A stretch of DNA of 64,000 nucleotides from Desulfosudaceae bacterium (GTDB taxonomy: Bacteria; Desulfobacterota; Desulfobacteria; Desulfobacterales; Desulfosudaceae), in assembly GCA_963674745.2 (NCBI GenBank), contig CAXXDV010000003.1, forward strand, positions 1,088,001 through 1,152,000, read 5' to 3'. Below are positions 1 through 64,000 of this stretch, one piece after another (position 1 is the first letter of the stretch; each line of letters begins with the position of its first letter). The position numbers and the translations under genes were made by a program. The notes under the pieces were generated by a model. The model searched no databases and was not told the origin of the DNA. It saw nothing but the letters and a program-made list of their open reading frames with translations.

Positions 1-1
1 C

Positions 2-1783
2 CGGGAGGACCTGATCGATTATCTTTATGGTGACCGTACCCTTGAAAAAAGCCATGGCGGTAATATGCGTAATCGTGATTCCCGCCTGGGTGACATCGTC
101 CATTCGGCCCCCTTTCACGACGGCTCCACGAATACCATTTATGTCGGTGCCAATGACGGTATGTTCCATGCCTTTACCTCCACGTCAGCCGGCGGAGGAG
201 TTGAACGGTTCGCCTATATACCGAGTTATGTGTACGAAAACCTTTATACCCTTGCCGATCCGCTTTACGAGCACCGGTATTATGTCGATGCGACGCCCTA
301 TGTCCAGGATGTCGGTAACACAAAACTCCTGGTCTGCGGTCTGGGCGCCGGTGGTAAGGGATATTTTGGTCTTGACGTAACTGACCCGGCAACCTTTTCG
401 GCCAGTGATGTGTTGTGGGAAGTCCCGGCCAGCGCGAATGCCGGCGATATGGGATATTCTTTTGCTAAACCGGTCATCGTGCCCCATAAGTATAATAGCG
501 ATGGTGATTTGGAATACCTGGTGATTTTCGGTAACGGGTACGACAGTGACAGCGGCAAAGCCGTGCTGTATGCGCTTACTGTGGATACCAACGGTGTCGT
601 TACGGACACAACGGTCATTGATACAAAGGTCGGCACCCAGTCATCTACTCCGGATATTAAGACCGGTTGCAACGGTCTTTCCAGCCCCCTGGCCACGGAC
701 GTTGATTTTGACAACAGCCTTGACTTTATTTATGCCGGGGACCTCCAGGGGAACCTCTGGAAGTTCGACTTTAGAGGATACACAAAAAATACCTGGAAGG
801 TCTTTTATGGTACAGACCTGAATCCCAAGCCATTGGTCCGGGCGGTATCGGTTTATGATCCGGATGATTATAATGAAGGCACAGGAAAAGATAAAACCAA
901 TGTCATCGTTCCCCAGCCGATTACAGCCAAACCCGGTGCCATGAGTCACTGTCTGCCCAATCGTTCCGGGTACATCATCGTATTCGGTACAGGCCAGTTC
1001 TTTGGAAACGACGATTTCACAGATACCTCGGTGCAGTCTGTTTACGGCGTCTGGGATTGGGCTGAAGAACTGGTAGACGGTAATGTGGCCGACCCGTGGA
1101 ACCATCCTCTCGGCACGCTGTTACGGAACGGGGACCATGCTGATATGTATGCCACCATCAAGGACGCGGATGATTCGGTACTTTCTTTGGGCGGAACCTC
1201 TCCGGTCACCTTTGCCATGCTGGGTCAGAGTACCGGCGCCGATCAGATTATCGATGGCTCTGTTTACAGCGAAACCAGTTCAAACCAGCTGTTTGACAGG
1301 TATCAGGACCCTGACGGTATCCCCGGCAACGCTGACGACCAGCGGGCCTGGTTTGACGCTGATCGGTGGGAAGCTCAGGGCGCAAATTATGAGGGCACCC
1401 GATATGTCGGCTGGTATTATGACCTGCCGAACAGCGGAGAGCGGATAATCGCCGACACGACCATCCGTGCCGGTCTGGCCATCATGATTTCGCTGGATCC
1501 GTCTCCGACGCCCTGCCGGCCCGGTGGGAACTCCTTGCTGACATTCCTGACGGCCTGTGACGGCAGTAAGCCGGACGAGAAGGTCCTGAATACGACTGAT
1601 GATAATATTCTTGACGATGCCGACGAAGATGTAAACCGGAAAGAGCTGTCGGATATTTTCTATAAACCCGTCATTCTTGAAGATTATCTATACTTTAATG
1701 AGGAAGACCCTGAGGTCGGTCCCAGTGAGCGTCTCGGCGTGGCTTACTGGCGTTTCTTAAGAATGCTGCATCTAAATCCGTAA
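2..1783 (+). CDS. pilY1: Type IV pilus tip adhesin PilY1/PilC, C-terminal beta-propeller (5' partial)
   Basis: Frame is open from base 2. Motifs LGDIVHS, YVGANDGMFHAF, YYVDATP, GNGYDS, Ca-binding-like DVDFDNSLD, YAGDLQGNLWKFD, FGTG and GWYYDLP. Confidence 0.9.
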   Translation, partial: REDLIDYLYGDRTLEKSHGGNMRNRDSRLGDIVHSAPFHDGSTNTIYVGANDGMFHAFTSTSAGGGVERFAYIPSYVYENLYTLADPLYEHRYYVDATPYVQDVGNTKLLVCGLGAGGKGYFGLDVTDPATFSASDVLWEVPASANAGDMGYSFAKPVIVPHKYNSDGDLEYLVIFGNGYDSDSGKAVLYALTVDTNGVVTDTTVIDTKVGTQSSTPDIKTGCNGLSSPLATDVDFDNSLDFIYAGDLQGNLWKFDFRGYTKNTWKVFYGTDLNPKPLVRAVSVYDPDDYNEGTGKDKTNVIVPQPITAKPGAMSHCLPNRSGYIIVFGTGQFFGNDDFTDTSVQSVYGVWDWAEELVDGNVADPWNHPLGTLLRNGDHADMYATIKDADDSVLSLGGTSPVTFAMLGQSTGADQIIDGSVYSETSSNQLFDRYQDPDGIPGNADDQRAWFDADRWEAQGANYEGTRYVGWYYDLPNSGERIIADTTIRAGLAIMISLDPSPTPCRPGGNSLLTFLTACDGSKPDEKVLNTTDDNILDDADEDVNRKELSDIFYKPVILEDYLYFNEEDPEVGPSERLGVAYWRFLRMLHLNP

Positions 1784-1837
1784 GTACGGGTTAAAGCGAT
1801 GCGGTCGACAGAAATTGTCTGGTATAAAGGAGTGATC

Positions 1838-2173
1838 ATGAAAAAATACCTGCTGATGATAGGGATCCTGGTCTTGATGATGGTGCCGATGGTGTTGCCG
1901 GCAGCGGATTCCACGGCCACGGATCCGTTGATGGGTGCCGCTGAACTGGGCACCCGGGAAAACCCTGAACTGGTATGGAAGTCCGGTAAAATTAACCGCG
2001 TTGACGAAATCGGAATGACCATCGATGACGTTTTTTACGAATTTAACCCGGACACAACGTTTTATAGCACTTCGGGAATAAAGATAACATCCTCGAATTT
2101 CTTTCCCGGAACGTCTGTAAAAATTGTACTGAAAAATGATATGAAGACCGTTGTTTCGGTGGTAAAACAATAA
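1838..2173 (+). CDS. Small exported protein downstream of pilY1 (PilY2-like position)
   Basis: RBS AAGGAG before ATG 1838; signal peptide MKKYLLMIGILVLMMVPMVLPA; beta-rich body. Confidence 0.65.
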   Translation: MKKYLLMIGILVLMMVPMVLPAADSTATDPLMGAAELGTRENPELVWKSGKINRVDEIGMTIDDVFYEFNPDTTFYSTSGIKITSSNFFPGTSVKIVLKNDMKTVVSVVKQ

Positions 2174-2193
2174 TAGCGAATTTTTTCGTCACC

Positions 2194-2230
2194 ACAGCCC
2201 GGTCGTTCTTTGGGAAAACGGCCGGGCTGT
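2194..2230. terminator. Probable bidirectional terminator between convergent genes
   Basis: Hairpin acagcccggtcgtt...aacggccgggctgt between the pil genes and ahbD. Confidence 0.55.
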
Positions 2231-2257
2231 TGACGTTTGATCGCGGAGGGCGGGCGC

Positions 2258-3346
2258 TCATCCCGTCCGGGACGGCTGGTAAGCACAGAGGGGTTCTTCT
2301 TCCAGAAAGTCACCGGTATTTTCATATGCCCGGGCCCGGCAGCCGCCACAGACATTCTTGAACTCACATTTACCGCATTTTCCCTTCAAGTTGTCAAAAT
2401 CCCTCAGTTTCAGGAATATGTCGGAATGGTTCCAGATGGTGTTAAAGGAATCCTGTCTAACGTCACCGCAGTTTAATTCCAGAAAACCGCACGGCTGGAC
2501 AATGCCGACATGGGAGATAAAGCAGAAAGCCGTTCCCCCCAGGCAGCCCCGGGTGACGGCGTCAAGGCCGTGGGTCTGAAAATTGACGGCCACCCCGTCC
2601 TGTCTGGCGCGCTGGCGGAGAATCCGGTAATACTGGGGGGCGCAGGTCGCTTTTAACTGCAAATCGGTTGTTTTTTTGCGGTCATAAAACCAGTTCAGGG
2701 TTTTTTCATAATCTTCGGCGGTAATCGCCTGGTCGGCCATGTCTTTTCCCCGGCCGGTGGGCACCAGCAGGAAAATATGGTGGGCCACGGCACCGATCTC
2801 TTCGGCCAGTTCCAGGATCTGCGGAATTTCATCCATGTTATTGCGGGTAATGGTGGTATTCAGCTGGAACTCGATACCGGCTTCGGCGGCCAGCCTGGCG
2901 CCGTTGAGGGCGCCTTCATAGGCCCCGGAAACGCCCCGGAAACGATCGTGACTTTCGCCGGTGGCACCGTCAATACTGATGCTGATCCGCTGAATGCCGG
3001 CATCTTTCATCTGCCGGGCGGTAGATTCGGTAATGAGCGTGCCGTTCGGGGCCATAACCATGCGCAGGCCCTTGTCCGTTCCGTATCTGGCAATGGTGAA
3101 GATGTCTTCCCGCATCAGGGGCTCGCCGCCCGTTAAAATAACAATGGGTGACCCGGTTTCGGCGATCTGGTCGACCAGCCGCAGGCTGGCGTCCGTGTCC
3201 AGTTCACCGGTAAAGACTTCGCCGCGTCCGGCCGATGCCCGGCAGTGCAGGCAGGAAAGGTTGCAGTTGCGGGTGGTCTCCCAGGCCACCAGCCTTAAAT
3301 CTGACGCCCCGGGTTTTCCCGGTTTATGGCCCGGATGAGCACTCAT
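2258..3346 (-). CDS. ahbD: Heme b synthase, radical SAM/SPASM
   Basis: LRLVAWETTRNCNLSCLHC (CxxxCxxC), KATCAPQYYR, SPASM cysteines; in an operon with hemB and ahbC. Confidence 0.9.
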   Translation of the reverse strand: MSAHPGHKPGKPGASDLRLVAWETTRNCNLSCLHCRASAGRGEVFTGELDTDASLRLVDQIAETGSPIVILTGGEPLMREDIFTIARYGTDKGLRMVMAPNGTLITESTARQMKDAGIQRISISIDGATGESHDRFRGVSGAYEGALNGARLAAEAGIEFQLNTTITRNNMDEIPQILELAEEIGAVAHHIFLLVPTGRGKDMADQAITAEDYEKTLNWFYDRKKTTDLQLKATCAPQYYRILRQRARQDGVAVNFQTHGLDAVTRGCLGGTAFCFISHVGIVQPCGFLELNCGDVRQDSFNTIWNHSDIFLKLRDFDNLKGKCGKCEFKNVCGGCRARAYENTGDFLEEEPLCAYQPSRTG

Positions 3347-3349
3347 GGT

Positions 3350-4333
3350 TTACTGTCCTCCAGATAAAATAACGGCGGCCGCTTCTTTGGCAAAATAGGT
3401 CAGGATCATGTCTGCCCCGGCCCGTTTGATGGACAGCAGGCTTTCCATCATGACTTTATTGCCGTCAACCCAGCCCATTTTATCGGCGGCTTTGATCATG
3501 GCATATTCGCCGCTGACATTATAGGCGGCCACGGGCAGATCAAACTCCTCCCGGACCCGGTAAATAATATCCAGGTAGGGCAGGGCGGGTTTGACCATCA
3601 GGATATCGGCCCCTTCCTCGACATCCATGCCGGCTTCGCGGATGGCTTCTAAGGCATTGGCCGGATCCATCTGGTAGGTTTTTCTGTCCCCGAATTTGGG
3701 TGCCGAATGGGCGGCCTGACGGAACGGGCCGTAAAAGGCCGAGCAGTATTTGACCGCGTAAGACATGATGGGAATATCGGCATAACCGTTGTCATCCAGG
3801 GCCCCGCGGATTTCCGCCACCCGGCCGTCCATCATGTCGGACGGCGCCACCATGTCGGCCCCGGCTTTGGCGTGGGACAGGGCGGTTTTGGCGATCAGGT
3901 CGAGGCTGGCATCATTGTCGATAATGCCTTTTTCCACGATGCCGCAGTGGCCGTGGTCCGTGTACTGGCACAAACAGACGTCGGTAATGACCATCAGCTC
4001 CGGCACCTTGTTTTTCAGTTCTTTGACCGCTTTCTGGACAATGCCGTCTTTGGCGTAGGCGCCGGTGCCCAGGGCGTTTTTCTTGTCCGGCACACCGAAC
4101 AGCATGATGGCCGGGATGCCCAGTTCCACGGCGCTTTTGGCCTCTTTGACCAGGTTGTCAATGGAAAGCTGAAAATGGCCGGGCATGGCCTCGATGGCGT
4201 TTTTGACGTTTTTACCGCCGATGGCAAACAGCGGCAGAATGAGGTCGTCCGTGGAAAGCGTGGTCTCCCGGATCATCCGGCGGAATGCCGCGTTCTGTCT
4301 CATGCGTCTGGGTCTATAATCCGGAAACAGCAT
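3350..4333 (-). CDS. hemB: Porphobilinogen synthase
   Basis: [44 protein letters not shown]. Confidence 0.97.
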
Positions 4334-4342
4334 TTATTCTCC

Positions 4343-5527
4343 TTATTTCAATCCAATTTCTTCATCCGTCAGGTAACAGGCCGGGTCAGGCGCCCAGAGA
4401 TCGCCGCTGAAGGCTTCGGCCCGCACCCGGAAATTCCCGGCACAGACATCGAGCCAGCGGCATTGGGCGCAGCGGCCCTTGACATGTTTGGCTTTTTCCT
4501 TGAGCTTACCCATCAGGGGCTCGCTGGTATCGTTCCAGATCTCGGAAAACGGCCGCTGCCGGACATTGCCGAAACTGTAATGCCGCCAGAACTGGTCGGC
4601 GTGGACGGTGCCGTCCCAGCTGACACAGCCGATTCCCCGTCCGGAACTGTTGCCCTCGTTCATTTTCAGCAGTTCCAGGACCTGTTCGGCCCGTTTCGGG
4701 TCTTCTTTTAAAAGCCGCAGGTAAATATAGGGACCGTCGGCATGGTTGTCCACGGTAAGGACTTCCTTGGGTTTGCCCCGGTCGTGCAGGTCTTTTGTCC
4801 GGTCAAGAATCAGGTCGATCACTTCACGTGTCCCTTCGCGGGTCAGGTCACTTTCAATCATGTCCGAACCCCGTCCGGCATACACCAGGTGGTAAAAACA
4901 GATCCGGGGGACATCGTGTTCCTCGACGATATCGAACATTTGCGCCACTTCATCGACATTGAACTTGTTGATGGTGAACCTGAGCCCGACCTTGATGCCG
5001 GCTTCACGGCAGTTTTTAATGCCCTGCATGGCATCGTCAAAGGCGCCCTCTACCCCGCGGAACTTGTCGTTGATTTCCCGGCCGCCGTCCAGGCTGATAC
5101 CGACATAGGACAACCCGATCTCTTTTAAGACCGCGGCTTTTTCTTTGTCAATCAGGGTGCCGTTGGTCGAGATGACGGCCCGCATGCCCTTTTCGATGGC
5201 ATAGGCCGCCAGTTCCGGCAGATCTTCGCGCATCAGCGGCTCACCGCCGGAGAAAAGCATCACCGGTGCTTTAAAGGCGGACAGGTCGTCGATCAGCTGT
5301 TTGCCTTCGGCCGTTGTCAGCTCGTTTTTGTCCGCTTGCGTTTTGGCGTGGGCGTAGCAGTGCCGGCATTTTAAGTTGCAGCGCTTGGTAATGTTCCAGA
5401 CCACTACCGGACGTTTGTCGATGGAAAACTGCAGCAAATGCGAGGGCAGATCTTCGGAACGCCGGCCGTAGCGCAGGGCGTCGGAAGGCTCGGTGGTGCC
5501 GCAATAAAGCTTGGAGATACCGATCAT
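4343..5527 (-). CDS. ahbC: 12,18-didecarboxysiroheme deacetylase (Fe-coproporphyrin III synthase), radical SAM
   Basis: MIGISKLYCG N-terminus, VVVWNITKRCNLKCRHC, LTVDNHADG, ADQFW; operon context. Confidence 0.92.
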   Translation of the reverse strand: MIGISKLYCGTTEPSDALRYGRRSEDLPSHLLQFSIDKRPVVVWNITKRCNLKCRHCYAHAKTQADKNELTTAEGKQLIDDLSAFKAPVMLFSGGEPLMREDLPELAAYAIEKGMRAVISTNGTLIDKEKAAVLKEIGLSYVGISLDGGREINDKFRGVEGAFDDAMQGIKNCREAGIKVGLRFTINKFNVDEVAQMFDIVEEHDVPRICFYHLVYAGRGSDMIESDLTREGTREVIDLILDRTKDLHDRGKPKEVLTVDNHADGPYIYLRLLKEDPKRAEQVLELLKMNEGNSSGRGIGCVSWDGTVHADQFWRHYSFGNVRQRPFSEIWNDTSEPLMGKLKEKAKHVKGRCAQCRWLDVCAGNFRVRAEAFSGDLWAPDPACYLTDEEIGLK

Positions 5528-5542
5528 GATAAAGCCATTCTG

Positions 5543-7321
5543 TTATGATTGTTGAAGTTCAGGAGGGCTGTCCCCGACGCCGAACGCTTTTTTGATCATC
5601 GAGTCAAGCCATGATTCGGGAAACATGATGGCCTGTTTGTTAACAGTGATAAGATCCATTTCGGCCTTATCAACCAGCAGCCTGAATCCGTCAATAAAAT
5701 TAGCGGCCATCTCATCGCATACCTGCTCAAAACTGTCAAAACCGCCCAGGATATACTGCTGGACGATATACGCCAGTGCGTCTTCGGTAATATTGATAAT
5801 GATGTCGTAGTTACTTAAAAAATAGTCCTCAATGTGTTTGGCCTCTTCAAAATAGGCCCTTACGGTTTCAAAAGCGTTATCTATATCCGTGATATTGTTC
5901 ATGTAGAACTCGGAAACAATGTCGATCCGTTCGGGTGTCAGCGTGAAACGATATTTTTTCGCCTGGGTGCGGCACTTGTCCCGGATATGGTCGGACAGGG
6001 ATATTTTATTCTGTCTCCGGATCTGTTCGCACCGGGTTTTCAGGTCCCGGGCATCGGCCGCCATAACCTGTTCGAGTTCCTGCTCGGGAGAAACAATCGT
6101 GGCTTCGTTGACCGGCAGGTAGTTGACCTCGCTTGTGGGCAGCCGGTTTTCAAAATGAATCAGGGCCCGTTCCACGGCGTTGACCAGTCCCCGGGCGCCG
6201 GTTTTTTCTTCAAAGGCATGTCTGGCCAGCATTTTCATGGCGCTGTCATCAAATTTAATGTCAATACCGTAAGCGGCAAAGTCCATTCTTTTGCTCAAGA
6301 TCACCGGATTGCTGGGGTTTTTGAGAATATCAAACAGGTCCTGTTCGGTCAGGTTTTCAAATATGGCCCGCACCGGCAGTCGTCCCACGAATTCGGCCTC
6401 AAACCCGTATTCTGTCAGGTCTTCGGCCTTGATGTGTTTAATGGCCTCATAGGGATCTTCTGTTGAATCGGTTAGTTGTGCGGAAAACCCGATGGATTGC
6501 CGGACAAGTCGCTTGTTGATGATCTCCTGCAGGCCGTTGAAGGATCCGCTCATGATAAACAGGATATTTTTGGTGTTTACCACGCGTTTTTCGCGTTTTC
6601 CGGTCCTGCGGAATGTTTCGACTTCCTGCATGATGGAAACCGGGTCATGGGGCACCTTCATTTCCACATCGATTTCTTCCATCAGGGTCAGCAGGGCCCT
6701 TTGCACACCGCTGCGGGAAACATCCAGCCCGATCAGGTTTTTGCTGGAGGCGATTTTATCGATTTCGTCTATATATACAATGCCATGCTGGGCCAGTTCA
6801 ATATCGTTGCCGGCCTCCCGCACCAGGTCCCTTACCATGTCTTCCACATCGCCGCCCACGTAACCGGTTTCACTGAATTTGGTGGCGTCGCCTTTGACAA
6901 AGGGAACGCCGATCTTCTGCGCGATCAGGCGGATCAAATAGGTTTTGCCGACACCGGTCGGCCCCAGCATAAGGATATTATTCTTGATGGCGCCGACGAT
7001 TTTTTCGTTACTATTCCAGAGATGATGGTGTTTGATGCGGTTGAAGTGGGTACAGATTTTGGTGGCCAGGATTTTTTTGGCACTGTCCTGTTTTATGATG
7101 AACTGATCCAGATAGGCGACCAGTTCTTCGGGTTTTAAATCAAAATTGATTCGCTCACTGATGGGTTTGGGCTTGCGGGGGTCCTCATCGCCTTTGTCCG
7201 GGTCAGGGATCACCACCGGGGTCACCAGTTTAACGTTGTCACCATACTTTTCCTGTAAAAATTCACCGATTTCCTTTTCAATCTTTTTCGGATCCGGCAT
7301 GTTTTCTTTTTTTATATTCAT
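5543..7321 (-). CDS. ClpX-like AAA+ ATPase without N-terminal zinc finger, with C-terminal extension
   Basis: Walker A GPTGVGKT, DATKFSETGYVGGDVE, Walker B IVYIDEIDK, DVSRSGVQ, IGF loop, EFVGRLP, TGARGL. Confidence 0.85.
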   Translation of the reverse strand: MNIKKENMPDPKKIEKEIGEFLQEKYGDNVKLVTPVVIPDPDKGDEDPRKPKPISERINFDLKPEELVAYLDQFIIKQDSAKKILATKICTHFNRIKHHHLWNSNEKIVGAIKNNILMLGPTGVGKTYLIRLIAQKIGVPFVKGDATKFSETGYVGGDVEDMVRDLVREAGNDIELAQHGIVYIDEIDKIASSKNLIGLDVSRSGVQRALLTLMEEIDVEMKVPHDPVSIMQEVETFRRTGKREKRVVNTKNILFIMSGSFNGLQEIINKRLVRQSIGFSAQLTDSTEDPYEAIKHIKAEDLTEYGFEAEFVGRLPVRAIFENLTEQDLFDILKNPSNPVILSKRMDFAAYGIDIKFDDSAMKMLARHAFEEKTGARGLVNAVERALIHFENRLPTSEVNYLPVNEATIVSPEQELEQVMAADARDLKTRCEQIRRQNKISLSDHIRDKCRTQAKKYRFTLTPERIDIVSEFYMNNITDIDNAFETVRAYFEEAKHIEDYFLSNYDIIINITEDALAYIVQQYILGGFDSFEQVCDEMAANFIDGFRLLVDKAEMDLITVNKQAIMFPESWLDSMIKKAFGVGDSPPELQQS

Positions 7322-7539
7322 AATTTCTTAATTATAACCATTCCCCGATGAAAATCAAGAAACCGCTCATGTCTTTTTGCCGGGCCAAAGTAGGGATGCT
7401 CGTGATTTTAGACGTTTATCATCAGATTCCGGAAAACAGCAGCCTGTTGCCGGACTCAAGGCATGAAAAAGTCTTCAGCGTTGACACAAATATTGTATAA
7501 GGATATAAAATAATAAGAAATAATCTATTCAATAGTTTA

Positions 7540-9132
7540 ATGATAAACAAATTCCATATGGCACTGCGGCAGTTTTTTCTGCTGGCAATCATGGCCATGA
7601 TTGCCCTGACCGCCACCGCCATGCCCTCCCGGGCCGAAAGGGAAGGGGTTATGGCCCCGGTCAAACCCGTGCCCGCAGAAATATCCGGGGGTGTTACAGG
7701 AGAAAACAACAGCCGGCCGGTCCGGTTGAAAATAATGCCCCAACAGACCCGGCAGGCGGATATTTTGTCTTTTGCCGGGCCTGTGGTGGTAACGGTTCTG
7801 GATGCTGACGGCAATCCCGTATTCGGTGTGGACGTTTTTTTTACCCCCTCGCTTGAGAATGCCGACTGCAGCGCACCGGATGCCGTTAACAAGGGGCTGA
7901 AGTTTATGGCGCCCGATGACCCCTGCCTGGCAAATGGCTGCCCGGTATACGACCGGTGCGGATCAGGCGAAGTATGTCACCGCCGGACGGACGACAAAGG
8001 CAGGTCCATGGTTTATGTCATTCTGGGCGGTGTGCCCGGTGCGGATTACATGGTCACGGCCGGGTTTACCGGTCAGGACGGGACTCCGGTGACCCGAACG
8101 GCCCGGTTTCATTCAACCGATGTGGCCCGCTGGGTCTGCCTTGACGATACCAGCCCCGGCGGCCATCTGGTGGTGTTTGAGCTGTTTCCTGAGTTCGGCC
8201 CGTATTGCGGCGTACCGGGCGACACCATCGATCTTCGGGCCCATCTGAGGCTGATCATCGAGCAGGAAAAAGAACATGTCATTACCTGTGACTATGGAAA
8301 AAAATGTCCCCACATTTACGGCATCAAAAAATTCACCACAAATTTGAATTATGACGAGGCGCGCCAGGTGTCCTTTGACGCCGACGTGGTCTTTAATCAC
8401 CAGCCCGATCAGGATGTCCGCACAGGTAACGTCTATACCTGCCGGCATACGATTTTACCCGGCGTCAACACCATACCCGTGACGTTTACCGCTACCGTGA
8501 GCCGGGATGTCACGTTTACACCCTGTGAAACCTGCAAGATAACCCGGATGCGAAAAACCGTTAAGGGCGAAGATATCATAACGGTTTACGGTGTCGGCAC
8601 CGGGTTTGTCGACGATCAGGGCGCGGGCATAAGCGAGATGAACGTCCCGGTGAATGAAAATTATCTGGCTGAACAGGAGGCAGGCCTGATCGTTCAAGTC
8701 ACTCCGGCCGAATATACACCAACCAACTGCACGGTCGTCATTTACAAGGACAGCGAACCCGTCAGCCGTATTCCGGTGGATATCATAGACGGCCGGGGCA
8801 GGGCGGCAATCGAGCCAGGCTTTGCCTTTGAGCAAACCGCCGCGTACACGGCCGGTATCTACGTCGACAACGGTATCCAAAATTCATGGCACCTGGAAAC
8901 ACCGGCCGACAAACGGCTGACCATAAAACCGTTCCGGCCCGATCCCGAACCCTGTAACGACGGACCGGCCGCAGATGTTGTAGGGGCAGGCCCCCGTGCC
9001 TGCCCGGCAGAAGGGCAACCACAGGGGGTTGCCCCTACCGGAGAGATGCCGTACGATCGTCGGGTGCTGCAGGTTGTGTCGCAATCCTTTATTTGGAAAA
9101 AACATAACGAAAATGGGTGCCACGGCCCGTAG
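7540..9132 (+). CDS. Secreted Cys-rich protein with Ig-like (Big_1-type) segment; 3' end runs into REP DNA, possibly truncated
   Basis: Signal peptide; VVVTVLDADGNPVFGVDVFF...TDDKG pattern; the C-terminus contains translated REP (VGAGPRACP...QGVAPT). Confidence 0.6.
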   Translation: MINKFHMALRQFFLLAIMAMIALTATAMPSRAEREGVMAPVKPVPAEISGGVTGENNSRPVRLKIMPQQTRQADILSFAGPVVVTVLDADGNPVFGVDVFFTPSLENADCSAPDAVNKGLKFMAPDDPCLANGCPVYDRCGSGEVCHRRTDDKGRSMVYVILGGVPGADYMVTAGFTGQDGTPVTRTARFHSTDVARWVCLDDTSPGGHLVVFELFPEFGPYCGVPGDTIDLRAHLRLIIEQEKEHVITCDYGKKCPHIYGIKKFTTNLNYDEARQVSFDADVVFNHQPDQDVRTGNVYTCRHTILPGVNTIPVTFTATVSRDVTFTPCETCKITRMRKTVKGEDIITVYGVGTGFVDDQGAGISEMNVPVNENYLAEQEAGLIVQVTPAEYTPTNCTVVIYKDSEPVSRIPVDIIDGRGRAAIEPGFAFEQTAAYTAGIYVDNGIQNSWHLETPADKRLTIKPFRPDPEPCNDGPAADVVGAGPRACPAEGQPQGVAPTGEMPYDRRVLQVVSQSFIWKKHNENGCHGP

Positions 9133-9271
9133 GGGCGACCGGCGGGTCGCCCGCGTGCAAGGGCGACCCGCCGGTCGCCCCTACACCCGTGGCACCCGTT
9201 AAAGAAATACCCACATGGCCGGGATGGTGAAATGACCGGGCCGACACATCAGGACAGAAAAGGAGAAACAC

Positions 9272-10255
9272 ATGTCCCGGGGAAGACAGATGACGCGCCA
9301 GTGGCGCATTCTTCAGAAACTGGCGGCCAGCCCGCTGGGCGCCACCATTGATGAAATGGCCGACGAGATGGACTGCTGCCGCAGGACCCTGTACCGCGAC
9401 CTGGACGCGCTGCAGGAAGCGGGCTTTCCCGTGTACAATCCCGGTACCAGCGGCCGCAAGAACTGCTGGGCCCTTTTGTCCACAGAGCGCATGGGCCTGC
9501 CGTTTCCCCTGGAACTGCCGGAACTCATGGCCCTTTACCTGGGCCGGGATGTGCTCAAGATATTAAAAGACACCTTTATTTATGACAACCTGGACACCCT
9601 GTTTAAAAAGATCCAGGCCATTCTGCCGACCGAAGCCATGGACTTTTTAAAAGAGATGGAAAACACGCTTTACGTCAGGCAGCGGCCGTCCAAGCATTAC
9701 AAAAAAAGCCTGACCGGCCTGTTCGACGCCATCAACCAGGCCATTGCCGATCGCCGTGTCATGGATATTACCTATTTTACCATGAGCCGGGGCAAGTCTA
9801 CTCAGCGGCAGATCGATCCCTACAGCCTGTGGTACTTTGACGGCAGTTTCTATCTGCTCGGCAATTGCCACCTGAGAAACGAGGTCCGGGTGTTTGCCGT
9901 TGACCGCATGGAAGACTATCAACTTTGCCCGGAAACCTTTGAGCGGCCGGCCGATTTTTCCGGCCGGGAATTCATGCGCACCAGTTTCGGCGCTTTCCAG
10001 GGAAAGCCCACCCGGGTGAAAATCCGGTTTTCCCCGCAGGTGGCCGGTTATGTCAAAGAAAAGGAGTGGCATGAATCCCAGGTGTTGTCCGAAAACCGCG
10101 ACGGTTCGGTGGAGCTGGAAATGGAAGTGGCCGGCACCCGTGAGATCAAGCTCTGGGTCATGGGCTGGGGCGCCCAGGCCGTGGTGCTGGAGCCCGAGAG
10201 CCTGAGAAAAGAGATTCGGGACGAGATTAAAGCCATGCAGGGGCAATACAAGTGA
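9272..10255 (+). CDS. HTH-WYL-WCX transcriptional regulator (YafY/PafC/DriD-like)
   Basis: wHTH RRTLYRDLDAL; WYL region RQIDPYSLWYFDGSFYLLGNCHLRNEVRVFAVDRM; WCX EIKLWVMGWGAQAVVLEPESLR; RBS AAGGAG. Confidence 0.92.
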   Translation: MSRGRQMTRQWRILQKLAASPLGATIDEMADEMDCCRRTLYRDLDALQEAGFPVYNPGTSGRKNCWALLSTERMGLPFPLELPELMALYLGRDVLKILKDTFIYDNLDTLFKKIQAILPTEAMDFLKEMENTLYVRQRPSKHYKKSLTGLFDAINQAIADRRVMDITYFTMSRGKSTQRQIDPYSLWYFDGSFYLLGNCHLRNEVRVFAVDRMEDYQLCPETFERPADFSGREFMRTSFGAFQGKPTRVKIRFSPQVAGYVKEKEWHESQVLSENRDGSVELEMEVAGTREIKLWVMGWGAQAVVLEPESLRKEIRDEIKAMQGQYK

Positions 10256-10515
10256 TTAGGTGGTTATGTGTTTAAGTGGTTAAGGGGACGGGGTTCGAGG
10301 GGTGGCACGGGCGTAGGGGCGACCGGCGGGTCGCCCTCGCACAAGGGCGACCCGCCGGTCGCCCCTACGGGCCTTGGAGAGCGTTCATTAGTGTTGTAGG
10401 GGCAGGCCCCCGTGCCTGCCCGGCAAAAGGGCAACCACAGGGGGTTGCCCCTACGAGGCCTGAGATAAAAGGACAACCATAGAAGGATGTCCCTATTAAT
10501 ACTGAAAGCCATATA

Positions 10516-10607
10516 CCACCTAACCACATAATCACCTAACCACATAATCACTTAACCACATAATCACTTAACCACATAATTCTAAAACTCTAAAACTCTA
10601 AAACCCC
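10516..10607. repeat. Octamer tandem repeats TAA(C/T)CAC(A/T/C) followed by TAAAACTC
   Basis: taaccacataatcact repeated, then taaaactc repeated. Confidence 0.85.
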
Positions 10608-10707
10608 CGCGAAGCGGGCCAACCCCGAACCCCCGATCATTGACACACAAGGCCGTCCCTGCTACAGATGATGAGCATAAAACCAATTGCTTATTTGACC
10701 TGATAAC

Positions 10708-11766
10708 ATGTTAAAATTTAACGTTCCATTCCTGCCCGATGAAACCTATATAAACTTTCTCAACGCAAAGAAAGATGTCCTCCACTCCTGTCACTACAGT
10801 CTTCACGATCATCTGGCACTCGACGGCAGACACAAGACACGGGTGCTGGATATTGAAACCCTTGCGAAATACCTGGGTGAACTCGAAATCCCCAAAAAAT
10901 ATCTTCTGTTGAACACCCGGGTTTATCCCCCGGCCGCCTATACAGAACAGCATGCGTTGAAGGATGTTTTAGACCGGTTATCCCGGCTCGTCGACCAATC
11001 GGTAATCAGCGGCATCGTTTATGCCGACCAGTACCTCATTCAGGCCATCTCATCGGCCGGCCCGGACCTTTCCGGAATGCTGGAAGCGGTTCCCAGCGTG
11101 AACTGCATGATCGATTCCTACGAAAAATTCCTGGCATATCTTGACATCCTTGATACCACCCATTTTAAATCGCCCGGCAAACTTACCCTCGACCGGTCGT
11201 TAAACAGGCGAATGGCCGATCTGTCCGCCATTTCGGAAAATATTCAAAAACACCATCCGGGCGTTGGCATCGAACTGCTCGCAAACGAAGGGTGCATTTA
11301 TCAATGCCCGTTCAAACCGGCCCATGACGCGCACATTTCCTTGCGGGACATTTGCGGCGGCGTGGATACCTTTCATGTCAATCGCACCTTCGGGTGCACG
11401 CAGTATTTTCTGGACCACCCGCATTGTCTCTTCAAATCGCCGTTTATCCGGCCCGAAGATACGGATGCCTACAGCCAGGTGGCGGATATTATCAAGATCT
11501 GCGGCAGAACCCTCGGCGCATCATTTTTAATAAAGGTGATTACGGCTTACATTGAACACAAATTTGAGGGAAACCTGCTTTCGTTAATGGATGCGACAGA
11601 CTTTCTCGCCGATCATTTTTATGTGGATAATCACCGGTTGCCGAAAACGTTTCTGAACACAATGACCACGTGTGATAAATCCTGCCGGACCTGCAACTAT
11701 TGCAAAGACCTGTTCCAAACCCATGTGAGACGGCAGAATAACGTTTTTAAGGAACTGCCCGGGTAA
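10708..11766 (+). CDS. Peptidase U32 family-like Fe-S protein
   Basis: ELLANEGCIYQCPF, PFIRPED, IIKICGR, C-terminal CDKSCRTCNYC; sigma70-like TTGACA at 10640. Confidence 0.7.
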   Translation: MLKFNVPFLPDETYINFLNAKKDVLHSCHYSLHDHLALDGRHKTRVLDIETLAKYLGELEIPKKYLLLNTRVYPPAAYTEQHALKDVLDRLSRLVDQSVISGIVYADQYLIQAISSAGPDLSGMLEAVPSVNCMIDSYEKFLAYLDILDTTHFKSPGKLTLDRSLNRRMADLSAISENIQKHHPGVGIELLANEGCIYQCPFKPAHDAHISLRDICGGVDTFHVNRTFGCTQYFLDHPHCLFKSPFIRPEDTDAYSQVADIIKICGRTLGASFLIKVITAYIEHKFEGNLLSLMDATDFLADHFYVDNHRLPKTFLNTMTTCDKSCRTCNYCKDLFQTHVRRQNNVFKELPG

Positions 11767-12049
11767 GACGAGGTGATTAAGTGTTGATGTGATTAAGTGA
11801 TTATGTGATTAAGGGGCCGGGGTTACCTGCCTCGCAAGAGTTTCAGGGTGTTATGATTCAGGTTTTAGGGGCTGTGGGGAATGTTCATAAATAATGTAGG
11901 GGCAGGCCCCCGTGCCTGCCCGGTGAAGGGCAACCACAGGGGGTTGCCCCTACAGGCGCATAAATTACCGAGGCCTAAAATGTTAACACTCTAAAACCCT
12001 GAAACTTTAACACTTTAAAAACTTAAAACCCCCGCGAAGCGGCCGAACT

Positions 12050-13558
12050 TCAAACCTCCTTCGACGCATGAACGCCCGGTATTTTGTCAAACCAGGGCCG
12101 GGCTTCTTCCAGTTGGCCGGCCAGCTGGAACAGGGTTGTCTCATCGCCGAAAGGGGCCACAAACTGGGAGCCGCAGGGCAGGCCGTCGGCCGTCCAGTAC
12201 AGGGGGACGGACATGGCCGGCAGGCCGCACAGGTTGGCCAGTTGCGTGAAAGGCGTGGGCGCCAGGTTTTTATAGCCTGTTTTTTCGATCATGCCCGACA
12301 GGATCAGCAGCTTTTCCAGCTTTAAGGTGTGAATGACGGAAGAACCGAATTTCTCAAAGGATGACAACTTGTTCTCGCCGATCAGGGGCGGTATATCGGC
12401 GGCCGTCGGAATCAGGTAAAGATCATACCGGGAAAAGTAATCGGCCATGGCCATGGCCGCCCGGTGCCATTGCCGTTTGGCTTTGACAAAGTCACAGGCG
12501 GTAAAGGTTCGCCCCAGCTTGCTGATGGTCCATGTCAGGGCCTCCATATCCGCCGGTTTGGCCTTCCGTTTAAGATAATCACTTATTTCGTCGACATCCG
12601 CGGCCACTTCCCCGTAGTACATGATGAAATAACTCATGGCCAGGGCCTTGCCGTCAACCGCCGGTTCCGCCTCTTCGACGACATGTCCCAGGTCGGTCAA
12701 CAGGCCGGCCGTGCTTTCAATGGCCCGGACGCAGTCATCATGAACCGGTGTGCCTAGGGGCGAACGCGTGCATAAACCGATTTTCAACTGACCGACACGG
12801 CTTTTGACCGCTTCCAGGTAAGGCGTTTCCGGTTCGGGGATAATAAAAGGCGCGCCTTTTTCCGCCCCCCGGACGGCGTCCAGCATGGCGGCACTGTCGC
12901 GAACCGACCGGGTCAGCACATGCTCCTGGGCCGCTCCCTGCCAGTGTTCACCTTGCTGCGGACCGGCGGGAACCCGTCCCCGACTGGGTTTTAACCCGAA
13001 CAGCCCGCACCATCCCGAAGGAATACGAATGGAACCGCCTCCGTCCCCGCCCGATGCCATGGGCACCATGCCCGATGCCACGGCCGCGGCGGACCCGCCG
13101 CTGGAACCGCCCGGCGTCCTGTCCGGGCTCCAGGGGTTTTTCGTGGGGCCGTGAAGCTCCGGTTCCGTCACACCCATCAACCCGAATTCCGGGGTATTGG
13201 TTTTGCCCAGCACAACCACACCGGACCGCTTGAACCGTGTGACCAGTTCGCTGTCATAGTCGGGAATGTAGTTCTGATAAGCCTTGCAGCTGTTTGTCAG
13301 CGGTGCTCCGGCATAGGCGGCGATCAGATCCTTGAGCAGGAAAGGCACGCCTTCAAACGGACCCGGTGGTAAATGATTTTCGATTGTCTTTCGGGCATTG
13401 TCATACATGGAATGAATGACAGCATTGAGTTCGGGGTTGACGGCCTCGATCCGTTTGATTGCTTCTTTGCAGAGTTCGGACGGGGTGACGGATTTGTTTT
13501 TAACCAGTTCCGCCAGGCCAAGGGCGTCATACCGGTGGTATTCCTGGAAACCGGCCAT
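12050..13558 (-). CDS. Amidase signature family protein
   Basis: GVPFLLKD, GKTNTPEFG, GGSSGGSAAAVA, DGGGSIRIP. Confidence 0.93.
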   Translation of the reverse strand: MAGFQEYHRYDALGLAELVKNKSVTPSELCKEAIKRIEAVNPELNAVIHSMYDNARKTIENHLPPGPFEGVPFLLKDLIAAYAGAPLTNSCKAYQNYIPDYDSELVTRFKRSGVVVLGKTNTPEFGLMGVTEPELHGPTKNPWSPDRTPGGSSGGSAAAVASGMVPMASGGDGGGSIRIPSGWCGLFGLKPSRGRVPAGPQQGEHWQGAAQEHVLTRSVRDSAAMLDAVRGAEKGAPFIIPEPETPYLEAVKSRVGQLKIGLCTRSPLGTPVHDDCVRAIESTAGLLTDLGHVVEEAEPAVDGKALAMSYFIMYYGEVAADVDEISDYLKRKAKPADMEALTWTISKLGRTFTACDFVKAKRQWHRAAMAMADYFSRYDLYLIPTAADIPPLIGENKLSSFEKFGSSVIHTLKLEKLLILSGMIEKTGYKNLAPTPFTQLANLCGLPAMSVPLYWTADGLPCGSQFVAPFGDETTLFQLAGQLEEARPWFDKIPGVHASKEV

Positions 13559-13753
13559 ACGTTCCTCCCAAAAAAATAAATAAATATTTAACGAGTCGAT
13601 TCGGGCGCGGGCTCACCTGTAGAGCACCTCCCTGTGGTTGCCCTTTTACCGGGCAGGCACGGGGGCCTGCCCCTACATTGTTTGTGAACACCTACCCCGG
13701 CCTGTAGGGGCAACCCCCTGTGGTTGCCCTTTCATTTCGGCCGAAGAGGGAAA

Positions 13754-14449
13754 TTATGTTTTTTTCGGGGCAGGAAACAACTCTTTCAAGGTCGGGGTAA
13801 ACAGGTACACCAGGCATTTTTTGACCCATTTGCGAAATTCCGGGCCATTGGGGTCCATGTTGAGCACCTTGCAATGATAAGGCGCTGCCCCGACAAAGCT
13901 GATCAGCAGGTTAAGAACACCGTAAAACCAGACGACAATATTATCTACACTTTTTTCCATTCTCAGTTCGTTGATCAGGATACCGCCGCCGGCAAAAACA
14001 TATTTGGAAAACGATTCAAAGGCCGGTGCGGTTTCCTTGGAGTCGGCTTCGCCGGCGTTTTTCATCAGGATCTGGAGCATGTCCGGGTTTTCAAAAAAAC
14101 AGTCCAGTGCCCGGTCGAGAAACCAGGAGAAGCCTTCTCCCGGCGGCATTTTCTGAACATCTTTGAGCCAGCCGGTGAACTCCTTGAGCAGTTCTTCGCT
14201 TACCTGTGAGGCCACTGCGCCGAACAGTTCGGACTTGGTAAAATAATGGTTGATCAGGGAAAAGTGAAAGCCGCCTTCTTCGGCGATCATGCGGATACTG
14301 GCCTTATGGTAGGGATAACGGGCAAATACCTTGCGGGCTGACGTAATGATCATGGCCCGGGTGGCGTCACTTTTGGATGCATGATCCGTATCCCGGGTAC
14401 GGGTACTCTTTTTTAATTTGGAGCGCCTGCTCGTTTTCTTGAATTTCAT
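13754..14449 (-). CDS. TetR/AcrR family transcriptional regulator
   Basis: HTH ASIRMIAEEGGFHFSLINHYF-TKSELF. Start ATG 14449 is preferred because the upstream ORF extension overlaps the divergent promoter. Confidence 0.85.
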   Translation of the reverse strand: MKFKKTSRRSKLKKSTRTRDTDHASKSDATRAMIITSARKVFARYPYHKASIRMIAEEGGFHFSLINHYFTKSELFGAVASQVSEELLKEFTGWLKDVQKMPPGEGFSWFLDRALDCFFENPDMLQILMKNAGEADSKETAPAFESFSKYVFAGGGILINELRMEKSVDNIVVWFYGVLNLLISFVGAAPYHCKVLNMDPNGPEFRKWVKKCLVYLFTPTLKELFPAPKKT

Positions 14450-14547
14450 ATTTACATGATAATCCCGGATAAACGGTTTTGTCAACAAGGTTGTTAAATA
14501 GAAAATCAAATTAAATCCCATAGATGGAAAAAGACCCCAAATTTTTG

Positions 14548-14608
14548 TGTACACACGTACAAAAAATACTTGACATGTTCCGGAGACAGATTATTATACA
14601 TATGTACA
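14548..14608 (+). promoter_or_regulatory. Sigma70-type promoter of the SCP2 gene flanked by two T(G/A)TACA-N2-(C/T)GTACA operators
   Basis: TTGACA 14570-14575, TATTAT 14592-14597; palindromes tgtacacacgtaca 14548-14561 and tatacatatgtaca 14595-14608. Confidence 0.65.
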
Positions 14609-14698
14609 AAAAAAATTGGCCAAATTGTACACTGCGAAACGACGAATGATCGTCACCGGAACAAATCAGTTTAATTGACAAAACTGGAGGAAACGAAA

Positions 14699-15268
14699 AT
14701 GGCAGAGCAAACCATCACCATCACCGTCGATGTAAAAGAACTGTTAACCGGATTTATCCCCAAACTGGCAAAGCAATACATGGCCCTTGGCGGGCTGGCC
14801 GAAGAATTAAAAGGTACGGAACTGACGTTGAACGTGGATGTCTCCGGCCAGGTGTACGGTTATCACATCAAGGACGGCGTTGATTTTGATGTCACCGAAG
14901 GTGCCCTGGACAACCCCATGGTGCAACTGGGTATCTCCCTTGAAACCATGGAAAAACTGGCGGACATGAAAAATATCGATATGCTGATCAACATGCAGGG
15001 CCAGTTGAGCAAGCAAAAGAACGATGTAATAAAAGGCCTGAAGGGTACCGGCGTTTTCCAGTTGAAAAACGGTGACGGTGCTCCGGCCGAGATTACGGCC
15101 ACCTTCAACGGCGCCGAAACGCCCAAAGCCACGATTTCCCTGGCCATGGAAGACGCTGCTGCCGTCAGCAGCGGGCAGGAATCGCCCATTCAGCTGTTCA
15201 TGAACGGGCGCCTGGGCATCGAGGGCGATATGTCCTTTGCCATGGGGCTGCAGCCGTTGTTGACATAA
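14699..15268 (+). CDS. SCP2 sterol/lipid-binding domain protein (tandem SCP2-like)
   Basis: RBS GGAGG; C-terminal SGQESPIQLFMNGRLGIEGDMSFAMGL is the SCP2 signature. Confidence 0.8.
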   Translation: MAEQTITITVDVKELLTGFIPKLAKQYMALGGLAEELKGTELTLNVDVSGQVYGYHIKDGVDFDVTEGALDNPMVQLGISLETMEKLADMKNIDMLINMQGQLSKQKNDVIKGLKGTGVFQLKNGDGAPAEITATFNGAETPKATISLAMEDAAAVSSGQESPIQLFMNGRLGIEGDMSFAMGLQPLLT

Positions 15269-15619
15269 TTCTGCTAAAGACCCGGATTGGGCTTAAAGCA
15301 CCGCATTTCGTCTGACCTGGGAATGCGTCTCGGCGCAAAAGTGGTTAAGTGTTTAAGTGATTAAGGGTTGAGTTGATTGAGTGCTTGTTTGAATGATGTA
15401 GGGACGGCCTTGCAGCCGTCCCTACATTGTATTTTGGTGTTTATGTGTTTAAGGGGGCGGGTGTGTTCCTGTAGGGGCGACCGGCGGGTCGCCCATGTGC
15501 AAGGGCGACCCGCCGGTCGCCCCTACGGTTTGTGATGATCGTTCATGAACATTGTAGGGGCAAGCCCCCGTGCCTGCCCGGTGAAGGGCACCCACAGGGG
15601 GGTGCCCCTACATAACCCC

Positions 15620-15754
15620 TAACCACATTACCACCTAACCACCTAATCACCTAACCACATAACCACCTAACCACATAACCACTTAACCACTTAACCACTT
15701 AACCACTTAATCACATAATCACATAATCACATAATCACATAATCACATAATCAC
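15620..15754. repeat. Octamer tandem repeat tract, about 17 units of TAA(C/T)CAC(A/C/T)
   Basis: Directly visible; ends in a perfect run of taatcaca. Confidence 0.9.
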
Positions 15755-15841
15755 CCGAACCGATAAAAACCCTGGACTTAATAAAACCTGATGTTCGATA
15801 ATAATGAAAATCAGCAAAGAACCCACAAGAGGGAGTCATAA

Positions 15842-16288
15842 TTGGAAATTAAAGTGGTGTTTTACCGTGGCCGTCTGTTTCTTCTGATGTACGGGCTCGG
15901 CCGGGTAATATGGGTTGCGGCAATCATTAACGGGGACTTTCGAGAGTGGCTGAAGGAAACACCTTTTACCTTTGTCATGAAGGCCGCTGACGGCGGGCCC
16001 ATTCGATATTTCCAGGGCATTAACGGAAAACTTCGCACCAGCCGCAAACCCATTCCCATGCCGGCTGACGCGCCGGAAATCAAGCCCTTCGGCCTTGTCT
16101 GGAAAGACAGTAAATCCGGCGGGCAGGCCATGTACGACATGCTGATGGGAAAATCCAAAGCCCTGAATGACGCCGTGGCCGACGGTGTACTGATGCTGGA
16201 AGGTGAAGGGCAGATGGTTTTCTGGTTTTTAAAAACAATCAGCAGATTGAATCGCGTCTTCCACCCGAAAAAGAGGCCAAAAAAATAA
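15842..16288 (+). CDS. Hypothetical protein, possibly SCP2-like
   Basis: 148 aa ORF with RBS GGGAG; ALNDAVADGVLMLEGE resembles the SCP2 C-terminus; start uncertain. Confidence 0.55.
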   Translation: MEIKVVFYRGRLFLLMYGLGRVIWVAAIINGDFREWLKETPFTFVMKAADGGPIRYFQGINGKLRTSRKPIPMPADAPEIKPFGLVWKDSKSGGQAMYDMLMGKSKALNDAVADGVLMLEGEGQMVFWFLKTISRLNRVFHPKKRPKK

Positions 16289-16330
16289 CCAGCCCTAAAG
16301 GATGTATCCGTAAAAAGTCAAATAGGAGAC

Positions 16331-17692
16331 ATGGCCATGAGACCTGCCCCAAAAACCATCGGTATCGTTTTGTTGTTTGCCTTTCTGTTGTCCGTTGTCA
16401 ATGCCTATGCGGATGAGGCCGGGCAGGATCCGACACCGGACCAGGCGGCGGCAGCCACTGCCGCCGGAGACACCCCGGCCGTAACCGAAACCTATTTTGA
16501 TCCCGAACTGGAAAGCATCCTGGCGGTCAAGGAACGTTCACGGTACGATTTTCTGGCCCGGCTGACACCGGAAGAACAGCACCAGCTGGCCCGCATGATC
16601 AAAGAGCGGGTGGACGATGAAGCCGGGGTCGTCGTCTCCATCATGGCCATTGTGTCCCGTTTTGTACCGGCCTTTATCAGTGCGCAGTTCGCGGACAAGA
16701 TGGAACCCGCTGTGGTGGCCCGGATTTCCGACAAGGTGTCCGTCGGCAAGGCCATTGCCATCGGTAAACGTCTCGAGCCCGAGTTCCTGGCTGAAGTGGC
16801 CGTATACCAGGACCCGAAAAAAGTCACGGCAGTGGTCGAAGGACTGCCTGACGAGGACCTGACGAAAATTACCCGGATTCTTTTTGACAGGGGTGAGTAC
16901 CGGATCGTAGCCGGGTTTTCGGACGGCCTGAGCCCGGAAAAACTCCGGTCAGTGGCCGAGAAGATCAATGACCCGGCCACCCTGATCGAGATCGCGCGCT
17001 ACATGAAAAACCGGGACAAAACAGTTAAAACCGCGATCTCCCTGTCCGATGACTACCTGCTGGGTTTTATGAACCTGCTTTCCAGTGAAGAAGATTACAA
17101 ACTGGCCGCGGCTGTGGGCCGTGAGCTGGATCCGGATCGCCAGATCAGAATGCTCAACCGGCTGGATATGGATAAAGCCGCCATGATCGCATCTTACTAT
17201 CCGCCCGAGACCATTGCCCGGATTATGGAAATGGCCGAAGACGGTGTGCACGATACCTATCTTTATGACATCACCCGGATTCTGCTGGAAAGAGGTGATT
17301 ATCAGGTTATGGCCGGATTCTCGGACGCCCTCAGTGTTGAAATGCTGACCGATGTTGCCAAAAGCATCAATGACCCGGCCGGCCTGATTCGGATCGCGCG
17401 ATACATGAAGGACAAGGAAAAAATAGCCCTGACGGCCATAGGGCTCCCCGATGACTACCTGCTGGGGTTTTTATCCCAGATTTCCAGCAGGGAAGATTAT
17501 GAACTGGCTGCCATCGTGGGCCAAAAAATGGATATCGACCGGCAGATCAGCATGCTTTCCCGGCTGGATACGGAAAAGGCCGTCCGCCTGGCCTCTTATT
17601 ATCCCTCGGAAACCCTGACGCAGATTCTGGAAAAATCAGATGATGAGCGCCTTGCCGAAATCGCCCCGCGACTGAAGGGGTGTATAAAATAG
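16331..17692 (+). CDS. Exported alpha-helical protein with an internal duplication of about 130 aa
   Basis: Signal peptide; two copies of ITRIL..RG.Y...AGFSD.LS...INDPA.LI.IARYMK...DDYLLGF...ASYYP.ET. Confidence 0.75.
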   Translation: MAMRPAPKTIGIVLLFAFLLSVVNAYADEAGQDPTPDQAAAATAAGDTPAVTETYFDPELESILAVKERSRYDFLARLTPEEQHQLARMIKERVDDEAGVVVSIMAIVSRFVPAFISAQFADKMEPAVVARISDKVSVGKAIAIGKRLEPEFLAEVAVYQDPKKVTAVVEGLPDEDLTKITRILFDRGEYRIVAGFSDGLSPEKLRSVAEKINDPATLIEIARYMKNRDKTVKTAISLSDDYLLGFMNLLSSEEDYKLAAAVGRELDPDRQIRMLNRLDMDKAAMIASYYPPETIARIMEMAEDGVHDTYLYDITRILLERGDYQVMAGFSDALSVEMLTDVAKSINDPAGLIRIARYMKDKEKIALTAIGLPDDYLLGFLSQISSREDYELAAIVGQKMDIDRQISMLSRLDTEKAVRLASYYPSETLTQILEKSDDERLAEIAPRLKGCIK

Positions 17693-17901
17693 GTTCAAGG
17701 TTCGGGGTTCAGGGTTCAAGGTTCGTGGGTCGATGGGTCGATGGGTACCACGGTCTGTAGGGGCGACCGGCCGGTCGCCCATTTGCCGTTTTCAGGTGGC
17801 TGCCCTTTTTGCCTAAGGCCCGTAGGGGCACGGCGTGCCGTGCCCGTATGCAAAGGGCGACCCGCCGGTCGCCCCTACAATACCTAAAACCCTAAAACCT
17901 G

Positions 17902-19569
17902 TTAGCCTTTGTAAAGCGCCTTATATTCTTCCCGGATCTCCTTTTTATTCAGCTTTCCCACGCTGGTTTTGGGGATCTGGTCCACAAACAGCACCTCGTC
18001 GGGCAGCTGCCATTTGGCAAAGGTTTTGGCCAGATGGGTCCTGATATCCGCGGCCGTAACCTTGTCTTTTTCGTTCTCGCGTAAAACCACCAGCGCCAGC
18101 GGACGCTCTTCCCATTTGGGATGGGCGATGCCTACCACGGCGGCTTCCAGGACAGCGGGATGGGAGACGATTTCATTTTCCATGTCAACCGAGCTGATCC
18201 ATTCGCCGCCGCTTTTGATGACATCTTTGACCCGGTCGGTGATTTTAACATAACCGTACTCGTCCATGGTGCCCACATCACCGCTTCGCCAGTACCCGTT
18301 TTCCGTGAACTGGTTTTCCGACCCCGGTGCATCATGGTATTTTCCGGTAATCCACGGCCCCCGGATGATGATCTCGCCGGGTGTCCTGCCGTCGGCGGGC
18401 ACTTCATTGCCTGAGGCATCGACCACTTTAACATCCAGCCCCACGACCGGCAGGCCCTGTTTTTTCTTTAACTCCCATTTCTGGTCTTCGTCCAGTTCGG
18501 CCTCCAGCCAGGGCATGATCCGGTTGGTGGTCACCATGGGCGTGGTTTCAGTGGCGCCGTAGGCATGAATAATCTCGGCCCCGGTCATGTCCATGAAACC
18601 CTTCATCATGGATACCGGCGGTTCGCTGGCACCCGAAAGCATCCGCGCGCCCTTCAGGTCGGGCTTGTCATCCAGGCCGCGGATGTACTCTAAAAGCGGC
18701 ATGAAGATAGCCGGGGCACCGGCGCTGACGGTTACTTTTTCGTCTACAATCAGACGGCTGAGCGCCTCCAGTGTATCCAGGGTGTACATGCCCGGAAAAA
18801 CGAGGCGGGCGCCGACCATGGTGGCGGCCTGGCTCAGCCCCCAGCCCAGGGCATGAAACAGGGGCACGATCTGGCAGTAGGTGTCCTGGGCCGAGATGCC
18901 GGCGTTGGCGCCGATGGCGCTGGTGTGAAGATAGACATTTCGGTGGGAGTAATACACGCCCTTGGGACGGCCGGTCGTGCCGGTGGTATAGCAGGCCGCG
19001 TAAGCCGAGGTTTCGTCCATCACGGGCCATTTGAAATCCGGGGAAGCCCCGGCCAGCAGGTCTTCATAAGAAAAAGTATTTTCCAGGGAGGTCTCTACGT
19101 CGGCCAGCTTTTTACCGGGCAGGGTGATGATCACAAATCCTTCCAGGTTTTTGCACAGCGGGGCCACGGCATGGGCTATGGGCAGCAGGGTCTCGTCCAC
19201 AATAATAAACCGGGCACCGGAATGGTCGATCACATAAGCCAGGTCCTGGGGCGTCAGCCGCAGGTTGAGCAGAAGCATGACCGCGCCCATGCCCGGCAGC
19301 CCGAAGTAAATCTCGTAGTTTTCATGGCTGTTCCAGGCCAGTACACCGACCCGGTCACCCACGTTGACGCCGATGGACTTAAGGCCGTTGGCCAGCCGCT
19401 TCATCCGGTCGTAGGCATCGGCATACGTATACTTAAACATACTGCCGTCCAGCCGCCGGCTGACGATTTCCTGGCGTCCGAAAGTGCGGCTGGCGTGCCG
19501 GATGATATTGGTTACATTAAGCTGATAGTTGTCCTGGCTGGTGGCGGGAAATCCCTTGATGATGTCCAT
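17902..19569 (-). CDS. Long/medium-chain fatty acid--CoA ligase
   Basis: YTTGTTGRPKGV, AYGATET, RSGDVG, DRVKDVIKSGGEWISS, KTSVGK. Confidence 0.93.
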   Translation of the reverse strand: MDIIKGFPATSQDNYQLNVTNIIRHASRTFGRQEIVSRRLDGSMFKYTYADAYDRMKRLANGLKSIGVNVGDRVGVLAWNSHENYEIYFGLPGMGAVMLLLNLRLTPQDLAYVIDHSGARFIIVDETLLPIAHAVAPLCKNLEGFVIITLPGKKLADVETSLENTFSYEDLLAGASPDFKWPVMDETSAYAACYTTGTTGRPKGVYYSHRNVYLHTSAIGANAGISAQDTYCQIVPLFHALGWGLSQAATMVGARLVFPGMYTLDTLEALSRLIVDEKVTVSAGAPAIFMPLLEYIRGLDDKPDLKGARMLSGASEPPVSMMKGFMDMTGAEIIHAYGATETTPMVTTNRIMPWLEAELDEDQKWELKKKQGLPVVGLDVKVVDASGNEVPADGRTPGEIIIRGPWITGKYHDAPGSENQFTENGYWRSGDVGTMDEYGYVKITDRVKDVIKSGGEWISSVDMENEIVSHPAVLEAAVVGIAHPKWEERPLALVVLRENEKDKVTAADIRTHLAKTFAKWQLPDEVLFVDQIPKTSVGKLNKKEIREEYKALYKG

Positions 19570-19707
19570 GTTTGCTTCCTCCGCGGTTATATTTTTTTAT
19601 CTGTCTGTCTTGAACACTTCGGACGGTTAAAGGTGTTGTTGTTTTAGGTTTTAAAGTTTTATGGTGTTAGAGTTTTAAGGTATCAGGCCTTAGTAATGCC
19701 TTGTCTT

Positions 19708-20200
19708 GTAGGGCCCCCCCGCGGTTGCCCTCATAATCCCCGGCCCGTAGGGGCAACCCCCTGTGGTTGCCCTTCACCAGGGCAGGCACGGGGGCCTGCC
19801 CCTACATTGTTCATGAACGATTTCCACGGTATTCATAAACATTCCCCACGGCCCGTAGGGGCAACCCCCTGTGGTTGCCCTTCACCAGGGCAGGCACGGG
19901 GGCCTGCCCCTACATTGTTCATGAACGATTTCCACGGTATTCATAAACATTCCCCACGGCCTGTAGGGGCAACACCCTGTGGTTGCCCTTCATCAGGGCA
20001 GGCACGGGGGCCTGCCCCTACATTGTTCATGAACGATTTCCACGGTATTCATAAACATTCACCACGGTCCGTAGGGGCAACCCCCTGTGGTTGCCCATCA
20101 CCAGGGCAGGCACGGGGGCCTGCCCCTACATTGTTCATACACATTCGCCGTTCATAAACATTCCCCACGGCCCGTAGGGGTTGATGCAAGGGAAGGCCAA
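19708..20200. repeat. Tandem array of REP doublets, 108-bp period (4 full units)
   Basis: GTAG starts at 19747, 19855, 19963, 20071 and 20174; near-identical linker attgttcatgaacgatttccacggtattcataaacattc. Confidence 0.93.
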
Positions 20201-20515
20201 ATGCCTTCCCTTACATCGTTCAACCCCACCCCGGGTGTTGAACCCCGTCCTCCACTCGCAAAATTAAACCTCAAACCTGATTTATGCTTTGTCGGGTGCC
20301 ACGGGCAAAGCGAAGCTTGCCCGTGCCATACCTCAAACCTCAATCTTTCTCCCGCGAAGCGGGCCACAGCCAATCTCAAACCCCGCCACCTTAACCACTT
20401 AACCACATAATCACTTAACCACATAACCACTTAACCACATAACCACATAACCACATAACCACAGCGCCATAACACCTTAAAACCCTAAAACTTTAAAACT
20501 TTAAAACTTTAAAAC

Positions 20516-22051
20516 CTATTTCGCCCAACCCGGCAAGGTGTTCATATCAATGCCGAAAACAACACTGCCCAGAAAATAGAACAATGTGGCAATCACAATC
20601 GCGCCGATAATGTTAATACCCATCCCGACTCTGGCCATGTCGGATATTTTCACCCGGCCGCTGCCGAAAATAATGGCGTTGGGCGGGGTCGCCACCGGCA
20701 TCATAAAGGCGCATGACGCGGAAATGGTGGCCGGGATCATCAGCACCAGGGGATTGGTTTTCATGGCTACGCCCATGCAGGCCAGGATGGGCAGGATCAT
20801 TTCCGTCGTGGCCGTATTCGAGGTCAGTTCGGTTAAAAAGGTAATGCCCAGGCAGAGGATCAGGATCATTACAAACGGCGGTACATCAGCCAGTCCGCTG
20901 AACTGTTCGCCGATCCAGGCCGACAGCCCGCTGACCTGGAACCCCTTGGCCAGGGCAAACCCGCCGCCGAACAGCAGCACGATTTCCCAGGGCAGGTTGC
21001 GGACCACTTCGACGTCCATCAGCCGGTCGGCCCGGGCTTCTTTACTTTTAACCGGAATAAAAAACAGGGTCATGGCCATAAAGACGGCCACCGTTCCGTC
21101 ATCGATCATCTCCGGAAAAGGCAGCAGGTTGGACCAGCCGGGTATGGACACAAATCCAATGTCCAGGTTTTTGCGGAACACCCACAATAATGCGGTCAGG
21201 GAAAATACCCACATGACGGCTTTTTCTTCAAACGTGACCGGCCCCAGCTTGCGGTATTCCTCGGTGATGATGCTTTTATCAATAATGACGTGTTCGGGTA
21301 TCCGGAGAAAGAGCCGGGTCAGCAGCAGCCAGACAATGGCCAGCATGATCACCGACAGGGGCAGCCCGAACACGAACCAGGTGCCGAAGCTGATGGGTTC
21401 CGCCCCGGGAAAGGTGATTTGAAAAATCCGCGCAAAAGACAGGTTCGGCGGGGTGCCGACCAGTGTGGCCACACCGCCCAGGGAGCAGGCATAGGCAATG
21501 CCCAGCATCAGACCGGTCGTGAACTGCCGGGTATCGTCCCGGTCGAATGTTTCTTCAAGCTGCAGGATAATGGCCATGCCGATGGGTACCATCATGATGG
21601 CCGTGGCGGTATTGGAAATCCACATGGATAAAAAGGCCGAGGCCAGCATGAACCCGAGGATGATACGGGCCGGGCCGCCGCCGATGACCCTGATGATCGA
21701 CAGGGCGATGCGGCGATGCAGGTGCCATTTTTCCATGGTCAGGGCGATCATGAACCCGCCCAGAAAGAGGAAGATGGTGCTGTTGATATAAATCGGCGCC
21801 GTGGCTTTGCCTTTAAGAATGCCCAGCAACGGGAAAAGCACCATGGGCAGAAGGGCCGTAGCAAACAGGGGAATGGCGTCGGTGATCCACCAGGTGGCCA
21901 TCAAAATCGCCACCGCGGCCATGGCCGGCAAGGTGGTGCTGTCGGTTTCTGGCCGGAAGAGGGTAATCATCAGGATGAACAGAACCGGGCCAAGGACAAG
22001 ACCTGTTTTCTGGCCGGTGGTTTTTCTGTTTTTGCCCTCACGGATGTTCAT
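20516..22051 (-). CDS. SLC13/DASS family sodium:dicarboxylate/sulfate symporter
   Basis: SMWISNTAT, GTPPN, TELTSNTAT, FMMPVATPPNA; many TM segments; start ATG 22051 after GGAG. Confidence 0.92.
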   Translation of the reverse strand: MNIREGKNRKTTGQKTGLVLGPVLFILMITLFRPETDSTTLPAMAAVAILMATWWITDAIPLFATALLPMVLFPLLGILKGKATAPIYINSTIFLFLGGFMIALTMEKWHLHRRIALSIIRVIGGGPARIILGFMLASAFLSMWISNTATAIMMVPIGMAIILQLEETFDRDDTRQFTTGLMLGIAYACSLGGVATLVGTPPNLSFARIFQITFPGAEPISFGTWFVFGLPLSVIMLAIVWLLLTRLFLRIPEHVIIDKSIITEEYRKLGPVTFEEKAVMWVFSLTALLWVFRKNLDIGFVSIPGWSNLLPFPEMIDDGTVAVFMAMTLFFIPVKSKEARADRLMDVEVVRNLPWEIVLLFGGGFALAKGFQVSGLSAWIGEQFSGLADVPPFVMILILCLGITFLTELTSNTATTEMILPILACMGVAMKTNPLVLMIPATISASCAFMMPVATPPNAIIFGSGRVKISDMARVGMGINIIGAIVIATLFYFLGSVVFGIDMNTLPGWAK

Positions 22052-22335
22052 CAGCGCTCCATCAGATTTTTCTATTTTAAACCTGAATGTCCATAAAGGC
22101 AAGTTAATCTCCGGAGCGAGGCGGTTTGAGGTGACGAACGTTTGTTCACGTTAGGGGCGTGTTCATGAACAATGTAGGGGCAGGCCCCCGTGCCTGCCCG
22201 GCAAAAGGGCAACCACAGGGGGTTGCCCCTACGGGCCGTGGTGAATAAGGGTAACCACCTAAACACGGCAAAAGGGCGACCCGCCGGTCGCCCCTACGGG
22301 CCGTAGAAAGCGTTCGTCACCCCGAACCCCTTTCT

Positions 22336-23181
22336 TTATGGCATCAACCGATCAATTTTACGCGTCAAAACCTCCTGCCCGGACAGCTCATGATCGTACC
22401 CGTAAACCGCCCCTTCCCATGAACCGTAAATGGGGTTGGGCAGCACGATCCATTTTTCCGCCCAGAACGGGGCATAGGCTTCGGCCGCTTTGATCCGGTT
22501 TTCCGGTTTGTCTTTCATGCCGCTGATAAAATCGCCCAGGTTGTCCCCGGCCATCAGTATGACACGATAATCCCCGCAGATCCGGCGCCGCCGGCTGCAT
22601 TTGTTCGATGACGTGTCACCGCATTCGCCTTTGGAGTAAATCGAATCCACGCCTTTTGCGACCGGGAACCCCTCATTTTTCAGGTTTTTCAAAGTCCAGG
22701 GCTCCACGGACACGGGCCGGTTGGTGACATAGAAAACGGTAACACCTTTTTCTTCGGCCGCCCACTTGATAAACGCCAGGGCACCGGAAATACTTTTGGC
22801 CGAAGCGGTGCGGGTCCACTCATCCCAAAGGGCCTGGTTGAACCGGCGGCCCTGCTTTATCATCTGTGCCTGGAAACCGGTGGTGTCGAGCACGGTTTCG
22901 TCAATATCCACGATAATCGCCGGGGGCAGGGCACCAAAATCCGTGCCGACCTGTTCGACGGCGGCCGTCCAGGTCGGATCGGCCAGTGCCTTTTCCACGG
23001 ATGTCCGGGCCCGCTGATAGGCCTGGGTGGTCATCATCCGGTATTCGGCCGAGGTCTGCATCCACAGGGTAGCGTTCAGTGTTTCACAGCCATCTTGATA
23101 TTTCGGGGCCGTGCAGCAGGCCGCCATCATTAACGCCGGCATGATCGCCAGGCAAAACCATTTCATCATTTTCATATTCAT
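22336..23181 (-). CDS. 5'-nucleotidase/acid phosphatase lipoprotein, e(P4) family (HAD)
   Basis: Lipobox-like MAAC, DIDETVLD, YVTNR, GDNLGDF, LPNPIYGSW. Confidence 0.9.
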   Translation of the reverse strand: MNMKMMKWFCLAIMPALMMAACCTAPKYQDGCETLNATLWMQTSAEYRMMTTQAYQRARTSVEKALADPTWTAAVEQVGTDFGALPPAIIVDIDETVLDTTGFQAQMIKQGRRFNQALWDEWTRTASAKSISGALAFIKWAAEEKGVTVFYVTNRPVSVEPWTLKNLKNEGFPVAKGVDSIYSKGECGDTSSNKCSRRRRICGDYRVILMAGDNLGDFISGMKDKPENRIKAAEAYAPFWAEKWIVLPNPIYGSWEGAVYGYDHELSGQEVLTRKIDRLMP

Positions 23182-23595
23182 TCCGCCCTTTCCCTTTAAG
23201 CATTGTTCCGGCCGGCAAAATCACCCCGGTATTCGCATAGATGAATATACCCCCTAAAACACAATTGATTGAAAGAAAACCCGGGCGTATTTGAGAAATT
23301 TACATGGTTGTATGCGATTTAATATTGTAGGGGCAGGCCCCCGTGGCCGACCGGCAAAAGGGCGACCACAGGGGGTTGCCCCTACGGACCGTGGAAGGCG
23401 TTCATGAATATTGTAGGGGCAGGCCCCCGTGCCTGCCCATTTAAAAGGGCAACCACAGGGGGTTGCCCCTACGGGTGCAGAAATTGTTGAACCCTAAAAC
23501 CCCTGCGAAGCAGGTTGCAAAGCAGGATTGCATCAATTGCCCGTTTCTGTTAAAACCACACGTGAGACTGAAACATTCAAACAGGGAGGGGAATC

Positions 23596-24225
23596 ATGAA
23601 AAAAAACCTGCTCATTCCGGCCATCGTTTTTACTTTCGCGCTCATTTTAACCGGCTGCGGCCCGTCTCCGGACGATCAGAAAAAAACCGGGCCCGAACCG
23701 GCAAAGGAAGCCCCCCCGACAACCCGACCGGCACCACAGCAAGCAATTGAACAACCCGCCCCACCGGTTAAAACCGCTGTCCCACCGGTCGAAGAAAAAA
23801 TACCGTCCGAAGCAGCTGAATCACCCGTCGACACGTCCACGGGTTCTGATGCAGTGGCCGATGTGATTGTAATGAAAAATACGACCGCTTTTAAAGAGCA
23901 TACCCGGGCCATTGTCATGTTCACCCACAAAAAACATTTTTTACCGGCCCCGGATGGCCACGCCATTGCCTGCGGTGAATGCCACCATGACAAAGACGGA
24001 CAACCCCTGGAACTTAAAAAGGGCGACGTTGTTCAGGGCTGCATGGCCTGCCATGACAAAACCGATAAACCCAAAAAACCCGCCGGCATGTCCCGGGAAG
24101 AGTGGAGCACCATGCAGCTCGAGTACTACTACGGCGCTATTCATGCCAACTGCATCGACTGCCACAAGGCCGGCGAAGCCGGTCCCACCAAGTGCAATGA
24201 ATGCCACCCCAAACCGGAGGAATAA
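23596..24225 (+). CDS. Tetraheme cytochrome c3 family lipoprotein
   Basis: Lipobox LTGC; Pro-rich linker; FTHKKH; four CxxCH motifs (CGECH, CMACH, CIDCH, CNECH). Confidence 0.9.
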   Translation: MKKNLLIPAIVFTFALILTGCGPSPDDQKKTGPEPAKEAPPTTRPAPQQAIEQPAPPVKTAVPPVEEKIPSEAAESPVDTSTGSDAVADVIVMKNTTAFKEHTRAIVMFTHKKHFLPAPDGHAIACGECHHDKDGQPLELKKGDVVQGCMACHDKTDKPKKPAGMSREEWSTMQLEYYYGAIHANCIDCHKAGEAGPTKCNECHPKPEE

Positions 24226-24413
24226 GCGAACCCCTATCGGCCTCAACCTGCCCGGAAAAGGGCAACCACAGGGGGTTGCCCCTACGGGCCGTGGAAAATG
24301 TTCATGAACAATATTCGCGATAGGGCCGCCCCCGACAACATTCGGATCGGGTCGCCTTACAACATTCGTGAACGATCCCGGAGCCTCAAACCCAAAACCC
24401 TGAAACCGTTTTT

Positions 24414-25556
24414 CTAATTGTTCCCGGACAGATCTAACCTTGTCAACCAGTTGTGGGCTGAGCGGATTTCAGAACCGTCAGGATAGGTTTTTTCTTTTTT
24501 AAGAGATTTGACCAGTTGGATTTTTCTGATACCTGAGAAATACTTTGCAAATACATCAAAATTGGGGCTCAAGGCGTCATCCTGCCATTTTACTTCCAGC
24601 ATTAACACCGGTGACTCGGATCGGGTCACCAGAAAATCGATTTCTTTGCCTTCTTTATTTTTTAGATAATAAAGTCCGCGGGTCTCGCCAAAACAATCTT
24701 CCAGAAAATGAATTTCCTTCATCAGGGCGCAGGCCACCAGATTTTCCAGCTTGACACCCTGGTCGCCGATTACCTGACCGGTATCGTAAAAATAGAACTT
24801 GGGTGATTTTAAAATCGCCCGGGCAATGTTTTTGTGGTACGGGGGCACCTTGAAAATAACATACATGTTTTCCAGGATGGTCAGCCATCGCTTGACGGTT
24901 TTATCCGAGCACTGCAGGTCTTCCGCCAGGGAGTGGTAGGAGATCGGGCTGCCTACCCGTCGTTTCAGAAGCTGAATCAGGGTTTCAATGGCCGATATTT
25001 CCTGAACGTTTTCAAGCTCGATCAGGTCCTGCCGGATAATAATATCAAGGTGTGACTTTTGCCAGCGTTTATAAAAAGGGCCTTTGCCTTTTAAAAACGG
25101 TTCGGGAAAACCACCTGTATCGAGCAGTTTGTCCAGCTCCTTCCCGGGATTGTCCGGTTTTAAAAAGGTACCGATTTCTTTTAAATCCAGGGGATGAAGC
25201 CGGAACTGAAAAAAACGACCGGCCAGCGAATCCCCGACTTTTTTGTATGTATCCAGCCGGGCACTGCCGGTAACCAGCAGGGCTGGCGGAATTCCTTCTG
25301 TATCAAAAATGCCTTTGATCCAGGACTTCCAGTTTTTCAGTTTGTGCAGCTCATCAAAAATAATCAGCTCTTTTGACCGGTCCCATGATTTGTCAGATAT
25401 ATCCAGCCGATGCTCGGCATTATCATAATTAAAATAATCAAAGCTTTCGGTCAACATTTTGGACAATGTTGTCTTGCCTGCCTGTCGTGGGCCTGTCAAA
25501 AGGATAATTTTTTCCGGCAGATCCTTTTTTATATATGTTTCCAGGTAACGTTTCAT
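24414..25556 (-). CDS. AAA_14 ATPase with DUF4143 (wHTH/PD-(D/E)XK-like) C-terminus
   Basis: GPRQAGKT, IFDELHK, TGSA, SLAGR, KSPKFYFYDTG, EIDF...EVK. Confidence 0.9.
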   Translation of the reverse strand: MKRYLETYIKKDLPEKIILLTGPRQAGKTTLSKMLTESFDYFNYDNAEHRLDISDKSWDRSKELIIFDELHKLKNWKSWIKGIFDTEGIPPALLVTGSARLDTYKKVGDSLAGRFFQFRLHPLDLKEIGTFLKPDNPGKELDKLLDTGGFPEPFLKGKGPFYKRWQKSHLDIIIRQDLIELENVQEISAIETLIQLLKRRVGSPISYHSLAEDLQCSDKTVKRWLTILENMYVIFKVPPYHKNIARAILKSPKFYFYDTGQVIGDQGVKLENLVACALMKEIHFLEDCFGETRGLYYLKNKEGKEIDFLVTRSESPVLMLEVKWQDDALSPNFDVFAKYFSGIRKIQLVKSLKKEKTYPDGSEIRSAHNWLTRLDLSGNN

Positions 25557-25792
25557 AATGACTATTATGGCATCCGTTCCGAAAAAGTCAAGACTTTTCC
25601 GGAGCGGATGCCGAATTGGTCAGGGCCTTGCCGTTTTATTGTAGGGGCGACCGGCCGGTCGCCCCTACAACATCCGCAACATTTGAGAATATTCCCGGAC
25701 CTTGACAAAAGGGCACGGCACGCCGTGCCCCTACCGGAACCCCGAACCTCAAACCCCGAACCCATAAGGGTTTCCCCGATGTGAACAAAAAA

Positions 25793-26584
25793 TTATGTGG
25801 AATCCTGATGGATAAAAAAACGATTGGCATTCTCAAACGCCAGGGCTTTTCTCACTTCGGCCGAAAATCGTTTGTCCTGGTAAAAATCAACCAGGTCTTC
25901 GTAAAACATGACCCCGGAATCCGTGTTGCACATGATCTTATCAAGCTGTTCGGCATGGCTGTCCACGATCTGCATTAAATCATCAAGAGACGTCTTGATG
26001 GGGCTCAACGTTATCCCGGCCCAAAAGCCGCCTCTCAGGACCGGGCCGATGGTCTTTGGCGTGCAGTGATCGATGACCGTGATCGGCGCCAGATCCGGAA
26101 AATCCGCCAGCAGCACCATGGTCTGGGCGGTCACGGCCGGTTTGTCTTCCCGGGGGGTATGGATGCCGATGCATTTGTTCATGGCCAGCAGCTTGTCCCC
26201 CAGGGCGAGCTGCTCCCTCAACATCTCCTGTTCAAAAACACTGCCGGTTTCCAGGCCGATTTCGCCCAAACCCAGGCAGAGCGGGTCCTTCAGGTAGGGC
26301 ATCAGGATGTTTGCCACTTCTGTGGCGGCCAGGTCCGGCGTAATGCTCCGGGGGTGGATACCGGCCAGGTAAAAGCATTTTTTGCCTCTGCGGTTCAAGC
26401 GCCGGACCAGGTCGGCCTGGGCCGTCAAACAGTTCAGCAAACCGGACTGGTTTTTTACCCCCGGACAAAAGGCCCAGGAAACCGGCATCATATCATGTTT
26501 CTGCATCCATTCGATCCGCTCCGGATGATTCTTATCCACAAGGTCCAGGTGCAAATGACTGTCAATAATCGTCATGTTGTTCAC
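25793..26584 (-). CDS. TatD-family metal-dependent hydrolase
   Basis: IDSHLH, GIHP, LGEIGLE, IHTP, IDH, NTD, NANRFF. Confidence 0.85.
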   Translation of the reverse strand: MNNMTIIDSHLHLDLVDKNHPERIEWMQKHDMMPVSWAFCPGVKNQSGLLNCLTAQADLVRRLNRRGKKCFYLAGIHPRSITPDLAATEVANILMPYLKDPLCLGLGEIGLETGSVFEQEMLREQLALGDKLLAMNKCIGIHTPREDKPAVTAQTMVLLADFPDLAPITVIDHCTPKTIGPVLRGGFWAGITLSPIKTSLDDLMQIVDSHAEQLDKIMCNTDSGVMFYEDLVDFYQDKRFSAEVRKALAFENANRFFIHQDST

Positions 26585-26805
26585 AGCAGCCCCTCTGATC
26601 GTTACAAGTCGATTGTTGAGGATATGACTGAAGTTTGCAATGGTTTTCTTTCAAGGCCGATATTCTGCCTTCGTCATTCCGGCCTCGAAAGCCGGGATTC
26701 AGATCTGCCGGACATAAACACACGCCTGAACGTGTTTTAAGAAAACCGGCCAGAATTCCGAGGCAAACCTAATCACCTAATCACATAACCACCTCCAACA
26801 AATTC

Positions 26806-27476
26806 GTAGGGGCACCCCCCCCGTGGGTGCCCTTGACCGGGCGGCCACAGGGGGCCGCCCCTACATTGTTCATGAACGCTCTCCGCGGATTTCTCGACGC
26901 CCATCCCGGCCCGTAGGGGCAACCCCCCGTGGTTGCCCTTCATCAGGGCAGGCACAGGGGCCTGCCCCTACATTGTTCATGAACGATTTCCACGGTATTC
27001 ATGAACATTCACCACGGCCCGTAGGGGCAACCCCCCGTGGTTGCCCTTCACCGGGCAGACACAGGGGCCTGCCCCTACATTGTTCATGAACGATTTCCAC
27101 GGTATTCATGAACATTCGCCACGGCCCGTAGGGGCAACCCCCCGTGGTTGCCCTTCATCAGGGCAGGCACAGGGGCCTGCCCCTACATTGTTCATGAACG
27201 ATTTCCACGGTATTCATGAACATTCGCCCCGGCCCGTAGGGGCAACCCCCCGTGGTTGCCCTTCATCAGGGCAGGCACAGGGGCCTGCCCCTACATTGTT
27301 CATGAACGATTTCCACGGTATTCATGAACATTCACCACGGCCCGTAGGGGCAACCCCCCGTGGTTGCCCATCATCAGGGCGGCCACAGGGGCCTGCCCCT
27401 ACATTGTTCATGAACGATTTCCACGGTATTCATGAACATTCACCACGGCCCGTAGGGGCAACCACCCGTGGTTGCC
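26806..27476. repeat. Tandem array of REP doublets, 107-108-bp period (6 units plus a partial)
   Basis: GTAG starts at 26806, 26913, 27021, 27128, 27236, 27344 and 27452; same linker family as the 19.7 kb array. Confidence 0.95.
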
Positions 27477-27547
27477 TCACACCCCGTCCCCTTAATCACC
27501 TTAAAACGCTATAACCCTGAAACCTTAAAACTCCCGCGAAGCGGGCC

Positions 27548-29983
27548 CTACGCCGCACTCGTCCGCGCAAACGGCACCAGGCTGCCTCTCACCACGGGCC
27601 GGGGCGTTTCATCATCCACCGGCTCTTCGGTCTTTGCCTGCTTCCGGCGTTTCCTTTCTGTCTCGACGTCTGCTACCGCCTTGTCATTTCCTAAAAACCG
27701 GGCATTGCTAGCATACCAGAACAATTCCCAGTCTTCCTGTTGTTTCAGCGGTGGAAACCCATTTGCGGCTTTCTCGGCTGTATCCCTGGCCTGTTTTGTC
27801 TGGCCTGTATCATTTAAAATCTCCGCTTTCAGGGAAAGATAAGCACTTTTTTCCCTCTCGATATCAAGGGCCGCATCGACTAAGACCAGCGCCTCTTCAT
27901 CACGCTTTGTTTTTTGATAAAGCTGCGCCAGGTTAAATGACGGAATGGCTCGAAATCCCCGGTCGGCGACCCGGATGGATTCCCGGTAGGCTTTTTCCGC
28001 GCGTTCATAGTCATTAATCTCTTTATAATAAATGCCCATCAGGTTCGAGATATACGCGCTTGGCTCACCTTTTTTTCTCAAAGCCGTGCGCAGGTAATAC
28101 AGGGCTTTCTCCTGATGGTTCAGTTCCGCGTACCACCTGGCCAGCTTGGTGTAGTCTTCAACGCTTTCCTCGTTACCGCCCTGCTGCGCGCGAAGTTTCT
28201 CTTCCATCTCCTCGATCTTCAGGCGTATGGAACCGGGATTGACCACATTGACCAAAGGATTTTCAAGGGTCCGCACAAACCCCTCGTTCTCCTCATCTTC
28301 TTCGGCTTCGCCCAGAAAGGCCCGGCACTCAAACTGCTTGCCGGCGGTCACCCGGTACTGCATGACGATTTCATCACCGGCCGTGGCCGCCTCGGGCAGA
28401 TCCCATATCTCGTTTAACAGGTGGCGGCTGTCGGTATGGCTCATCAGCTTGATTCGCAACTGATTCACCAGCAGTTGCGCCGTGTTCGGCACCGTCATCT
28501 CCAGGTCCACCCAGGAGCCGTCCGCCGGCCAGGGCAGGGGCGTCCCCGGTTCCACCAGGGGATAGCGGGTGCCGTCATTGGTTTCCAGGTCAATGCCGTC
28601 ATGCAGCACCGGCCGGATCAGGGGCCGGCCGGTAATGGTTTTATAGATGGTGTTCCAGGCCGCCCCGCGGGCCACGGCCGTCTGCATTCTTATCGGATCT
28701 TCAAAACAACAGATATAACAATCCTCGAAATATTCCTCGATGGCTTCCCGAACCTGGGGAATGAGCACACTGCCGCCGGTTATCAGACAGAAATCAACCA
28801 TATCCGGGCGGATACCGGCCCGGTCCAGGGCGTCTTCCAGCGGCGAAAACACGGACTGGGACATCCGGTATTCGGTTTCCCGGGCGTAAAGATGATCGGT
28901 ATCCAGAAACGGCTCCAGCAGGGTCTCAAACTGTTGGATCGACAGGCCGGGTTCATTAAGATACAATTCATCACCGTTCAGATCGCAGCGTATTGAAGCA
29001 ACCGTGGCACGCATTGTCTGGCTGTCGGTCTTATATGTCCCCCGGGCTTTCCTTTCACGAATCTTATCACACAGACTGATTTTCAATGTTTCAGCCGTGC
29101 CGATCAACTGGGTCTCCAAAACCAGTTTTTTGTCTTCCCAGTTCAGGTCAGCCGGCTCGAGCCCGTTGCTTTCCATCAGCGCCGGGATCAGCACATCATG
29201 AACAATGGCCTCGTCAATATCGCCGCCGCCCAGCCGGTGATACCGGGAAACCGACAGCTCACTCAACGACAGTGGCCTGTTCTCTCCATCGCTGGTGATC
29301 GATACCACCGATACATCGCAGGTACCGCCCCCGAAATCAAAAATAACGCCGATGTTTTCATCTTCGGGTGACAGCACCAGGTTGCTTTCTTCGGACATGA
29401 GGTAGTCGACCAGGGCGGCCGTGGGCTCCTCGAGCAGGCTGCCCTGGTCCAGGTGAAGATCGGCCAGCCGGCCGGCCCGCAGGGTATCCCGGCGCTGGTT
29501 CATCTGGAACGAGGCCGGCACCGTCACCGTAACGGCCTGGTAAGGCGCCACAGCCGCCTGCTCGGCCGCGTCCACCAGGAACGCCAGGATATACCCGGCC
29601 ACCTTGTGGGCATGATCCAGGTAGGCCGGCGCCCCGACATAGGTCTTGTTCAGGCCCATGTCGTTCTTGGTTTCGTAAAAGATATTCCGTCCCCTTACCA
29701 GGTGGACCCTGTCAACACTGTGCCACTTCCGCCGGGCGCCTTCGCCGATATAGATGGTTTCGTCTTTCATCACCACCGCCACCGACGGCACCATTTCACT
29801 GGAAAACGTTCCGGTCGAAAGCGGCTGGACCACCTCGAATACCCGGCACATGGGCGCATATCCCGGCATCCAGACACTTTCGGCAATGGTGGAGTTGGTG
29901 GTGCCCAGGTCAATACTGAGGGTGCGCACAACGCCCCCGCCGCCGGCCACCGGCTGGTCACAAAATCGTTTGATCATATCCAT
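27548..29983 (-). CDS. Divergent Hsp70-family ATPase with C-terminal TPR repeats
   Basis: IDLGTTNS, VTVPASF, LLEEPTAA, FDFGGGTCDVS, LGGGDID, TGGSVLIP, AVARGAA; TPR-like helices after about aa 600; RBS AAGGAGG. Confidence 0.88.
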   Translation of the reverse strand: MDMIKRFCDQPVAGGGGVVRTLSIDLGTTNSTIAESVWMPGYAPMCRVFEVVQPLSTGTFSSEMVPSVAVVMKDETIYIGEGARRKWHSVDRVHLVRGRNIFYETKNDMGLNKTYVGAPAYLDHAHKVAGYILAFLVDAAEQAAVAPYQAVTVTVPASFQMNQRRDTLRAGRLADLHLDQGSLLEEPTAALVDYLMSEESNLVLSPEDENIGVIFDFGGGTCDVSVVSITSDGENRPLSLSELSVSRYHRLGGGDIDEAIVHDVLIPALMESNGLEPADLNWEDKKLVLETQLIGTAETLKISLCDKIRERKARGTYKTDSQTMRATVASIRCDLNGDELYLNEPGLSIQQFETLLEPFLDTDHLYARETEYRMSQSVFSPLEDALDRAGIRPDMVDFCLITGGSVLIPQVREAIEEYFEDCYICCFEDPIRMQTAVARGAAWNTIYKTITGRPLIRPVLHDGIDLETNDGTRYPLVEPGTPLPWPADGSWVDLEMTVPNTAQLLVNQLRIKLMSHTDSRHLLNEIWDLPEAATAGDEIVMQYRVTAGKQFECRAFLGEAEEDEENEGFVRTLENPLVNVVNPGSIRLKIEEMEEKLRAQQGGNEESVEDYTKLARWYAELNHQEKALYYLRTALRKKGEPSAYISNLMGIYYKEINDYERAEKAYRESIRVADRGFRAIPSFNLAQLYQKTKRDEEALVLVDAALDIEREKSAYLSLKAEILNDTGQTKQARDTAEKAANGFPPLKQQEDWELFWYASNARFLGNDKAVADVETERKRRKQAKTEEPVDDETPRPVVRGSLVPFARTSAA

Positions 29984-30117
29984 TTTTATCCTCCTTTACT
30001 GAAGAGTTTAGGGCCTCGCTGAAAATCAGAATTTTCAGCTGTACCCTGAATAAAAATGCCCGCCCGTCCATATCGCCCCCGGTTGACAATGAACACACCA
30101 TCCTCAACCTTGATCCA

Positions 30118-30151
30118 ACAATACCACCCACCTGTGACATATCCGGTCACA
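30118..30151 (-). promoter_or_regulatory. TGTGAC-N7-GTCACA operator with -10 box (TGTCAC-N10-TATTGT) upstream of Hsp70-TPR
   Basis: Palindrome at 30133-30151. The minus strand reads TGTCAC aggtgggtgg TATTGT. The same motif occurs at 47405. Confidence 0.6.
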
Positions 30152-30779
30152 CTTCACGGAAATTTTTTTACCTCGTCATTCCGGACCCCGATCCGGAATC
30201 CAGAAAAATTGACCAGCACCACTTTGACGGGTGCCACGGGCAAAGCGCCAGCTTGCCCGTGCTGTCTCACCGTTACCCTGGACCCCGATCCGGCATCCAG
30301 AACGGCCGGCCATAAACACACGCCTGCACATGACCTAAGATAATCAGCCAAAATGCCGAGGCCCCCATAACCACTTAATCACTTAACCACTTAATCACCT
30401 TCCCCCGACCCGTAGGGGCAACCCCCCGTGGTTGCCCATCATCAGGGCAGGCACAGGGGCCTGCCCCTACATTGTCCCTGAACGTTTCCCCCGACCCGTA
30501 GGGGCAACCCCCCGTGGTTGCCCATCATCAGGGCAGGCACGGGGGCCTGCCCCTACAATTCAAACCCCGAACCCTGAACCCACCTACCTCGTCATGCCGG
30601 ACCCCCGATCCGGCATCCAGATCTGCCGGACATAAACACACGCCTGCACATGACCTAAGATAATCAGCCAAAATGCCGAGGCCCCCATAACCACTTAATC
30701 ACTTAACCACTTAATCACTTTAAAACCTCGAACCCCAACCCCATCTTTTTTCTTGCTTTTGACCGAATATAATGTAAAA

Positions 30780-30813
30780 TACAGTTAATTATCAAATTTG
30801 TTAATAAACTGTA
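30780..30813. promoter_or_regulatory. 34-bp imperfect inverted repeat, probable AbiEi autoregulatory operator
   Basis: tacagttaattatcaaa|tttgttaataaactgta (15/17 pairs), ending 7 bp before the abiEi ATG. Confidence 0.65.
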
Positions 30814-30820
30814 CTTTGCA

Positions 30821-31405
30821 ATGGGTTATTCTTCACTCAGAAAAATCAGGTCCCTCTACTTCACGTACAATGAGGTTGCGGAGATACTGAACATCAAGCC
30901 GGATTCCGCCCGGGTGCTGTGCTCCCGGTATGTGGCGGCCGGTCTGCTCATCCGCTTGAAAAGAAATGTCTATATTTTAAAGGAACGCTGGGATTATCTG
31001 GATGAAAACGAGATCATGCAGGTGGCCAATATTCTCCAGGTGCCATCATATATCTCCCTGACAACCGCCCTGTCGTATTATGGATACACAACCCAGATCC
31101 AGCAGAATTTTATGGAGTCGGTTTGCTTAAACCGAACAGGCAATAAGACGATTGAAGCAATCGAATTCAATTTTACCAAAGTATCACGACCTTATTATTT
31201 TGATTTTGACAGGATAAACGGCGTGTTTATCGCTTCTGCGGAAAAAGCGCTGGCCGATGCGCTTTACCTGATGTCCCTGGGCAGATACAGCCTCGATTTT
31301 GCCGCCCTGGAAAGCAGCCGAATCGACAGCAATAAACTGGAAAACCTGCTGGGAAGATACCCGGAAAAAACCCGAAACCTCTGGAGAACACGTGGACCAG
31401 CTTAA
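30821..31405 (+). CDS. abiEi: Type IV toxin-antitoxin antitoxin, AbiEi family
   Basis: wHTH N-terminus LIRLKRNVY, PSYISLTTALSYYG, ASAEKALAD; overlaps the downstream toxin gene. Confidence 0.85.
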   Translation: MGYSSLRKIRSLYFTYNEVAEILNIKPDSARVLCSRYVAAGLLIRLKRNVYILKERWDYLDENEIMQVANILQVPSYISLTTALSYYGYTTQIQQNFMESVCLNRTGNKTIEAIEFNFTKVSRPYYFDFDRINGVFIASAEKALADALYLMSLGRYSLDFAALESSRIDSNKLENLLGRYPEKTRNLWRTRGPA

Positions 31406-32060
31406 ACAACACGAAATTTTTGAAATCGAAACCCTTCAGTTTATGAAGAACCGGCGCCTGCTCGACAGCCTGGTCTTCGGTGGTGATACCATGCTGCGTT
31501 TGTGCCACGGCCTGAACAGGTATTCTGTTGACCTTGATTTCTATTTAAAAGACCAAACCGCCCACGACCGTTTTTTTCAAAAAATCACATCAGAATTCGC
31601 CGGCCCGTTCGTGGTTACCGACAGTCACAATAAACGGAATACCATCCTCCAGGAAATCAAACATGAACGTTACGGGATGAAGCTTAAGATCGAAATCAAT
31701 AAAATGCGGCGTTTTACGGCCTATCAGACGACGATTGCTTTTTCGCCCCATGCCGCCATGCAGGTACATGTGGATACGGTTCCGTTAAAAGACATGATGA
31801 ACAATAAAATTGAAGCCCTTCTGTCCAGAAAGGAAATACGCGATGCCTTTGATATTGAATTCCTGTTACGCCGGGAGGTAGTCTTTCCCGAAGACAGGCA
31901 GAAAGCCAGTGCGGTCCTGAAAACCATTCAGGCTTTTAAGAAAAACGATTTTTATGTAAAACTCGGCTCCCTGCTGTCGCCCGATGACAGGGCATATTAC
32001 CGGGAAAACCGCTTTGCCTACCTGGAACGGTACCTGACAGCGCTTACCCGAAAAGACTAA
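31392..32060 (+). CDS. abiEii: AbiEii/AbiGii nucleotidyltransferase toxin
   Basis: FGGDTMLRLCHGLNRYSVDLDF, KIEIN, KIEALLSR...RDAFD; GTG start at 31392 after GGAG. Confidence 0.87.
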   Translation: MDQLKQHEIFEIETLQFMKNRRLLDSLVFGGDTMLRLCHGLNRYSVDLDFYLKDQTAHDRFFQKITSEFAGPFVVTDSHNKRNTILQEIKHERYGMKLKIEINKMRRFTAYQTTIAFSPHAAMQVHVDTVPLKDMMNNKIEALLSRKEIRDAFDIEFLLRREVVFPEDRQKASAVLKTIQAFKKNDFYVKLGSLLSPDDRAYYRENRFAYLERYLTALTRKD

Positions 32061-32178
32061 ACACCTTAAACCTGAAATCGTAGGGGCACCCCCCTGTGGA
32101 TGCCCATCATCAGGGCGGCCACAGGGGGCCGCCCCTACAACAATTTCGATCGACCACCAAAACGAAAGACGCCTGCAA

Positions 32179-33579
32179 ATGAAAATTACATTGATATTTC
32201 CGGCAAGGGAAAAAGATATCGCCCGCGGCATGATGAGTATCCCGCCGGCCGGTATCACGCGGCTGGCCGCACTGGTCCCGGAAGAGGATGAAGTGAAACT
32301 GGTGGACATGCTCAGTAATGACCGGGTGGACTACAACGCGCCGGTTGACCTGGTCGGCATAACGGTCAGAACGCCGGTGGCCTCTGTTGCCTACAAGATT
32401 GCCGACCAGTTCAGGGCCCGGGGCGTGCCGGTGGTCCTGGGCGGCCCCCATGCCTCGGCCGTGCCCCTGGACGCGGCGCTCCATGCCGATATGGTGGTCG
32501 TGGGCGAAGCCGAAACCACCTGGCCCCGTTTGCTGGAAGATTTTAAAAAAGGGGAAGCCCGACGGTTTTATGTCTGCGGCCCCCTGAATTTTGATCCCGG
32601 CCAATCATCCCTGTTTCATGAACCCAAACTGCCGCCCCTGGCCGGTCTTCCGGCACCGGGAAACGAACTGCTTCCCCGAAGACGGTATATCATGGATTCG
32701 ATCATCACCACCCGGGGATGCCCGTTTGACTGTTCCTTCTGCCCGGTAACGACCCTGTTCGGCAAAAAGCCCCGGCACCGGCCGGTCGAAGAGGTCGTCA
32801 ACGAGGTGGCCGCCATGAAAAAGCGCATTTATTTCAACCTGGATGACAATATCTTCGGCATTCCCGGGGATGAAGACTACTACCTGGATCTTTTCGCAAA
32901 ACTGGCCGCCTTGAAAAAGAAACGGTTCTGGAGCGGTCAGGCCGGGCTGGGCGTGGTCGATACGGAAAAAGGGCGGACCATTCTCCGGCTGGCCGTCAAA
33001 AGCGGCCTGAAACTGGTGTCCGTGGGGATCGAGTCTGTTTCCAAACAGGGCCTGCTCGAGTCCGACGCCGCCAAAAAGCTGTCCAATAAAGACAACCATA
33101 CCCCCAGCCTGGATACCATACTCGACCAGATCCGCGTCCTCAAAGACCACGGCCTGTTTATCCTGGCCTGGTTCGTCATCGGCTGGGACAGCGACACGAC
33201 AGACCAGTACCAGAGCACCCTGGAATTTGCCGATCGGGCCGGGATCGTCCCGATAATCGTAAACCTCTATCCCATGCCGGGCACCCGGCTTTACGACGAT
33301 TTTACCGCGGCCGGCAGAATGAAACCCGGCCTGGACTGGCAAGATTTCAGCCTGGCCGGCAACAACATTGTCTATCACCACCCGCTGCTCAGCGAGCAGG
33401 AGATGGTAGCCGGCGCCGCCGCCGCCATGCGCGACGCCTATTCATGGGGCCGCCGGTTCAAAAGAAGCCTCGACCTCTTGCGCCACAACCCCCGGCCCCT
33501 GAGCTTCCCCCTGTCCATGATCATGCAGCACCGGTTCAAAAAGAACTTCCCCACGGAATTTAGCCACCTGAAAACTTGA
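32179..33579 (+). CDS. B12-binding domain radical SAM protein
   Basis: VVLGGPHAS, VVGEAE, TRGCPFDCSFC, LDDNI, VGIES, PMPGT. Confidence 0.9.
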   Translation: MKITLIFPAREKDIARGMMSIPPAGITRLAALVPEEDEVKLVDMLSNDRVDYNAPVDLVGITVRTPVASVAYKIADQFRARGVPVVLGGPHASAVPLDAALHADMVVVGEAETTWPRLLEDFKKGEARRFYVCGPLNFDPGQSSLFHEPKLPPLAGLPAPGNELLPRRRYIMDSIITTRGCPFDCSFCPVTTLFGKKPRHRPVEEVVNEVAAMKKRIYFNLDDNIFGIPGDEDYYLDLFAKLAALKKKRFWSGQAGLGVVDTEKGRTILRLAVKSGLKLVSVGIESVSKQGLLESDAAKKLSNKDNHTPSLDTILDQIRVLKDHGLFILAWFVIGWDSDTTDQYQSTLEFADRAGIVPIIVNLYPMPGTRLYDDFTAAGRMKPGLDWQDFSLAGNNIVYHHPLLSEQEMVAGAAAAMRDAYSWGRRFKRSLDLLRHNPRPLSFPLSMIMQHRFKKNFPTEFSHLKT

Positions 33580-33610
33580 ATCCCGTGGTTGACTGCGTGT
33601 TCCCCGGCCC

Positions 33611-34101
33611 GTAGGGGCAACCCCCCGTGGTTGCCCACCACCAGGGCAGTCACAGGGGCCTGCCCCTACATTGTCCCTGAACGTTTCCCCCGTGACCCGT
33701 AGGGGCAACCCCCCCGTGGTTGCCCTCCACCAGGGCAGGCACAGGGGCCTGCCCCTACATCGTTCCTGAACGTTTCCCCCGGCCCGTAGGGGCAACCCCC
33801 CGTGGTTGCCCACCACCAGGGCAGTCACAGGGGCCTGCCCCTACATCGTTCCTGAACGTTTCCCCCGGCCCGTAGGGGCAACCCCCCGTGGTTGCCCATC
33901 ACCCGTGCAGGCACAGGGGCCTGCCCCTACATCGTCCCTGAACGTTTCCCCCGACCCGTAGGGGCAACCCCCCGTGGTTGCCCATCATCAGGGCAGGCAC
34001 GGGGGCCTGCCCCTACATTGTCCCTGAACGTTTCCCCCGACCCGTAGGGGCAACCCCCCGTGGTTGCCCACCACCAAGGCAGTCACAGGGGCCTGCCCCT
34101 C
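33611..34101. repeat. Tandem array of REP doublets, 86-88-bp period (6 units)
   Basis: GTAG starts at 33611, 33699, 33786, 33872, 33958 and 34044; linker at(c/t)gt(c/t)cctgaacgtttccccc. Shorter arrays of this type at 30412, 35400 and 42224. Confidence 0.95.
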
Positions 34102-34120
34102 ATATGGATGCCCCCAAATA

Positions 34121-34170
34121 TGTGAAAAACTCAAATCGTACTTGACATTTTCACAAAAAGAACCTATCGT
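34121..34170 (+). promoter_or_regulatory. Leaderless sigma70-type promoter with an inverted repeat over the -35 box
   Basis: TTGACA 34142, N17, TATCGT 34165, 6 nt, ATG 34177; IR tgtgaaaa..tcaa / ttga..ttttcaca. Confidence 0.65.
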
Positions 34171-34176
34171 ACAAAT

Positions 34177-35334
34177 ATGATTACGCGTGATATATCACAG
34201 GAGCTGACCGCTTCCGCCAAAGAATACCCGGTAACGACCATCTTCGGTCCCCGTCAATCCGGTAAGACCACGCTGGCCAAAATGACGTTTCCCGATAAGC
34301 CTTACTATTCCATGGAAGATCCGGACACCCGCCTGGCTGCAAAAACAGACCCCAGGGGGTTTTTAAGCACTATCCCCGACGGCGCTGTTCTGGATGAAAT
34401 TCAACGCCTGCCCGAATTGCTGTCTTACCTTCAGGGGGTTGTGGATCAGACCAACAGGGCGGGCATGTTTGTTTTAACCGGCAGCCATCAACCCGAGGTT
34501 CATCAGGCCGTCAGCCAGACCCTGGCCGGCCGTACGGCCCTGTTAACCCTGCTGCCTTTTTCCATCCATGAACTGCAGGCGTATAAAAAAAAATGGGACG
34601 CTTTTGATTTGATTGCCTCCGGCGCCTTTCCGCGCCTGCACCAGGAAAAGCTGACCCCGCCCCGTTTTTTCAACGGCTATATTCAAACCTATGTTGAAAG
34701 GGATGTGCGGTCACTGGTGAACATAAAAGACCTGGGGCTGTTTCAGCAGTTTCTTACCCTGCTTGCAGGAAGGGTCGGGCAGGTCGTCAACTATACTTCC
34801 CTTGGCAACGACCTGGGTTTGACAGGCACCACCATTAAGAACTGGCTGAGCGTTTTAAAAGCCTCTTTCGTTGTTTTTGAATTACCCCCGTTTTTTGAAA
34901 ACATCGGCAAACGGGTAATCAAATCACCCAAAATCTATTTTACCGATACCGGCCTGGTAAGCCATCTTCTGGGTATCAATTCTCCGGATCAGGTCGCACG
35001 TGACCCCCTCCGGGGCGGTTTGTATGAGAACCTGGTCATCCTGGAGATTCTAAAATCGTTTTACAACCATGGCCGGCGACCGGACCTTTTCTTTTACCGG
35101 GACACCCATGGCAATGAAGTGGACCTGGTTATCCGGCAGCACCGGCAATTATTGCCCATCGAGATCAAATCCGCCGCCACCTTTACCAAAGACTTTCTTA
35201 AGGGACTCAAACAATTCCGCAAGCAGACACCAGAACGAAGCATCCCGGGGTTTGTCCTGTATAACGGCACTGACCAATATCAGGTCGATGATACCGCCAT
35301 ACAAAACATCCTCGTTCACGGCCTGCCGGTATAA
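34177..35334 (+). CDS. AAA_14 ATPase with DUF4143
   Basis: GPRQSGKT, LDEIQR, LTGS, LAGR, YVERD, KSPKIYFTDTG, EVDL...IEIK. Confidence 0.9.
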   Translation: MITRDISQELTASAKEYPVTTIFGPRQSGKTTLAKMTFPDKPYYSMEDPDTRLAAKTDPRGFLSTIPDGAVLDEIQRLPELLSYLQGVVDQTNRAGMFVLTGSHQPEVHQAVSQTLAGRTALLTLLPFSIHELQAYKKKWDAFDLIASGAFPRLHQEKLTPPRFFNGYIQTYVERDVRSLVNIKDLGLFQQFLTLLAGRVGQVVNYTSLGNDLGLTGTTIKNWLSVLKASFVVFELPPFFENIGKRVIKSPKIYFTDTGLVSHLLGINSPDQVARDPLRGGLYENLVILEILKSFYNHGRRPDLFFYRDTHGNEVDLVIRQHRQLLPIEIKSAATFTKDFLKGLKQFRKQTPERSIPGFVLYNGTDQYQVDDTAIQNILVHGLPV

Positions 35335-35886
35335 CATGTTGGGCCTGCCCCTATAACCCCAATCCCGAACCTAAAACCTCAAACCTCGAACCCCGACCCG
35401 TAGGGGCAACCCCCCGTGGTTGCCCTTCACCTGGGCAGGCACAGGGGCCTGCCCCTACATCGTCCCTGAACGTTTCCCCCGACCCGTAGGGGCAACCCCC
35501 CGTGGTTGCCCTTCATCAGGGCAGGCACAGGGGCCTGCCCCTACATCGTCCCTGAACGTTTCCCCCGGCCCGTAGGGGCAACCCCCCGTGGTTGCCCATC
35601 ATCAGAGCAGGCACAGGGGCCTGCCCCTACAACTCAAACCCCGAACCCCGAACCCACCTACCTCGTCATGCCGGACCCCGATCCGGCATCCAGATCGGCT
35701 GGCCATAAATATTCAACTGAACGTGATCCAAGAAAACCAGCCAAAAGACCCCGCCCCCCTTAACCACTTAATCACATAATCACATAATCACTTAACCACA
35801 TAATCACATTGACAATTTTACCCCGACAGTACAAAAATGAATATACCGGCCATTTTATCCGTTTTATCTTTTGAAAGAGAACGACA

Positions 35887-36405
35887 ATGCTGATCGACAA
35901 ATTCCTCAAAAACATCGACTTTGACGAAACCCACCACATCACCATCGCCAACCCCCCGGAATCGGTTTACCCCTGTATCTGGGAACTGGATTTCTGTGAA
36001 TCAAAAATCATCCGCCTGCTGTTTACCCTGCGCGGCCTGCCGCGTCAGATGTGCTGCTTAAAAGGCTGCATCGATATCGGGTTTGTCGTGCTGGCAGAAG
36101 AAAAAAACAAGGAACTGGTGCTGGGCCTCTTGATCGATCCCCCGCACTTCAAACCGGCCCGGGTCAAACCAAAAGAATTTATCCGTTTTAACAATAAACA
36201 CCACATCAAGGTGGTCTGGAACTTTTACCTGAAGCCGGACAAACACGGCAACACCGTCCTGACAACCCACACAAGGGTAGGGTGCGCCAGCCCGATGTCC
36301 AGGATGTTCTTCGGCGTCTACTGGCTGATCATCTCCTATTTCAGCGGCCTTATTCGCAAGATCATGCTCAAGCTGATTAAAAACAACGCTGAAAAGGCCG
36401 CCTGA
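35887..36405 (+). CDS. Conserved hypothetical protein (SRPBCC/DUF2867-like)
   Basis: 172 aa; own TTGACA promoter; FDETHHI, LFTLRGL, VVWNF, LTTHTRV, YWLIISYFSGLIRK pattern. Confidence 0.65.
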   Translation: MLIDKFLKNIDFDETHHITIANPPESVYPCIWELDFCESKIIRLLFTLRGLPRQMCCLKGCIDIGFVVLAEEKNKELVLGLLIDPPHFKPARVKPKEFIRFNNKHHIKVVWNFYLKPDKHGNTVLTTHTRVGCASPMSRMFFGVYWLIISYFSGLIRKIMLKLIKNNAEKAA

Positions 36406-36620
36406 AAAACTTTACCGCTAACCATCTCGAACCCCGAACCCCGAACCTTGAACCCTGAACCCTGAACCCTGAACCCACCTGACCACTTTGAAAGTCATCA
36501 TGAATATGGTATAGAAAACAACAGCCTATCTAAAGGGCAGGGGTTTTGTTATAAATGACCAGGTTCGCGGCACAACGCCCCAACCGGTCGCCGAATCCAA
36601 ACGGCTGGAAGCCAAGCCGT

Positions 36621-37010
36621 ACCGCTTTGCTTGAATTTTACTGGCGTTTGGGCGCGGATATCGCGGAAAAGCAGAAAAACGCCACCTGGGGCAGCGGCTT
36701 TCTCAAGCAGCTCAGCAAAGACCTGATGGCAGAATTCCCTGATATGAAAGGGTTTTCCCGGAGAAATCTGGAAATCATCAGGAGATGGTATCTCTTTTAT
36801 TCTCAGGGGGATGCAAAAGCGAAGCAGCCTGCTTCGCTTTTGCGGCAACAGCCTGTTGCCAAATTGTTTCAAATTCCCTGGTGGCACAATGTCGTCATTA
36901 TTCAAAAATGCAGCACCGTAGAACAAGCCCTGTTTTATGTCCAAAAAACCGTCGAGTACAACTGGTCGCGCAGTGTGCTGATCCATCAAAAGGAAAAATA
37001 CGTAAGGTAA
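36621..37010 (+). pseudogene. DUF1016 (YhcG) N-terminal fragment
   Basis: Near-identical to 46236-46580 outside a variable block; lacks RBS, start and the nuclease domain. Confidence 0.85.
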
Positions 37011-37054
37011 GAAGTTACAGATGAGGTATTGCGGGAATCCCTAAAGACCTTTTG

Positions 37055-37423
37055 CTAAAGGTCTTTTTTCATCCTGGTTATTGTATTTATCAAATCGGGC
37101 ATGTGGTCCTTGCAGATGGAAAAAACGATTTCGGCATTCAGGTCAAAATAATGGTGGCTGATAATGTCGCGCATTCCCATGACGCCTTTCCAGTCCATTT
37201 CCGGATATCGACAAAGAAGTTGTCCGTTTGAGACTTTATCAAGGTTCTTTACGCTTTCGCCGATGGCGATCAGCATCATGCAAATGGCGTCCAGTTTATC
37301 AATACCCGATTCTGTTGAGAGGAAATCATCCGAGGAATTAATCCCCTCGAATCTTCGCGTAATGCGGTTTGAGGCAGTAATAATCTGATTGAGAATTTCT
37401 TCAACAAGGTCTCTATCAAACAT
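37055..37423 (-). CDS. HEPN (DUF86/HepT-like) RNase toxin
   Basis: IGES, WKGVMGMRDIISHHYF (Rx4H); overlaps the MNT gene. Confidence 0.88.
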   Translation of the reverse strand: MFDRDLVEEILNQIITASNRITRRFEGINSSDDFLSTESGIDKLDAICMMLIAIGESVKNLDKVSNGQLLCRYPEMDWKGVMGMRDIISHHYFDLNAEIVFSICKDHMPDLINTITRMKKDL

Positions 37424-37721
37424 ACACGGCCTCTTGATCGATACGCATTTTTAAAAAAGCATTCATTTTTTTGCGGTAATGAACAATATCGACCTTCCTT
37501 TTATATTCATTTTCGAGTTCTTCTTTAATATGGACAAGTGAAAAAAGATCCGGCTTGCTCATTTTGACAACGATATCCACATCGTTAACCTGTGTAGCTT
37601 TCCCTCTTGCCAGAGAGCCAAAGATTCCGATACTGGTAACAAAATAACTGGCCTCAAAGTCGGCCTTTCTTTTCTTCAGAATTTTAAGACCTTCTTCCAG
37701 TGTTAGTGGCTGAACCTGCAT
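37416..37721 (-). CDS. Minimal nucleotidyltransferase (MNT) antitoxin
   Basis: IGIFGSLARG...DVDIVV, KVDIV; start ATG 37721 after GGAG. Confidence 0.87.
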   Translation of the reverse strand: MQVQPLTLEEGLKILKKRKADFEASYFVTSIGIFGSLARGKATQVNDVDIVVKMSKPDLFSLVHIKEELENEYKRKVDIVHYRKKMNAFLKMRIDQEAVYV

Positions 37722-37924
37722 CAATATTATCTCCAAGAAAGAATAACTAAATGATATTTATGTGATATTTGATTGTTTACCAAATTATTACAATGATAAC
37801 ATTGCTGAATATAAGTGCAATAGAAATCGACCAGCGCTCACAGGCGGTTGCCCTTACACATATTTGAGAACAGCCTCGAACCCCAAGCCGGTCGCCGAAT
37901 CCAGACCGCTGGAAGCCGTAATCA

Positions 37925-38080
37925 AAAACATAGAATTTCTCGGGATATGGGAGCATCTGAACAACCCCGTGTTTAAACCCGTCGAATTCGACGGGTTTAG
38001 AATCCAGGCCGGATTAAACAGCTTTACGCTCACACCCAAACAGTGGATAGAAAAAACCGGGGCCATAGGGATTATTTCCA
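37925..38080 (+). pseudogene. KilA-N domain fragment
   Basis: IEFLGIWEHLNNPVFKPVEFDGFRIQAGLNSFTLTPKQWIEKTGAIGIIS; near-identical to 41670-41817. Confidence 0.8.
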
Positions 38081-38243
38081 ATTTGCGAAACAGCCTGTTT
38101 CGCAATTACCCCAAAATGCGCAACGGTCCGCTTCACAATTAACAAAACAGATCGCTTCTCAAATCTATCGACGATTCCAAGAAATCTATCGTTAAACCCC
38201 AACCCCCGAAGCTTAAAACCCTGGCACCACACAAATAAACATA

Positions 38244-38550
38244 CTATCCTTGTTGATGCGTTTGAACCAGGTTGATGATGAATGCAATTAATTTTTCTGC
38301 TTTGGGTATCCAGGGCAATACCTGAGACTCATTAAAGCTGACAAAATCGATATAATCTCCTTCCTGCCGTCTTTCAAACAAGTCGTTATAGATTTGGGCC
38401 AAGTCCCTGGGGATTTTTACGGTTTTAACATATTGCTGATTAAAAAGGCTGCGTATGCCGGAATGCTTGGAAGAAGATTGATTGTCCAGCTTCCAGCGTT
38501 TCTTCAGCTCGTGCCAGGCGATGGGAAATCAGGTCCTGGTTCCATTCCAT
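38244..38550 (-). pseudogene. HEPN-domain gene with internal deletion/frameshift (not in ORF track)
   Basis: ATG overlaps the MNT stop (TGATG). Reads MEWNQDLISHRLARAEETLEA, then shifts frame to SSKHSGIRSLFNQQYVK...LFERRQEGDY...QQG-stop. The usual central NRLYYA-type helix is absent. Confidence 0.75.
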
Positions 38551-38864
38551 CAAATACGGATTCCTTCGGCTTCTACCTGCTGAAAAAATGGCATACCCTG
38601 GTAGCGTTCACTTTGCCATTCCCGGTGAGACCTGACAATAGCGGAGATAACCGTTCCGGCCTCCCATTCAATCTCATAGAGACGGTGACGAATGCGATCA
38701 GTGCGTTCATCATTCACAATACCATCTACCAGAACCAGCAGATCCCAGTCCGAATCCGGTCCGGCATCTCCCCGAGATCGGGAGCCGTAAAGAATAATCT
38801 CTGCCGTCGGTTCAACTTCATGAACTGCCTGCCTGATTTGAAGCAATAATCGGTCCTTATCCAT
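38550..38864 (-). CDS. Minimal nucleotidyltransferase (MNT)
   Basis: IILYGSRSRGDAGPDSDWDLLVL; ends EGIRI. Confidence 0.88.
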   Translation of the reverse strand: MDKDRLLLQIRQAVHEVEPTAEIILYGSRSRGDAGPDSDWDLLVLVDGIVNDERTDRIRHRLYEIEWEAGTVISAIVRSHREWQSERYQGMPFFQQVEAEGIRI

Positions 38865-39158
38865 GGGTTTATACCCCTTTCTTCTTCATCTCGGTCAAGA
38901 CTGCCAGCGGCGGGCGCGATCCGGAATCCAGCCCCTCCAGGCCACAAACACACCCCTGAACAATCTTCAAGAAGGCAAAACACCCACCCCGGCCCGTAGG
39001 GGCAGGGCGTGCCGTGCCCAATATCCCCGTGGTCGCCCTCCATCGGGCAGGTACAGGGGCCTGCCCCTACATCGTCCCTGAACGTTTCCCCCGGCCCGTA
39101 GGGGCAACCCCCCGTGGTTGCCCTTGTTTTACCTGCATGATTTCCCGTTTGCTTATCC

Positions 39159-39659
39159 TTAAATCTCGTAACAATCGAGGATCTGGCCGAAGTAGAGCAC
39201 ATGGTAGTCTTTGTCCGGGTAAATCGACCGGTATTCATCTACCAGGTAGGTCGGGTCCATTTCATTTTTAAATACGATTTTGCATTCGAAATGAATGCCG
39301 GGCACATTGATAACAGGAGAAACCACTTTCTGGCTTTTACGGGTCGCCAGTTTACATTTTTTGTACTTGTTTACATCTTTACCTGATTTTGTTCCGCAGC
39401 ATAAAATCTTATCTTTCATGTTTTTCAGGGGGACCGAAACAGTAAAATCTTCAGCTTGTTCCAAAATGGAGAAGGTGTGCCTTGATTTACGCACGGCAAT
39501 CATCAATATCGGCTTTTGCCAGACAACACCGATCGTCGCCCAGCCTATGATCGTTGTGTTCATCTCATCGTCCGATTTAACCGTCAGAAAAGCCCCTTCG
39601 GCCATCTGTTTCATCACCTTTTCCGCAACCGCCATGTAATCTACCTGTTTAATTGACAC
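39159..39659 (-). CDS. Flavin reductase-like FMN-binding protein
   Basis: NTTIIGW, AVRKSRHT, CGTKSGKDVNK, FECK, YHVLYFGQI; RBS AGGAGG. Confidence 0.85.
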   Translation of the reverse strand: MSIKQVDYMAVAEKVMKQMAEGAFLTVKSDDEMNTTIIGWATIGVVWQKPILMIAVRKSRHTFSILEQAEDFTVSVPLKNMKDKILCCGTKSGKDVNKYKKCKLATRKSQKVVSPVINVPGIHFECKIVFKNEMDPTYLVDEYRSIYPDKDYHVLYFGQILDCYEI

Positions 39660-39995
39660 CTGGGCCTCCTGTGATTGTTTTTATTCTGTTTTTCCCTATC
39701 AGCCGGACTTTTGCTTTTTTTACCTGTTTATTCTCCATTAATACCAATCACGCCCATTTTCTGTCAATATTACCAGGGCCACCATAATCACCTGATCCCC
39801 CTGAACCCCAAACCTTAAACCCTGAACCCTGAACCCTGAACCTTCGAACCCCGAACCGCCTGACCACTTTAAAAATCATCATTAATATGGTAAAGAAGAC
39901 AACAGCCTATCTAAAGGCCCAGGCTACGCCCACACCGCTCGCCGAATCCAAACGGCAGGAAGCCGTATACAAAAAAAACATGGAGGTTTTGGGTT

Positions 39996-41546
39996 ATGGA
40001 CAATAAGTCGACGCCATTACGAATATTTATCAGTTCAGTACAAAAAGAGCTTGAACCCGAGCGGCTGGCTCTATTTTCGTTGTTGACTACCGATCCGGCG
40101 TTAAAGGATCACGTGGAGCCCGTCCTCTTTGAAATACTTCCTCCGCCACCCCGTCCAATGAAAAAGCCATATCTGAAGGCACTCAAGACCTGCCAGGCCT
40201 ATGTACTAATGATTGATCGGGAGTACGCCCCGGAGGGCACTGCCAAGTCACCCACACATGAAGAGTATGAGCTTGCCTGCTTGATGGGCATCCCGGCCCT
40301 GGCCATGATCAAGGGGAGACACGACACCGGCAGAGATCTTCGAACACAAGCGTTCTTTAAAACAATCCGGAAAGACGGTTTCACCTACAAACGGTTCATC
40401 GACCGGATCGACCTGAAAAAAGAAGTAGCAAAATGGCTGATCCAAGTGCTGAAAGATGAGTTCGGCATTGAGCCGCAACCAGGCCAGGAAGAAAGCAGTG
40501 AAGATACCATCGAAGCCGCATCCGCCTTTGAAACCATGCAGCAGGATGGCCTTTCATTAAGCGATCTGGATTTACCGGCTGCACGGCAATTGTATGCGGA
40601 ATTGACAGGCCAATCCGCTAAATCAGCAACCATGACGAAAATGTCCTCTGTCTTTCGGGTGCGCGGTTTGCTCTGGCGTAACGGCGACACCGGTGCTCTG
40701 CAACCCACCGCTGCAGGCGTCGTGTTTCTCGGCCAAAACCCCTGGCTGGCATATGCCCAATGCCAGGTGCTGGCGGATGCCTATTGGGATACGAAAGTGA
40801 CCTCAAAACCAAAGTCCCAGGCGAAGTTCACCGGCCCCATTGCATTCATAATCGAGGAACTCCTCGATTTCGTCCACAGCAACACGGCGCACCCGACCCG
40901 GGTTGTGGGAATAAACAATATTGAGCTTGACGAGTATCCGCGCCTTGCCGTGCGCGAGGCACTGGTCAATGCCTTCGCACACCGTAATTATGAGGATACC
41001 TCACGCAAAATCCGGCTTGAGATTTTTCGGGATCGTCTGGTTGTATCCAGCCCCGGCTATCCCCCCAGGCCGCTTACACTGGCCAAGCTCAGACGAGGCA
41101 AGTACGAATCGTGCAGACGAAATCCGGTAATTGCCGAATGCCTTGCCTCTCTGGATATGATGGAACAGCGAGGAACCGGGTTTGAAAGAATCCGTGCCGC
41201 CATGCAGGACCACGGATTGAGCGCGCACAAACTGGAACAGCGCGATGGTTATTTTAAGGTCATTCTGCCCGGACCGGACGGGGACTTTGACCGGCTCCGG
41301 ACGCCAGCCGATGCCCGGGGCCTGATCTCGCTGTCCATAGAGTCCCGGCTGAACGAACGGCAGAAACAAATCATGGTGCAGGTGCAGACCGAAGGCAGCG
41401 TGACGAGCGGGTGGTGCAAAAAGGTGTTCGGCGTGGCATATCAGACCGTGTATCGGGACTTGAAGGGGTTGCTGGAGGCAGGACTTGTTGAGCAGACGGG
41501 TTCGGGACGAAGCACGCGGTACATCATTAAATTAGCCGATGATTAA
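39996..41546 (+). CDS. DUF4062 + RecG-C-terminal-like ATP-binding domain + wHTH protein
   Basis: RIFISSVQKELEPER, SPTHEEY (DUF4062); AVREALVNAFAHRNY, SSPG, RNPVIA, EQRGTG; C-terminal TVYRDLKGL...GSGRSTRY. Confidence 0.85.
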   Translation: MDNKSTPLRIFISSVQKELEPERLALFSLLTTDPALKDHVEPVLFEILPPPPRPMKKPYLKALKTCQAYVLMIDREYAPEGTAKSPTHEEYELACLMGIPALAMIKGRHDTGRDLRTQAFFKTIRKDGFTYKRFIDRIDLKKEVAKWLIQVLKDEFGIEPQPGQEESSEDTIEAASAFETMQQDGLSLSDLDLPAARQLYAELTGQSAKSATMTKMSSVFRVRGLLWRNGDTGALQPTAAGVVFLGQNPWLAYAQCQVLADAYWDTKVTSKPKSQAKFTGPIAFIIEELLDFVHSNTAHPTRVVGINNIELDEYPRLAVREALVNAFAHRNYEDTSRKIRLEIFRDRLVVSSPGYPPRPLTLAKLRRGKYESCRRNPVIAECLASLDMMEQRGTGFERIRAAMQDHGLSAHKLEQRDGYFKVILPGPDGDFDRLRTPADARGLISLSIESRLNERQKQIMVQVQTEGSVTSGWCKKVFGVAYQTVYRDLKGLLEAGLVEQTGSGRSTRYIIKLADD

Positions 41547-41627
41547 TCTATCACTAATCTATCACCAAAACGCGAAAATCTATCACATCCAAATCGGGGG
41601 ACAGTATCTGTCCCCCGATTTGGAACC

Positions 41628-42030
41628 GATGACCTTATCCGCAACTGGTTGCGTATTCGCAATACGCTGGAATTTCTCGGGATACGGGAGCATCTGAACA
41701 ACCCCGTGTTTAAACCCGTCGAATTCGACGGGTTTAGAATCCAGGCCGGATTAAACAGCTTTACGCTCACACCCAAACAGTGGATAGAAAAAACCGGGGC
41801 CATAGGGATTGTTTCCTAAGCCGGACGCTATGGTGGAACGTATGCCCATAAGGATATTGCCTTTGAATTTGCGTCCTGGGTATCGGTGGAGTTCAAGCTA
41901 TATCTGATAAAGGAATCCCAGCGTCTTAAGGAATACGAGCGGAAAACGCTGGGCTGGGACATCCGCCGCAATCTTGCAAAAATCAATTATCGTATCCACA
42001 CTGACGCCATTCAACAACATCTCATTCCGC
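41628..42030 (+). pseudogene. KilA-N domain gene remnant with frameshift
   Basis: IRNWLRIRNTLEFLG...GIVS-stop, then +1 frame PGRYGGTYAHKDIAFEFASW...LAKINYRIHTDAIQQHLIP; no start codon. Confidence 0.85.
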
Positions 42031-42178
42031 AAACCCATGGGCGTTTCGGAATATGAACTGGTCCGGTCCCTGCCCGATGAATTGAAATCCGCTCTGCCGA
42101 CAATTGAGCAGATCGAAGCTGAATTTGACCAGAGCGGGGATAGCATTTGATCTGGTTAATCGCGGCTCAATAAACCCG
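42031..42178 (+). pseudogene. DUF1016 C-terminal fragment plus 3' flank
   Basis: KPMGVSEYELVRSLPDELKSALPTIEQIEAEFDQSGDSI-stop; near-identical to 47061-47208. Confidence 0.88.
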
Positions 42179-42569
42179 GGAACAACCCTGAAACCCCGAA
42201 CCTCAAACCTCAAACCTCGAACCCGTAGGGGCAACCCCCCGTGGTTGCCCGGAACCGTGCAGGCACGGCAGCCTGCCCCTACATCGTCCCTGAACGCTTC
42301 CCCCGGCCCGTAGGGGCAACCCCCCGTGGTTGCCCTTCATCAGGGCGGCCACAGGGGGCCGCCCCTACAACGCAATCCCGAACCCCAAACCCACCTTCTT
42401 CGTCACCCCGGACCCCGATCCGGTATCCAGATCTCCCGGCCACAAACACCCACCTGAACGTGTTTTAAGAAAGCCAGTCAAAATACCCCGCTCCCCTTAA
42501 CCACATAACCACTTAACCCCTTAACCACATAATCACATAACCACTTAATCACTTTAAAACCTTCATCCG

Positions 42570-43130
42570 CTATAGCGGTATGTCTTCATCATCATCCTCT
42601 TCCCGTATTTCCGCCAATGTCTCTTCCGCCTGCCGGGCCACATCCACATCATCATCCCCGGCCAGTCTTTCCAGGAATTCTTCAGGCGTGTCCGGGTTTT
42701 CCGCAAGGGCAAACCGCACAGACGGGTCCGACCGGCTGACCAGCCTTTGGCACAGCCACGATTTTTCACAGATCTCGTTTTCATCTGTAAAATCATCCAT
42801 ATTGTTTGCCACCGCGATTAAAATGGCACGGTCATCGGTGTCCATATAGGTCTCCAGATCCCGTCGCGTCATGTGCCTTCTGGCCCGCCTTGAATCCAAA
42901 ACAGCCCGCATCACCTCCGGAGAATCATTTTCAATCAGCATCCGCAGGGTCAATCGGGACAGGTGTTCCTTGTCAACCAGACAGACCAGGATTTCACTGT
43001 ATTCGGACCTGGCCAATTCATGATAAACATCACTGTATTCCGCCTTGTCTTCCAGCATAAAGGCAATTTCCTCCAGCCCCTTGTGCCCCAGCACCACTTC
43101 AACATCGTTAATAATCAATTTGGCATCCAT
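42570..43130 (-). CDS. Acidic alpha-helical repeat (HEAT/LRV-like) protein
   Basis: DPSVRFALAENPDTPEEFLERLAGDDDVDVARQA; co-oriented downstream of the AAA ATPase; RBS GGAGG. Confidence 0.7.
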   Translation of the reverse strand: MDAKLIINDVEVVLGHKGLEEIAFMLEDKAEYSDVYHELARSEYSEILVCLVDKEHLSRLTLRMLIENDSPEVMRAVLDSRRARRHMTRRDLETYMDTDDRAILIAVANNMDDFTDENEICEKSWLCQRLVSRSDPSVRFALAENPDTPEEFLERLAGDDDVDVARQAEETLAEIREEDDDEDIPL

Positions 43131-43238
43131 TTTTTACCCTCCATTTCGTAGTTATCTCGGACATTTCTCGAAATTGCTTTAATCGTAGGGGCAACCCCCT
43201 GTGGTTGCCCTTCACCGGGCAGGCACGGGGGCCTGCCC

Positions 43239-45545
43239 CTACAAAAACCGCGACATTTGCGAACGACCCCGAACCCCGAACCCGATTCTGCTCTTCCCCG
43301 CCTGCTTTTCCTTTATCCCCGCCTCCTGTTCCAAGGCCGCCACCAGCATGTCGGCCGTTACACTGCCCTTGGGGTAAAAGGCATACCGGTCACGAACGAT
43401 CTTAAAATCCCCGGGCGCAAGACATTGCAGCCGGTCAAGCACACGGGCCGTTTGTTCATCCACCCCCCCGGGCACAACAGACCCCAACATGCGCTCGTAA
43501 AACAACCGATTGCCCTCGGGTGTCAAAAAATCAAAGCCGATCTTGTGGTTAAACCGTCGGATCGCGGCCGGGTCCACGCCGGTCAGCCGGTTGGTGGTGG
43601 CAATCAACATCCCGTTGAAGCGTTCCATGGCCGTCAGCAGCTCTGCGGTGTGGCTGACTTCCCATGACCGGCTCGCCGCCGCCCGGGGAAAGAGCAGGGC
43701 GTCAACCTCGTCCAGCACCAGCACCGCCCCTTCATGGGCCGCCCGTTCAAAGGCTTCCCGGATATACCGCTCGGTCATGCCCACATACGGGTCCAGCAGG
43801 TCGCTTAACCGCCTTACCAGCAGTTCCCGGCTCAAGTGCCGGGCCAGAAACCGGGCAAACTCGCTTTTGCCCGTGCCGGGCGGACCATGAAGCAGCAGGT
43901 TGAACCCGTAACGGCTCTGTTCGTAACCGGACACCTTCTGTAAATACTGGTCAAACTGCTCCGCCTGAAACAGCACTTCATCAATGTCGGCCGAAATATT
44001 TAACCCCTCCAGTGAATAACAGGCCTCCAGCCGATCCACCGCGGTCTTTTTCTCCCCGTCATTGATCAACGCCTGGTGGGCTTCCACGCTCCGCTGCACC
44101 GCCTTTAGCATGTCTGTGCGGTTCATTTGCCCGGTTTCCCTGGCCTTTTTCACGGCCAAATCGATCACCCCGGCATTGGTCTGAAACGCCTGGGCCAGCA
44201 TCCGCAGGTCATCCTGCCTGAAAAACCGCTTGCAGCGATGCCGGCGTACGATATTCTCCCACAACCGTTCCCGCTGCTGCCGGTTAAAGGGCTTGAAATG
44301 AATGCTGAAGGCAATCCGCCGCAAAACAGAGTCCTCAATACCCCCCATGTGGTTGACGATCCAGATGATGCGCAGCCCGGGCCGCTCCATCAGGTTGTTC
44401 AGCCAGCCCTTGTCCTGGGTCTCCCCCCTTCGCCACCAGGCATTCTCCGTATTCAGCACATTGTCGGCCTCGTCCATAATGAACACAGCCCCCTTGTCCC
44501 GGTTCATGCTGCTGACACAGGCATTCAAGATCAGCCGCCGCTGCTTGCTTTCATTGTCCTCAGAATTGTGCTGGACAATTTCATAAACCGGGTCGTCCAG
44601 GTACCCGGCCAGCCCCCTGGCAAAACTGGTTTTGCCAGTGCCCGGCGGACCGTATAACAGGATATGGGTGGCCGAAGCCGTTTTCTGCCCGAGCAGACTC
44701 AGCACATGGGCCACATCCCCGACAGGAATAAAATAGTCTTCCAGGTCCGGACCGGATGCCCCCTTTACCCGCTTCAGGTTTTTTTCTTCCAAGATGTTGG
44801 TATTGCCTTTTTCCAGAAAACCTTTCATCTCATCGCTTAGTTGAAACCCATTACTGCCAAAACGACTGAAACCGGATTCAACCAAACCGGCCGGGAGCAA
44901 GGTCTTCGTTAAGGCCGCGTTGATATCGCTCCGGGTGACAGCCATAATCGTGGCCAAATGACCCAGCCCCTGAAAGCAAAGGGTCTTTAAATGATTGTCA
45001 AAAAATTCTTCAGGCCCGGAAAAGACATCAACCACAAAACAGAACAGGCACAACTCGGTTTCCAGGTCGCTTAAGCTGAAGATTTTCTGAAGATGCAAGA
45101 TGCTTTTTTCAAGGTTGGACACTTTGCCTGCGGCCAGATCACGCCCGGTCTGCCGGATAACCGCCGTCACAAATTCGACAAAATCCCCGGCTATCCACCG
45201 GTTCCCCGCCCGGTTTAAAATCCTGAATATCTCCCTGCCATAACCCGAGATGTTTCCCTGCTCGCACCGCAGCTCATCCATGTCTTCCTGCCGGGTTTCC
45301 ACCGGAACCCGCGAAACCACAAATTCCCCGATTTCAAGCATGCGGTCCCCGGCAACCCAGCAGACAAACTCCACAGCCTCCTGGCTTATCGACAACCGCC
45401 TTTCCATCAGCCGCAATAAATAGTCACAGCACTTTTTCACCACAAACTGCGCGTTTTCATCCCGGGCTTCATGCGGCGAAAACTCGATTGAAAAGCAACC
45501 CTCTTTTTTCATCAATTTCTTCCGTCTCCTCTGAAAACCATTCAT
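43239..45545 (-). CDS. Double-AAA ATPase
   Basis: Two Walker A motifs (GPPGTGKT, GPPGTGKS), Walker B MDEAD and LDEVD, AAIRRF, RIGF near the C-terminus. The stop codon is supplied by the GTAG end of a REP. Confidence 0.9.
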   Translation of the reverse strand: MNGFQRRRKKLMKKEGCFSIEFSPHEARDENAQFVVKKCCDYLLRLMERRLSISQEAVEFVCWVAGDRMLEIGEFVVSRVPVETRQEDMDELRCEQGNISGYGREIFRILNRAGNRWIAGDFVEFVTAVIRQTGRDLAAGKVSNLEKSILHLQKIFSLSDLETELCLFCFVVDVFSGPEEFFDNHLKTLCFQGLGHLATIMAVTRSDINAALTKTLLPAGLVESGFSRFGSNGFQLSDEMKGFLEKGNTNILEEKNLKRVKGASGPDLEDYFIPVGDVAHVLSLLGQKTASATHILLYGPPGTGKTSFARGLAGYLDDPVYEIVQHNSEDNESKQRRLILNACVSSMNRDKGAVFIMDEADNVLNTENAWWRRGETQDKGWLNNLMERPGLRIIWIVNHMGGIEDSVLRRIAFSIHFKPFNRQQRERLWENIVRRHRCKRFFRQDDLRMLAQAFQTNAGVIDLAVKKARETGQMNRTDMLKAVQRSVEAHQALINDGEKKTAVDRLEACYSLEGLNISADIDEVLFQAEQFDQYLQKVSGYEQSRYGFNLLLHGPPGTGKSEFARFLARHLSRELLVRRLSDLLDPYVGMTERYIREAFERAAHEGAVLVLDEVDALLFPRAAASRSWEVSHTAELLTAMERFNGMLIATTNRLTGVDPAAIRRFNHKIGFDFLTPEGNRLFYERMLGSVVPGGVDEQTARVLDRLQCLAPGDFKIVRDRYAFYPKGSVTADMLVAALEQEAGIKEKQAGKSRIGFGVRGRSQMSRFL

Positions 45546-46133
45546 TTTTTTCCTCCCCGTTATGCCGAAGAATTTTCAAGGCAAAAAAACTATCAGCCTG
45601 ATTGTTTGATCTGGGAAGATAATAAAGGAAGGTCGTTCCATAATACGGAACGAAAATTCATTTTGAGGAAAAGCACGTCACCACTCAATTTTCTAACACA
45701 GCCATCCCGGCCAGCTTTGTCCCGAACTCGACCCGGTAATCCGGCATCCAAAAAAAATGTCATATTCCTCGTCATCCTGGCCTTTGCCCCCGTCATGCCG
45801 GACCCCGATCCGGCATCCAGCTCTACCGGCCACAAACGCACACCTGAACAATCTTCAAGAAGGCAGAACTCACGGTAAAACCCCGTTGGGGCAACCCCCC
45901 GTAGTTGCCCTTCACCTGGACAGGCACAGGGCCGCCCCTACACATTTGCGAACGGCACCCGAACCACCTGACCACTTTTAAAATCACCACTAATATGGTA
46001 TAGAAAACAACAGCCTGCCTAAAGGGCAGGGGTTTTGTTATAAATGACCAGGTTGGCGACACAACGCCCACACCGGTCGCCGAATCCAAACGGCAGGAAG
46101 CCGTAAACAAAAAAAACATGGAGGTTTTGGGTT

Positions 46134-47180
46134 ATGGCAAAAGAGATAATCACAACCAAAGAATACCGCGACTGGCTGACCGATATAAAACGGCGCGTCC
46201 GGAGTGCTCAACTGAAAGCGGCCACGGCGGTCAATACAGCTTTGCTGGAATTTTACTGGAGTTTGGGCGCGGATATCGCGGAAAAGCAGAAAAACGCCAC
46301 CTGGGGCAGCGGTTTTCTCAAGCAGCTCAGCAAAGACCTGATGGCAGAATTTCCTGATATGAAAGGGTTTTCCTACAGAAATCTGCGGGCGATCAAACAA
46401 TGGTATCTCTTTTATTCCCAGGATAATACAAAATGGCAACAAGCTGTTGCCATTTTGGCCCGGATCCCATGGGGGCACAATCTGGCGATTATCTCCAAAT
46501 GCAGCACCGTAGAACAAGCCCTGTTTTATGTCCAAAAAACCGTCGAGTCCAACTGGTCGCGCAGTGTGCTGATCCATCAAATCGAAAGTGATTTGTTTGC
46601 CCGCAGCGGCAAAGCAATCACCAATTTTGACCAAACATTACCTGCCCCGCAGTCTGACCTTGCCCGGGAGATTATCAAAGACCCGTACAATTTCGATTTC
46701 CTGACACTCACCGAAGATTACACCGAGCGGGAACTGGAAAAGGGCCTCATTGACCATGTCACCAGGTTTCTGTTGGAGCTTGGCGCGGGTTTTGCCTATG
46801 TGGGAAAACAGGTTCCTCTGCAGGTGGGCGAACGGGAGTTTTTTCTGGATTTGCTGTTCTACCATACCCGGCTGCATTGTTATGCCGTTATTGAGCTGAA
46901 GGTCTCGGAGTTTGAGCCGGAGCATGCGGGTAAACTCAATTTCTACATTAAGGCCGTTGACGAGCAACTGCGTCAAGACGGCGACAATCCGACTATCGGC
47001 ATTCTGCTTTGCAAGGGCAAAGACAAGGTTGTGGCTGAATATGCCCTGAGCGATATCCACAAACCCATGGGCGTTTCGGAATATGAACTGGTACGGTCCC
47101 TGCCCAATGAATTGAAGTCCGCTCTGCCTACAATTGAGCAGATTGAAGCTGAATTTGAGCAGAGCGGGGATAGCATTTGA
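46134..47180 (+). CDS. DUF1016/YhcG PD-(D/E)XK nuclease domain protein
   Basis: YWSLG, WGSGFLKQLSKDL, GFSYRNL, IPWGH, KDPYNFDFL, FLLELGAGF, DLLFYH, IELK, IGILLC. Confidence 0.93.
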   Translation: MAKEIITTKEYRDWLTDIKRRVRSAQLKAATAVNTALLEFYWSLGADIAEKQKNATWGSGFLKQLSKDLMAEFPDMKGFSYRNLRAIKQWYLFYSQDNTKWQQAVAILARIPWGHNLAIISKCSTVEQALFYVQKTVESNWSRSVLIHQIESDLFARSGKAITNFDQTLPAPQSDLAREIIKDPYNFDFLTLTEDYTERELEKGLIDHVTRFLLELGAGFAYVGKQVPLQVGEREFFLDLLFYHTRLHCYAVIELKVSEFEPEHAGKLNFYIKAVDEQLRQDGDNPTIGILLCKGKDKVVAEYALSDIHKPMGVSEYELVRSLPNELKSALPTIEQIEAEFEQSGDSI

Positions 47181-47404
47181 TCTGGTTAATCGCGGTTCAA
47201 TAAACCCGCGAACAGCCTCGAACCCGAACCCGGAATAAGACTGGCCCCATTCCCCGTCATGCCGGACCCCGATCCGGTATCCAGATCTGCCGGCCACAAA
47301 CGCACACCTGCACATGTTTTTAGAAAACCAGCCGAATTTCCCCGCCCCCTTAACCACTTAATCACCTAAACACATAATCACATCTTAAAAAAAATCCCCC
47401 AAAC

Positions 47405-47457
47405 TGTGACCTAATCTGTCACACCGGTGTGGTAAAAAAAAACATACTGGATATAAT
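47405..47457 (+). promoter_or_regulatory. TGTGAC-N7-GTCACA operator and promoter of the ADP-ribosylglycohydrolase gene
   Basis: tgtgac ctaatct gtcaca at 47405-47423; TGTCAC-N10-TAAAAA; an additional TATAAT at 47452. Confidence 0.6.
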
Positions 47458-47511
47458 GCGTTTGTATTAAATAAAATCTGTGGCAAGCTTTTAGTAAGGG
47501 GATAAAAGACA

Positions 47512-48447
47512 ATGGAGGGCAGGGCAATGATCTCAAAAGAAGAGCGCTTTCAGGGATGCCTCCTGGGCCTGGCCGCCGGAGACGCCGTGGGAACAACGGT
47601 CGAATTCAAACCGCCGGGTTCTTTTACCCCGGTCACGGACATGGTCGGCGGCGGACCATTCCGCCTCAAAAAAGGTGAATGGACGGATGATACCTCCATG
47701 GCCTTGTGCCTTGCGGAAAGCCTTCTGACCTGCGGCGGATTTGACGCCCGGGACCAGATGGAACGCTATGTTCGCTGGTGGCAGGAAGGCCACCTCAGCA
47801 GCAATGGTCGCTGCTTTGATATCGGCAACACGGTCTCGGGCGCCCTGTCGCGGTTTCTTAATACCGGGGAGCCCATCGCCGGATCAACGGACGCACGTTC
47901 AGCCGGCAACGGCAGCATCATGCGCCTGGCGCCTGTTCCACTCTACTTTGCATCAGACCCGATATTAGCGATTACCATGAGCGAAGAAAGTTCAAAAACC
48001 ACCCATGGCACCAGAACATGCCTTGATGCCTGCCGGTATTTCGGCGGCCTGATTGTCGGCGCCGTTCACGGCGCAGGCAAAGATGAACTGCTTTCCCGAC
48101 GTTATACACCCGTCCCGGGAACCTGGGACGATCACCCCCTGTGCCCGGAAATCGATACCGTGGCCTGTGGATCGTTCAAACACAAAAGCCCACCCGAAAT
48201 TGTCGGCAGCGGGTATGTCGTACAATCTCTCGAGGCGGCCCTGTGGGCCTTCTACCACACCACCAACTTTAAAGAAGGTTGCCTGCTGGCCGTCAACCTG
48301 GGTAATGATGCCGATACCACCGCAGCCGTTTACGGCCAGCTCGCCGGTGCCTTTTACGGCCTCCCGGGTATTCCGGATACATGGCAAAACAGCCTTGCCC
48401 TTAAAGACCTGATCGCAGGTTTTGCTTCAACCCTCTGCAAAAAATAG
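47512..48447 (+). CDS. ADP-ribosylglycohydrolase (ARH/DraG family)
   Basis: [40 protein letters not shown]; true start may be ATG 47527. Confidence 0.93.
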
Positions 48448-48463
48448 GAGTGATCAAACCATC

Positions 48464-48694
48464 ATGGCACTTTTAATCGCATGTTTCATTATTGCCCTTA
48501 TCATTTATTTTGGCGTCTATTACGAAAAAGACAAAAAAACCATGGAAGAATGGAGAAGAACCAGAATCAAAAGAAGTGATGAAGAATATTTAATATTCCC
48601 CTTTTTTGAAGAAAACAGGCGTGGACCTCAAGATGACATACCCGACCATTCAGGAGACCCCAACGATTGCCATGAAGATTATTTTGATCAGTAA
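48464..48694 (+). CDS. Small single-TM protein with acidic tail
   Basis: RBS AGGAG; MALLIACFIIALIIYFGV hydrophobic N-terminus. Confidence 0.5.
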   Translation: MALLIACFIIALIIYFGVYYEKDKKTMEEWRRTRIKRSDEEYLIFPFFEENRRGPQDDIPDHSGDPNDCHEDYFDQ

Positions 48695-48823
48695 TGCAAA
48701 TTTCATTACCCGAAACCCTTTTGCAAACTCAACACGAATATGATATAGAAAATTACGAAATCGCTAATAATCCACGGAGGGAGCGAGCCAATGACAGTTT
48801 TTTGATATTATATCAACGCGATA

Positions 48824-49711
48824 ATGAAAAAAGCGGAAATTATAGATCGCATAGACAACCTCAATGTCTGGAAAAGAGGCGGCATTCGCGCCCCTCATAA
48901 ACCGCTTTTATTATTATATGCCCTCGGCCGTCTGCAAAACAGTCAACGCCTTATCCCTTATGCCGAAATCGATCAGGACCTGAAAAAACTGCTTCGCGAA
49001 TTTGACCCTGCCAGAAAAAGCTATCATCCGGAATTCCCCTTCTGGCATCTTCAATCAGATGGCCTCTGGGAACTTGACAAATCTCACCCATTGGAAAAAA
49101 GAAAAGCGAGTTCAAGCGCCAAAAAATCCGAACTACTCAAACACAACGTAAGCGGTGGCCTGCCACCCGCTGTTTTTCGTCTGTTTGCATCCGACAAACA
49201 ATTCTCAGCAGACATCGCCACCCGCATCTTGGAAAACAATTTTCCGCCATCAATTCACGAAGACATCCTCCAGGCCGTAGGTCTGGATATTGAAAACATT
49301 TCATCCAAAGCAAGACTGCGCGATCCCAATTTCCGGGAACGGATCTTACGGGCCTATCAATATCAGTGTGCCGTCTGCGGCTTTAATGTCAGAGTAGGGG
49401 ACTCTTTGGTAGCCCTTGAAGCCGCTCACATCAAATGGCACCAGGCTGGCGGCCCGGATGAAGAGAACAACGGCCTGGCCCTGTGTTCCCTTCACCACAA
49501 ACTGTTTGACCGGGGCGCCTTTACCATTACCGCCAAGATGAAAATGGTCGTCTCAGAAACCGCCCACGGCTCCCATGGAATGGATGAATGGCTGCTGGCC
49601 TTTCATGGCAAAGATATCCGGCCGCCACAACGGTCATCGTATTATCCGAAAGTCAACTTCGTAAACTGGCATGTGAAAGAAGTGTTTAAGGGGTATGCGC
49701 GAGTTTCATAA
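48824..49711 (+). CDS. SBD-HNH nuclease, phosphorothioate-dependent restriction endonuclease family
   Basis: RAPHKPLLLL and FPFWHL match the sulfur-binding domain pattern; HNH RDPNFR..CAVCG..LEAAHI..NGLALCSLHHKLFDRG. Confidence 0.85.
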   Translation: MKKAEIIDRIDNLNVWKRGGIRAPHKPLLLLYALGRLQNSQRLIPYAEIDQDLKKLLREFDPARKSYHPEFPFWHLQSDGLWELDKSHPLEKRKASSSAKKSELLKHNVSGGLPPAVFRLFASDKQFSADIATRILENNFPPSIHEDILQAVGLDIENISSKARLRDPNFRERILRAYQYQCAVCGFNVRVGDSLVALEAAHIKWHQAGGPDEENNGLALCSLHHKLFDRGAFTITAKMKMVVSETAHGSHGMDEWLLAFHGKDIRPPQRSSYYPKVNFVNWHVKEVFKGYARVS

Positions 49712-49728
49712 CGGGAAACCATCAATAA

Positions 49729-50703
49729 ATGCCTAAATCAGAAAAAGAGCGTCGCTGGGAAATATTTCGGGCTCTACTTCCATTTTATGGAAAGATAGTG
49801 GTACCTGATTTTCTGCGAAAGACCTCTAATTTTATTCCAGGCATAGAAAGGGTACATCCTTTAATTGAAGGCATATATAAACCCAAATGGAGTGACCATG
49901 CGCTAAGTATCGCCAGCATGAAAATTAATCCGTATGTAGATAAGCTTACGCCTCTTCCGGATGGCCGCTGGACCATAAAGTACTCAGCTAAAAAAGGCGG
50001 CCCGGATACAGCTGTAAATCAAGGATTGTTCAACTGTATGAATCATAAAGAGCCTGTTATTGTTTTAGAACAGCTTTCAAGAAAAACGAGCAAAAAGGGT
50101 GTGCGATATAGATTGAGAGGTTTAGGGTTGATTTATAATTATGAGTCAGCAACTGACACTTTTAACATCCATCATGTAGATTTTGCCACATTGGAGCAGG
50201 TAAGCCAAGGTGTTGATGATGAAATTTTTATTGCTTCAGCCCTTCGGGAATTTACGTTAGAAGAATTTAAACCTTTTGTGGTTGACGATGTAGCCATTTA
50301 TCAGGTGGCCAAGCAAAAACGTGATCAGGCCTTTAAAAACGTTATCCTGGATCAATATGATTTCCAATGCGCGGTCACCGGCCTAAAATATCATTCAGAC
50401 AACTTAACCGAAGCTCAGGCTGCCCATATCATTGCAAAAGGTAAAAAGGGCTCTGATGATCCGCGCAACGGCATTGCTCTGTCTCGCACCGCCCATTGGG
50501 CCTTTGATGTGGGTATGTTTACAATTTCAGATCAATATGAGATCGTAATTCACCCCAAGGCAAAAAATGCTAGTATCAACAAGTTTCCAATATTGGAAAT
50601 GAACGGTCAGCAAATCCATTTACCGGAGGATGAAAACTATTATCCGCATTTGGATGCCCTGGCATGGCATAAAGAGAAAGTGTTCGATAGCTTTTCTTCA
50701 TAA
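49729..50703 (+). CDS. HNH nuclease with SRA-like N-terminal domain
   Basis: GIYKP..ALSI..NPYVD..IKYS..VNQGL..EPVIVL resembles SRA; HNH CAVTG..QAAHI..NGIALSRTAHWAFD. Confidence 0.75.
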   Translation: MPKSEKERRWEIFRALLPFYGKIVVPDFLRKTSNFIPGIERVHPLIEGIYKPKWSDHALSIASMKINPYVDKLTPLPDGRWTIKYSAKKGGPDTAVNQGLFNCMNHKEPVIVLEQLSRKTSKKGVRYRLRGLGLIYNYESATDTFNIHHVDFATLEQVSQGVDDEIFIASALREFTLEEFKPFVVDDVAIYQVAKQKRDQAFKNVILDQYDFQCAVTGLKYHSDNLTEAQAAHIIAKGKKGSDDPRNGIALSRTAHWAFDVGMFTISDQYEIVIHPKAKNASINKFPILEMNGQQIHLPEDENYYPHLDALAWHKEKVFDSFSS

Positions 50704-50747
50704 TTTTTGAGGTTTGCGTTCAGATTTTCTGAGCTCTGTGAGTGGTT

Positions 50748-51707
50748 ATGAGTGGACCCTTAAAAGGTTATATTGGACTAACTGACCCAGATTGGTATTC
50801 TTTTTTGAATGCTCAACCTCATATTGATGAGGTCAACTTCTGGCAACCACACGGAAACCGGGCGTTTCGTGCGCTTAATCCCGGTGAATTGTTCTTCTTC
50901 AAATTAAGAGCCCCTCTCAAAACAATTGCCGGTTTTGGCTTTTTTGAACGGTACGAAAGGCTCCCTGCCTGGTTGGCGTGGGACTGTTTTAAAGAAATGA
51001 ATGGTGCGCCTGATTTTGAGAGTATGATTGACAGAATTTGCCGCCTTCGCAATGCTGACGAGCAATCGAATATGGCTGGAGATTTTTTGATCGGCTGCAT
51101 CATGATTTCAGCGCCTGTTTTTTTCGCAGAAAATGAATGGGTAACCCCACCATCTGATTGGGCCAAAACAGGAATCCAGCAGGGCAAGACTTACAATCTC
51201 CAAATTGGTGAAGGACAACGAGTCCTTTTAGACTGTTTAGCCCTAGCAAAAGACGGGAATTACTGGAATGTAGAGCCTGAAGATAAAATTTCGGACAACG
51301 TGAACGATCGCTATGGCAATCCAATTACTGTCCGCCCTCGCTTGGGGCAGGGACTTTTTAGTATAAAAGTTCGAGAAGCCTACAACGGTGCCTGCGCCGT
51401 GACGCATGAGCATACTATACCTGTTCTTGAGGCAGCGCATATAAAGCCTTATGCTCGTGGCGGGGAACACCGAGTAGATAATGGGCTCTTGCTTCGTAGG
51501 GATTTACACAGTCTTTATGATCGTGGTTATGTGACAATAACACCAGACTATGTTTTTCAAGTCGGTGATAGGCTCCGCGATGAGTTTAAAAATGGTCGCA
51601 GCTATTATAGTCTACATGGTTCATCGATCCATATTCCGAGTAATGTAATATTACGACCCAATAAAAAGTTACTTGAATGGCATACCCAGACGGTTTTCAA
51701 GGGGTAG
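50748..51707 (+). CDS. HNH nuclease with EVE/PUA-like N-terminal domain
   Basis: TDPDW..EVNFW..ALNPGELFFFK..IAGFG; HNH RLGQGLF..CAVT..LEAAHI..NGLLLRRDLHSLYDRG. The reader-fold assignment is tentative. Confidence 0.72.
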   Translation: MSGPLKGYIGLTDPDWYSFLNAQPHIDEVNFWQPHGNRAFRALNPGELFFFKLRAPLKTIAGFGFFERYERLPAWLAWDCFKEMNGAPDFESMIDRICRLRNADEQSNMAGDFLIGCIMISAPVFFAENEWVTPPSDWAKTGIQQGKTYNLQIGEGQRVLLDCLALAKDGNYWNVEPEDKISDNVNDRYGNPITVRPRLGQGLFSIKVREAYNGACAVTHEHTIPVLEAAHIKPYARGGEHRVDNGLLLRRDLHSLYDRGYVTITPDYVFQVGDRLRDEFKNGRSYYSLHGSSIHIPSNVILRPNKKLLEWHTQTVFKG

Positions 51708-51826
51708 GCTTTATTGGCGTTTGATGTTATTCGAGCTTTTTGGTTTTACGAGTCGTTACAGTATATTAAATTAGCACCAACTTGTAACAAAAGCCATTAA
51801 GCGTATCAGTTAGATAAGGGGAAATA

Positions 51827-54800
51827 ATGATATTAGACAATAAAAATAACGAAAAAAGAGTTTATGAATGGCTTCAAGACTACACCGACGAAGGCCAAAT
51901 GGATATAGTCACCGGTTATTTCACAGTCGGCGCTTTAGCTTATCTATCAAATCAAACCAATCAGAAAATCAAACAATTCAGAATGGTCTTAGGCGACATC
52001 GTCAATATGGACTTGATACAGGATAGGACAATTGATCTGCTCAATGAAAACATTACTATCGAAGCTGCCTTAAAGTTGAACTCAGTTGCCCAGGAAGCTG
52101 TAGCATTTTTGCGTCAGGAGAAAGTCGAAGCTAAGACGCTGGAACCAAATTTTTGTCACGCAAAAATTTATCTTTTTAATCCTGAACATGATGAAAGATA
52201 CAAATATTTCATTTCAGGCAGTTCAAACCTTACTGAAGCAGGGATTGGCCTTAAGGCAACGAACAACTTGGAACTGAATATCGCTGAGACAGGTAATAAC
52301 AATCAATACCAGGAATTGATAAGATGGTTTAATAATCTTTGGAAAAGCAAAGAGGCACATAACAAAAAAACAATAGTGCACGCGGACGGGAGAAAAACGG
52401 CCACGCCTTTTAAAGAATATCTTATTGAGGCCATAGAGAAGATTTTTATTAAATATACTCCCAGGCAGCTTTATTACAAAGTCCTGTTTGAATTATTCGG
52501 TAATCAGTTAATAACAGAGCAAGATAATCCCGAGTTTAGTCGACAAGTCGGAAGGCTTGAGAACACCGTTATTTATAATACCCTTTATGATTTTCAGAAA
52601 AAGGGTGCGCTGAGCCTGATAAAGATGCTGCAAAAATATGACGGGGCTATTCTTGCCGATGCCGTCGGATTGGGTAAAACATGGAGCGCCCTGGCCGTAA
52701 TGAAATTTTTCCAATTGCAGGGGCGAGAAGTTATCCTCATGTGTCCCAAGAAACTACAGTATAACTGGCACAGATACCGCAAACACCAAAATTCAAAATT
52801 TGAAAAAGATCAGTTAGAGTATTTTATTCGCTTCCATACCGATATGCATGAAGAAAGGTTAGAACGCTATGATGATAGGGCAGATAAATTTTTCAACGAT
52901 GATAAGCCCAAATTGTTTGTCATTGATGAAAGTCATAACTTAAGAAATAGCAAGAGTCAGCGTTACCAGTTTTTTGTTGATGAAATTTTAAAAAAGAATG
53001 CCGATGTAAAAGTGCTGATGCTTTCTGCGACTCCGATTAATAATACACTTATGGACATAAGAAATCAGTTTAAGCTGATAAAGCAGGGGGAAACCGGCGG
53101 TTTTTTTGAAAGTCATTCTGTAAGAAATATTGATCATTTATTTAACCGCGCGCAACATGCTTTTTTTGAGTGGAGAAAAGCTAAAGCACCTAAAATCAAT
53201 GACTTTATAAAACTGCTGCCACGTGATTTTTTCAGGCTAACGGACGCGTTGACGGTAGCCAGAACCCGCCCAATGATTGAAAAGCAGAAGACCGGGCTGT
53301 TTTTCCCGCAAAAGACAAAGCCCGAAAATATTTTTGTAACACCAAAACAAATCGGCAATTACGATAGTTTTGAGGAATTGTTTGAGCACTTCCCGCCTTT
53401 TTTATCGGCGTATCAACCCGCCTTCTATATCGAGCAGGAGGAGGATGTCGATAAAATTCACGATGAAAGACAGCGAGACAGATTTCTTGTCAAAATGATG
53501 TATATTCTGCTTGTGAAGCGATTAGAGTCGTCCTGGTCTTCTTTCCACTCAACTGTTGAAAAAATACTGGTACACCATCAGAACGCACTTAATAAAATCA
53601 ATGAATATGAGAAAAACAAAAAGAATTTCGAAATTGAGGATGTTTTTGAACAGGGTTTTTTAGACGATGAGGATCAGGAAGGCTTTACCGACGACTTTAC
53701 CCTTGGGAAAAAGCGTCCTATTAGCCTTGACGAAATAAATACAGCAGGTAAATTGGGTGGTTTTAAAAAGGATCTGAAAAAAGATATTGAAGCATTAGAT
53801 GCTCTAAAAAATAACTTGGATAGATTCAACAAAGACATAAAAGCGGAGACTAAAAAATCGAGAAATTATTCAAGCAAAGATGAAAAGCTACAGTCACTGA
53901 TAGAAAAAATAAATACCAAAAGAAAAGCCGGGAAAAACGGCAATAACCAGAAAATTCTTATTTTTACTGTATATAAAGACACCGCATTCTACCTTTTTGA
54001 TCAGCTGGTTAAGAGGGGGTTTAAAGATATTGCTGTTGTCAGTGGGGACGGAGCTAAAACAGATTCTTTGGAACATGAAACAAAGTTATTTGAGCCAATA
54101 TTGGAACGATTTGCTCCTTTTACAAAACAATTTAATGAAAAAGAATGGTCATTCACGCCAAGTAAGCCCAATTTACCCAAATCCAAACAATACGAGGAGT
54201 GGCTTACGTGGGTAGAAGAAAATGCCCCTAAAACATATAAGCAACTTCAAAATCCGATTGATATTCTTATCGCTACAGATGTCCTCAGCGAAGGGCAAAA
54301 CCTGCAAGATTGTGACCTAGTCATAAATTATGATATTCATTGGAACCCAGTTCGAGTAATACAGCGTATGGGGCGGATAGACAGGCTGGGGTCACCCAAT
54401 AAAGAGATATTTGGTATTAACTACTGGCCTTCAGAAAATATAAATACCTATTTAAATCTCAAAGGACGAGTTGAACAGAAAATGACACTCATGAAACTTG
54501 CCGGCTCAGAAGTTCAGTTGGAGTTTTCAAAATCATTCAAGGAAATGGCAACTGACGCCAGTTTCGAAGACCAACTGAACGAAAGAATGTTGCGGCAGAT
54601 GCAGACGACCTGGGAAGATATTGAGGAAAATGAAAGCGGATTGGGCTTTGAGGATCTCTCTCTTGAAGAATTCAGGCAGGATTTATTGGAAGAACAGCAG
54701 AGAGATGAAGAGTTCTATAAGAATATGCCCAAGGGCGTGTATACCGGCTTCCAGGCAGATAAAGCGATATGTAAAGAAGGTGGCATTATTGCCCTTCTGG

Positions 54801-55216
54801 GGTATCCGGCAAAGCCACCTAAAACGATCAATCATGAATACAGCACCTATGACCTGATTTACATAAATGAGAATGGCGAACAAGTATTGTTAAATCAGAA
54901 GGAGGTGCTGGACGCCCTTTCCTATCATAAAGATAAAGAAAGGCATGTTCCGGATGGTGTTGAAAGAGGCGAAGAAGCCGCTATTTCAGGTTTGGTTGTC
55001 TCTATCAAGAACTGGCTTGACTCACAAGCCACAGAAGAAGAAATTTTAGACGATGGCACGGTTAGAAAGCGAGCCGGGGCGGAAACAAAAGACATCCTGG
55101 GAAAACTTAAAACCGGTGACAGTACTGCTTTAAAAAGAGTGAAAGAAAATGTCAGGGTATCGGATAAATTCAAGCCGGAGAATTTTGATTTGATAACATG
55201 GTTTCTGGTCAACTAA
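51827..55216 (+). CDS. PLD-family nuclease fused to SNF2-type helicase
   Basis: HAKIY...GSSNLT (HxK...GSxN), LADAVGLGKT, IDESHN, LSATP, SEGQNLQ, WNP..QRMGRIDR. Confidence 0.92.
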   Translation: MILDNKNNEKRVYEWLQDYTDEGQMDIVTGYFTVGALAYLSNQTNQKIKQFRMVLGDIVNMDLIQDRTIDLLNENITIEAALKLNSVAQEAVAFLRQEKVEAKTLEPNFCHAKIYLFNPEHDERYKYFISGSSNLTEAGIGLKATNNLELNIAETGNNNQYQELIRWFNNLWKSKEAHNKKTIVHADGRKTATPFKEYLIEAIEKIFIKYTPRQLYYKVLFELFGNQLITEQDNPEFSRQVGRLENTVIYNTLYDFQKKGALSLIKMLQKYDGAILADAVGLGKTWSALAVMKFFQLQGREVILMCPKKLQYNWHRYRKHQNSKFEKDQLEYFIRFHTDMHEERLERYDDRADKFFNDDKPKLFVIDESHNLRNSKSQRYQFFVDEILKKNADVKVLMLSATPINNTLMDIRNQFKLIKQGETGGFFESHSVRNIDHLFNRAQHAFFEWRKAKAPKINDFIKLLPRDFFRLTDALTVARTRPMIEKQKTGLFFPQKTKPENIFVTPKQIGNYDSFEELFEHFPPFLSAYQPAFYIEQEEDVDKIHDERQRDRFLVKMMYILLVKRLESSWSSFHSTVEKILVHHQNALNKINEYEKNKKNFEIEDVFEQGFLDDEDQEGFTDDFTLGKKRPISLDEINTAGKLGGFKKDLKKDIEALDALKNNLDRFNKDIKAETKKSRNYSSKDEKLQSLIEKINTKRKAGKNGNNQKILIFTVYKDTAFYLFDQLVKRGFKDIAVVSGDGAKTDSLEHETKLFEPILERFAPFTKQFNEKEWSFTPSKPNLPKSKQYEEWLTWVEENAPKTYKQLQNPIDILIATDVLSEGQNLQDCDLVINYDIHWNPVRVIQRMGRIDRLGSPNKEIFGINYWPSENINTYLNLKGRVEQKMTLMKLAGSEVQLEFSKSFKEMATDASFEDQLNERMLRQMQTTWEDIEENESGLGFEDLSLEEFRQDLLEEQQRDEEFYKNMPKGVYTGFQADKAICKEGGIIALLGYPAKPPKTINHEYSTYDLIYINENGEQVLLNQKEVLDALSYHKDKERHVPDGVERGEEAAISGLVVSIKNWLDSQATEEEILDDGTVRKRAGAETKDILGKLKTGDSTALKRVKENVRVSDKFKPENFDLITWFLVN

Positions 55217-55227
55217 AGGACAAAAAA

Positions 55228-58200
55228 ATGGATTTGAGTTTATTTAAAGACAAAGTGGACTTTTATGATGCACTGAAATCGCTTTTTGAATCTCTTAATG
55301 TCCCGGTTAACTGTATTGATGAAAAATCAATAGCTCCAGAATCAATACTAACGAAAACATACAAGGAGACCAATGAAGCATTTTTATTGATGGAAGATGT
55401 CTATGTGCTTGGCATGGTTGATGACAATGCTTTTGCAGGATCTGCAAGCGACACCTTGGATAGTGTAAAGAACAGAAGCCAGGACTATGACGGTATTTTA
55501 ATATTCGGGGTTACTTTGAAAGACCGGGATAAAGGTCTTTTACCTACCCGTACCCAGTTGGCAGAAATAAGCAGGGCCTTCAACAGAGAATATCCTCACG
55601 CACCTGTTGTTGTTGTATGCCGATACGGTGACTATATTGCAATCGCCAACTCAGAGCGAGCAGCCTATAAGCAGCAATGGCGAGAGGGTGAAAAAGTCGG
55701 CAAAGTTGCTCTGCTCAGAGACATTAATATCGATAAGCCTCATACTGGGCACCTGAAAATCCTACAAGAACTGACCATTACCCGCTCAGGGAAAGGCGCG
55801 GTAAACAGCTTTGCTGAATTATACGCCTACTGGCAGTCTGTCTTTAATGTTTCGATTCTGAATAAGCAGTTCTATAAAGAGCTCTCCGACTGGTATTTTT
55901 GGGCCATGCGTGAAGTCTATTTCCCCGATGCGCCTTTGCAGGCCAACTTTGGGGCAGATGGTTTAAAAGATCCCGAAGTCAGGGAACACAATGCCAAAAA
56001 CCTTATCAGGCTCCTCACCCGCATACTCTTTGTCTGGTTTGTTAAAGAAAAAAAGCTTATCCCTGAAGAGCTTTTTGATGAAGCCCATATAAAAACTGAA
56101 CTGTTGAAAAATTTTGAACCAAAGAAAAAAAAGAAATTTGATTATAAAACACATGGAAGCATGTATTACCGCGCGATACTGCAAAACCTCTTTTTTGCCA
56201 CGCTCAACCAGGACATGGGTAAACGTGAGTTCCGAAAATCCGGGCAACACATGAACATAACGAACTTGATGCGCTATGAAACATATTTCAAAGCCCCGGA
56301 CAAATTCATCCATCTTGTTGAAAAGGCAGTACCCTTTATGAATGGCGGTCTTTTTGAATGTCTTGATAAACCGATTGAGGGGAAAAAAGGCAGAAGGGGC
56401 GGAGATATTATCAATTATATTGACGGGTTTTCAGACAAAAAAGAAAACGAACTGATCGTACCCGATTATATTTTCTTTGGTACCGAAGACCACGTCAATT
56501 TAAGTGAAGAATACGGGCAGGGGAAAAGCAAAAATAAAGATGTCTCTGTCAAGGGTTTAATTGACATTCTAAACTCATACAAATTTACCATTGATGAAAA
56601 CACCCCCATTGAGCAGGACATTGCCTTAGACCCTGAACTATTGGGTCGCGTATTTGAAAACCTGTTGGCCAGCTACAACCCGGAAACAAAAACAACCGCC
56701 AGAAAACAAACCGGTTCTTTTTATACACCCCGCGAGATTGTAAATTACATGGTGGATGAAAGCCTGATTGCCCATCTAAAAAACAGCCTCGCAGATTCTT
56801 TCGAGGTTGCAAAGGAGCTGGATGAAAAACTGCATCAGCTTTTGTCTTATGATGACATACAGCCTTTTGATGATGAAGGCGTAAAGGAAGCTATAATTAA
56901 AGCCATTGATAAATGCAAAATTCTTGATCCTGCCTGCGGTTCCGGCGCTTTTCCCATGGGCGCATTGCAGAAAATGGTTCACATCATTCAAAAAATTGAC
57001 CCGATGAACAAACGCTGGAAAGAAAGACAATATGAAAAAGCCCAAGCCATTGATGACGGCACCATTCGAGACAGTCTGATTGCTGATATTGAAGAGGCAT
57101 TTGAAAATAACGAATTAGACTATGGCCGTAAGCTTTACCTGATCGAAAACTGTATCTATGGTGTTGATATTCAGCCCATTGCCGTGCAGATCAGTAAGCT
57201 ACGCTTTTTTATTTCGCTTATCGTTGACCAGAAGGTAAATAAAAAGAAGAAAAACTTCGGTGTTCGTCCGCTGCCAAACCTTGAGACCAAATTTGTCGCC
57301 GCAAACACGCTGATTGGATTGAAAAAGCCGGAAGAACCATTATTTGACCGTGAGGAAGTCCAAAAACTTGAAAACGAACTCAAAGATATACGGCATCGTC
57401 TTTTTTCCGCAAAAACACCAACAACAAAAAGAAATCTTCGCAAAGAAGATAAAAATATCCGGGAGCAAATAACAAAAAAACTTGAAGAGACCGGTTGGGG
57501 CAATGAAACGGCACGGCAGTTAGCAGACTGGGATCCTTATGATCAAAATGCCTCATCACCATTCTTTGATGCCGAATGGATGTTTGATATAGCAGATGGA
57601 TTTGATGTGGTGATTGGAAATCCACCATATGTTGACTCCGAAACCATGGTTAAAAATGATTCCGAATATAGAGACAAATTGAAAAGTATCTACAGAGCCG
57701 CTCAAGGGAATTGGGATATATTTGTAGTGTTTATTGAAAAAGGCATATTACTTACAAAGATGAATGGGAATACCACATATATTGTTCCAAACAAATTTAT
57801 TTCAGCAAAGTACACTACTGGATTAAGGACATTGTTATGCAAATATCAAATCCAGGAGATTGTAGATTATTCCTCAGTAAATGTATTCGAAGAGGCAGAT
57901 GTTTATCCGGTTGTATTTAGAATCTGTAATACAAATAGAAGGTTAAATGTAAATACAAAATTAATGTCTGATCTACACAATACCAAGGTAAATCTGAGCA
58001 TTGCATCTAATATATTTTACTCCGACATTTTTTGGGATAAATACTTTTTCGACCAACATGTTGTAGAATCTATTGTCGAGATATCAACAAACAATCCACT
58101 TACGAGCTATGACTTCGAAATACTTGGCGCGGCCACGGTCAGTGAAGCCTACCAAATTAAAGAACATATTCGTGAACTAAACGCTTCTTTGAAAGATTAT

Positions 58201-58953
58201 TATAAACTCATTAATACCGGCACAATAGACCCTTTTCGAAATTTTTGGGGAGTTAAAAAAACGAAGTATATCAAAGGCACATATGAAAGACCTGTTATCT
58301 CCAAGTCAAATCTTAAAAAAATTTCTCCTAAAAGACTTGAACAATCAGATTCTGCTAAAATCATTGTTGCGGGGATGAGTCTGCGGATTGAGGCATTTTA
58401 TGACGCAGGCGGTTTTCTGGCTGGGAAATCGACATCAATAATACTTGGTAATAAGAAAAAGTTAATGGCTCTTAATGCAATCTTAAATTCAACAATCATT
58501 TCATTTTGGTTTTCAAAAAACTACAATTCTTTGTCAATGGCCGGGGGATATTTTAATGTCGGCACTAATGAAATTGGTTCTTTGCCTATTCCTGAAAAGG
58601 CTTTTGGTGAGTATTTAGATATTTTTTGCAGACTTAATTGTATCATTGAGACTTCTCTTGATTCCAATGCCATGACATCCTGTTTTATAGAGGTATTAAA
58701 TTTTTCATGTGCTGAACTTTACTTCTCCGATCACATGAAAAGTCGCAATATCGATATTCTGCAATTCGTTAAAAAAGATTTAAAAGAAGTGCTGCAAAAC
58801 AAGGATTTTGATCAGTTGACAGATAACCAGAAGGAGAAGATCATCAACCAGCTATATACCAGGTGGACAGAACCCCAAAACAAAATTACCCAACGGATAA
58901 AAATATTTTGTACAAAAAGTTCGGATATATTAAAACAAATCATAAAAGGTTAA
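55228..58953 (+). CDS. Eco57I/type IIG-like N6-adenine DNA methyltransferase with C-terminal TRD
   Basis: NGGLF, DPELLGRVFE, RKQTGSFYTPR, LDPACGSGAF (motif I), GVDIQ, IGNPPY (motif IV); TaqI-C-like C-terminus. Confidence 0.92.
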   Translation: MDLSLFKDKVDFYDALKSLFESLNVPVNCIDEKSIAPESILTKTYKETNEAFLLMEDVYVLGMVDDNAFAGSASDTLDSVKNRSQDYDGILIFGVTLKDRDKGLLPTRTQLAEISRAFNREYPHAPVVVVCRYGDYIAIANSERAAYKQQWREGEKVGKVALLRDINIDKPHTGHLKILQELTITRSGKGAVNSFAELYAYWQSVFNVSILNKQFYKELSDWYFWAMREVYFPDAPLQANFGADGLKDPEVREHNAKNLIRLLTRILFVWFVKEKKLIPEELFDEAHIKTELLKNFEPKKKKKFDYKTHGSMYYRAILQNLFFATLNQDMGKREFRKSGQHMNITNLMRYETYFKAPDKFIHLVEKAVPFMNGGLFECLDKPIEGKKGRRGGDIINYIDGFSDKKENELIVPDYIFFGTEDHVNLSEEYGQGKSKNKDVSVKGLIDILNSYKFTIDENTPIEQDIALDPELLGRVFENLLASYNPETKTTARKQTGSFYTPREIVNYMVDESLIAHLKNSLADSFEVAKELDEKLHQLLSYDDIQPFDDEGVKEAIIKAIDKCKILDPACGSGAFPMGALQKMVHIIQKIDPMNKRWKERQYEKAQAIDDGTIRDSLIADIEEAFENNELDYGRKLYLIENCIYGVDIQPIAVQISKLRFFISLIVDQKVNKKKKNFGVRPLPNLETKFVAANTLIGLKKPEEPLFDREEVQKLENELKDIRHRLFSAKTPTTKRNLRKEDKNIREQITKKLEETGWGNETARQLADWDPYDQNASSPFFDAEWMFDIADGFDVVIGNPPYVDSETMVKNDSEYRDKLKSIYRAAQGNWDIFVVFIEKGILLTKMNGNTTYIVPNKFISAKYTTGLRTLLCKYQIQEIVDYSSVNVFEEADVYPVVFRICNTNRRLNVNTKLMSDLHNTKVNLSIASNIFYSDIFWDKYFFDQHVVESIVEISTNNPLTSYDFEILGAATVSEAYQIKEHIRELNASLKDYYKLINTGTIDPFRNFWGVKKTKYIKGTYERPVISKSNLKKISPKRLEQSDSAKIIVAGMSLRIEAFYDAGGFLAGKSTSIILGNKKKLMALNAILNSTIISFWFSKNYNSLSMAGGYFNVGTNEIGSLPIPEKAFGEYLDIFCRLNCIIETSLDSNAMTSCFIEVLNFSCAELYFSDHMKSRNIDILQFVKKDLKEVLQNKDFDQLTDNQKEKIINQLYTRWTEPQNKITQRIKIFCTKSSDILKQIIKG

Positions 58954-59137
58954 TTTAGAATAGATTAAGTTGTGGCCAGACTTTACAGGTATATCTATGT
59001 TAGGTTTTGGGTAAAATGTCCATTTTCTAAAAAGTAAAAGGAGAGGGATAATGTAAGCGTCAAATTAACCCCATCTTCACAAGCCGGGCGGACCGTGTCA
59101 AGATAGCGCCAAAAATTTAATTCGGAAAGGCGCTATT

Positions 59138-59467
59138 ATGAAAAACAAGAAAATTAACCGCGAACAGGAACGAGCGGAGAAACGACGGTTCTGGGAACGG
59201 CATATTCAGATGTGGCGGGCCAGTGGCCTGAGCCAGACGGAATATCAGCGAAAAAACAATTTGTCTAAATGGCAATTTGTGTACTGGAAGAAAAAGTTCG
59301 AACAACCGGTTTCATCAGATGTCTCCCTGGTTCCGATTTCCTTGCCGCAAGCCATGCCGTCCGCACCGTTAAGCCTGGTCGTTAATAACCGATACCGGAT
59401 AGAAGTATCCGAAGGATTTCAGCCGTTGGTTCTGGAGCAGGTTCTGGAAGTAGTGGACCGGCGATGA
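59138..59467 (+). CDS. tnpA: IS66 accessory protein TnpA
   Basis: W..HIQMWRASGLSQTEY..F.YWKKK; first ORF of the IS66. Confidence 0.9.
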   Translation: MKNKKINREQERAEKRRFWERHIQMWRASGLSQTEYQRKNNLSKWQFVYWKKKFEQPVSSDVSLVPISLPQAMPSAPLSLVVNNRYRIEVSEGFQPLVLEQVLEVVDRR

Positions 59468-59817
59468 TGTTCTTTCCCAGCCAAACGCGGGCTTTTCTGG
59501 TGATGGGTCATACGGATATGAGAAAATCCATCAATGGCCTGTCCATTATGGTGGAAGGCCAGATTGAACTTGACCCGTTTTCCGGCCATTTATTTGTTTT
59601 TTGCAATCGGCGTCGAACGATCCTCAAAATATTATACTGGCATCGGAACGGTTTTTGTCTATGGCACAAGCGTCTGGAGAAAGAAAAATTTCGCTGGCCA
59701 GAGTCGTATGATGAGGTTATGGAGATCGGTTCCCGGCGTTTGGGGTGGTTGCTGGACGGACTTGAGATTACCCAGGTTCGGGGACATGATAGGCTTCAAT
59801 ATTCCACAGTCATTTAA
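59464..59817 (+). CDS. tnpB: IS66 accessory protein TnpB
   Basis: TDMRKSINGL, DPFSGHLFVFCNRRR, KRLE..F.WP. Confidence 0.95.
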   Translation: MMFFPSQTRAFLVMGHTDMRKSINGLSIMVEGQIELDPFSGHLFVFCNRRRTILKILYWHRNGFCLWHKRLEKEKFRWPESYDEVMEIGSRRLGWLLDGLEITQVRGHDRLQYSTVI

Positions 59818-59885
59818 GTAAAAAATTACTACATAATCATAAAACAGGCTTGACATTGCATGATGGTTTTGTTATGTAAACCATT

Positions 59886-61478
59886 ATGAACAGTGAGTCT
59901 GCACAACTTCAGAATACCATAAAAGATCTCAATAAAGTCATTCAGTCAGACAATGAATTGATTCAATTTCAGCATACCCGTATTGAGCATTTAGAAAAAC
60001 AGAATCGTCTTCTAAGAGCCAAGCTGTTCGGCAAAAAATCAGAAAAGCACATAATTGACACCGATGACAAGCAGATGACCCTGTTTGACGAGGCCGAGGA
60101 TATTGCTGAAGATGCCGACGAAAAAGAAGAAAAGATAGCGGTTACCGGGCATTCCAGGAAAAAAGGCGGTCGCAAGCCCCTGCCTGATGACCTGCCGCGC
60201 ATAGACGTTATTCACGATATTCCGGAAGAAGAAAAGATGTGCGCCTGCGGCTGTGAAATGAGCCGTATCGGCAAAGACATTTCCGAGAAACTGGATGTTA
60301 TTCCGGCCAAAGTACAGGTTATTCGCCATATTCGATACAAATACGCTTGCAAACAATGTGAAGGCGTAGAATCCGAACAAGGAGCAGTCAAGACAGCGCC
60401 GCTACCGCCGCAACTTATTCCGCAAAGCATCGCCACACCGGGCCTGATAGCCCATATCCTGACAGCCAAGTTTGCCGACAGCCTGCCGTTTTACCGCCAG
60501 GAAAAGCAGTTTACCCGGATCGGGGTCGATCTTCCCCGGGCTACCATGGCCAACTGGACCATTCAGGCGGCAAAAAGGTGTCAGCCCTTGATTGACGGCC
60601 TATGCCAAGAGATCCGATCCGGTCCATTGATCGGCATGGATGAAACCACGGTTCAGGTTTTGAATGAGCCCGGCCGGAATAATACCAGCAAATCCTATAT
60701 GTGGGTTTTCCGCGGAGGTGATCCGGATAAACCGGCGCTGATCTATCAATATCACCCCACGCGATCCGGAGAGGTTCCTAAGAATTTCATAAACGGCTAC
60801 GAGGGCTATATCCAGACTGATGGTTATAAAGGTTATAACAGCCTGGAGCAAGCCTCCAATATTATTCACATCGGCTGCTGGGCGCACGCACGCCGTAAGT
60901 TTCATGAAGTGATTAAGGCCCGTCAGCCGGTAAAAAAAGGGAAGCCGCAGAAACCCGGCAGCGCGGAAAAGGCCATGAGTTTCATCGGCAAACTGTACCA
61001 AGTGGAAAGCCGAGCCGATAAAGCGGAACTTTCCCCGGATCAACGGCGCGAGCTTCGACAGGCTGAGGTCTTGCCAATCTTGGAATCTTTTAAAAAGTGG
61101 CTGGACAAACGCAGTCAACAGACACCGCCTCAAGGACTGCTGGGAAAAGCCATCAATTACACTCTGGACCAATGGGACCGGCTGACCGGCTATGTTCAGG
61201 ACGGACGTCTGCGACCCGATAACAACCTGGTGGAGAACGCCATTCGGCCCTTTGTTTTGGGACGAAAGAACTGGTTATTTTCCGGGCATCCCCGGGGTGC
61301 GGCCGCCAGCGCCGCCATCTTCAGCCTGATCGAAACGGCCAAGGCGAACGGGCTGGAACCTTATGCGTACTTGCGATATATCTTTGAGCAGCTTCCACTG
61401 ATCGACGGTGATCCGGAAGAATACAAGAAACTACTGCCGCAAAACCTCGATCCGGCCGTTCTGGGTAGCCCGGCTTGA
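59886..61478 (+). CDS. tnpC: IS66 DDE transposase TnpC
   Basis: LFGKKSEK, zinc ribbon, LPFYRQ, MDET, QTDGY, CWAHARRKF, DNNLVENAIR, GRKNWLF. Confidence 0.96.
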   Translation: MNSESAQLQNTIKDLNKVIQSDNELIQFQHTRIEHLEKQNRLLRAKLFGKKSEKHIIDTDDKQMTLFDEAEDIAEDADEKEEKIAVTGHSRKKGGRKPLPDDLPRIDVIHDIPEEEKMCACGCEMSRIGKDISEKLDVIPAKVQVIRHIRYKYACKQCEGVESEQGAVKTAPLPPQLIPQSIATPGLIAHILTAKFADSLPFYRQEKQFTRIGVDLPRATMANWTIQAAKRCQPLIDGLCQEIRSGPLIGMDETTVQVLNEPGRNNTSKSYMWVFRGGDPDKPALIYQYHPTRSGEVPKNFINGYEGYIQTDGYKGYNSLEQASNIIHIGCWAHARRKFHEVIKARQPVKKGKPQKPGSAEKAMSFIGKLYQVESRADKAELSPDQRRELRQAEVLPILESFKKWLDKRSQQTPPQGLLGKAINYTLDQWDRLTGYVQDGRLRPDNNLVENAIRPFVLGRKNWLFSGHPRGAAASAAIFSLIETAKANGLEPYAYLRYIFEQLPLIDGDPEEYKKLLPQNLDPAVLGSPA

Positions 61479-61510
61479 CGGGGTGGGGTTAACTTGACGC
61501 TTACGGGATA

Positions 61511-61726
61511 ATGAAGAAAATAATAGAACGACATTTGCCAGAAGTCGGAACCATACTTAATGGAAAATTTAAGGGGAAAGAATAAACGGCAAAAATAGTT
61601 AAGGACAAAAATTCGGTAACTGGACGAGGCATAAAATACAACAACAAAATTTATAAAAGCATGACGGCAGCAGCAAAAGCTGTTACAAAACAATCTGTTA
61701 ATGGCTGGCGATTCTGGAAATTTTGA
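61511..61726 (+). pseudogene. Stand-alone RAMA-domain (DUF4357/DUF2924-like) gene with internal stop (not in ORF track)
   Basis: MKKIIERHLPEVGTILNGKFKGKE*TAKIV...IKYNNKIYKSMTAAAKAVTKQSVNGWRFWKF*; the S..AAA...NGW.FW pattern is the RAMA signature. Confidence 0.75.
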
Positions 61727-61810
61727 TTTTAGTTGTAATAGCTCAAGCTGGATCTAATATATGTCAGTTTTGAGTAGGTGTCTGTCAGATTAAGTCTGAA
61801 CTATCCCAAC

Positions 61811-62860
61811 TTAGAACTCTACTTTTGCAATCCCTTCGTTAAAGGCAAAAACTTTTATTGCATTATCAATAATCAAATGGTTTCCGCTGGTGTTTACATA
61901 GCCGTTCTGGCCTGACAGTTTTATAGGCGCAATACCTTCTGAAAAATCGTCCATATCGTCAAACTTGAAATCAATGACCAGCTTATTGTCCTTATCAATT
62001 ACGCCCCATTTTCTGTTCTTTCGAACAGGCGCAAGCCCTTCATGAAAACTTTTGGCATCTTCATATTGTGGCTTTATAATTTGTTTACCTTCGCGATCAA
62101 TATAGCCGAAGAAAATATCTTCTCCCTGATCTCTAATACCAACCAGTCCGTAGCCGTCTGAAAAGGACTCAGCCAAAGCATATTTTTCTTTATTAAGCGG
62201 AATAATGCTCCCCTTTTTTTCCAGGTGGGGAAAGCGAATTTTTAGAAATTTCCAGCTATCTATAAAATCATAACCGTCTTCTTCAACACAGGCTATTCCC
62301 TCTTCAATTTTTAAAGCATTATAAAATCCCGAAAGACGACTATTTATGTCCCCATTTTGATTGATATAACTCATTTCTCCACCTGAGCCGGAAAAACTAA
62401 CAGCTGCCAACCCCCCTGAAAAAACATCAGCCCGCTTATATTTCGGTGGGATTATAACCTTACCATTAAGATCTATATAGCCCCATGCCGACTTTCCATG
62501 CGTCCTGTCGTACATTTTAACCGGAGCAAGAGCGTCATCTTTGATTTCGCTGAAATTTTTGGCGTCTTCGTATATAAAGTCTAAAAACAGATTTCCCTTT
62601 TGGTCGATGAAGCCCCATCGTTTATTCAGTTGAACCAAGGCCAGGCAGAACAGTGATGGACCATTTTTGCTCGAAAGCATTATTTTAAAGAATGACAATG
62701 CGTTTTCATAATTTGGCTGTATGGCAATTTCTCCGTCCTTTTTAATGAATCCCCATTTGCCATCTACTTTAATCGGGGCAAGGCCTTGAGAAAAATCACG
62801 AGCATCATCAAACTTTTTATCGTTTATATACTCGGCGGATTTGTTAATAAACTTGTACAT
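61811..62860 (-). CDS. WG-repeat (KWG) protein
   Basis: Repeated FSxGLAxV..xKWG(F/Y)ID..G...I...(Y/F); RBS GGAGG; no obvious signal peptide. Confidence 0.9.
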   Translation of the reverse strand: MYKFINKSAEYINDKKFDDARDFSQGLAPIKVDGKWGFIKKDGEIAIQPNYENALSFFKIMLSSKNGPSLFCLALVQLNKRWGFIDQKGNLFLDFIYEDAKNFSEIKDDALAPVKMYDRTHGKSAWGYIDLNGKVIIPPKYKRADVFSGGLAAVSFSGSGGEMSYINQNGDINSRLSGFYNALKIEEGIACVEEDGYDFIDSWKFLKIRFPHLEKKGSIIPLNKEKYALAESFSDGYGLVGIRDQGEDIFFGYIDREGKQIIKPQYEDAKSFHEGLAPVRKNRKWGVIDKDNKLVIDFKFDDMDDFSEGIAPIKLSGQNGYVNTSGNHLIIDNAIKVFAFNEGIAKVEF

Positions 62861-62875
62861 ATTCCCTCCATGCTA

Positions 62876-64000
62876 TTAGATAACGCCCATAGCAAAAGCC
62901 ACAACTTTTTCAAGTTGGCGTTCTGTCGCTTTTTGCATTTCTTTTTTTATGTAGCCCTCATTTTGAGTGTGGTCAATTTCATATATCTCTTTAAGGCGAA
63001 AGGACTCGATGCGATTTTTGTCGTCTTTAAAATATGAATTGAAAATTTCCTTTTTTTCGTGAGATTCCTTGTTATAATACGTAGAATTTCTGCCGGCAGT
63101 TAATAACGCCAAATTCCATATCCCGTCTATATCTTCTACTTGTTTTTTACTCTTTCCCTCGTCGTTTCTTGGAGATTGTGGCAGAATATGCTCTACGCTG
63201 GTTCGTTGCGTGAACCGCATATAGTGCTTATTTTGGGAGTCACTGAAGGCCTCTTTCGCCAGAAGATAGTCAATAAGATTTAAAAGGTAAGGAATGTACC
63301 GTTTGCCGTAACTGTATCCCTTCATTTCCTCAAGCCTCTGGTTTTTGTCCCTGTAGTCTGCAGGGAAAAAGGCATTAATTCGGTCACGTTCAGTGGATTC
63401 CATGTGCTCTAACAATTTACTCCATGAGAAGCTGAAAACCGGTTCTTTTTCTTTTAAGTTGAAATTTATTAGCATAAAACTAGCAGCCTCTAGAAGCCAT
63501 GTGTAATTTTCAAGGGTACTTCCAAGCAGCGAATCCTGCAATAATCGACATTTTCCCCGGGACGATTCTTTATCTTCGTCCGGTTTGATTAGTCTTTTCC
63601 TCTTACCGTCACTGTCATTCTCATACCGCATATCTGGAGGCTGTTCATGCCCATCGTCAGTAGGTATGATTACAAATTGATCTAGACAAAGGCGCAATGT
63701 ATGCAGGAGGTAAATAAACATCACTATGTTTTGCTTTTCATTGCCTTCTTTGATTACGACGTTTTCAATATCTTTGACGGTAACGCGATTCCAGGTTGTG
63801 GAGTCCGAAGTGCGGATAATTGTGGACGATGATTCGATTGCCTGCTCACATCGCCCAAGACGTATTCCATTTATCCATAGATCATAAGCAAGTACCACCA
63901 GTTTCCAGCCAGTGAGAATGGGAGGCGCATAGTGGCCATTATCTTCATAAGGAACATTCGACTCAGGAGTTTCGTTTTTTATATCCTCAAGTATATCCGA
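62876..64000 (-). CDS. DUF1524/GmrD-like HNH C-terminus, probably of a DUF262 (GmrSD) protein (5' partial)
   Basis: SVEHILPQS..IDGIWNLALLT..NS..YNK; frame is open to the window edge. Confidence 0.75.
   Translation of the reverse strand, partial: SDILEDIKNETPESNVPYEDNGHYAPPILTGWKLVVLAYDLWINGIRLGRCEQAIESSSTIIRTSDSTTWNRVTVKDIENVVIKEGNEKQNIVMFIYLLHTLRLCLDQFVIIPTDDGHEQPPDMRYENDSDGKRKRLIKPDEDKESSRGKCRLLQDSLLGSTLENYTWLLEAASFMLINFNLKEKEPVFSFSWSKLLEHMESTERDRINAFFPADYRDKNQRLEEMKGYSYGKRYIPYLLNLIDYLLAKEAFSDSQNKHYMRFTQRTSVEHILPQSPRNDEGKSKKQVEDIDGIWNLALLTAGRNSTYYNKESHEKKEIFNSYFKDDKNRIESFRLKEIYEIDHTQNEGYIKKEMQKATERQLEKVVAFAMGVI

Follow-up and report, generated by a model that had tools for sequence, protein, structure and literature searches.

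In-frame DNA palindromes beside a candidate recognition helix in YhcG/DUF1016 genes

Introduction

The helix-turn-helix proteins ParB, KorB, SopB and Noc recognise short palindromes located within or next to the genes that encode them. In B. subtilis, spo0J itself contains a parS site, and plasmid centromeres are found downstream of parB and sopB. REP-associated tyrosine transposases (RAYTs) are accompanied by cognate REP palindromes, which are extragenic and occur in tens to hundreds of copies. A purely mutational route to palindromes, quasi-palindrome template-switch mutagenesis, is known from E. coli and phage T4; it perfects imperfect inverted repeats and alters both arms at once. In the Rickettsia palindromic elements and MITEs, palindromic DNA adds in-frame residues to a surface loop. 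Perfect inverted repeats in coding sequence, with both arms coding, have been described in the mitochondrial genes of Nematomorpha, and the passages that describe them present repeats that are long (up to 284 bp), numerous, spread across many genes of one genome and without a cognate protein (PMC6649704).

The YhcG/DUF1016 proteins are among the commonest uncharacterised nuclease families and occur in type I restriction operons, integrative elements and phages. Here we describe short palindromes lying in frame within these genes, next to a variable helix. We found no description of this feature in the literature on YhcG/DUF1016 or on palindromes within coding sequence, and the passages that name the gene in PMC9881135, PMC4316617 and PMC7967276 do not mention the palindrome. 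The ParB-parS, KorB-OB, SopB-sopC and Noc-NBS systems come closest, as they supply the best structural matches to a protein that is itself a predicted symmetric dimer, with candidate cognate palindromes inside and directly beside its gene. Unlike them, YhcG/DUF1016 has a PD-(D/E)xK nuclease as its tail, lacks the ParB CTPase domain and keeps its candidate site at a constant codon within the stretch that encodes the DNA-binding domain, a position shared across the family; in two complete genomes this unit is the sole copy rather than one of a chromosome-wide set. As with RAYTs, a nuclease-type gene has its own candidate cognate palindromes and different paralogues have different ones; however, the palindrome here is in frame within the gene rather than dispersed, and the fold is PD-(D/E)xK where that of RAYTs is HUH. 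MITEs likewise add residues in frame but are multi-copy and sit in many unrelated genes, whereas the YhcG units are family-specific and fixed in position and phase. In contrast to the Nematomorpha repeats, as far as those passages describe them, there is here one short unit at a homologous codon of one gene family, in bacteria, archaea and viral contigs. The arms of this unit change in pairs as template switching would have them do, but that is a mutational process and not a conserved element, and it predicts neither a coupling to one face of a helix nor copies at the borders of the gene.

Results

The window, meaning the whole stretch of DNA analysed, comprises 64,000 nt of a Desulfosudaceae bacterium (GCA_963674745.2, contig CAXXDV010000003.1, positions 1,088,001-1,152,000 of the forward strand). 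It holds one whole YhcG/DUF1016 gene (copy B), an N-terminal fragment (copy A) and a C-terminal remnant, all on the + strand. Copy B (46134..47180, 348 aa) is intact and joins a DUF1016_N head (PF17761, E 5e-42, profile positions 1-137) to a YhcG_C PD-(D/E)xK nuclease domain (PF06250, E 6e-67). Of its nuclease residues, K256 shows no variation among 15 homologues, in which D239 and E254 are conserved at 90% or more, and the fold of the C-domain model resembles the structure-specific nucleases NucS/EndoMS, Hjc and MGME1. Copy B also matches the PADLOC PDC-S02 models (E 3.9e-157, residues 1-343), which gives its family a label of candidate defence system only. Copy A is a DUF1016 N-domain fragment in an open frame (36555..37010; PF17761, E 2.5e-31, profile positions 19-131); it is similar to copy B across 36620-36990, and Pfam finds no nuclease domain in it. 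The remnant (about 42026..42146) holds residues about 307-348, the last 35-42 codons, fused directly to a KilA-N-like fragment. The initial annotation had spoken of two near-identical DUF1016 copies differing in one block. The near-identity holds, but copy A is just a fragment and a third piece exists.

Outside codons 81-121 copies A and B are 97-98% identical, with matches at 131/135 and 84/86 flanking positions. That block (alignment columns 220-365) comprises 84 matches, 38 mismatches and 24 gap columns. The block of copy A (36759..36905, + strand) encodes the helix RRNLEIIRR, two palindromic units and then PWWHNVVIIQ. In copy B, codons 81-89 (46374..46400, + strand) encode YRNLRAIKQ, the start of a candidate recognition helix that extends over residues 81-95 in the models, and codons 114-121 (46473..46496, + strand) encode a second stretch, GHNLAIIS. 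The helix sequences first quoted for the two copies agree with these translations.

Four palindromes had been reported in the window, and base-by-base reading found each of them perfect, with a CA-N3-TG core in 4/4. All are given on the + strand. Copy A unit 1 (36813..36843, 15+1+15, centre 36828) reads GCAAAAGCGAAGCAG-C-CTGCTTCGCTTTTGC and encodes AKAKQPASLL, and it is directly followed by unit 2 (36844..36860, 8+1+8, centre 36852), which reads GGCAACAG-C-CTGTTGCC and encodes RQQPVA. The copy B unit (46429..46457, 13+3+13, centre 46443) reads CAAAATGGCAACA-AGC-TGTTGCCATTTTG and encodes K-W-Q-Q-A-V-A-I-L, which includes the short helix 101-108; copy A unit 2 is homologous to its core, with 2-3 mismatches in 19. 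An orphan unit (38083..38105, 11+1+11, centre 38094) reads TTGCGAAACAG-C-CTGTTTCGCAA; a single compensated pair separates it from copy A unit 1, and the same 23 bases recur within the units of two homologues (L033 and L050). The orphan lies at a rearrangement junction, 3 bases past the point where a KilA-N-like fragment at 37933-38079 stops matching its second copy at 41670-41816 (98.6% match). A codon phase common to all four units had been claimed; this is so in both DUF1016 frames, where the codon following Gln begins with the central base, but the orphan lies outside any DUF1016 reading frame. The whole 5.55-Mb genome has only 96 distinct perfect palindromes (arms of at least 11, spacer 0-4), 8 of them in the window, and 3 of those 8 are among the four described here.

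The palindrome is a family-wide feature that is not produced by the peptide. The loop makes up 9% of ORF length, and it contains the ORF's longest palindrome in 137/160 homologues, a set that covers bacteria, archaea and viral contigs. Palindromy was also kept across the family at synonymous positions: 146/165 genes beat synonymous recoding at p<=0.05, the longest arm averaged 9.9 as opposed to 4.2 after recoding, and in 106/165 genes none of 200 recodings matched the observed arm. The units, which are 17-39 bp long and number 1-4 per gene, are in codon phase 0 in 177/184 cases, and 139/146 have an A at -13, which is a third codon position. Sixteen apparent exceptions that we inspected were mostly palindromes with one or few mismatches. 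Different paralogues have different palindromes, and those with unrelated peptides at this spot (EIVVTLSRQ, ILDAVRRE, LHKACGV) keep a palindrome there. The family reaches E. coli K-12, where the gene is yhcG.

The more detailed analyses use 150 genes that are the best matches to the window's subfamily, with one unit per gene picked by arm length. Arm positions 7-13 (1050 cells) contain 17 G:T and 37 A:C mismatches, and the innermost pair is purine-pyrimidine paired at chance level (78/150). Tandem duplication of units is seen in 18/150 loci. Multi-unit genes, copy A included, hold units of different types, and helices and sites are therefore not paired in a strict one-to-one manner. In most units the outer arms are AATT...AATT and no T-run follows, hence these are not terminators, and a terminator or attenuator was rejected as a general explanation. 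We also rejected a programmed frameshift at the A-run before the hairpin, since the frame of these runs is not a slippery one and many homologues have no such run, and a sigma-54 promoter (TGGCA...TTGC), whose spacing is off by 2 bases from the consensus. A diversity-generating retroelement, suggested by a variable stretch next to a hairpin, was dropped from consideration because variation is not confined to one short stretch.

Helix residues proved informative on the palindrome, as would be expected if helix and site were exchanged together. After shuffling inside clusters built from the rest of the protein, residues 81, 82, 85, 86 and 89 retained z values of 4-15. The columns most strongly tied to arm bases are 85 (z 14.7), 82 (10.2), 86 (7.3), 81 (6.4) and 89 (4.4), corresponding to positions 5, 2, 6, 1 and 9 of the helix, and columns 117, 114 and 121 come next; in the second stretch, residues 114, 116, 117 and 121 covary with inner arm bases. 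Columns 92, 93, 95, 96, 99 and 118 are equally variable and nearer to the palindrome, and their z is <1.5. Mock sites taken from neighbouring variable codons gave z of at most 4.1 for residues 81, 82, 85 and 86 and 4.3 for residue 89. The covarying half-site bases (positions 4-9) place the half-site centres about 14 bp apart, which is not one helical turn.

One residue-base pair stands out. Arg82 occurs with G at arm position 7 in 90/90 genes, and in 17 phylogenetically independent pairs the association went the same way in 14.2, the opposite way in 0 and showed no difference in 2.8 (median p 1.2e-4), while controls were not significant. Glu/Thr85 with C8 gave 5 contrasts the same way and 0 opposite (p 0.06), and neither Tyr86-A5 nor Lys/Arg85-G was significant, leaving Arg82-G7 as the sole significant pair among the specific pairs tested. 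Where codon -3 encodes Val, it is GTG in 50/50 genes with Arg82 and GTC in 19/19 genes without it; where codon +2 encodes Ser, it is TCG with Arg82 and AGC or TCC without. Since synonymous codons track Arg82, the link is to the base pair and not to the encoded residue. Each window copy has the helix that goes with its unit type in the family tables: copy B combines Arg82 with G at position 7 and Arg85 with G8/T9, and copy A has Glu85 with unit 1 of the C8/G9 type that accompanies it.

The N-domain model (pLDDT 86.8) is most similar, among 48,161 chains searched, to the DNA-binding domains of ParB, Spo0J, KorB and SopB. In VIA-align the matches are ParB-parS at Z 8.2 (rmsd 5.0, 105 aligned), Spo0J at Z 7.3 (rmsd 2.7, 91 aligned), KorB at Z 6.2 and 6.1 and SopB at Z 5.3, where a Z of 8 or less possibly reflects a mere common helical arrangement according to the search tool. 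Foldseek ranks ParB and Noc at the top with E 0.4-1. A homodimer was predicted with a score of 0.62 against 0.00 for the best control, the runs agreeing in at least 69% of contacts with pLDDT of at least 77; the mark of this tool is reached by 20/30 solved pairs and 1/23 single chains. The predicted interface consists of residues 10-76, a list in which helix 81-95 does not appear. On these models the N-domain may resemble the ParB/KorB DNA-binding domains in fold, and the protein is predicted to be a symmetric dimer.

Sequence homology to the ParB helix-turn-helix domain was rejected: hhalign of the N-domain against such domains gave a probability of 0.45%, and Pfam HTH_ParB matched faintly in 1/68 N-domains only (E 0.068). 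Solved structures include no sequence relative, the best hit (Prp8, E 0.045) not being meaningful. Copy B has PF17761 and PF06250 alone in Pfam, and as the ParB N-terminal (CTP-binding/CTPase) domain is absent it is not a member of the ParB family. Judging from the models, it may function like the DNA-binding part of a ParB protein.

A second copy of the gene's own unit, in unrelated flanks, was observed in 9/150 loci: in 6 it lies just past the stop codon, in 2 it precedes the start by about 50 bases, and in 1 it is at another place within the gene. The copies that lie outside coding sequence are longer perfect palindromes than the units within genes. In the E. coli K-12 chromosome CAGAC-N3-GTCTG occurs 6 times; 3 of these are within yhcG, and two others each follow a stop codon by 22 bases, one that of yhcG and one that of gltD, 7.5 kb away. 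The window's units have no further copies elsewhere in the 5.55-Mb genome, the 6-kb flanks of 58 viral loci hold no unit copies beyond the gene's borders, and each of two other complete genomes has a single occurrence of the unit, within the gene. We therefore rejected dispersed target sites, and dispersal of the MITE type is likewise not seen in these three genomes. Because the unit is unique in the two complete genomes, any role must act on the gene itself or on incoming DNA.

Copies A and B differ in the ancestry suggested for their blocks, although a comparison of 43-51 residues is a phylogenetically weak signal. The nearest relatives of the copy A block are L041, L039 and L031, the same lineages as for its flanks; those of the copy B block are L002 and L036, and those of its flanks are L031 and L039. 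The block is also more diverged than the flanks in a viral-contig group (L147-L165), with, for example, flanks 94% and block 72% identical. Excess divergence of the block is not seen in short-loop pairs.

Discussion

We regard it as somewhat probable that the DNA-binding head of the YhcG/DUF1016 protein has its cognate site in this palindrome, and that palindrome and helix are swapped together as a module. Binding of the palindrome by the protein, and the effect of such binding, we infer from sequence patterns. The proposal of a nuclease specificity module made in the initial annotation agrees with the synonymous palindromy, with the information shared by helix and site, and with the A/B block, which spans exactly the covarying positions 81-121 and so fits a module of helix plus site; the two unit types in copy A do not suit an allele with a single site of its own. 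On the wider proposition our judgement is evenly balanced: that the coding sequence of a DNA-binding domain doubles as the domain's own site, helix and palindrome forming an allele-swapped specificity cassette of about 120 bp kept from E. coli to archaea.

In such a module the protein would be a symmetric dimer with a helical, ParB/KorB-like head containing a helix-turn-helix, followed by the PD-(D/E)xK nuclease domain. The putative recognition helix 81-95, after a conserved G-F-S turn, would read one half-site of a palindrome of about 27 bp. The site would fall within the codons that specify a short helix and loop linking the recognition helix to the following one (PWGHN), which would put reading residues and site within about 120 bp, to be inherited and swapped between alleles as one block (codons 81-121 in the window). 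The likeliest purpose would be an operator that travels with the gene, the bound protein holding down or stopping transcription before the nuclease domain is made; this autoregulatory step we infer purely. A portable operator would be well matched to a toxic gene that arrives in foreign operons and brings no promoter with it.

Several of these observations could also be produced by a palindrome that serves no purpose. In a tolerant loop that has come to hold a hairpin-forming stretch, strand switching during replication can copy one arm onto the other, keeping the palindrome perfect and altering both arms at once, and a functionless, self-perpetuating quasi-palindrome would then be linked to the helix by residue-residue co-evolution alone. 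The arms are indeed perfect, they change in pairs even where this alters amino acids, units are duplicated in tandem, the non-coding copies are even longer perfect palindromes and the innermost pair is at chance, as a hairpin loop would give. We nevertheless consider this unlikely, for it leaves unexplained that Arg82 tracks the position-7 base pair through synonymous Val codons (GTG as opposed to GTC) and Ser codon families, that one helix face covaries with the site while nearer variable columns do not, and that extra copies occur solely at the borders of the cognate gene; perfect palindromes are, moreover, otherwise rare in the genome (96 in 5.55 Mb). If the palindromes were instead targets, perhaps as cruciforms, that the nuclease cuts in its own or a rival allele, patch repair could spread and diversify the block in a homing-like manner. 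Such a role is suggested by a divergent block with the palindrome near its middle (-69 to +53 bases in copy B) between flanks 97-98% identical, by the different nearest relatives of block and flanks in copy B, by the same divergence pattern in L147-L165, by the orphan at a rearrangement junction and by a C-domain model like those of NucS/EndoMS, Hjc and MGME1. However, a product that cuts its own coding sequence needs a protection step, which nothing we observed provides, the short-loop pairs lack excess divergence, the relationships rest on those 43-51 residues, and the public reads hold no informative joints at the palindromes; we judge cleavage to be quite unlikely. The related suggestion in the initial annotation that hairpins drive diversification finds limited support, as it fits the window pair and one viral-contig group but not the short-loop pairs.

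The palindrome could also act in the mRNA, as a hairpin that forms a pause site or an RNase site or that is bound by the protein to repress its own translation. The stem would leave a loop of 3 with its innermost pair unconstrained, the internal unit and the copies about 50 bases upstream of the start or 5-40 bases after the stop could share a transcript, and some external copies resemble terminators in having a stem and then a T-run (L170, L173). An RNA stem should tolerate G:U, yet G:T is found in 17/1050 arm cells, below the 37 of A:C; most units have AATT outer arms and no T-run, and the modelled head resembles domains that bind double-stranded DNA. These points make an RNA role improbable. 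Some self-complementarity does come free with the peptide motif V-Q-Q-x-V-A-Q, in which the first codon positions of Q...V and of Q...A pair automatically (C with G) to give a short quasi-palindrome. That the whole palindrome is such a by-product, or chance, is very hard to credit, given the arm of 9.9 reduced to 4.2 by recoding, the palindromes kept in subfamilies with quite different peptides and the existence of non-coding copies.

Should the palindrome be the cognate site, YhcG/DUF1016 would be a nuclease with a portable operator inside its own gene, and this would be a first mechanistic handle on the family, with five related sites in and around yhcG of E. coli K-12. It would be a rare example of DNA under two constraints, one as codons and one as the cognate site of the very domain that those codons help to encode. 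Genomes would then display a natural code of protein-DNA recognition, in which, for example, G at half-site position 7 goes with Arg at helix position 2; with helix and site travelling together, specificity could be read from sequence, helping to predict which alleles cross-react. A cognate site would also account for paralogues that are homogenised except in one short block, where they stay different. Were the palindrome merely a self-copying structure, it would be a striking case of a mutational process shaping a conserved protein motif.

The stretch is present in two runs of public reads, in each case as contigs broken at the window's repeats. Two contigs are uninformative on function or expression: one, from a metatranscriptome, matches from 46429 (the first base of the copy B palindrome) onward and is unlike the window in its 5′ part, and the other, from another sample, links 36866 to 46431 via 35 other letters.

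A conserved in-frame palindrome in DUF1016 genes

We collected DUF1016 genes from 60 relatives of the window's genome, from 80 loci of one representative-genome collection covering many phyla, archaea included, and from 80 viral-contig loci. The 190 loci were reduced to 169 by removing ORFs <300 aa and exact duplicates, and to 165 by removing identical loop DNA. The loop, which lies between the helix FSxRNLxxMRxFY and the PWGHN motif, takes up 9% of the ORF length, and in 137 of the 160 ORFs with any palindrome (arms ≥6) it contains the longest palindrome of the entire ORF. We found palindromic units in 152 of the 165 genes (one unit in 122, two in 28, three in 2), and 177 of the 184 units are centred on a first codon base. 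The yhcG gene of E. coli K-12 has three in-frame units (15+3+15, 7+1+7 and 6+3+6). Paralogues of one genome each have a different palindrome at the same spot, including cases in which the encoded peptides are unrelated.

The initial annotation had proposed that each DUF1016 allele may carry its own DNA target and that helix and site would be swapped as a specificity module, an idea that depends on palindromy being kept at synonymous positions. This is what we observe: 146 of 165 genes have p ≤0.05 against 200 recodings per gene, in which synonymous codons were drawn from each gene's own usage. The mean longest arm is 9.9 bases compared with 4.2 after recoding, and in 106 of the 165 genes the observed arm was unmatched by any of the 200 recodings. 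Among the 19 genes with p >0.05, most of the 16 that were inspected have a palindrome that is imperfect at one or a few positions, pairing at 9-11 of 12. Counting arm positions outward from the centre, conservation is highest for A at -13, which is a third codon position and occurs in 139 of 146 unique units; its partner T at +13 is present in 140.

Covariation of the palindrome with a helix

Mutual information was calculated between the arm bases at positions 4, 5, 7, 8 and 9 and every protein column, with a null in which residues were shuffled only within clusters derived from the protein outside residues 75-125 (numbering of copy B, the intact gene of the window). The helix was found to carry information on the palindrome, as the module idea has it, at residues 85 (z 14.7), 82 (10.2), 86 (7.3), 81 (6.4) and 89 (4.4). 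With arm-encoded residues left out of the ranking, the other leading columns are 117 (z 7.2), 121 (5.9) and 114 (5.8); columns 92, 93, 95, 96, 99 and 118, nearer the palindrome and equally variable, have z of -0.6 to 1.5. Mock sites taken from neighbouring variable codons gave z ≤4.1 for residues 81, 82, 85 and 86, so linkage of a recombining block alone is insufficient to produce the signal. The five helix residues occupy positions 1, 2, 5, 6 and 9, on one face of the helix that follows a conserved G-F-S turn, and it is at these positions that the recognition helix of a helix-turn-helix classically contacts bases.

All 90 genes with Arg82 have G at position 7, as against 3 of the 51 in which residue 82 is Ser, Thr, Ala or Gln. 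Additionally, Glu85 occurs with C8 (5/5), Trp85 with T8/C9 (16/16) and Tyr86 with A5 (88/95 genes). Using a tree built from data without the divergent block, we compared 17 independent pairs differing in Arg82: the base at position 7 changed in the same direction in 14.2 of them, in the opposite direction in 0, and stayed as it was in 2.8 (median p 1.2e-4). Contrast controls with neighbouring columns had no significance. The contrasts for Glu/Thr85 and C8 were 5 vs 0 (p 0.06), and those for Tyr86-A5 and Lys/Arg85-G were not significant. The Arg82 coupling tracks the base pair rather than the encoded residue: Val codon -3 is GTG in 50/50 genes with Arg82 and GTC in 19/19 without it, and Ser codon +2 is TCG (5) with Arg82 and AGC (4) or TCC (1) without it. 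The codon +2 residues alongside non-Arg82 are the chemically dissimilar Gly, Asp, Arg and Ser.

Predicted structure

A sequence search for solved relatives found none. The model of the N-domain (pLDDT 86.8) is all-helical, and the palindrome is predicted to encode a short helix (101-108) flanked by loops. Alignment to 48,161 chains without Foldseek gave as top matches the ParB DNA-binding domain on parS (Z 8.2) and Spo0J (7.3), followed by KorB (6.2, 6.1), SopB on DNA (5.3, 5.1) and VirB (4.3), where Z ≤8 may reflect a common helical arrangement. Foldseek separately placed ParB and Noc domains first, weakly (E 0.4-1). Because of this caveat and a probability of 0.45% in the profile-profile comparison of the DUF1016 head with ParB HTH domains, we treat the ParB likeness as a lead and not as proof of homology. 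The single alignment obtained places the DUF1016 helix over the ParB recognition helix and PWGHN over ParB MGHAR. For the nuclease domain, the similarity is to NucS/EndoMS, Hjc, MGME1 and Cas4-type nucleases. Modelling predicts a homodimer with a score of 0.62 vs 0.00 for the best control, which expresses model confidence rather than binding; runs agree in ≥69% of contacts with pLDDT ≥77. The threshold of the method was reached by 20 of 30 solved pairs but also by 1 of 23 single chains. The predicted interface consists of residues 10-76, and the candidate recognition helix (81-95) is absent from it.

The DUF1016 copies of the window

Copy B (46134-47180, + strand) was identified by its ORF and domain matches as a YhcG/DUF1016 protein of 348 aa, with a DUF1016_N head (Pfam PF17761, E 5e-42) and a YhcG_C PD-(D/E)xK nuclease domain (PF06250, E 6e-67), and its PADLOC match is to PDC-S02, a candidate defence family (E 3.9e-157). 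The second copy reported by the initial annotation exists, but only as a fragment: copy A, with an open frame at 36555-37010, covers DUF1016_N profile positions 19-131, and its similarity to copy B spans 36620-36990. A third piece, the last 35-42 codons at ~42026-42146, is attached to a KilA-N-like fragment, and no further DUF1016 sequence was found in the whole genome (5.55 Mb, 3 contigs). The variable island around the copies contains HepT/MNT toxin-antitoxin pairs, a DUF4143 ATPase, a DUF4062-HATPase_c_4 protein, AAA ATPases and many short repeats.

Read at base level, all four palindromes first noticed here are perfect: copy A unit 1 (36813-36843) and unit 2 (36844-36860), the copy B unit (46429-46457) and an orphan (38083-38105). 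Three of them are among the 96 distinct perfect palindromes genome-wide (arms ≥11, spacer 0-4), and no extra copies of the window's units occur elsewhere in its own genome. Unit 2 is homologous to the copy B unit with 2-3 mismatches in 19, and the orphan is one compensated pair apart from unit 1. The two copies do differ in a single block, with near-identical flanks (131/135 left, 84/86 right) around 84 matches, 38 mismatches and 24 gap columns. The covarying positions extend over exactly this block, codons 81 to 121. Copy B has Arg82/Arg85 with G7/G8/T9 and copy A has Arg82/Glu85 and a unit 1 with G7/C8/G9, both consistent with the family tables; the orphan is of the Glu85 type and therefore fits the copy A helix and not that of copy B. 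Copy B is also matched by a metatranscriptome contig of 151 bases, sampled in another habitat, from 46429, the exact first base of the palindrome, onward; the 31 bases that precede this point in the contig differ from the window.

Among the collected homologue loci, L031 and L039 are the nearest relatives of both copies' flanks. By block, copy A is nearest to L041, L039 and L031 and copy B to L002 and L036, which weakly suggests that the intact gene received a foreign block, the signal being weak because the compared segments are only 43-51 residues. In the group L147-L165 the block is likewise more diverged than the flanks (e.g. 94% flanks vs 72% block); in short-loop pairs it is not.

Sites outside the coding loop

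When 150 loci were each scanned with their own 19-base core (≤2 mismatches), 27 had a second place, and 18 of these are tandem repeats inside the loop. In 6 loci the second core lies 5-40 bases past the stop codon (L046, L142, L144, L173, L178, L182), in L169 and L170 ~50 bases 5′ of the start, and in L180 further inside the gene. These 9 non-tandem copies, some of them inverted, have only the unit in common and their flanks are unrelated. No more distant copies were found within the 6-kb flanks of 58 viral loci, and in two other complete genomes the unit occurs once only.

In E. coli K-12 (4.64 Mb), CAGAC-N3-GTCTG occurs 6 times vs 3 for a reversed control: three times inside yhcG, once after yhcG, once after gltD and once elsewhere. 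The sites after gltD (3360638-3360650) and yhcG (3368976-3368988) each lie 22 bases past the stop, and the five sites near yhcG have GAATT outer arms in common. The two extragenic sites bracket the 8.3-kb gltF-yhcADEF-yhcG segment, with the gltD stop 7.5 kb upstream of yhcG.

Possible roles of the palindrome

The family-wide, covariation, model, extra-copy and window evidence is most simply explained if the dimeric ParB-like head of the protein has the palindrome as its own cognate site, with helix and site forming one exchangeable block, and we consider this moderately likely. The role we favour is that the bound protein would act on an operator that travels with a gene habitually landing in foreign operons; DUF1016 genes are noted between type I restriction genes in PMC9881135. 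A functionless quasi-palindrome that copies itself is an unlikely alternative. We give somewhat less credence to a target for cleavage or recombination, with patch conversion as the outcome.

An element acting as an mRNA hairpin appears improbable. Of 150 genes, 78 have a complementary innermost pair, the purine-pyrimidine chance level, so the centre behaves either as a 3-base loop or as an uncontacted centre. An RNA stem should tolerate G:U, and this expectation fails at arm positions 7-13, where we count 878 Watson-Crick cells, 17 G:T, 37 A:C and 118 other mismatches. In most units the flanks read AATT...AATT, with no T-run. That the palindrome is a by-product of the peptide is very improbable, given the synonymous recoding and the paralogues described here.

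The closest known cases are ParB-parS-type systems, RAYT-REP pairs, in-frame MITEs and the coding palindromes of hairworm mitochondria, but in none of these four is a fixed in-frame site coupled at the codon level to an adjoining recognition helix, as it is in DUF1016. We found no description of the embedded palindrome in the excerpts consulted of the literature on DUF1016/YhcG and on coding palindromes.

Other repeats and palindromes of the island

A common leader of ~40-150 bases (acagcctcgaacc..gccggtcgccgaatcca..) precedes four different genes or fragments (36575-36613, 37879-37928, 39926-40007 and 46063-46143), and at 39996 and 46134 it reaches past the start codon into the opening codons of two proteins that are unrelated to each other. 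The leader has the look of a promoter or recombination cassette, a mark of gene swapping within the island. Both KilA-N-like fragments contain the perfect 26-base palindrome TAAACCCGTCGAATTCGACGGGTTTA (13+0+13; 37974-37999 and 41711-41736), which is in frame and encodes FKPVEFDGF, so that here, too, a gene of the DNA-binding type has a palindrome in its coding sequence. The second fragment is closely preceded by a perfect 17+3+17 palindrome, TCCAAATCGGGGGACAG-TAT-CTGTCCCCCGATTTGGA (41588-41624). The KilA-N-like pseudogene at 41634-42146 has an in-frame TAA (41818-41820) and continues into the DUF1016 last codons at 42026; here two typical restriction-operon guests, KilA-N-like and DUF1016, are fused by rearrangement.

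The window's intergenic space is filled with tandem and scattered repeats of 63-108 bases with GTAGGGGC...GCCCCTAC hairpins, in arrays at 26805-27476, 33596-34103 and 35391-35631 and as many single copies; self-comparison of the window gave 634 repeat pairs. In the same genome, 13 kb past the window (C3:1164964-1165310), three long CA-N3-TG palindromes lie inside 350 bases, one of them in frame in an ORF6N-like gene and encoding ELVTNCDRL.
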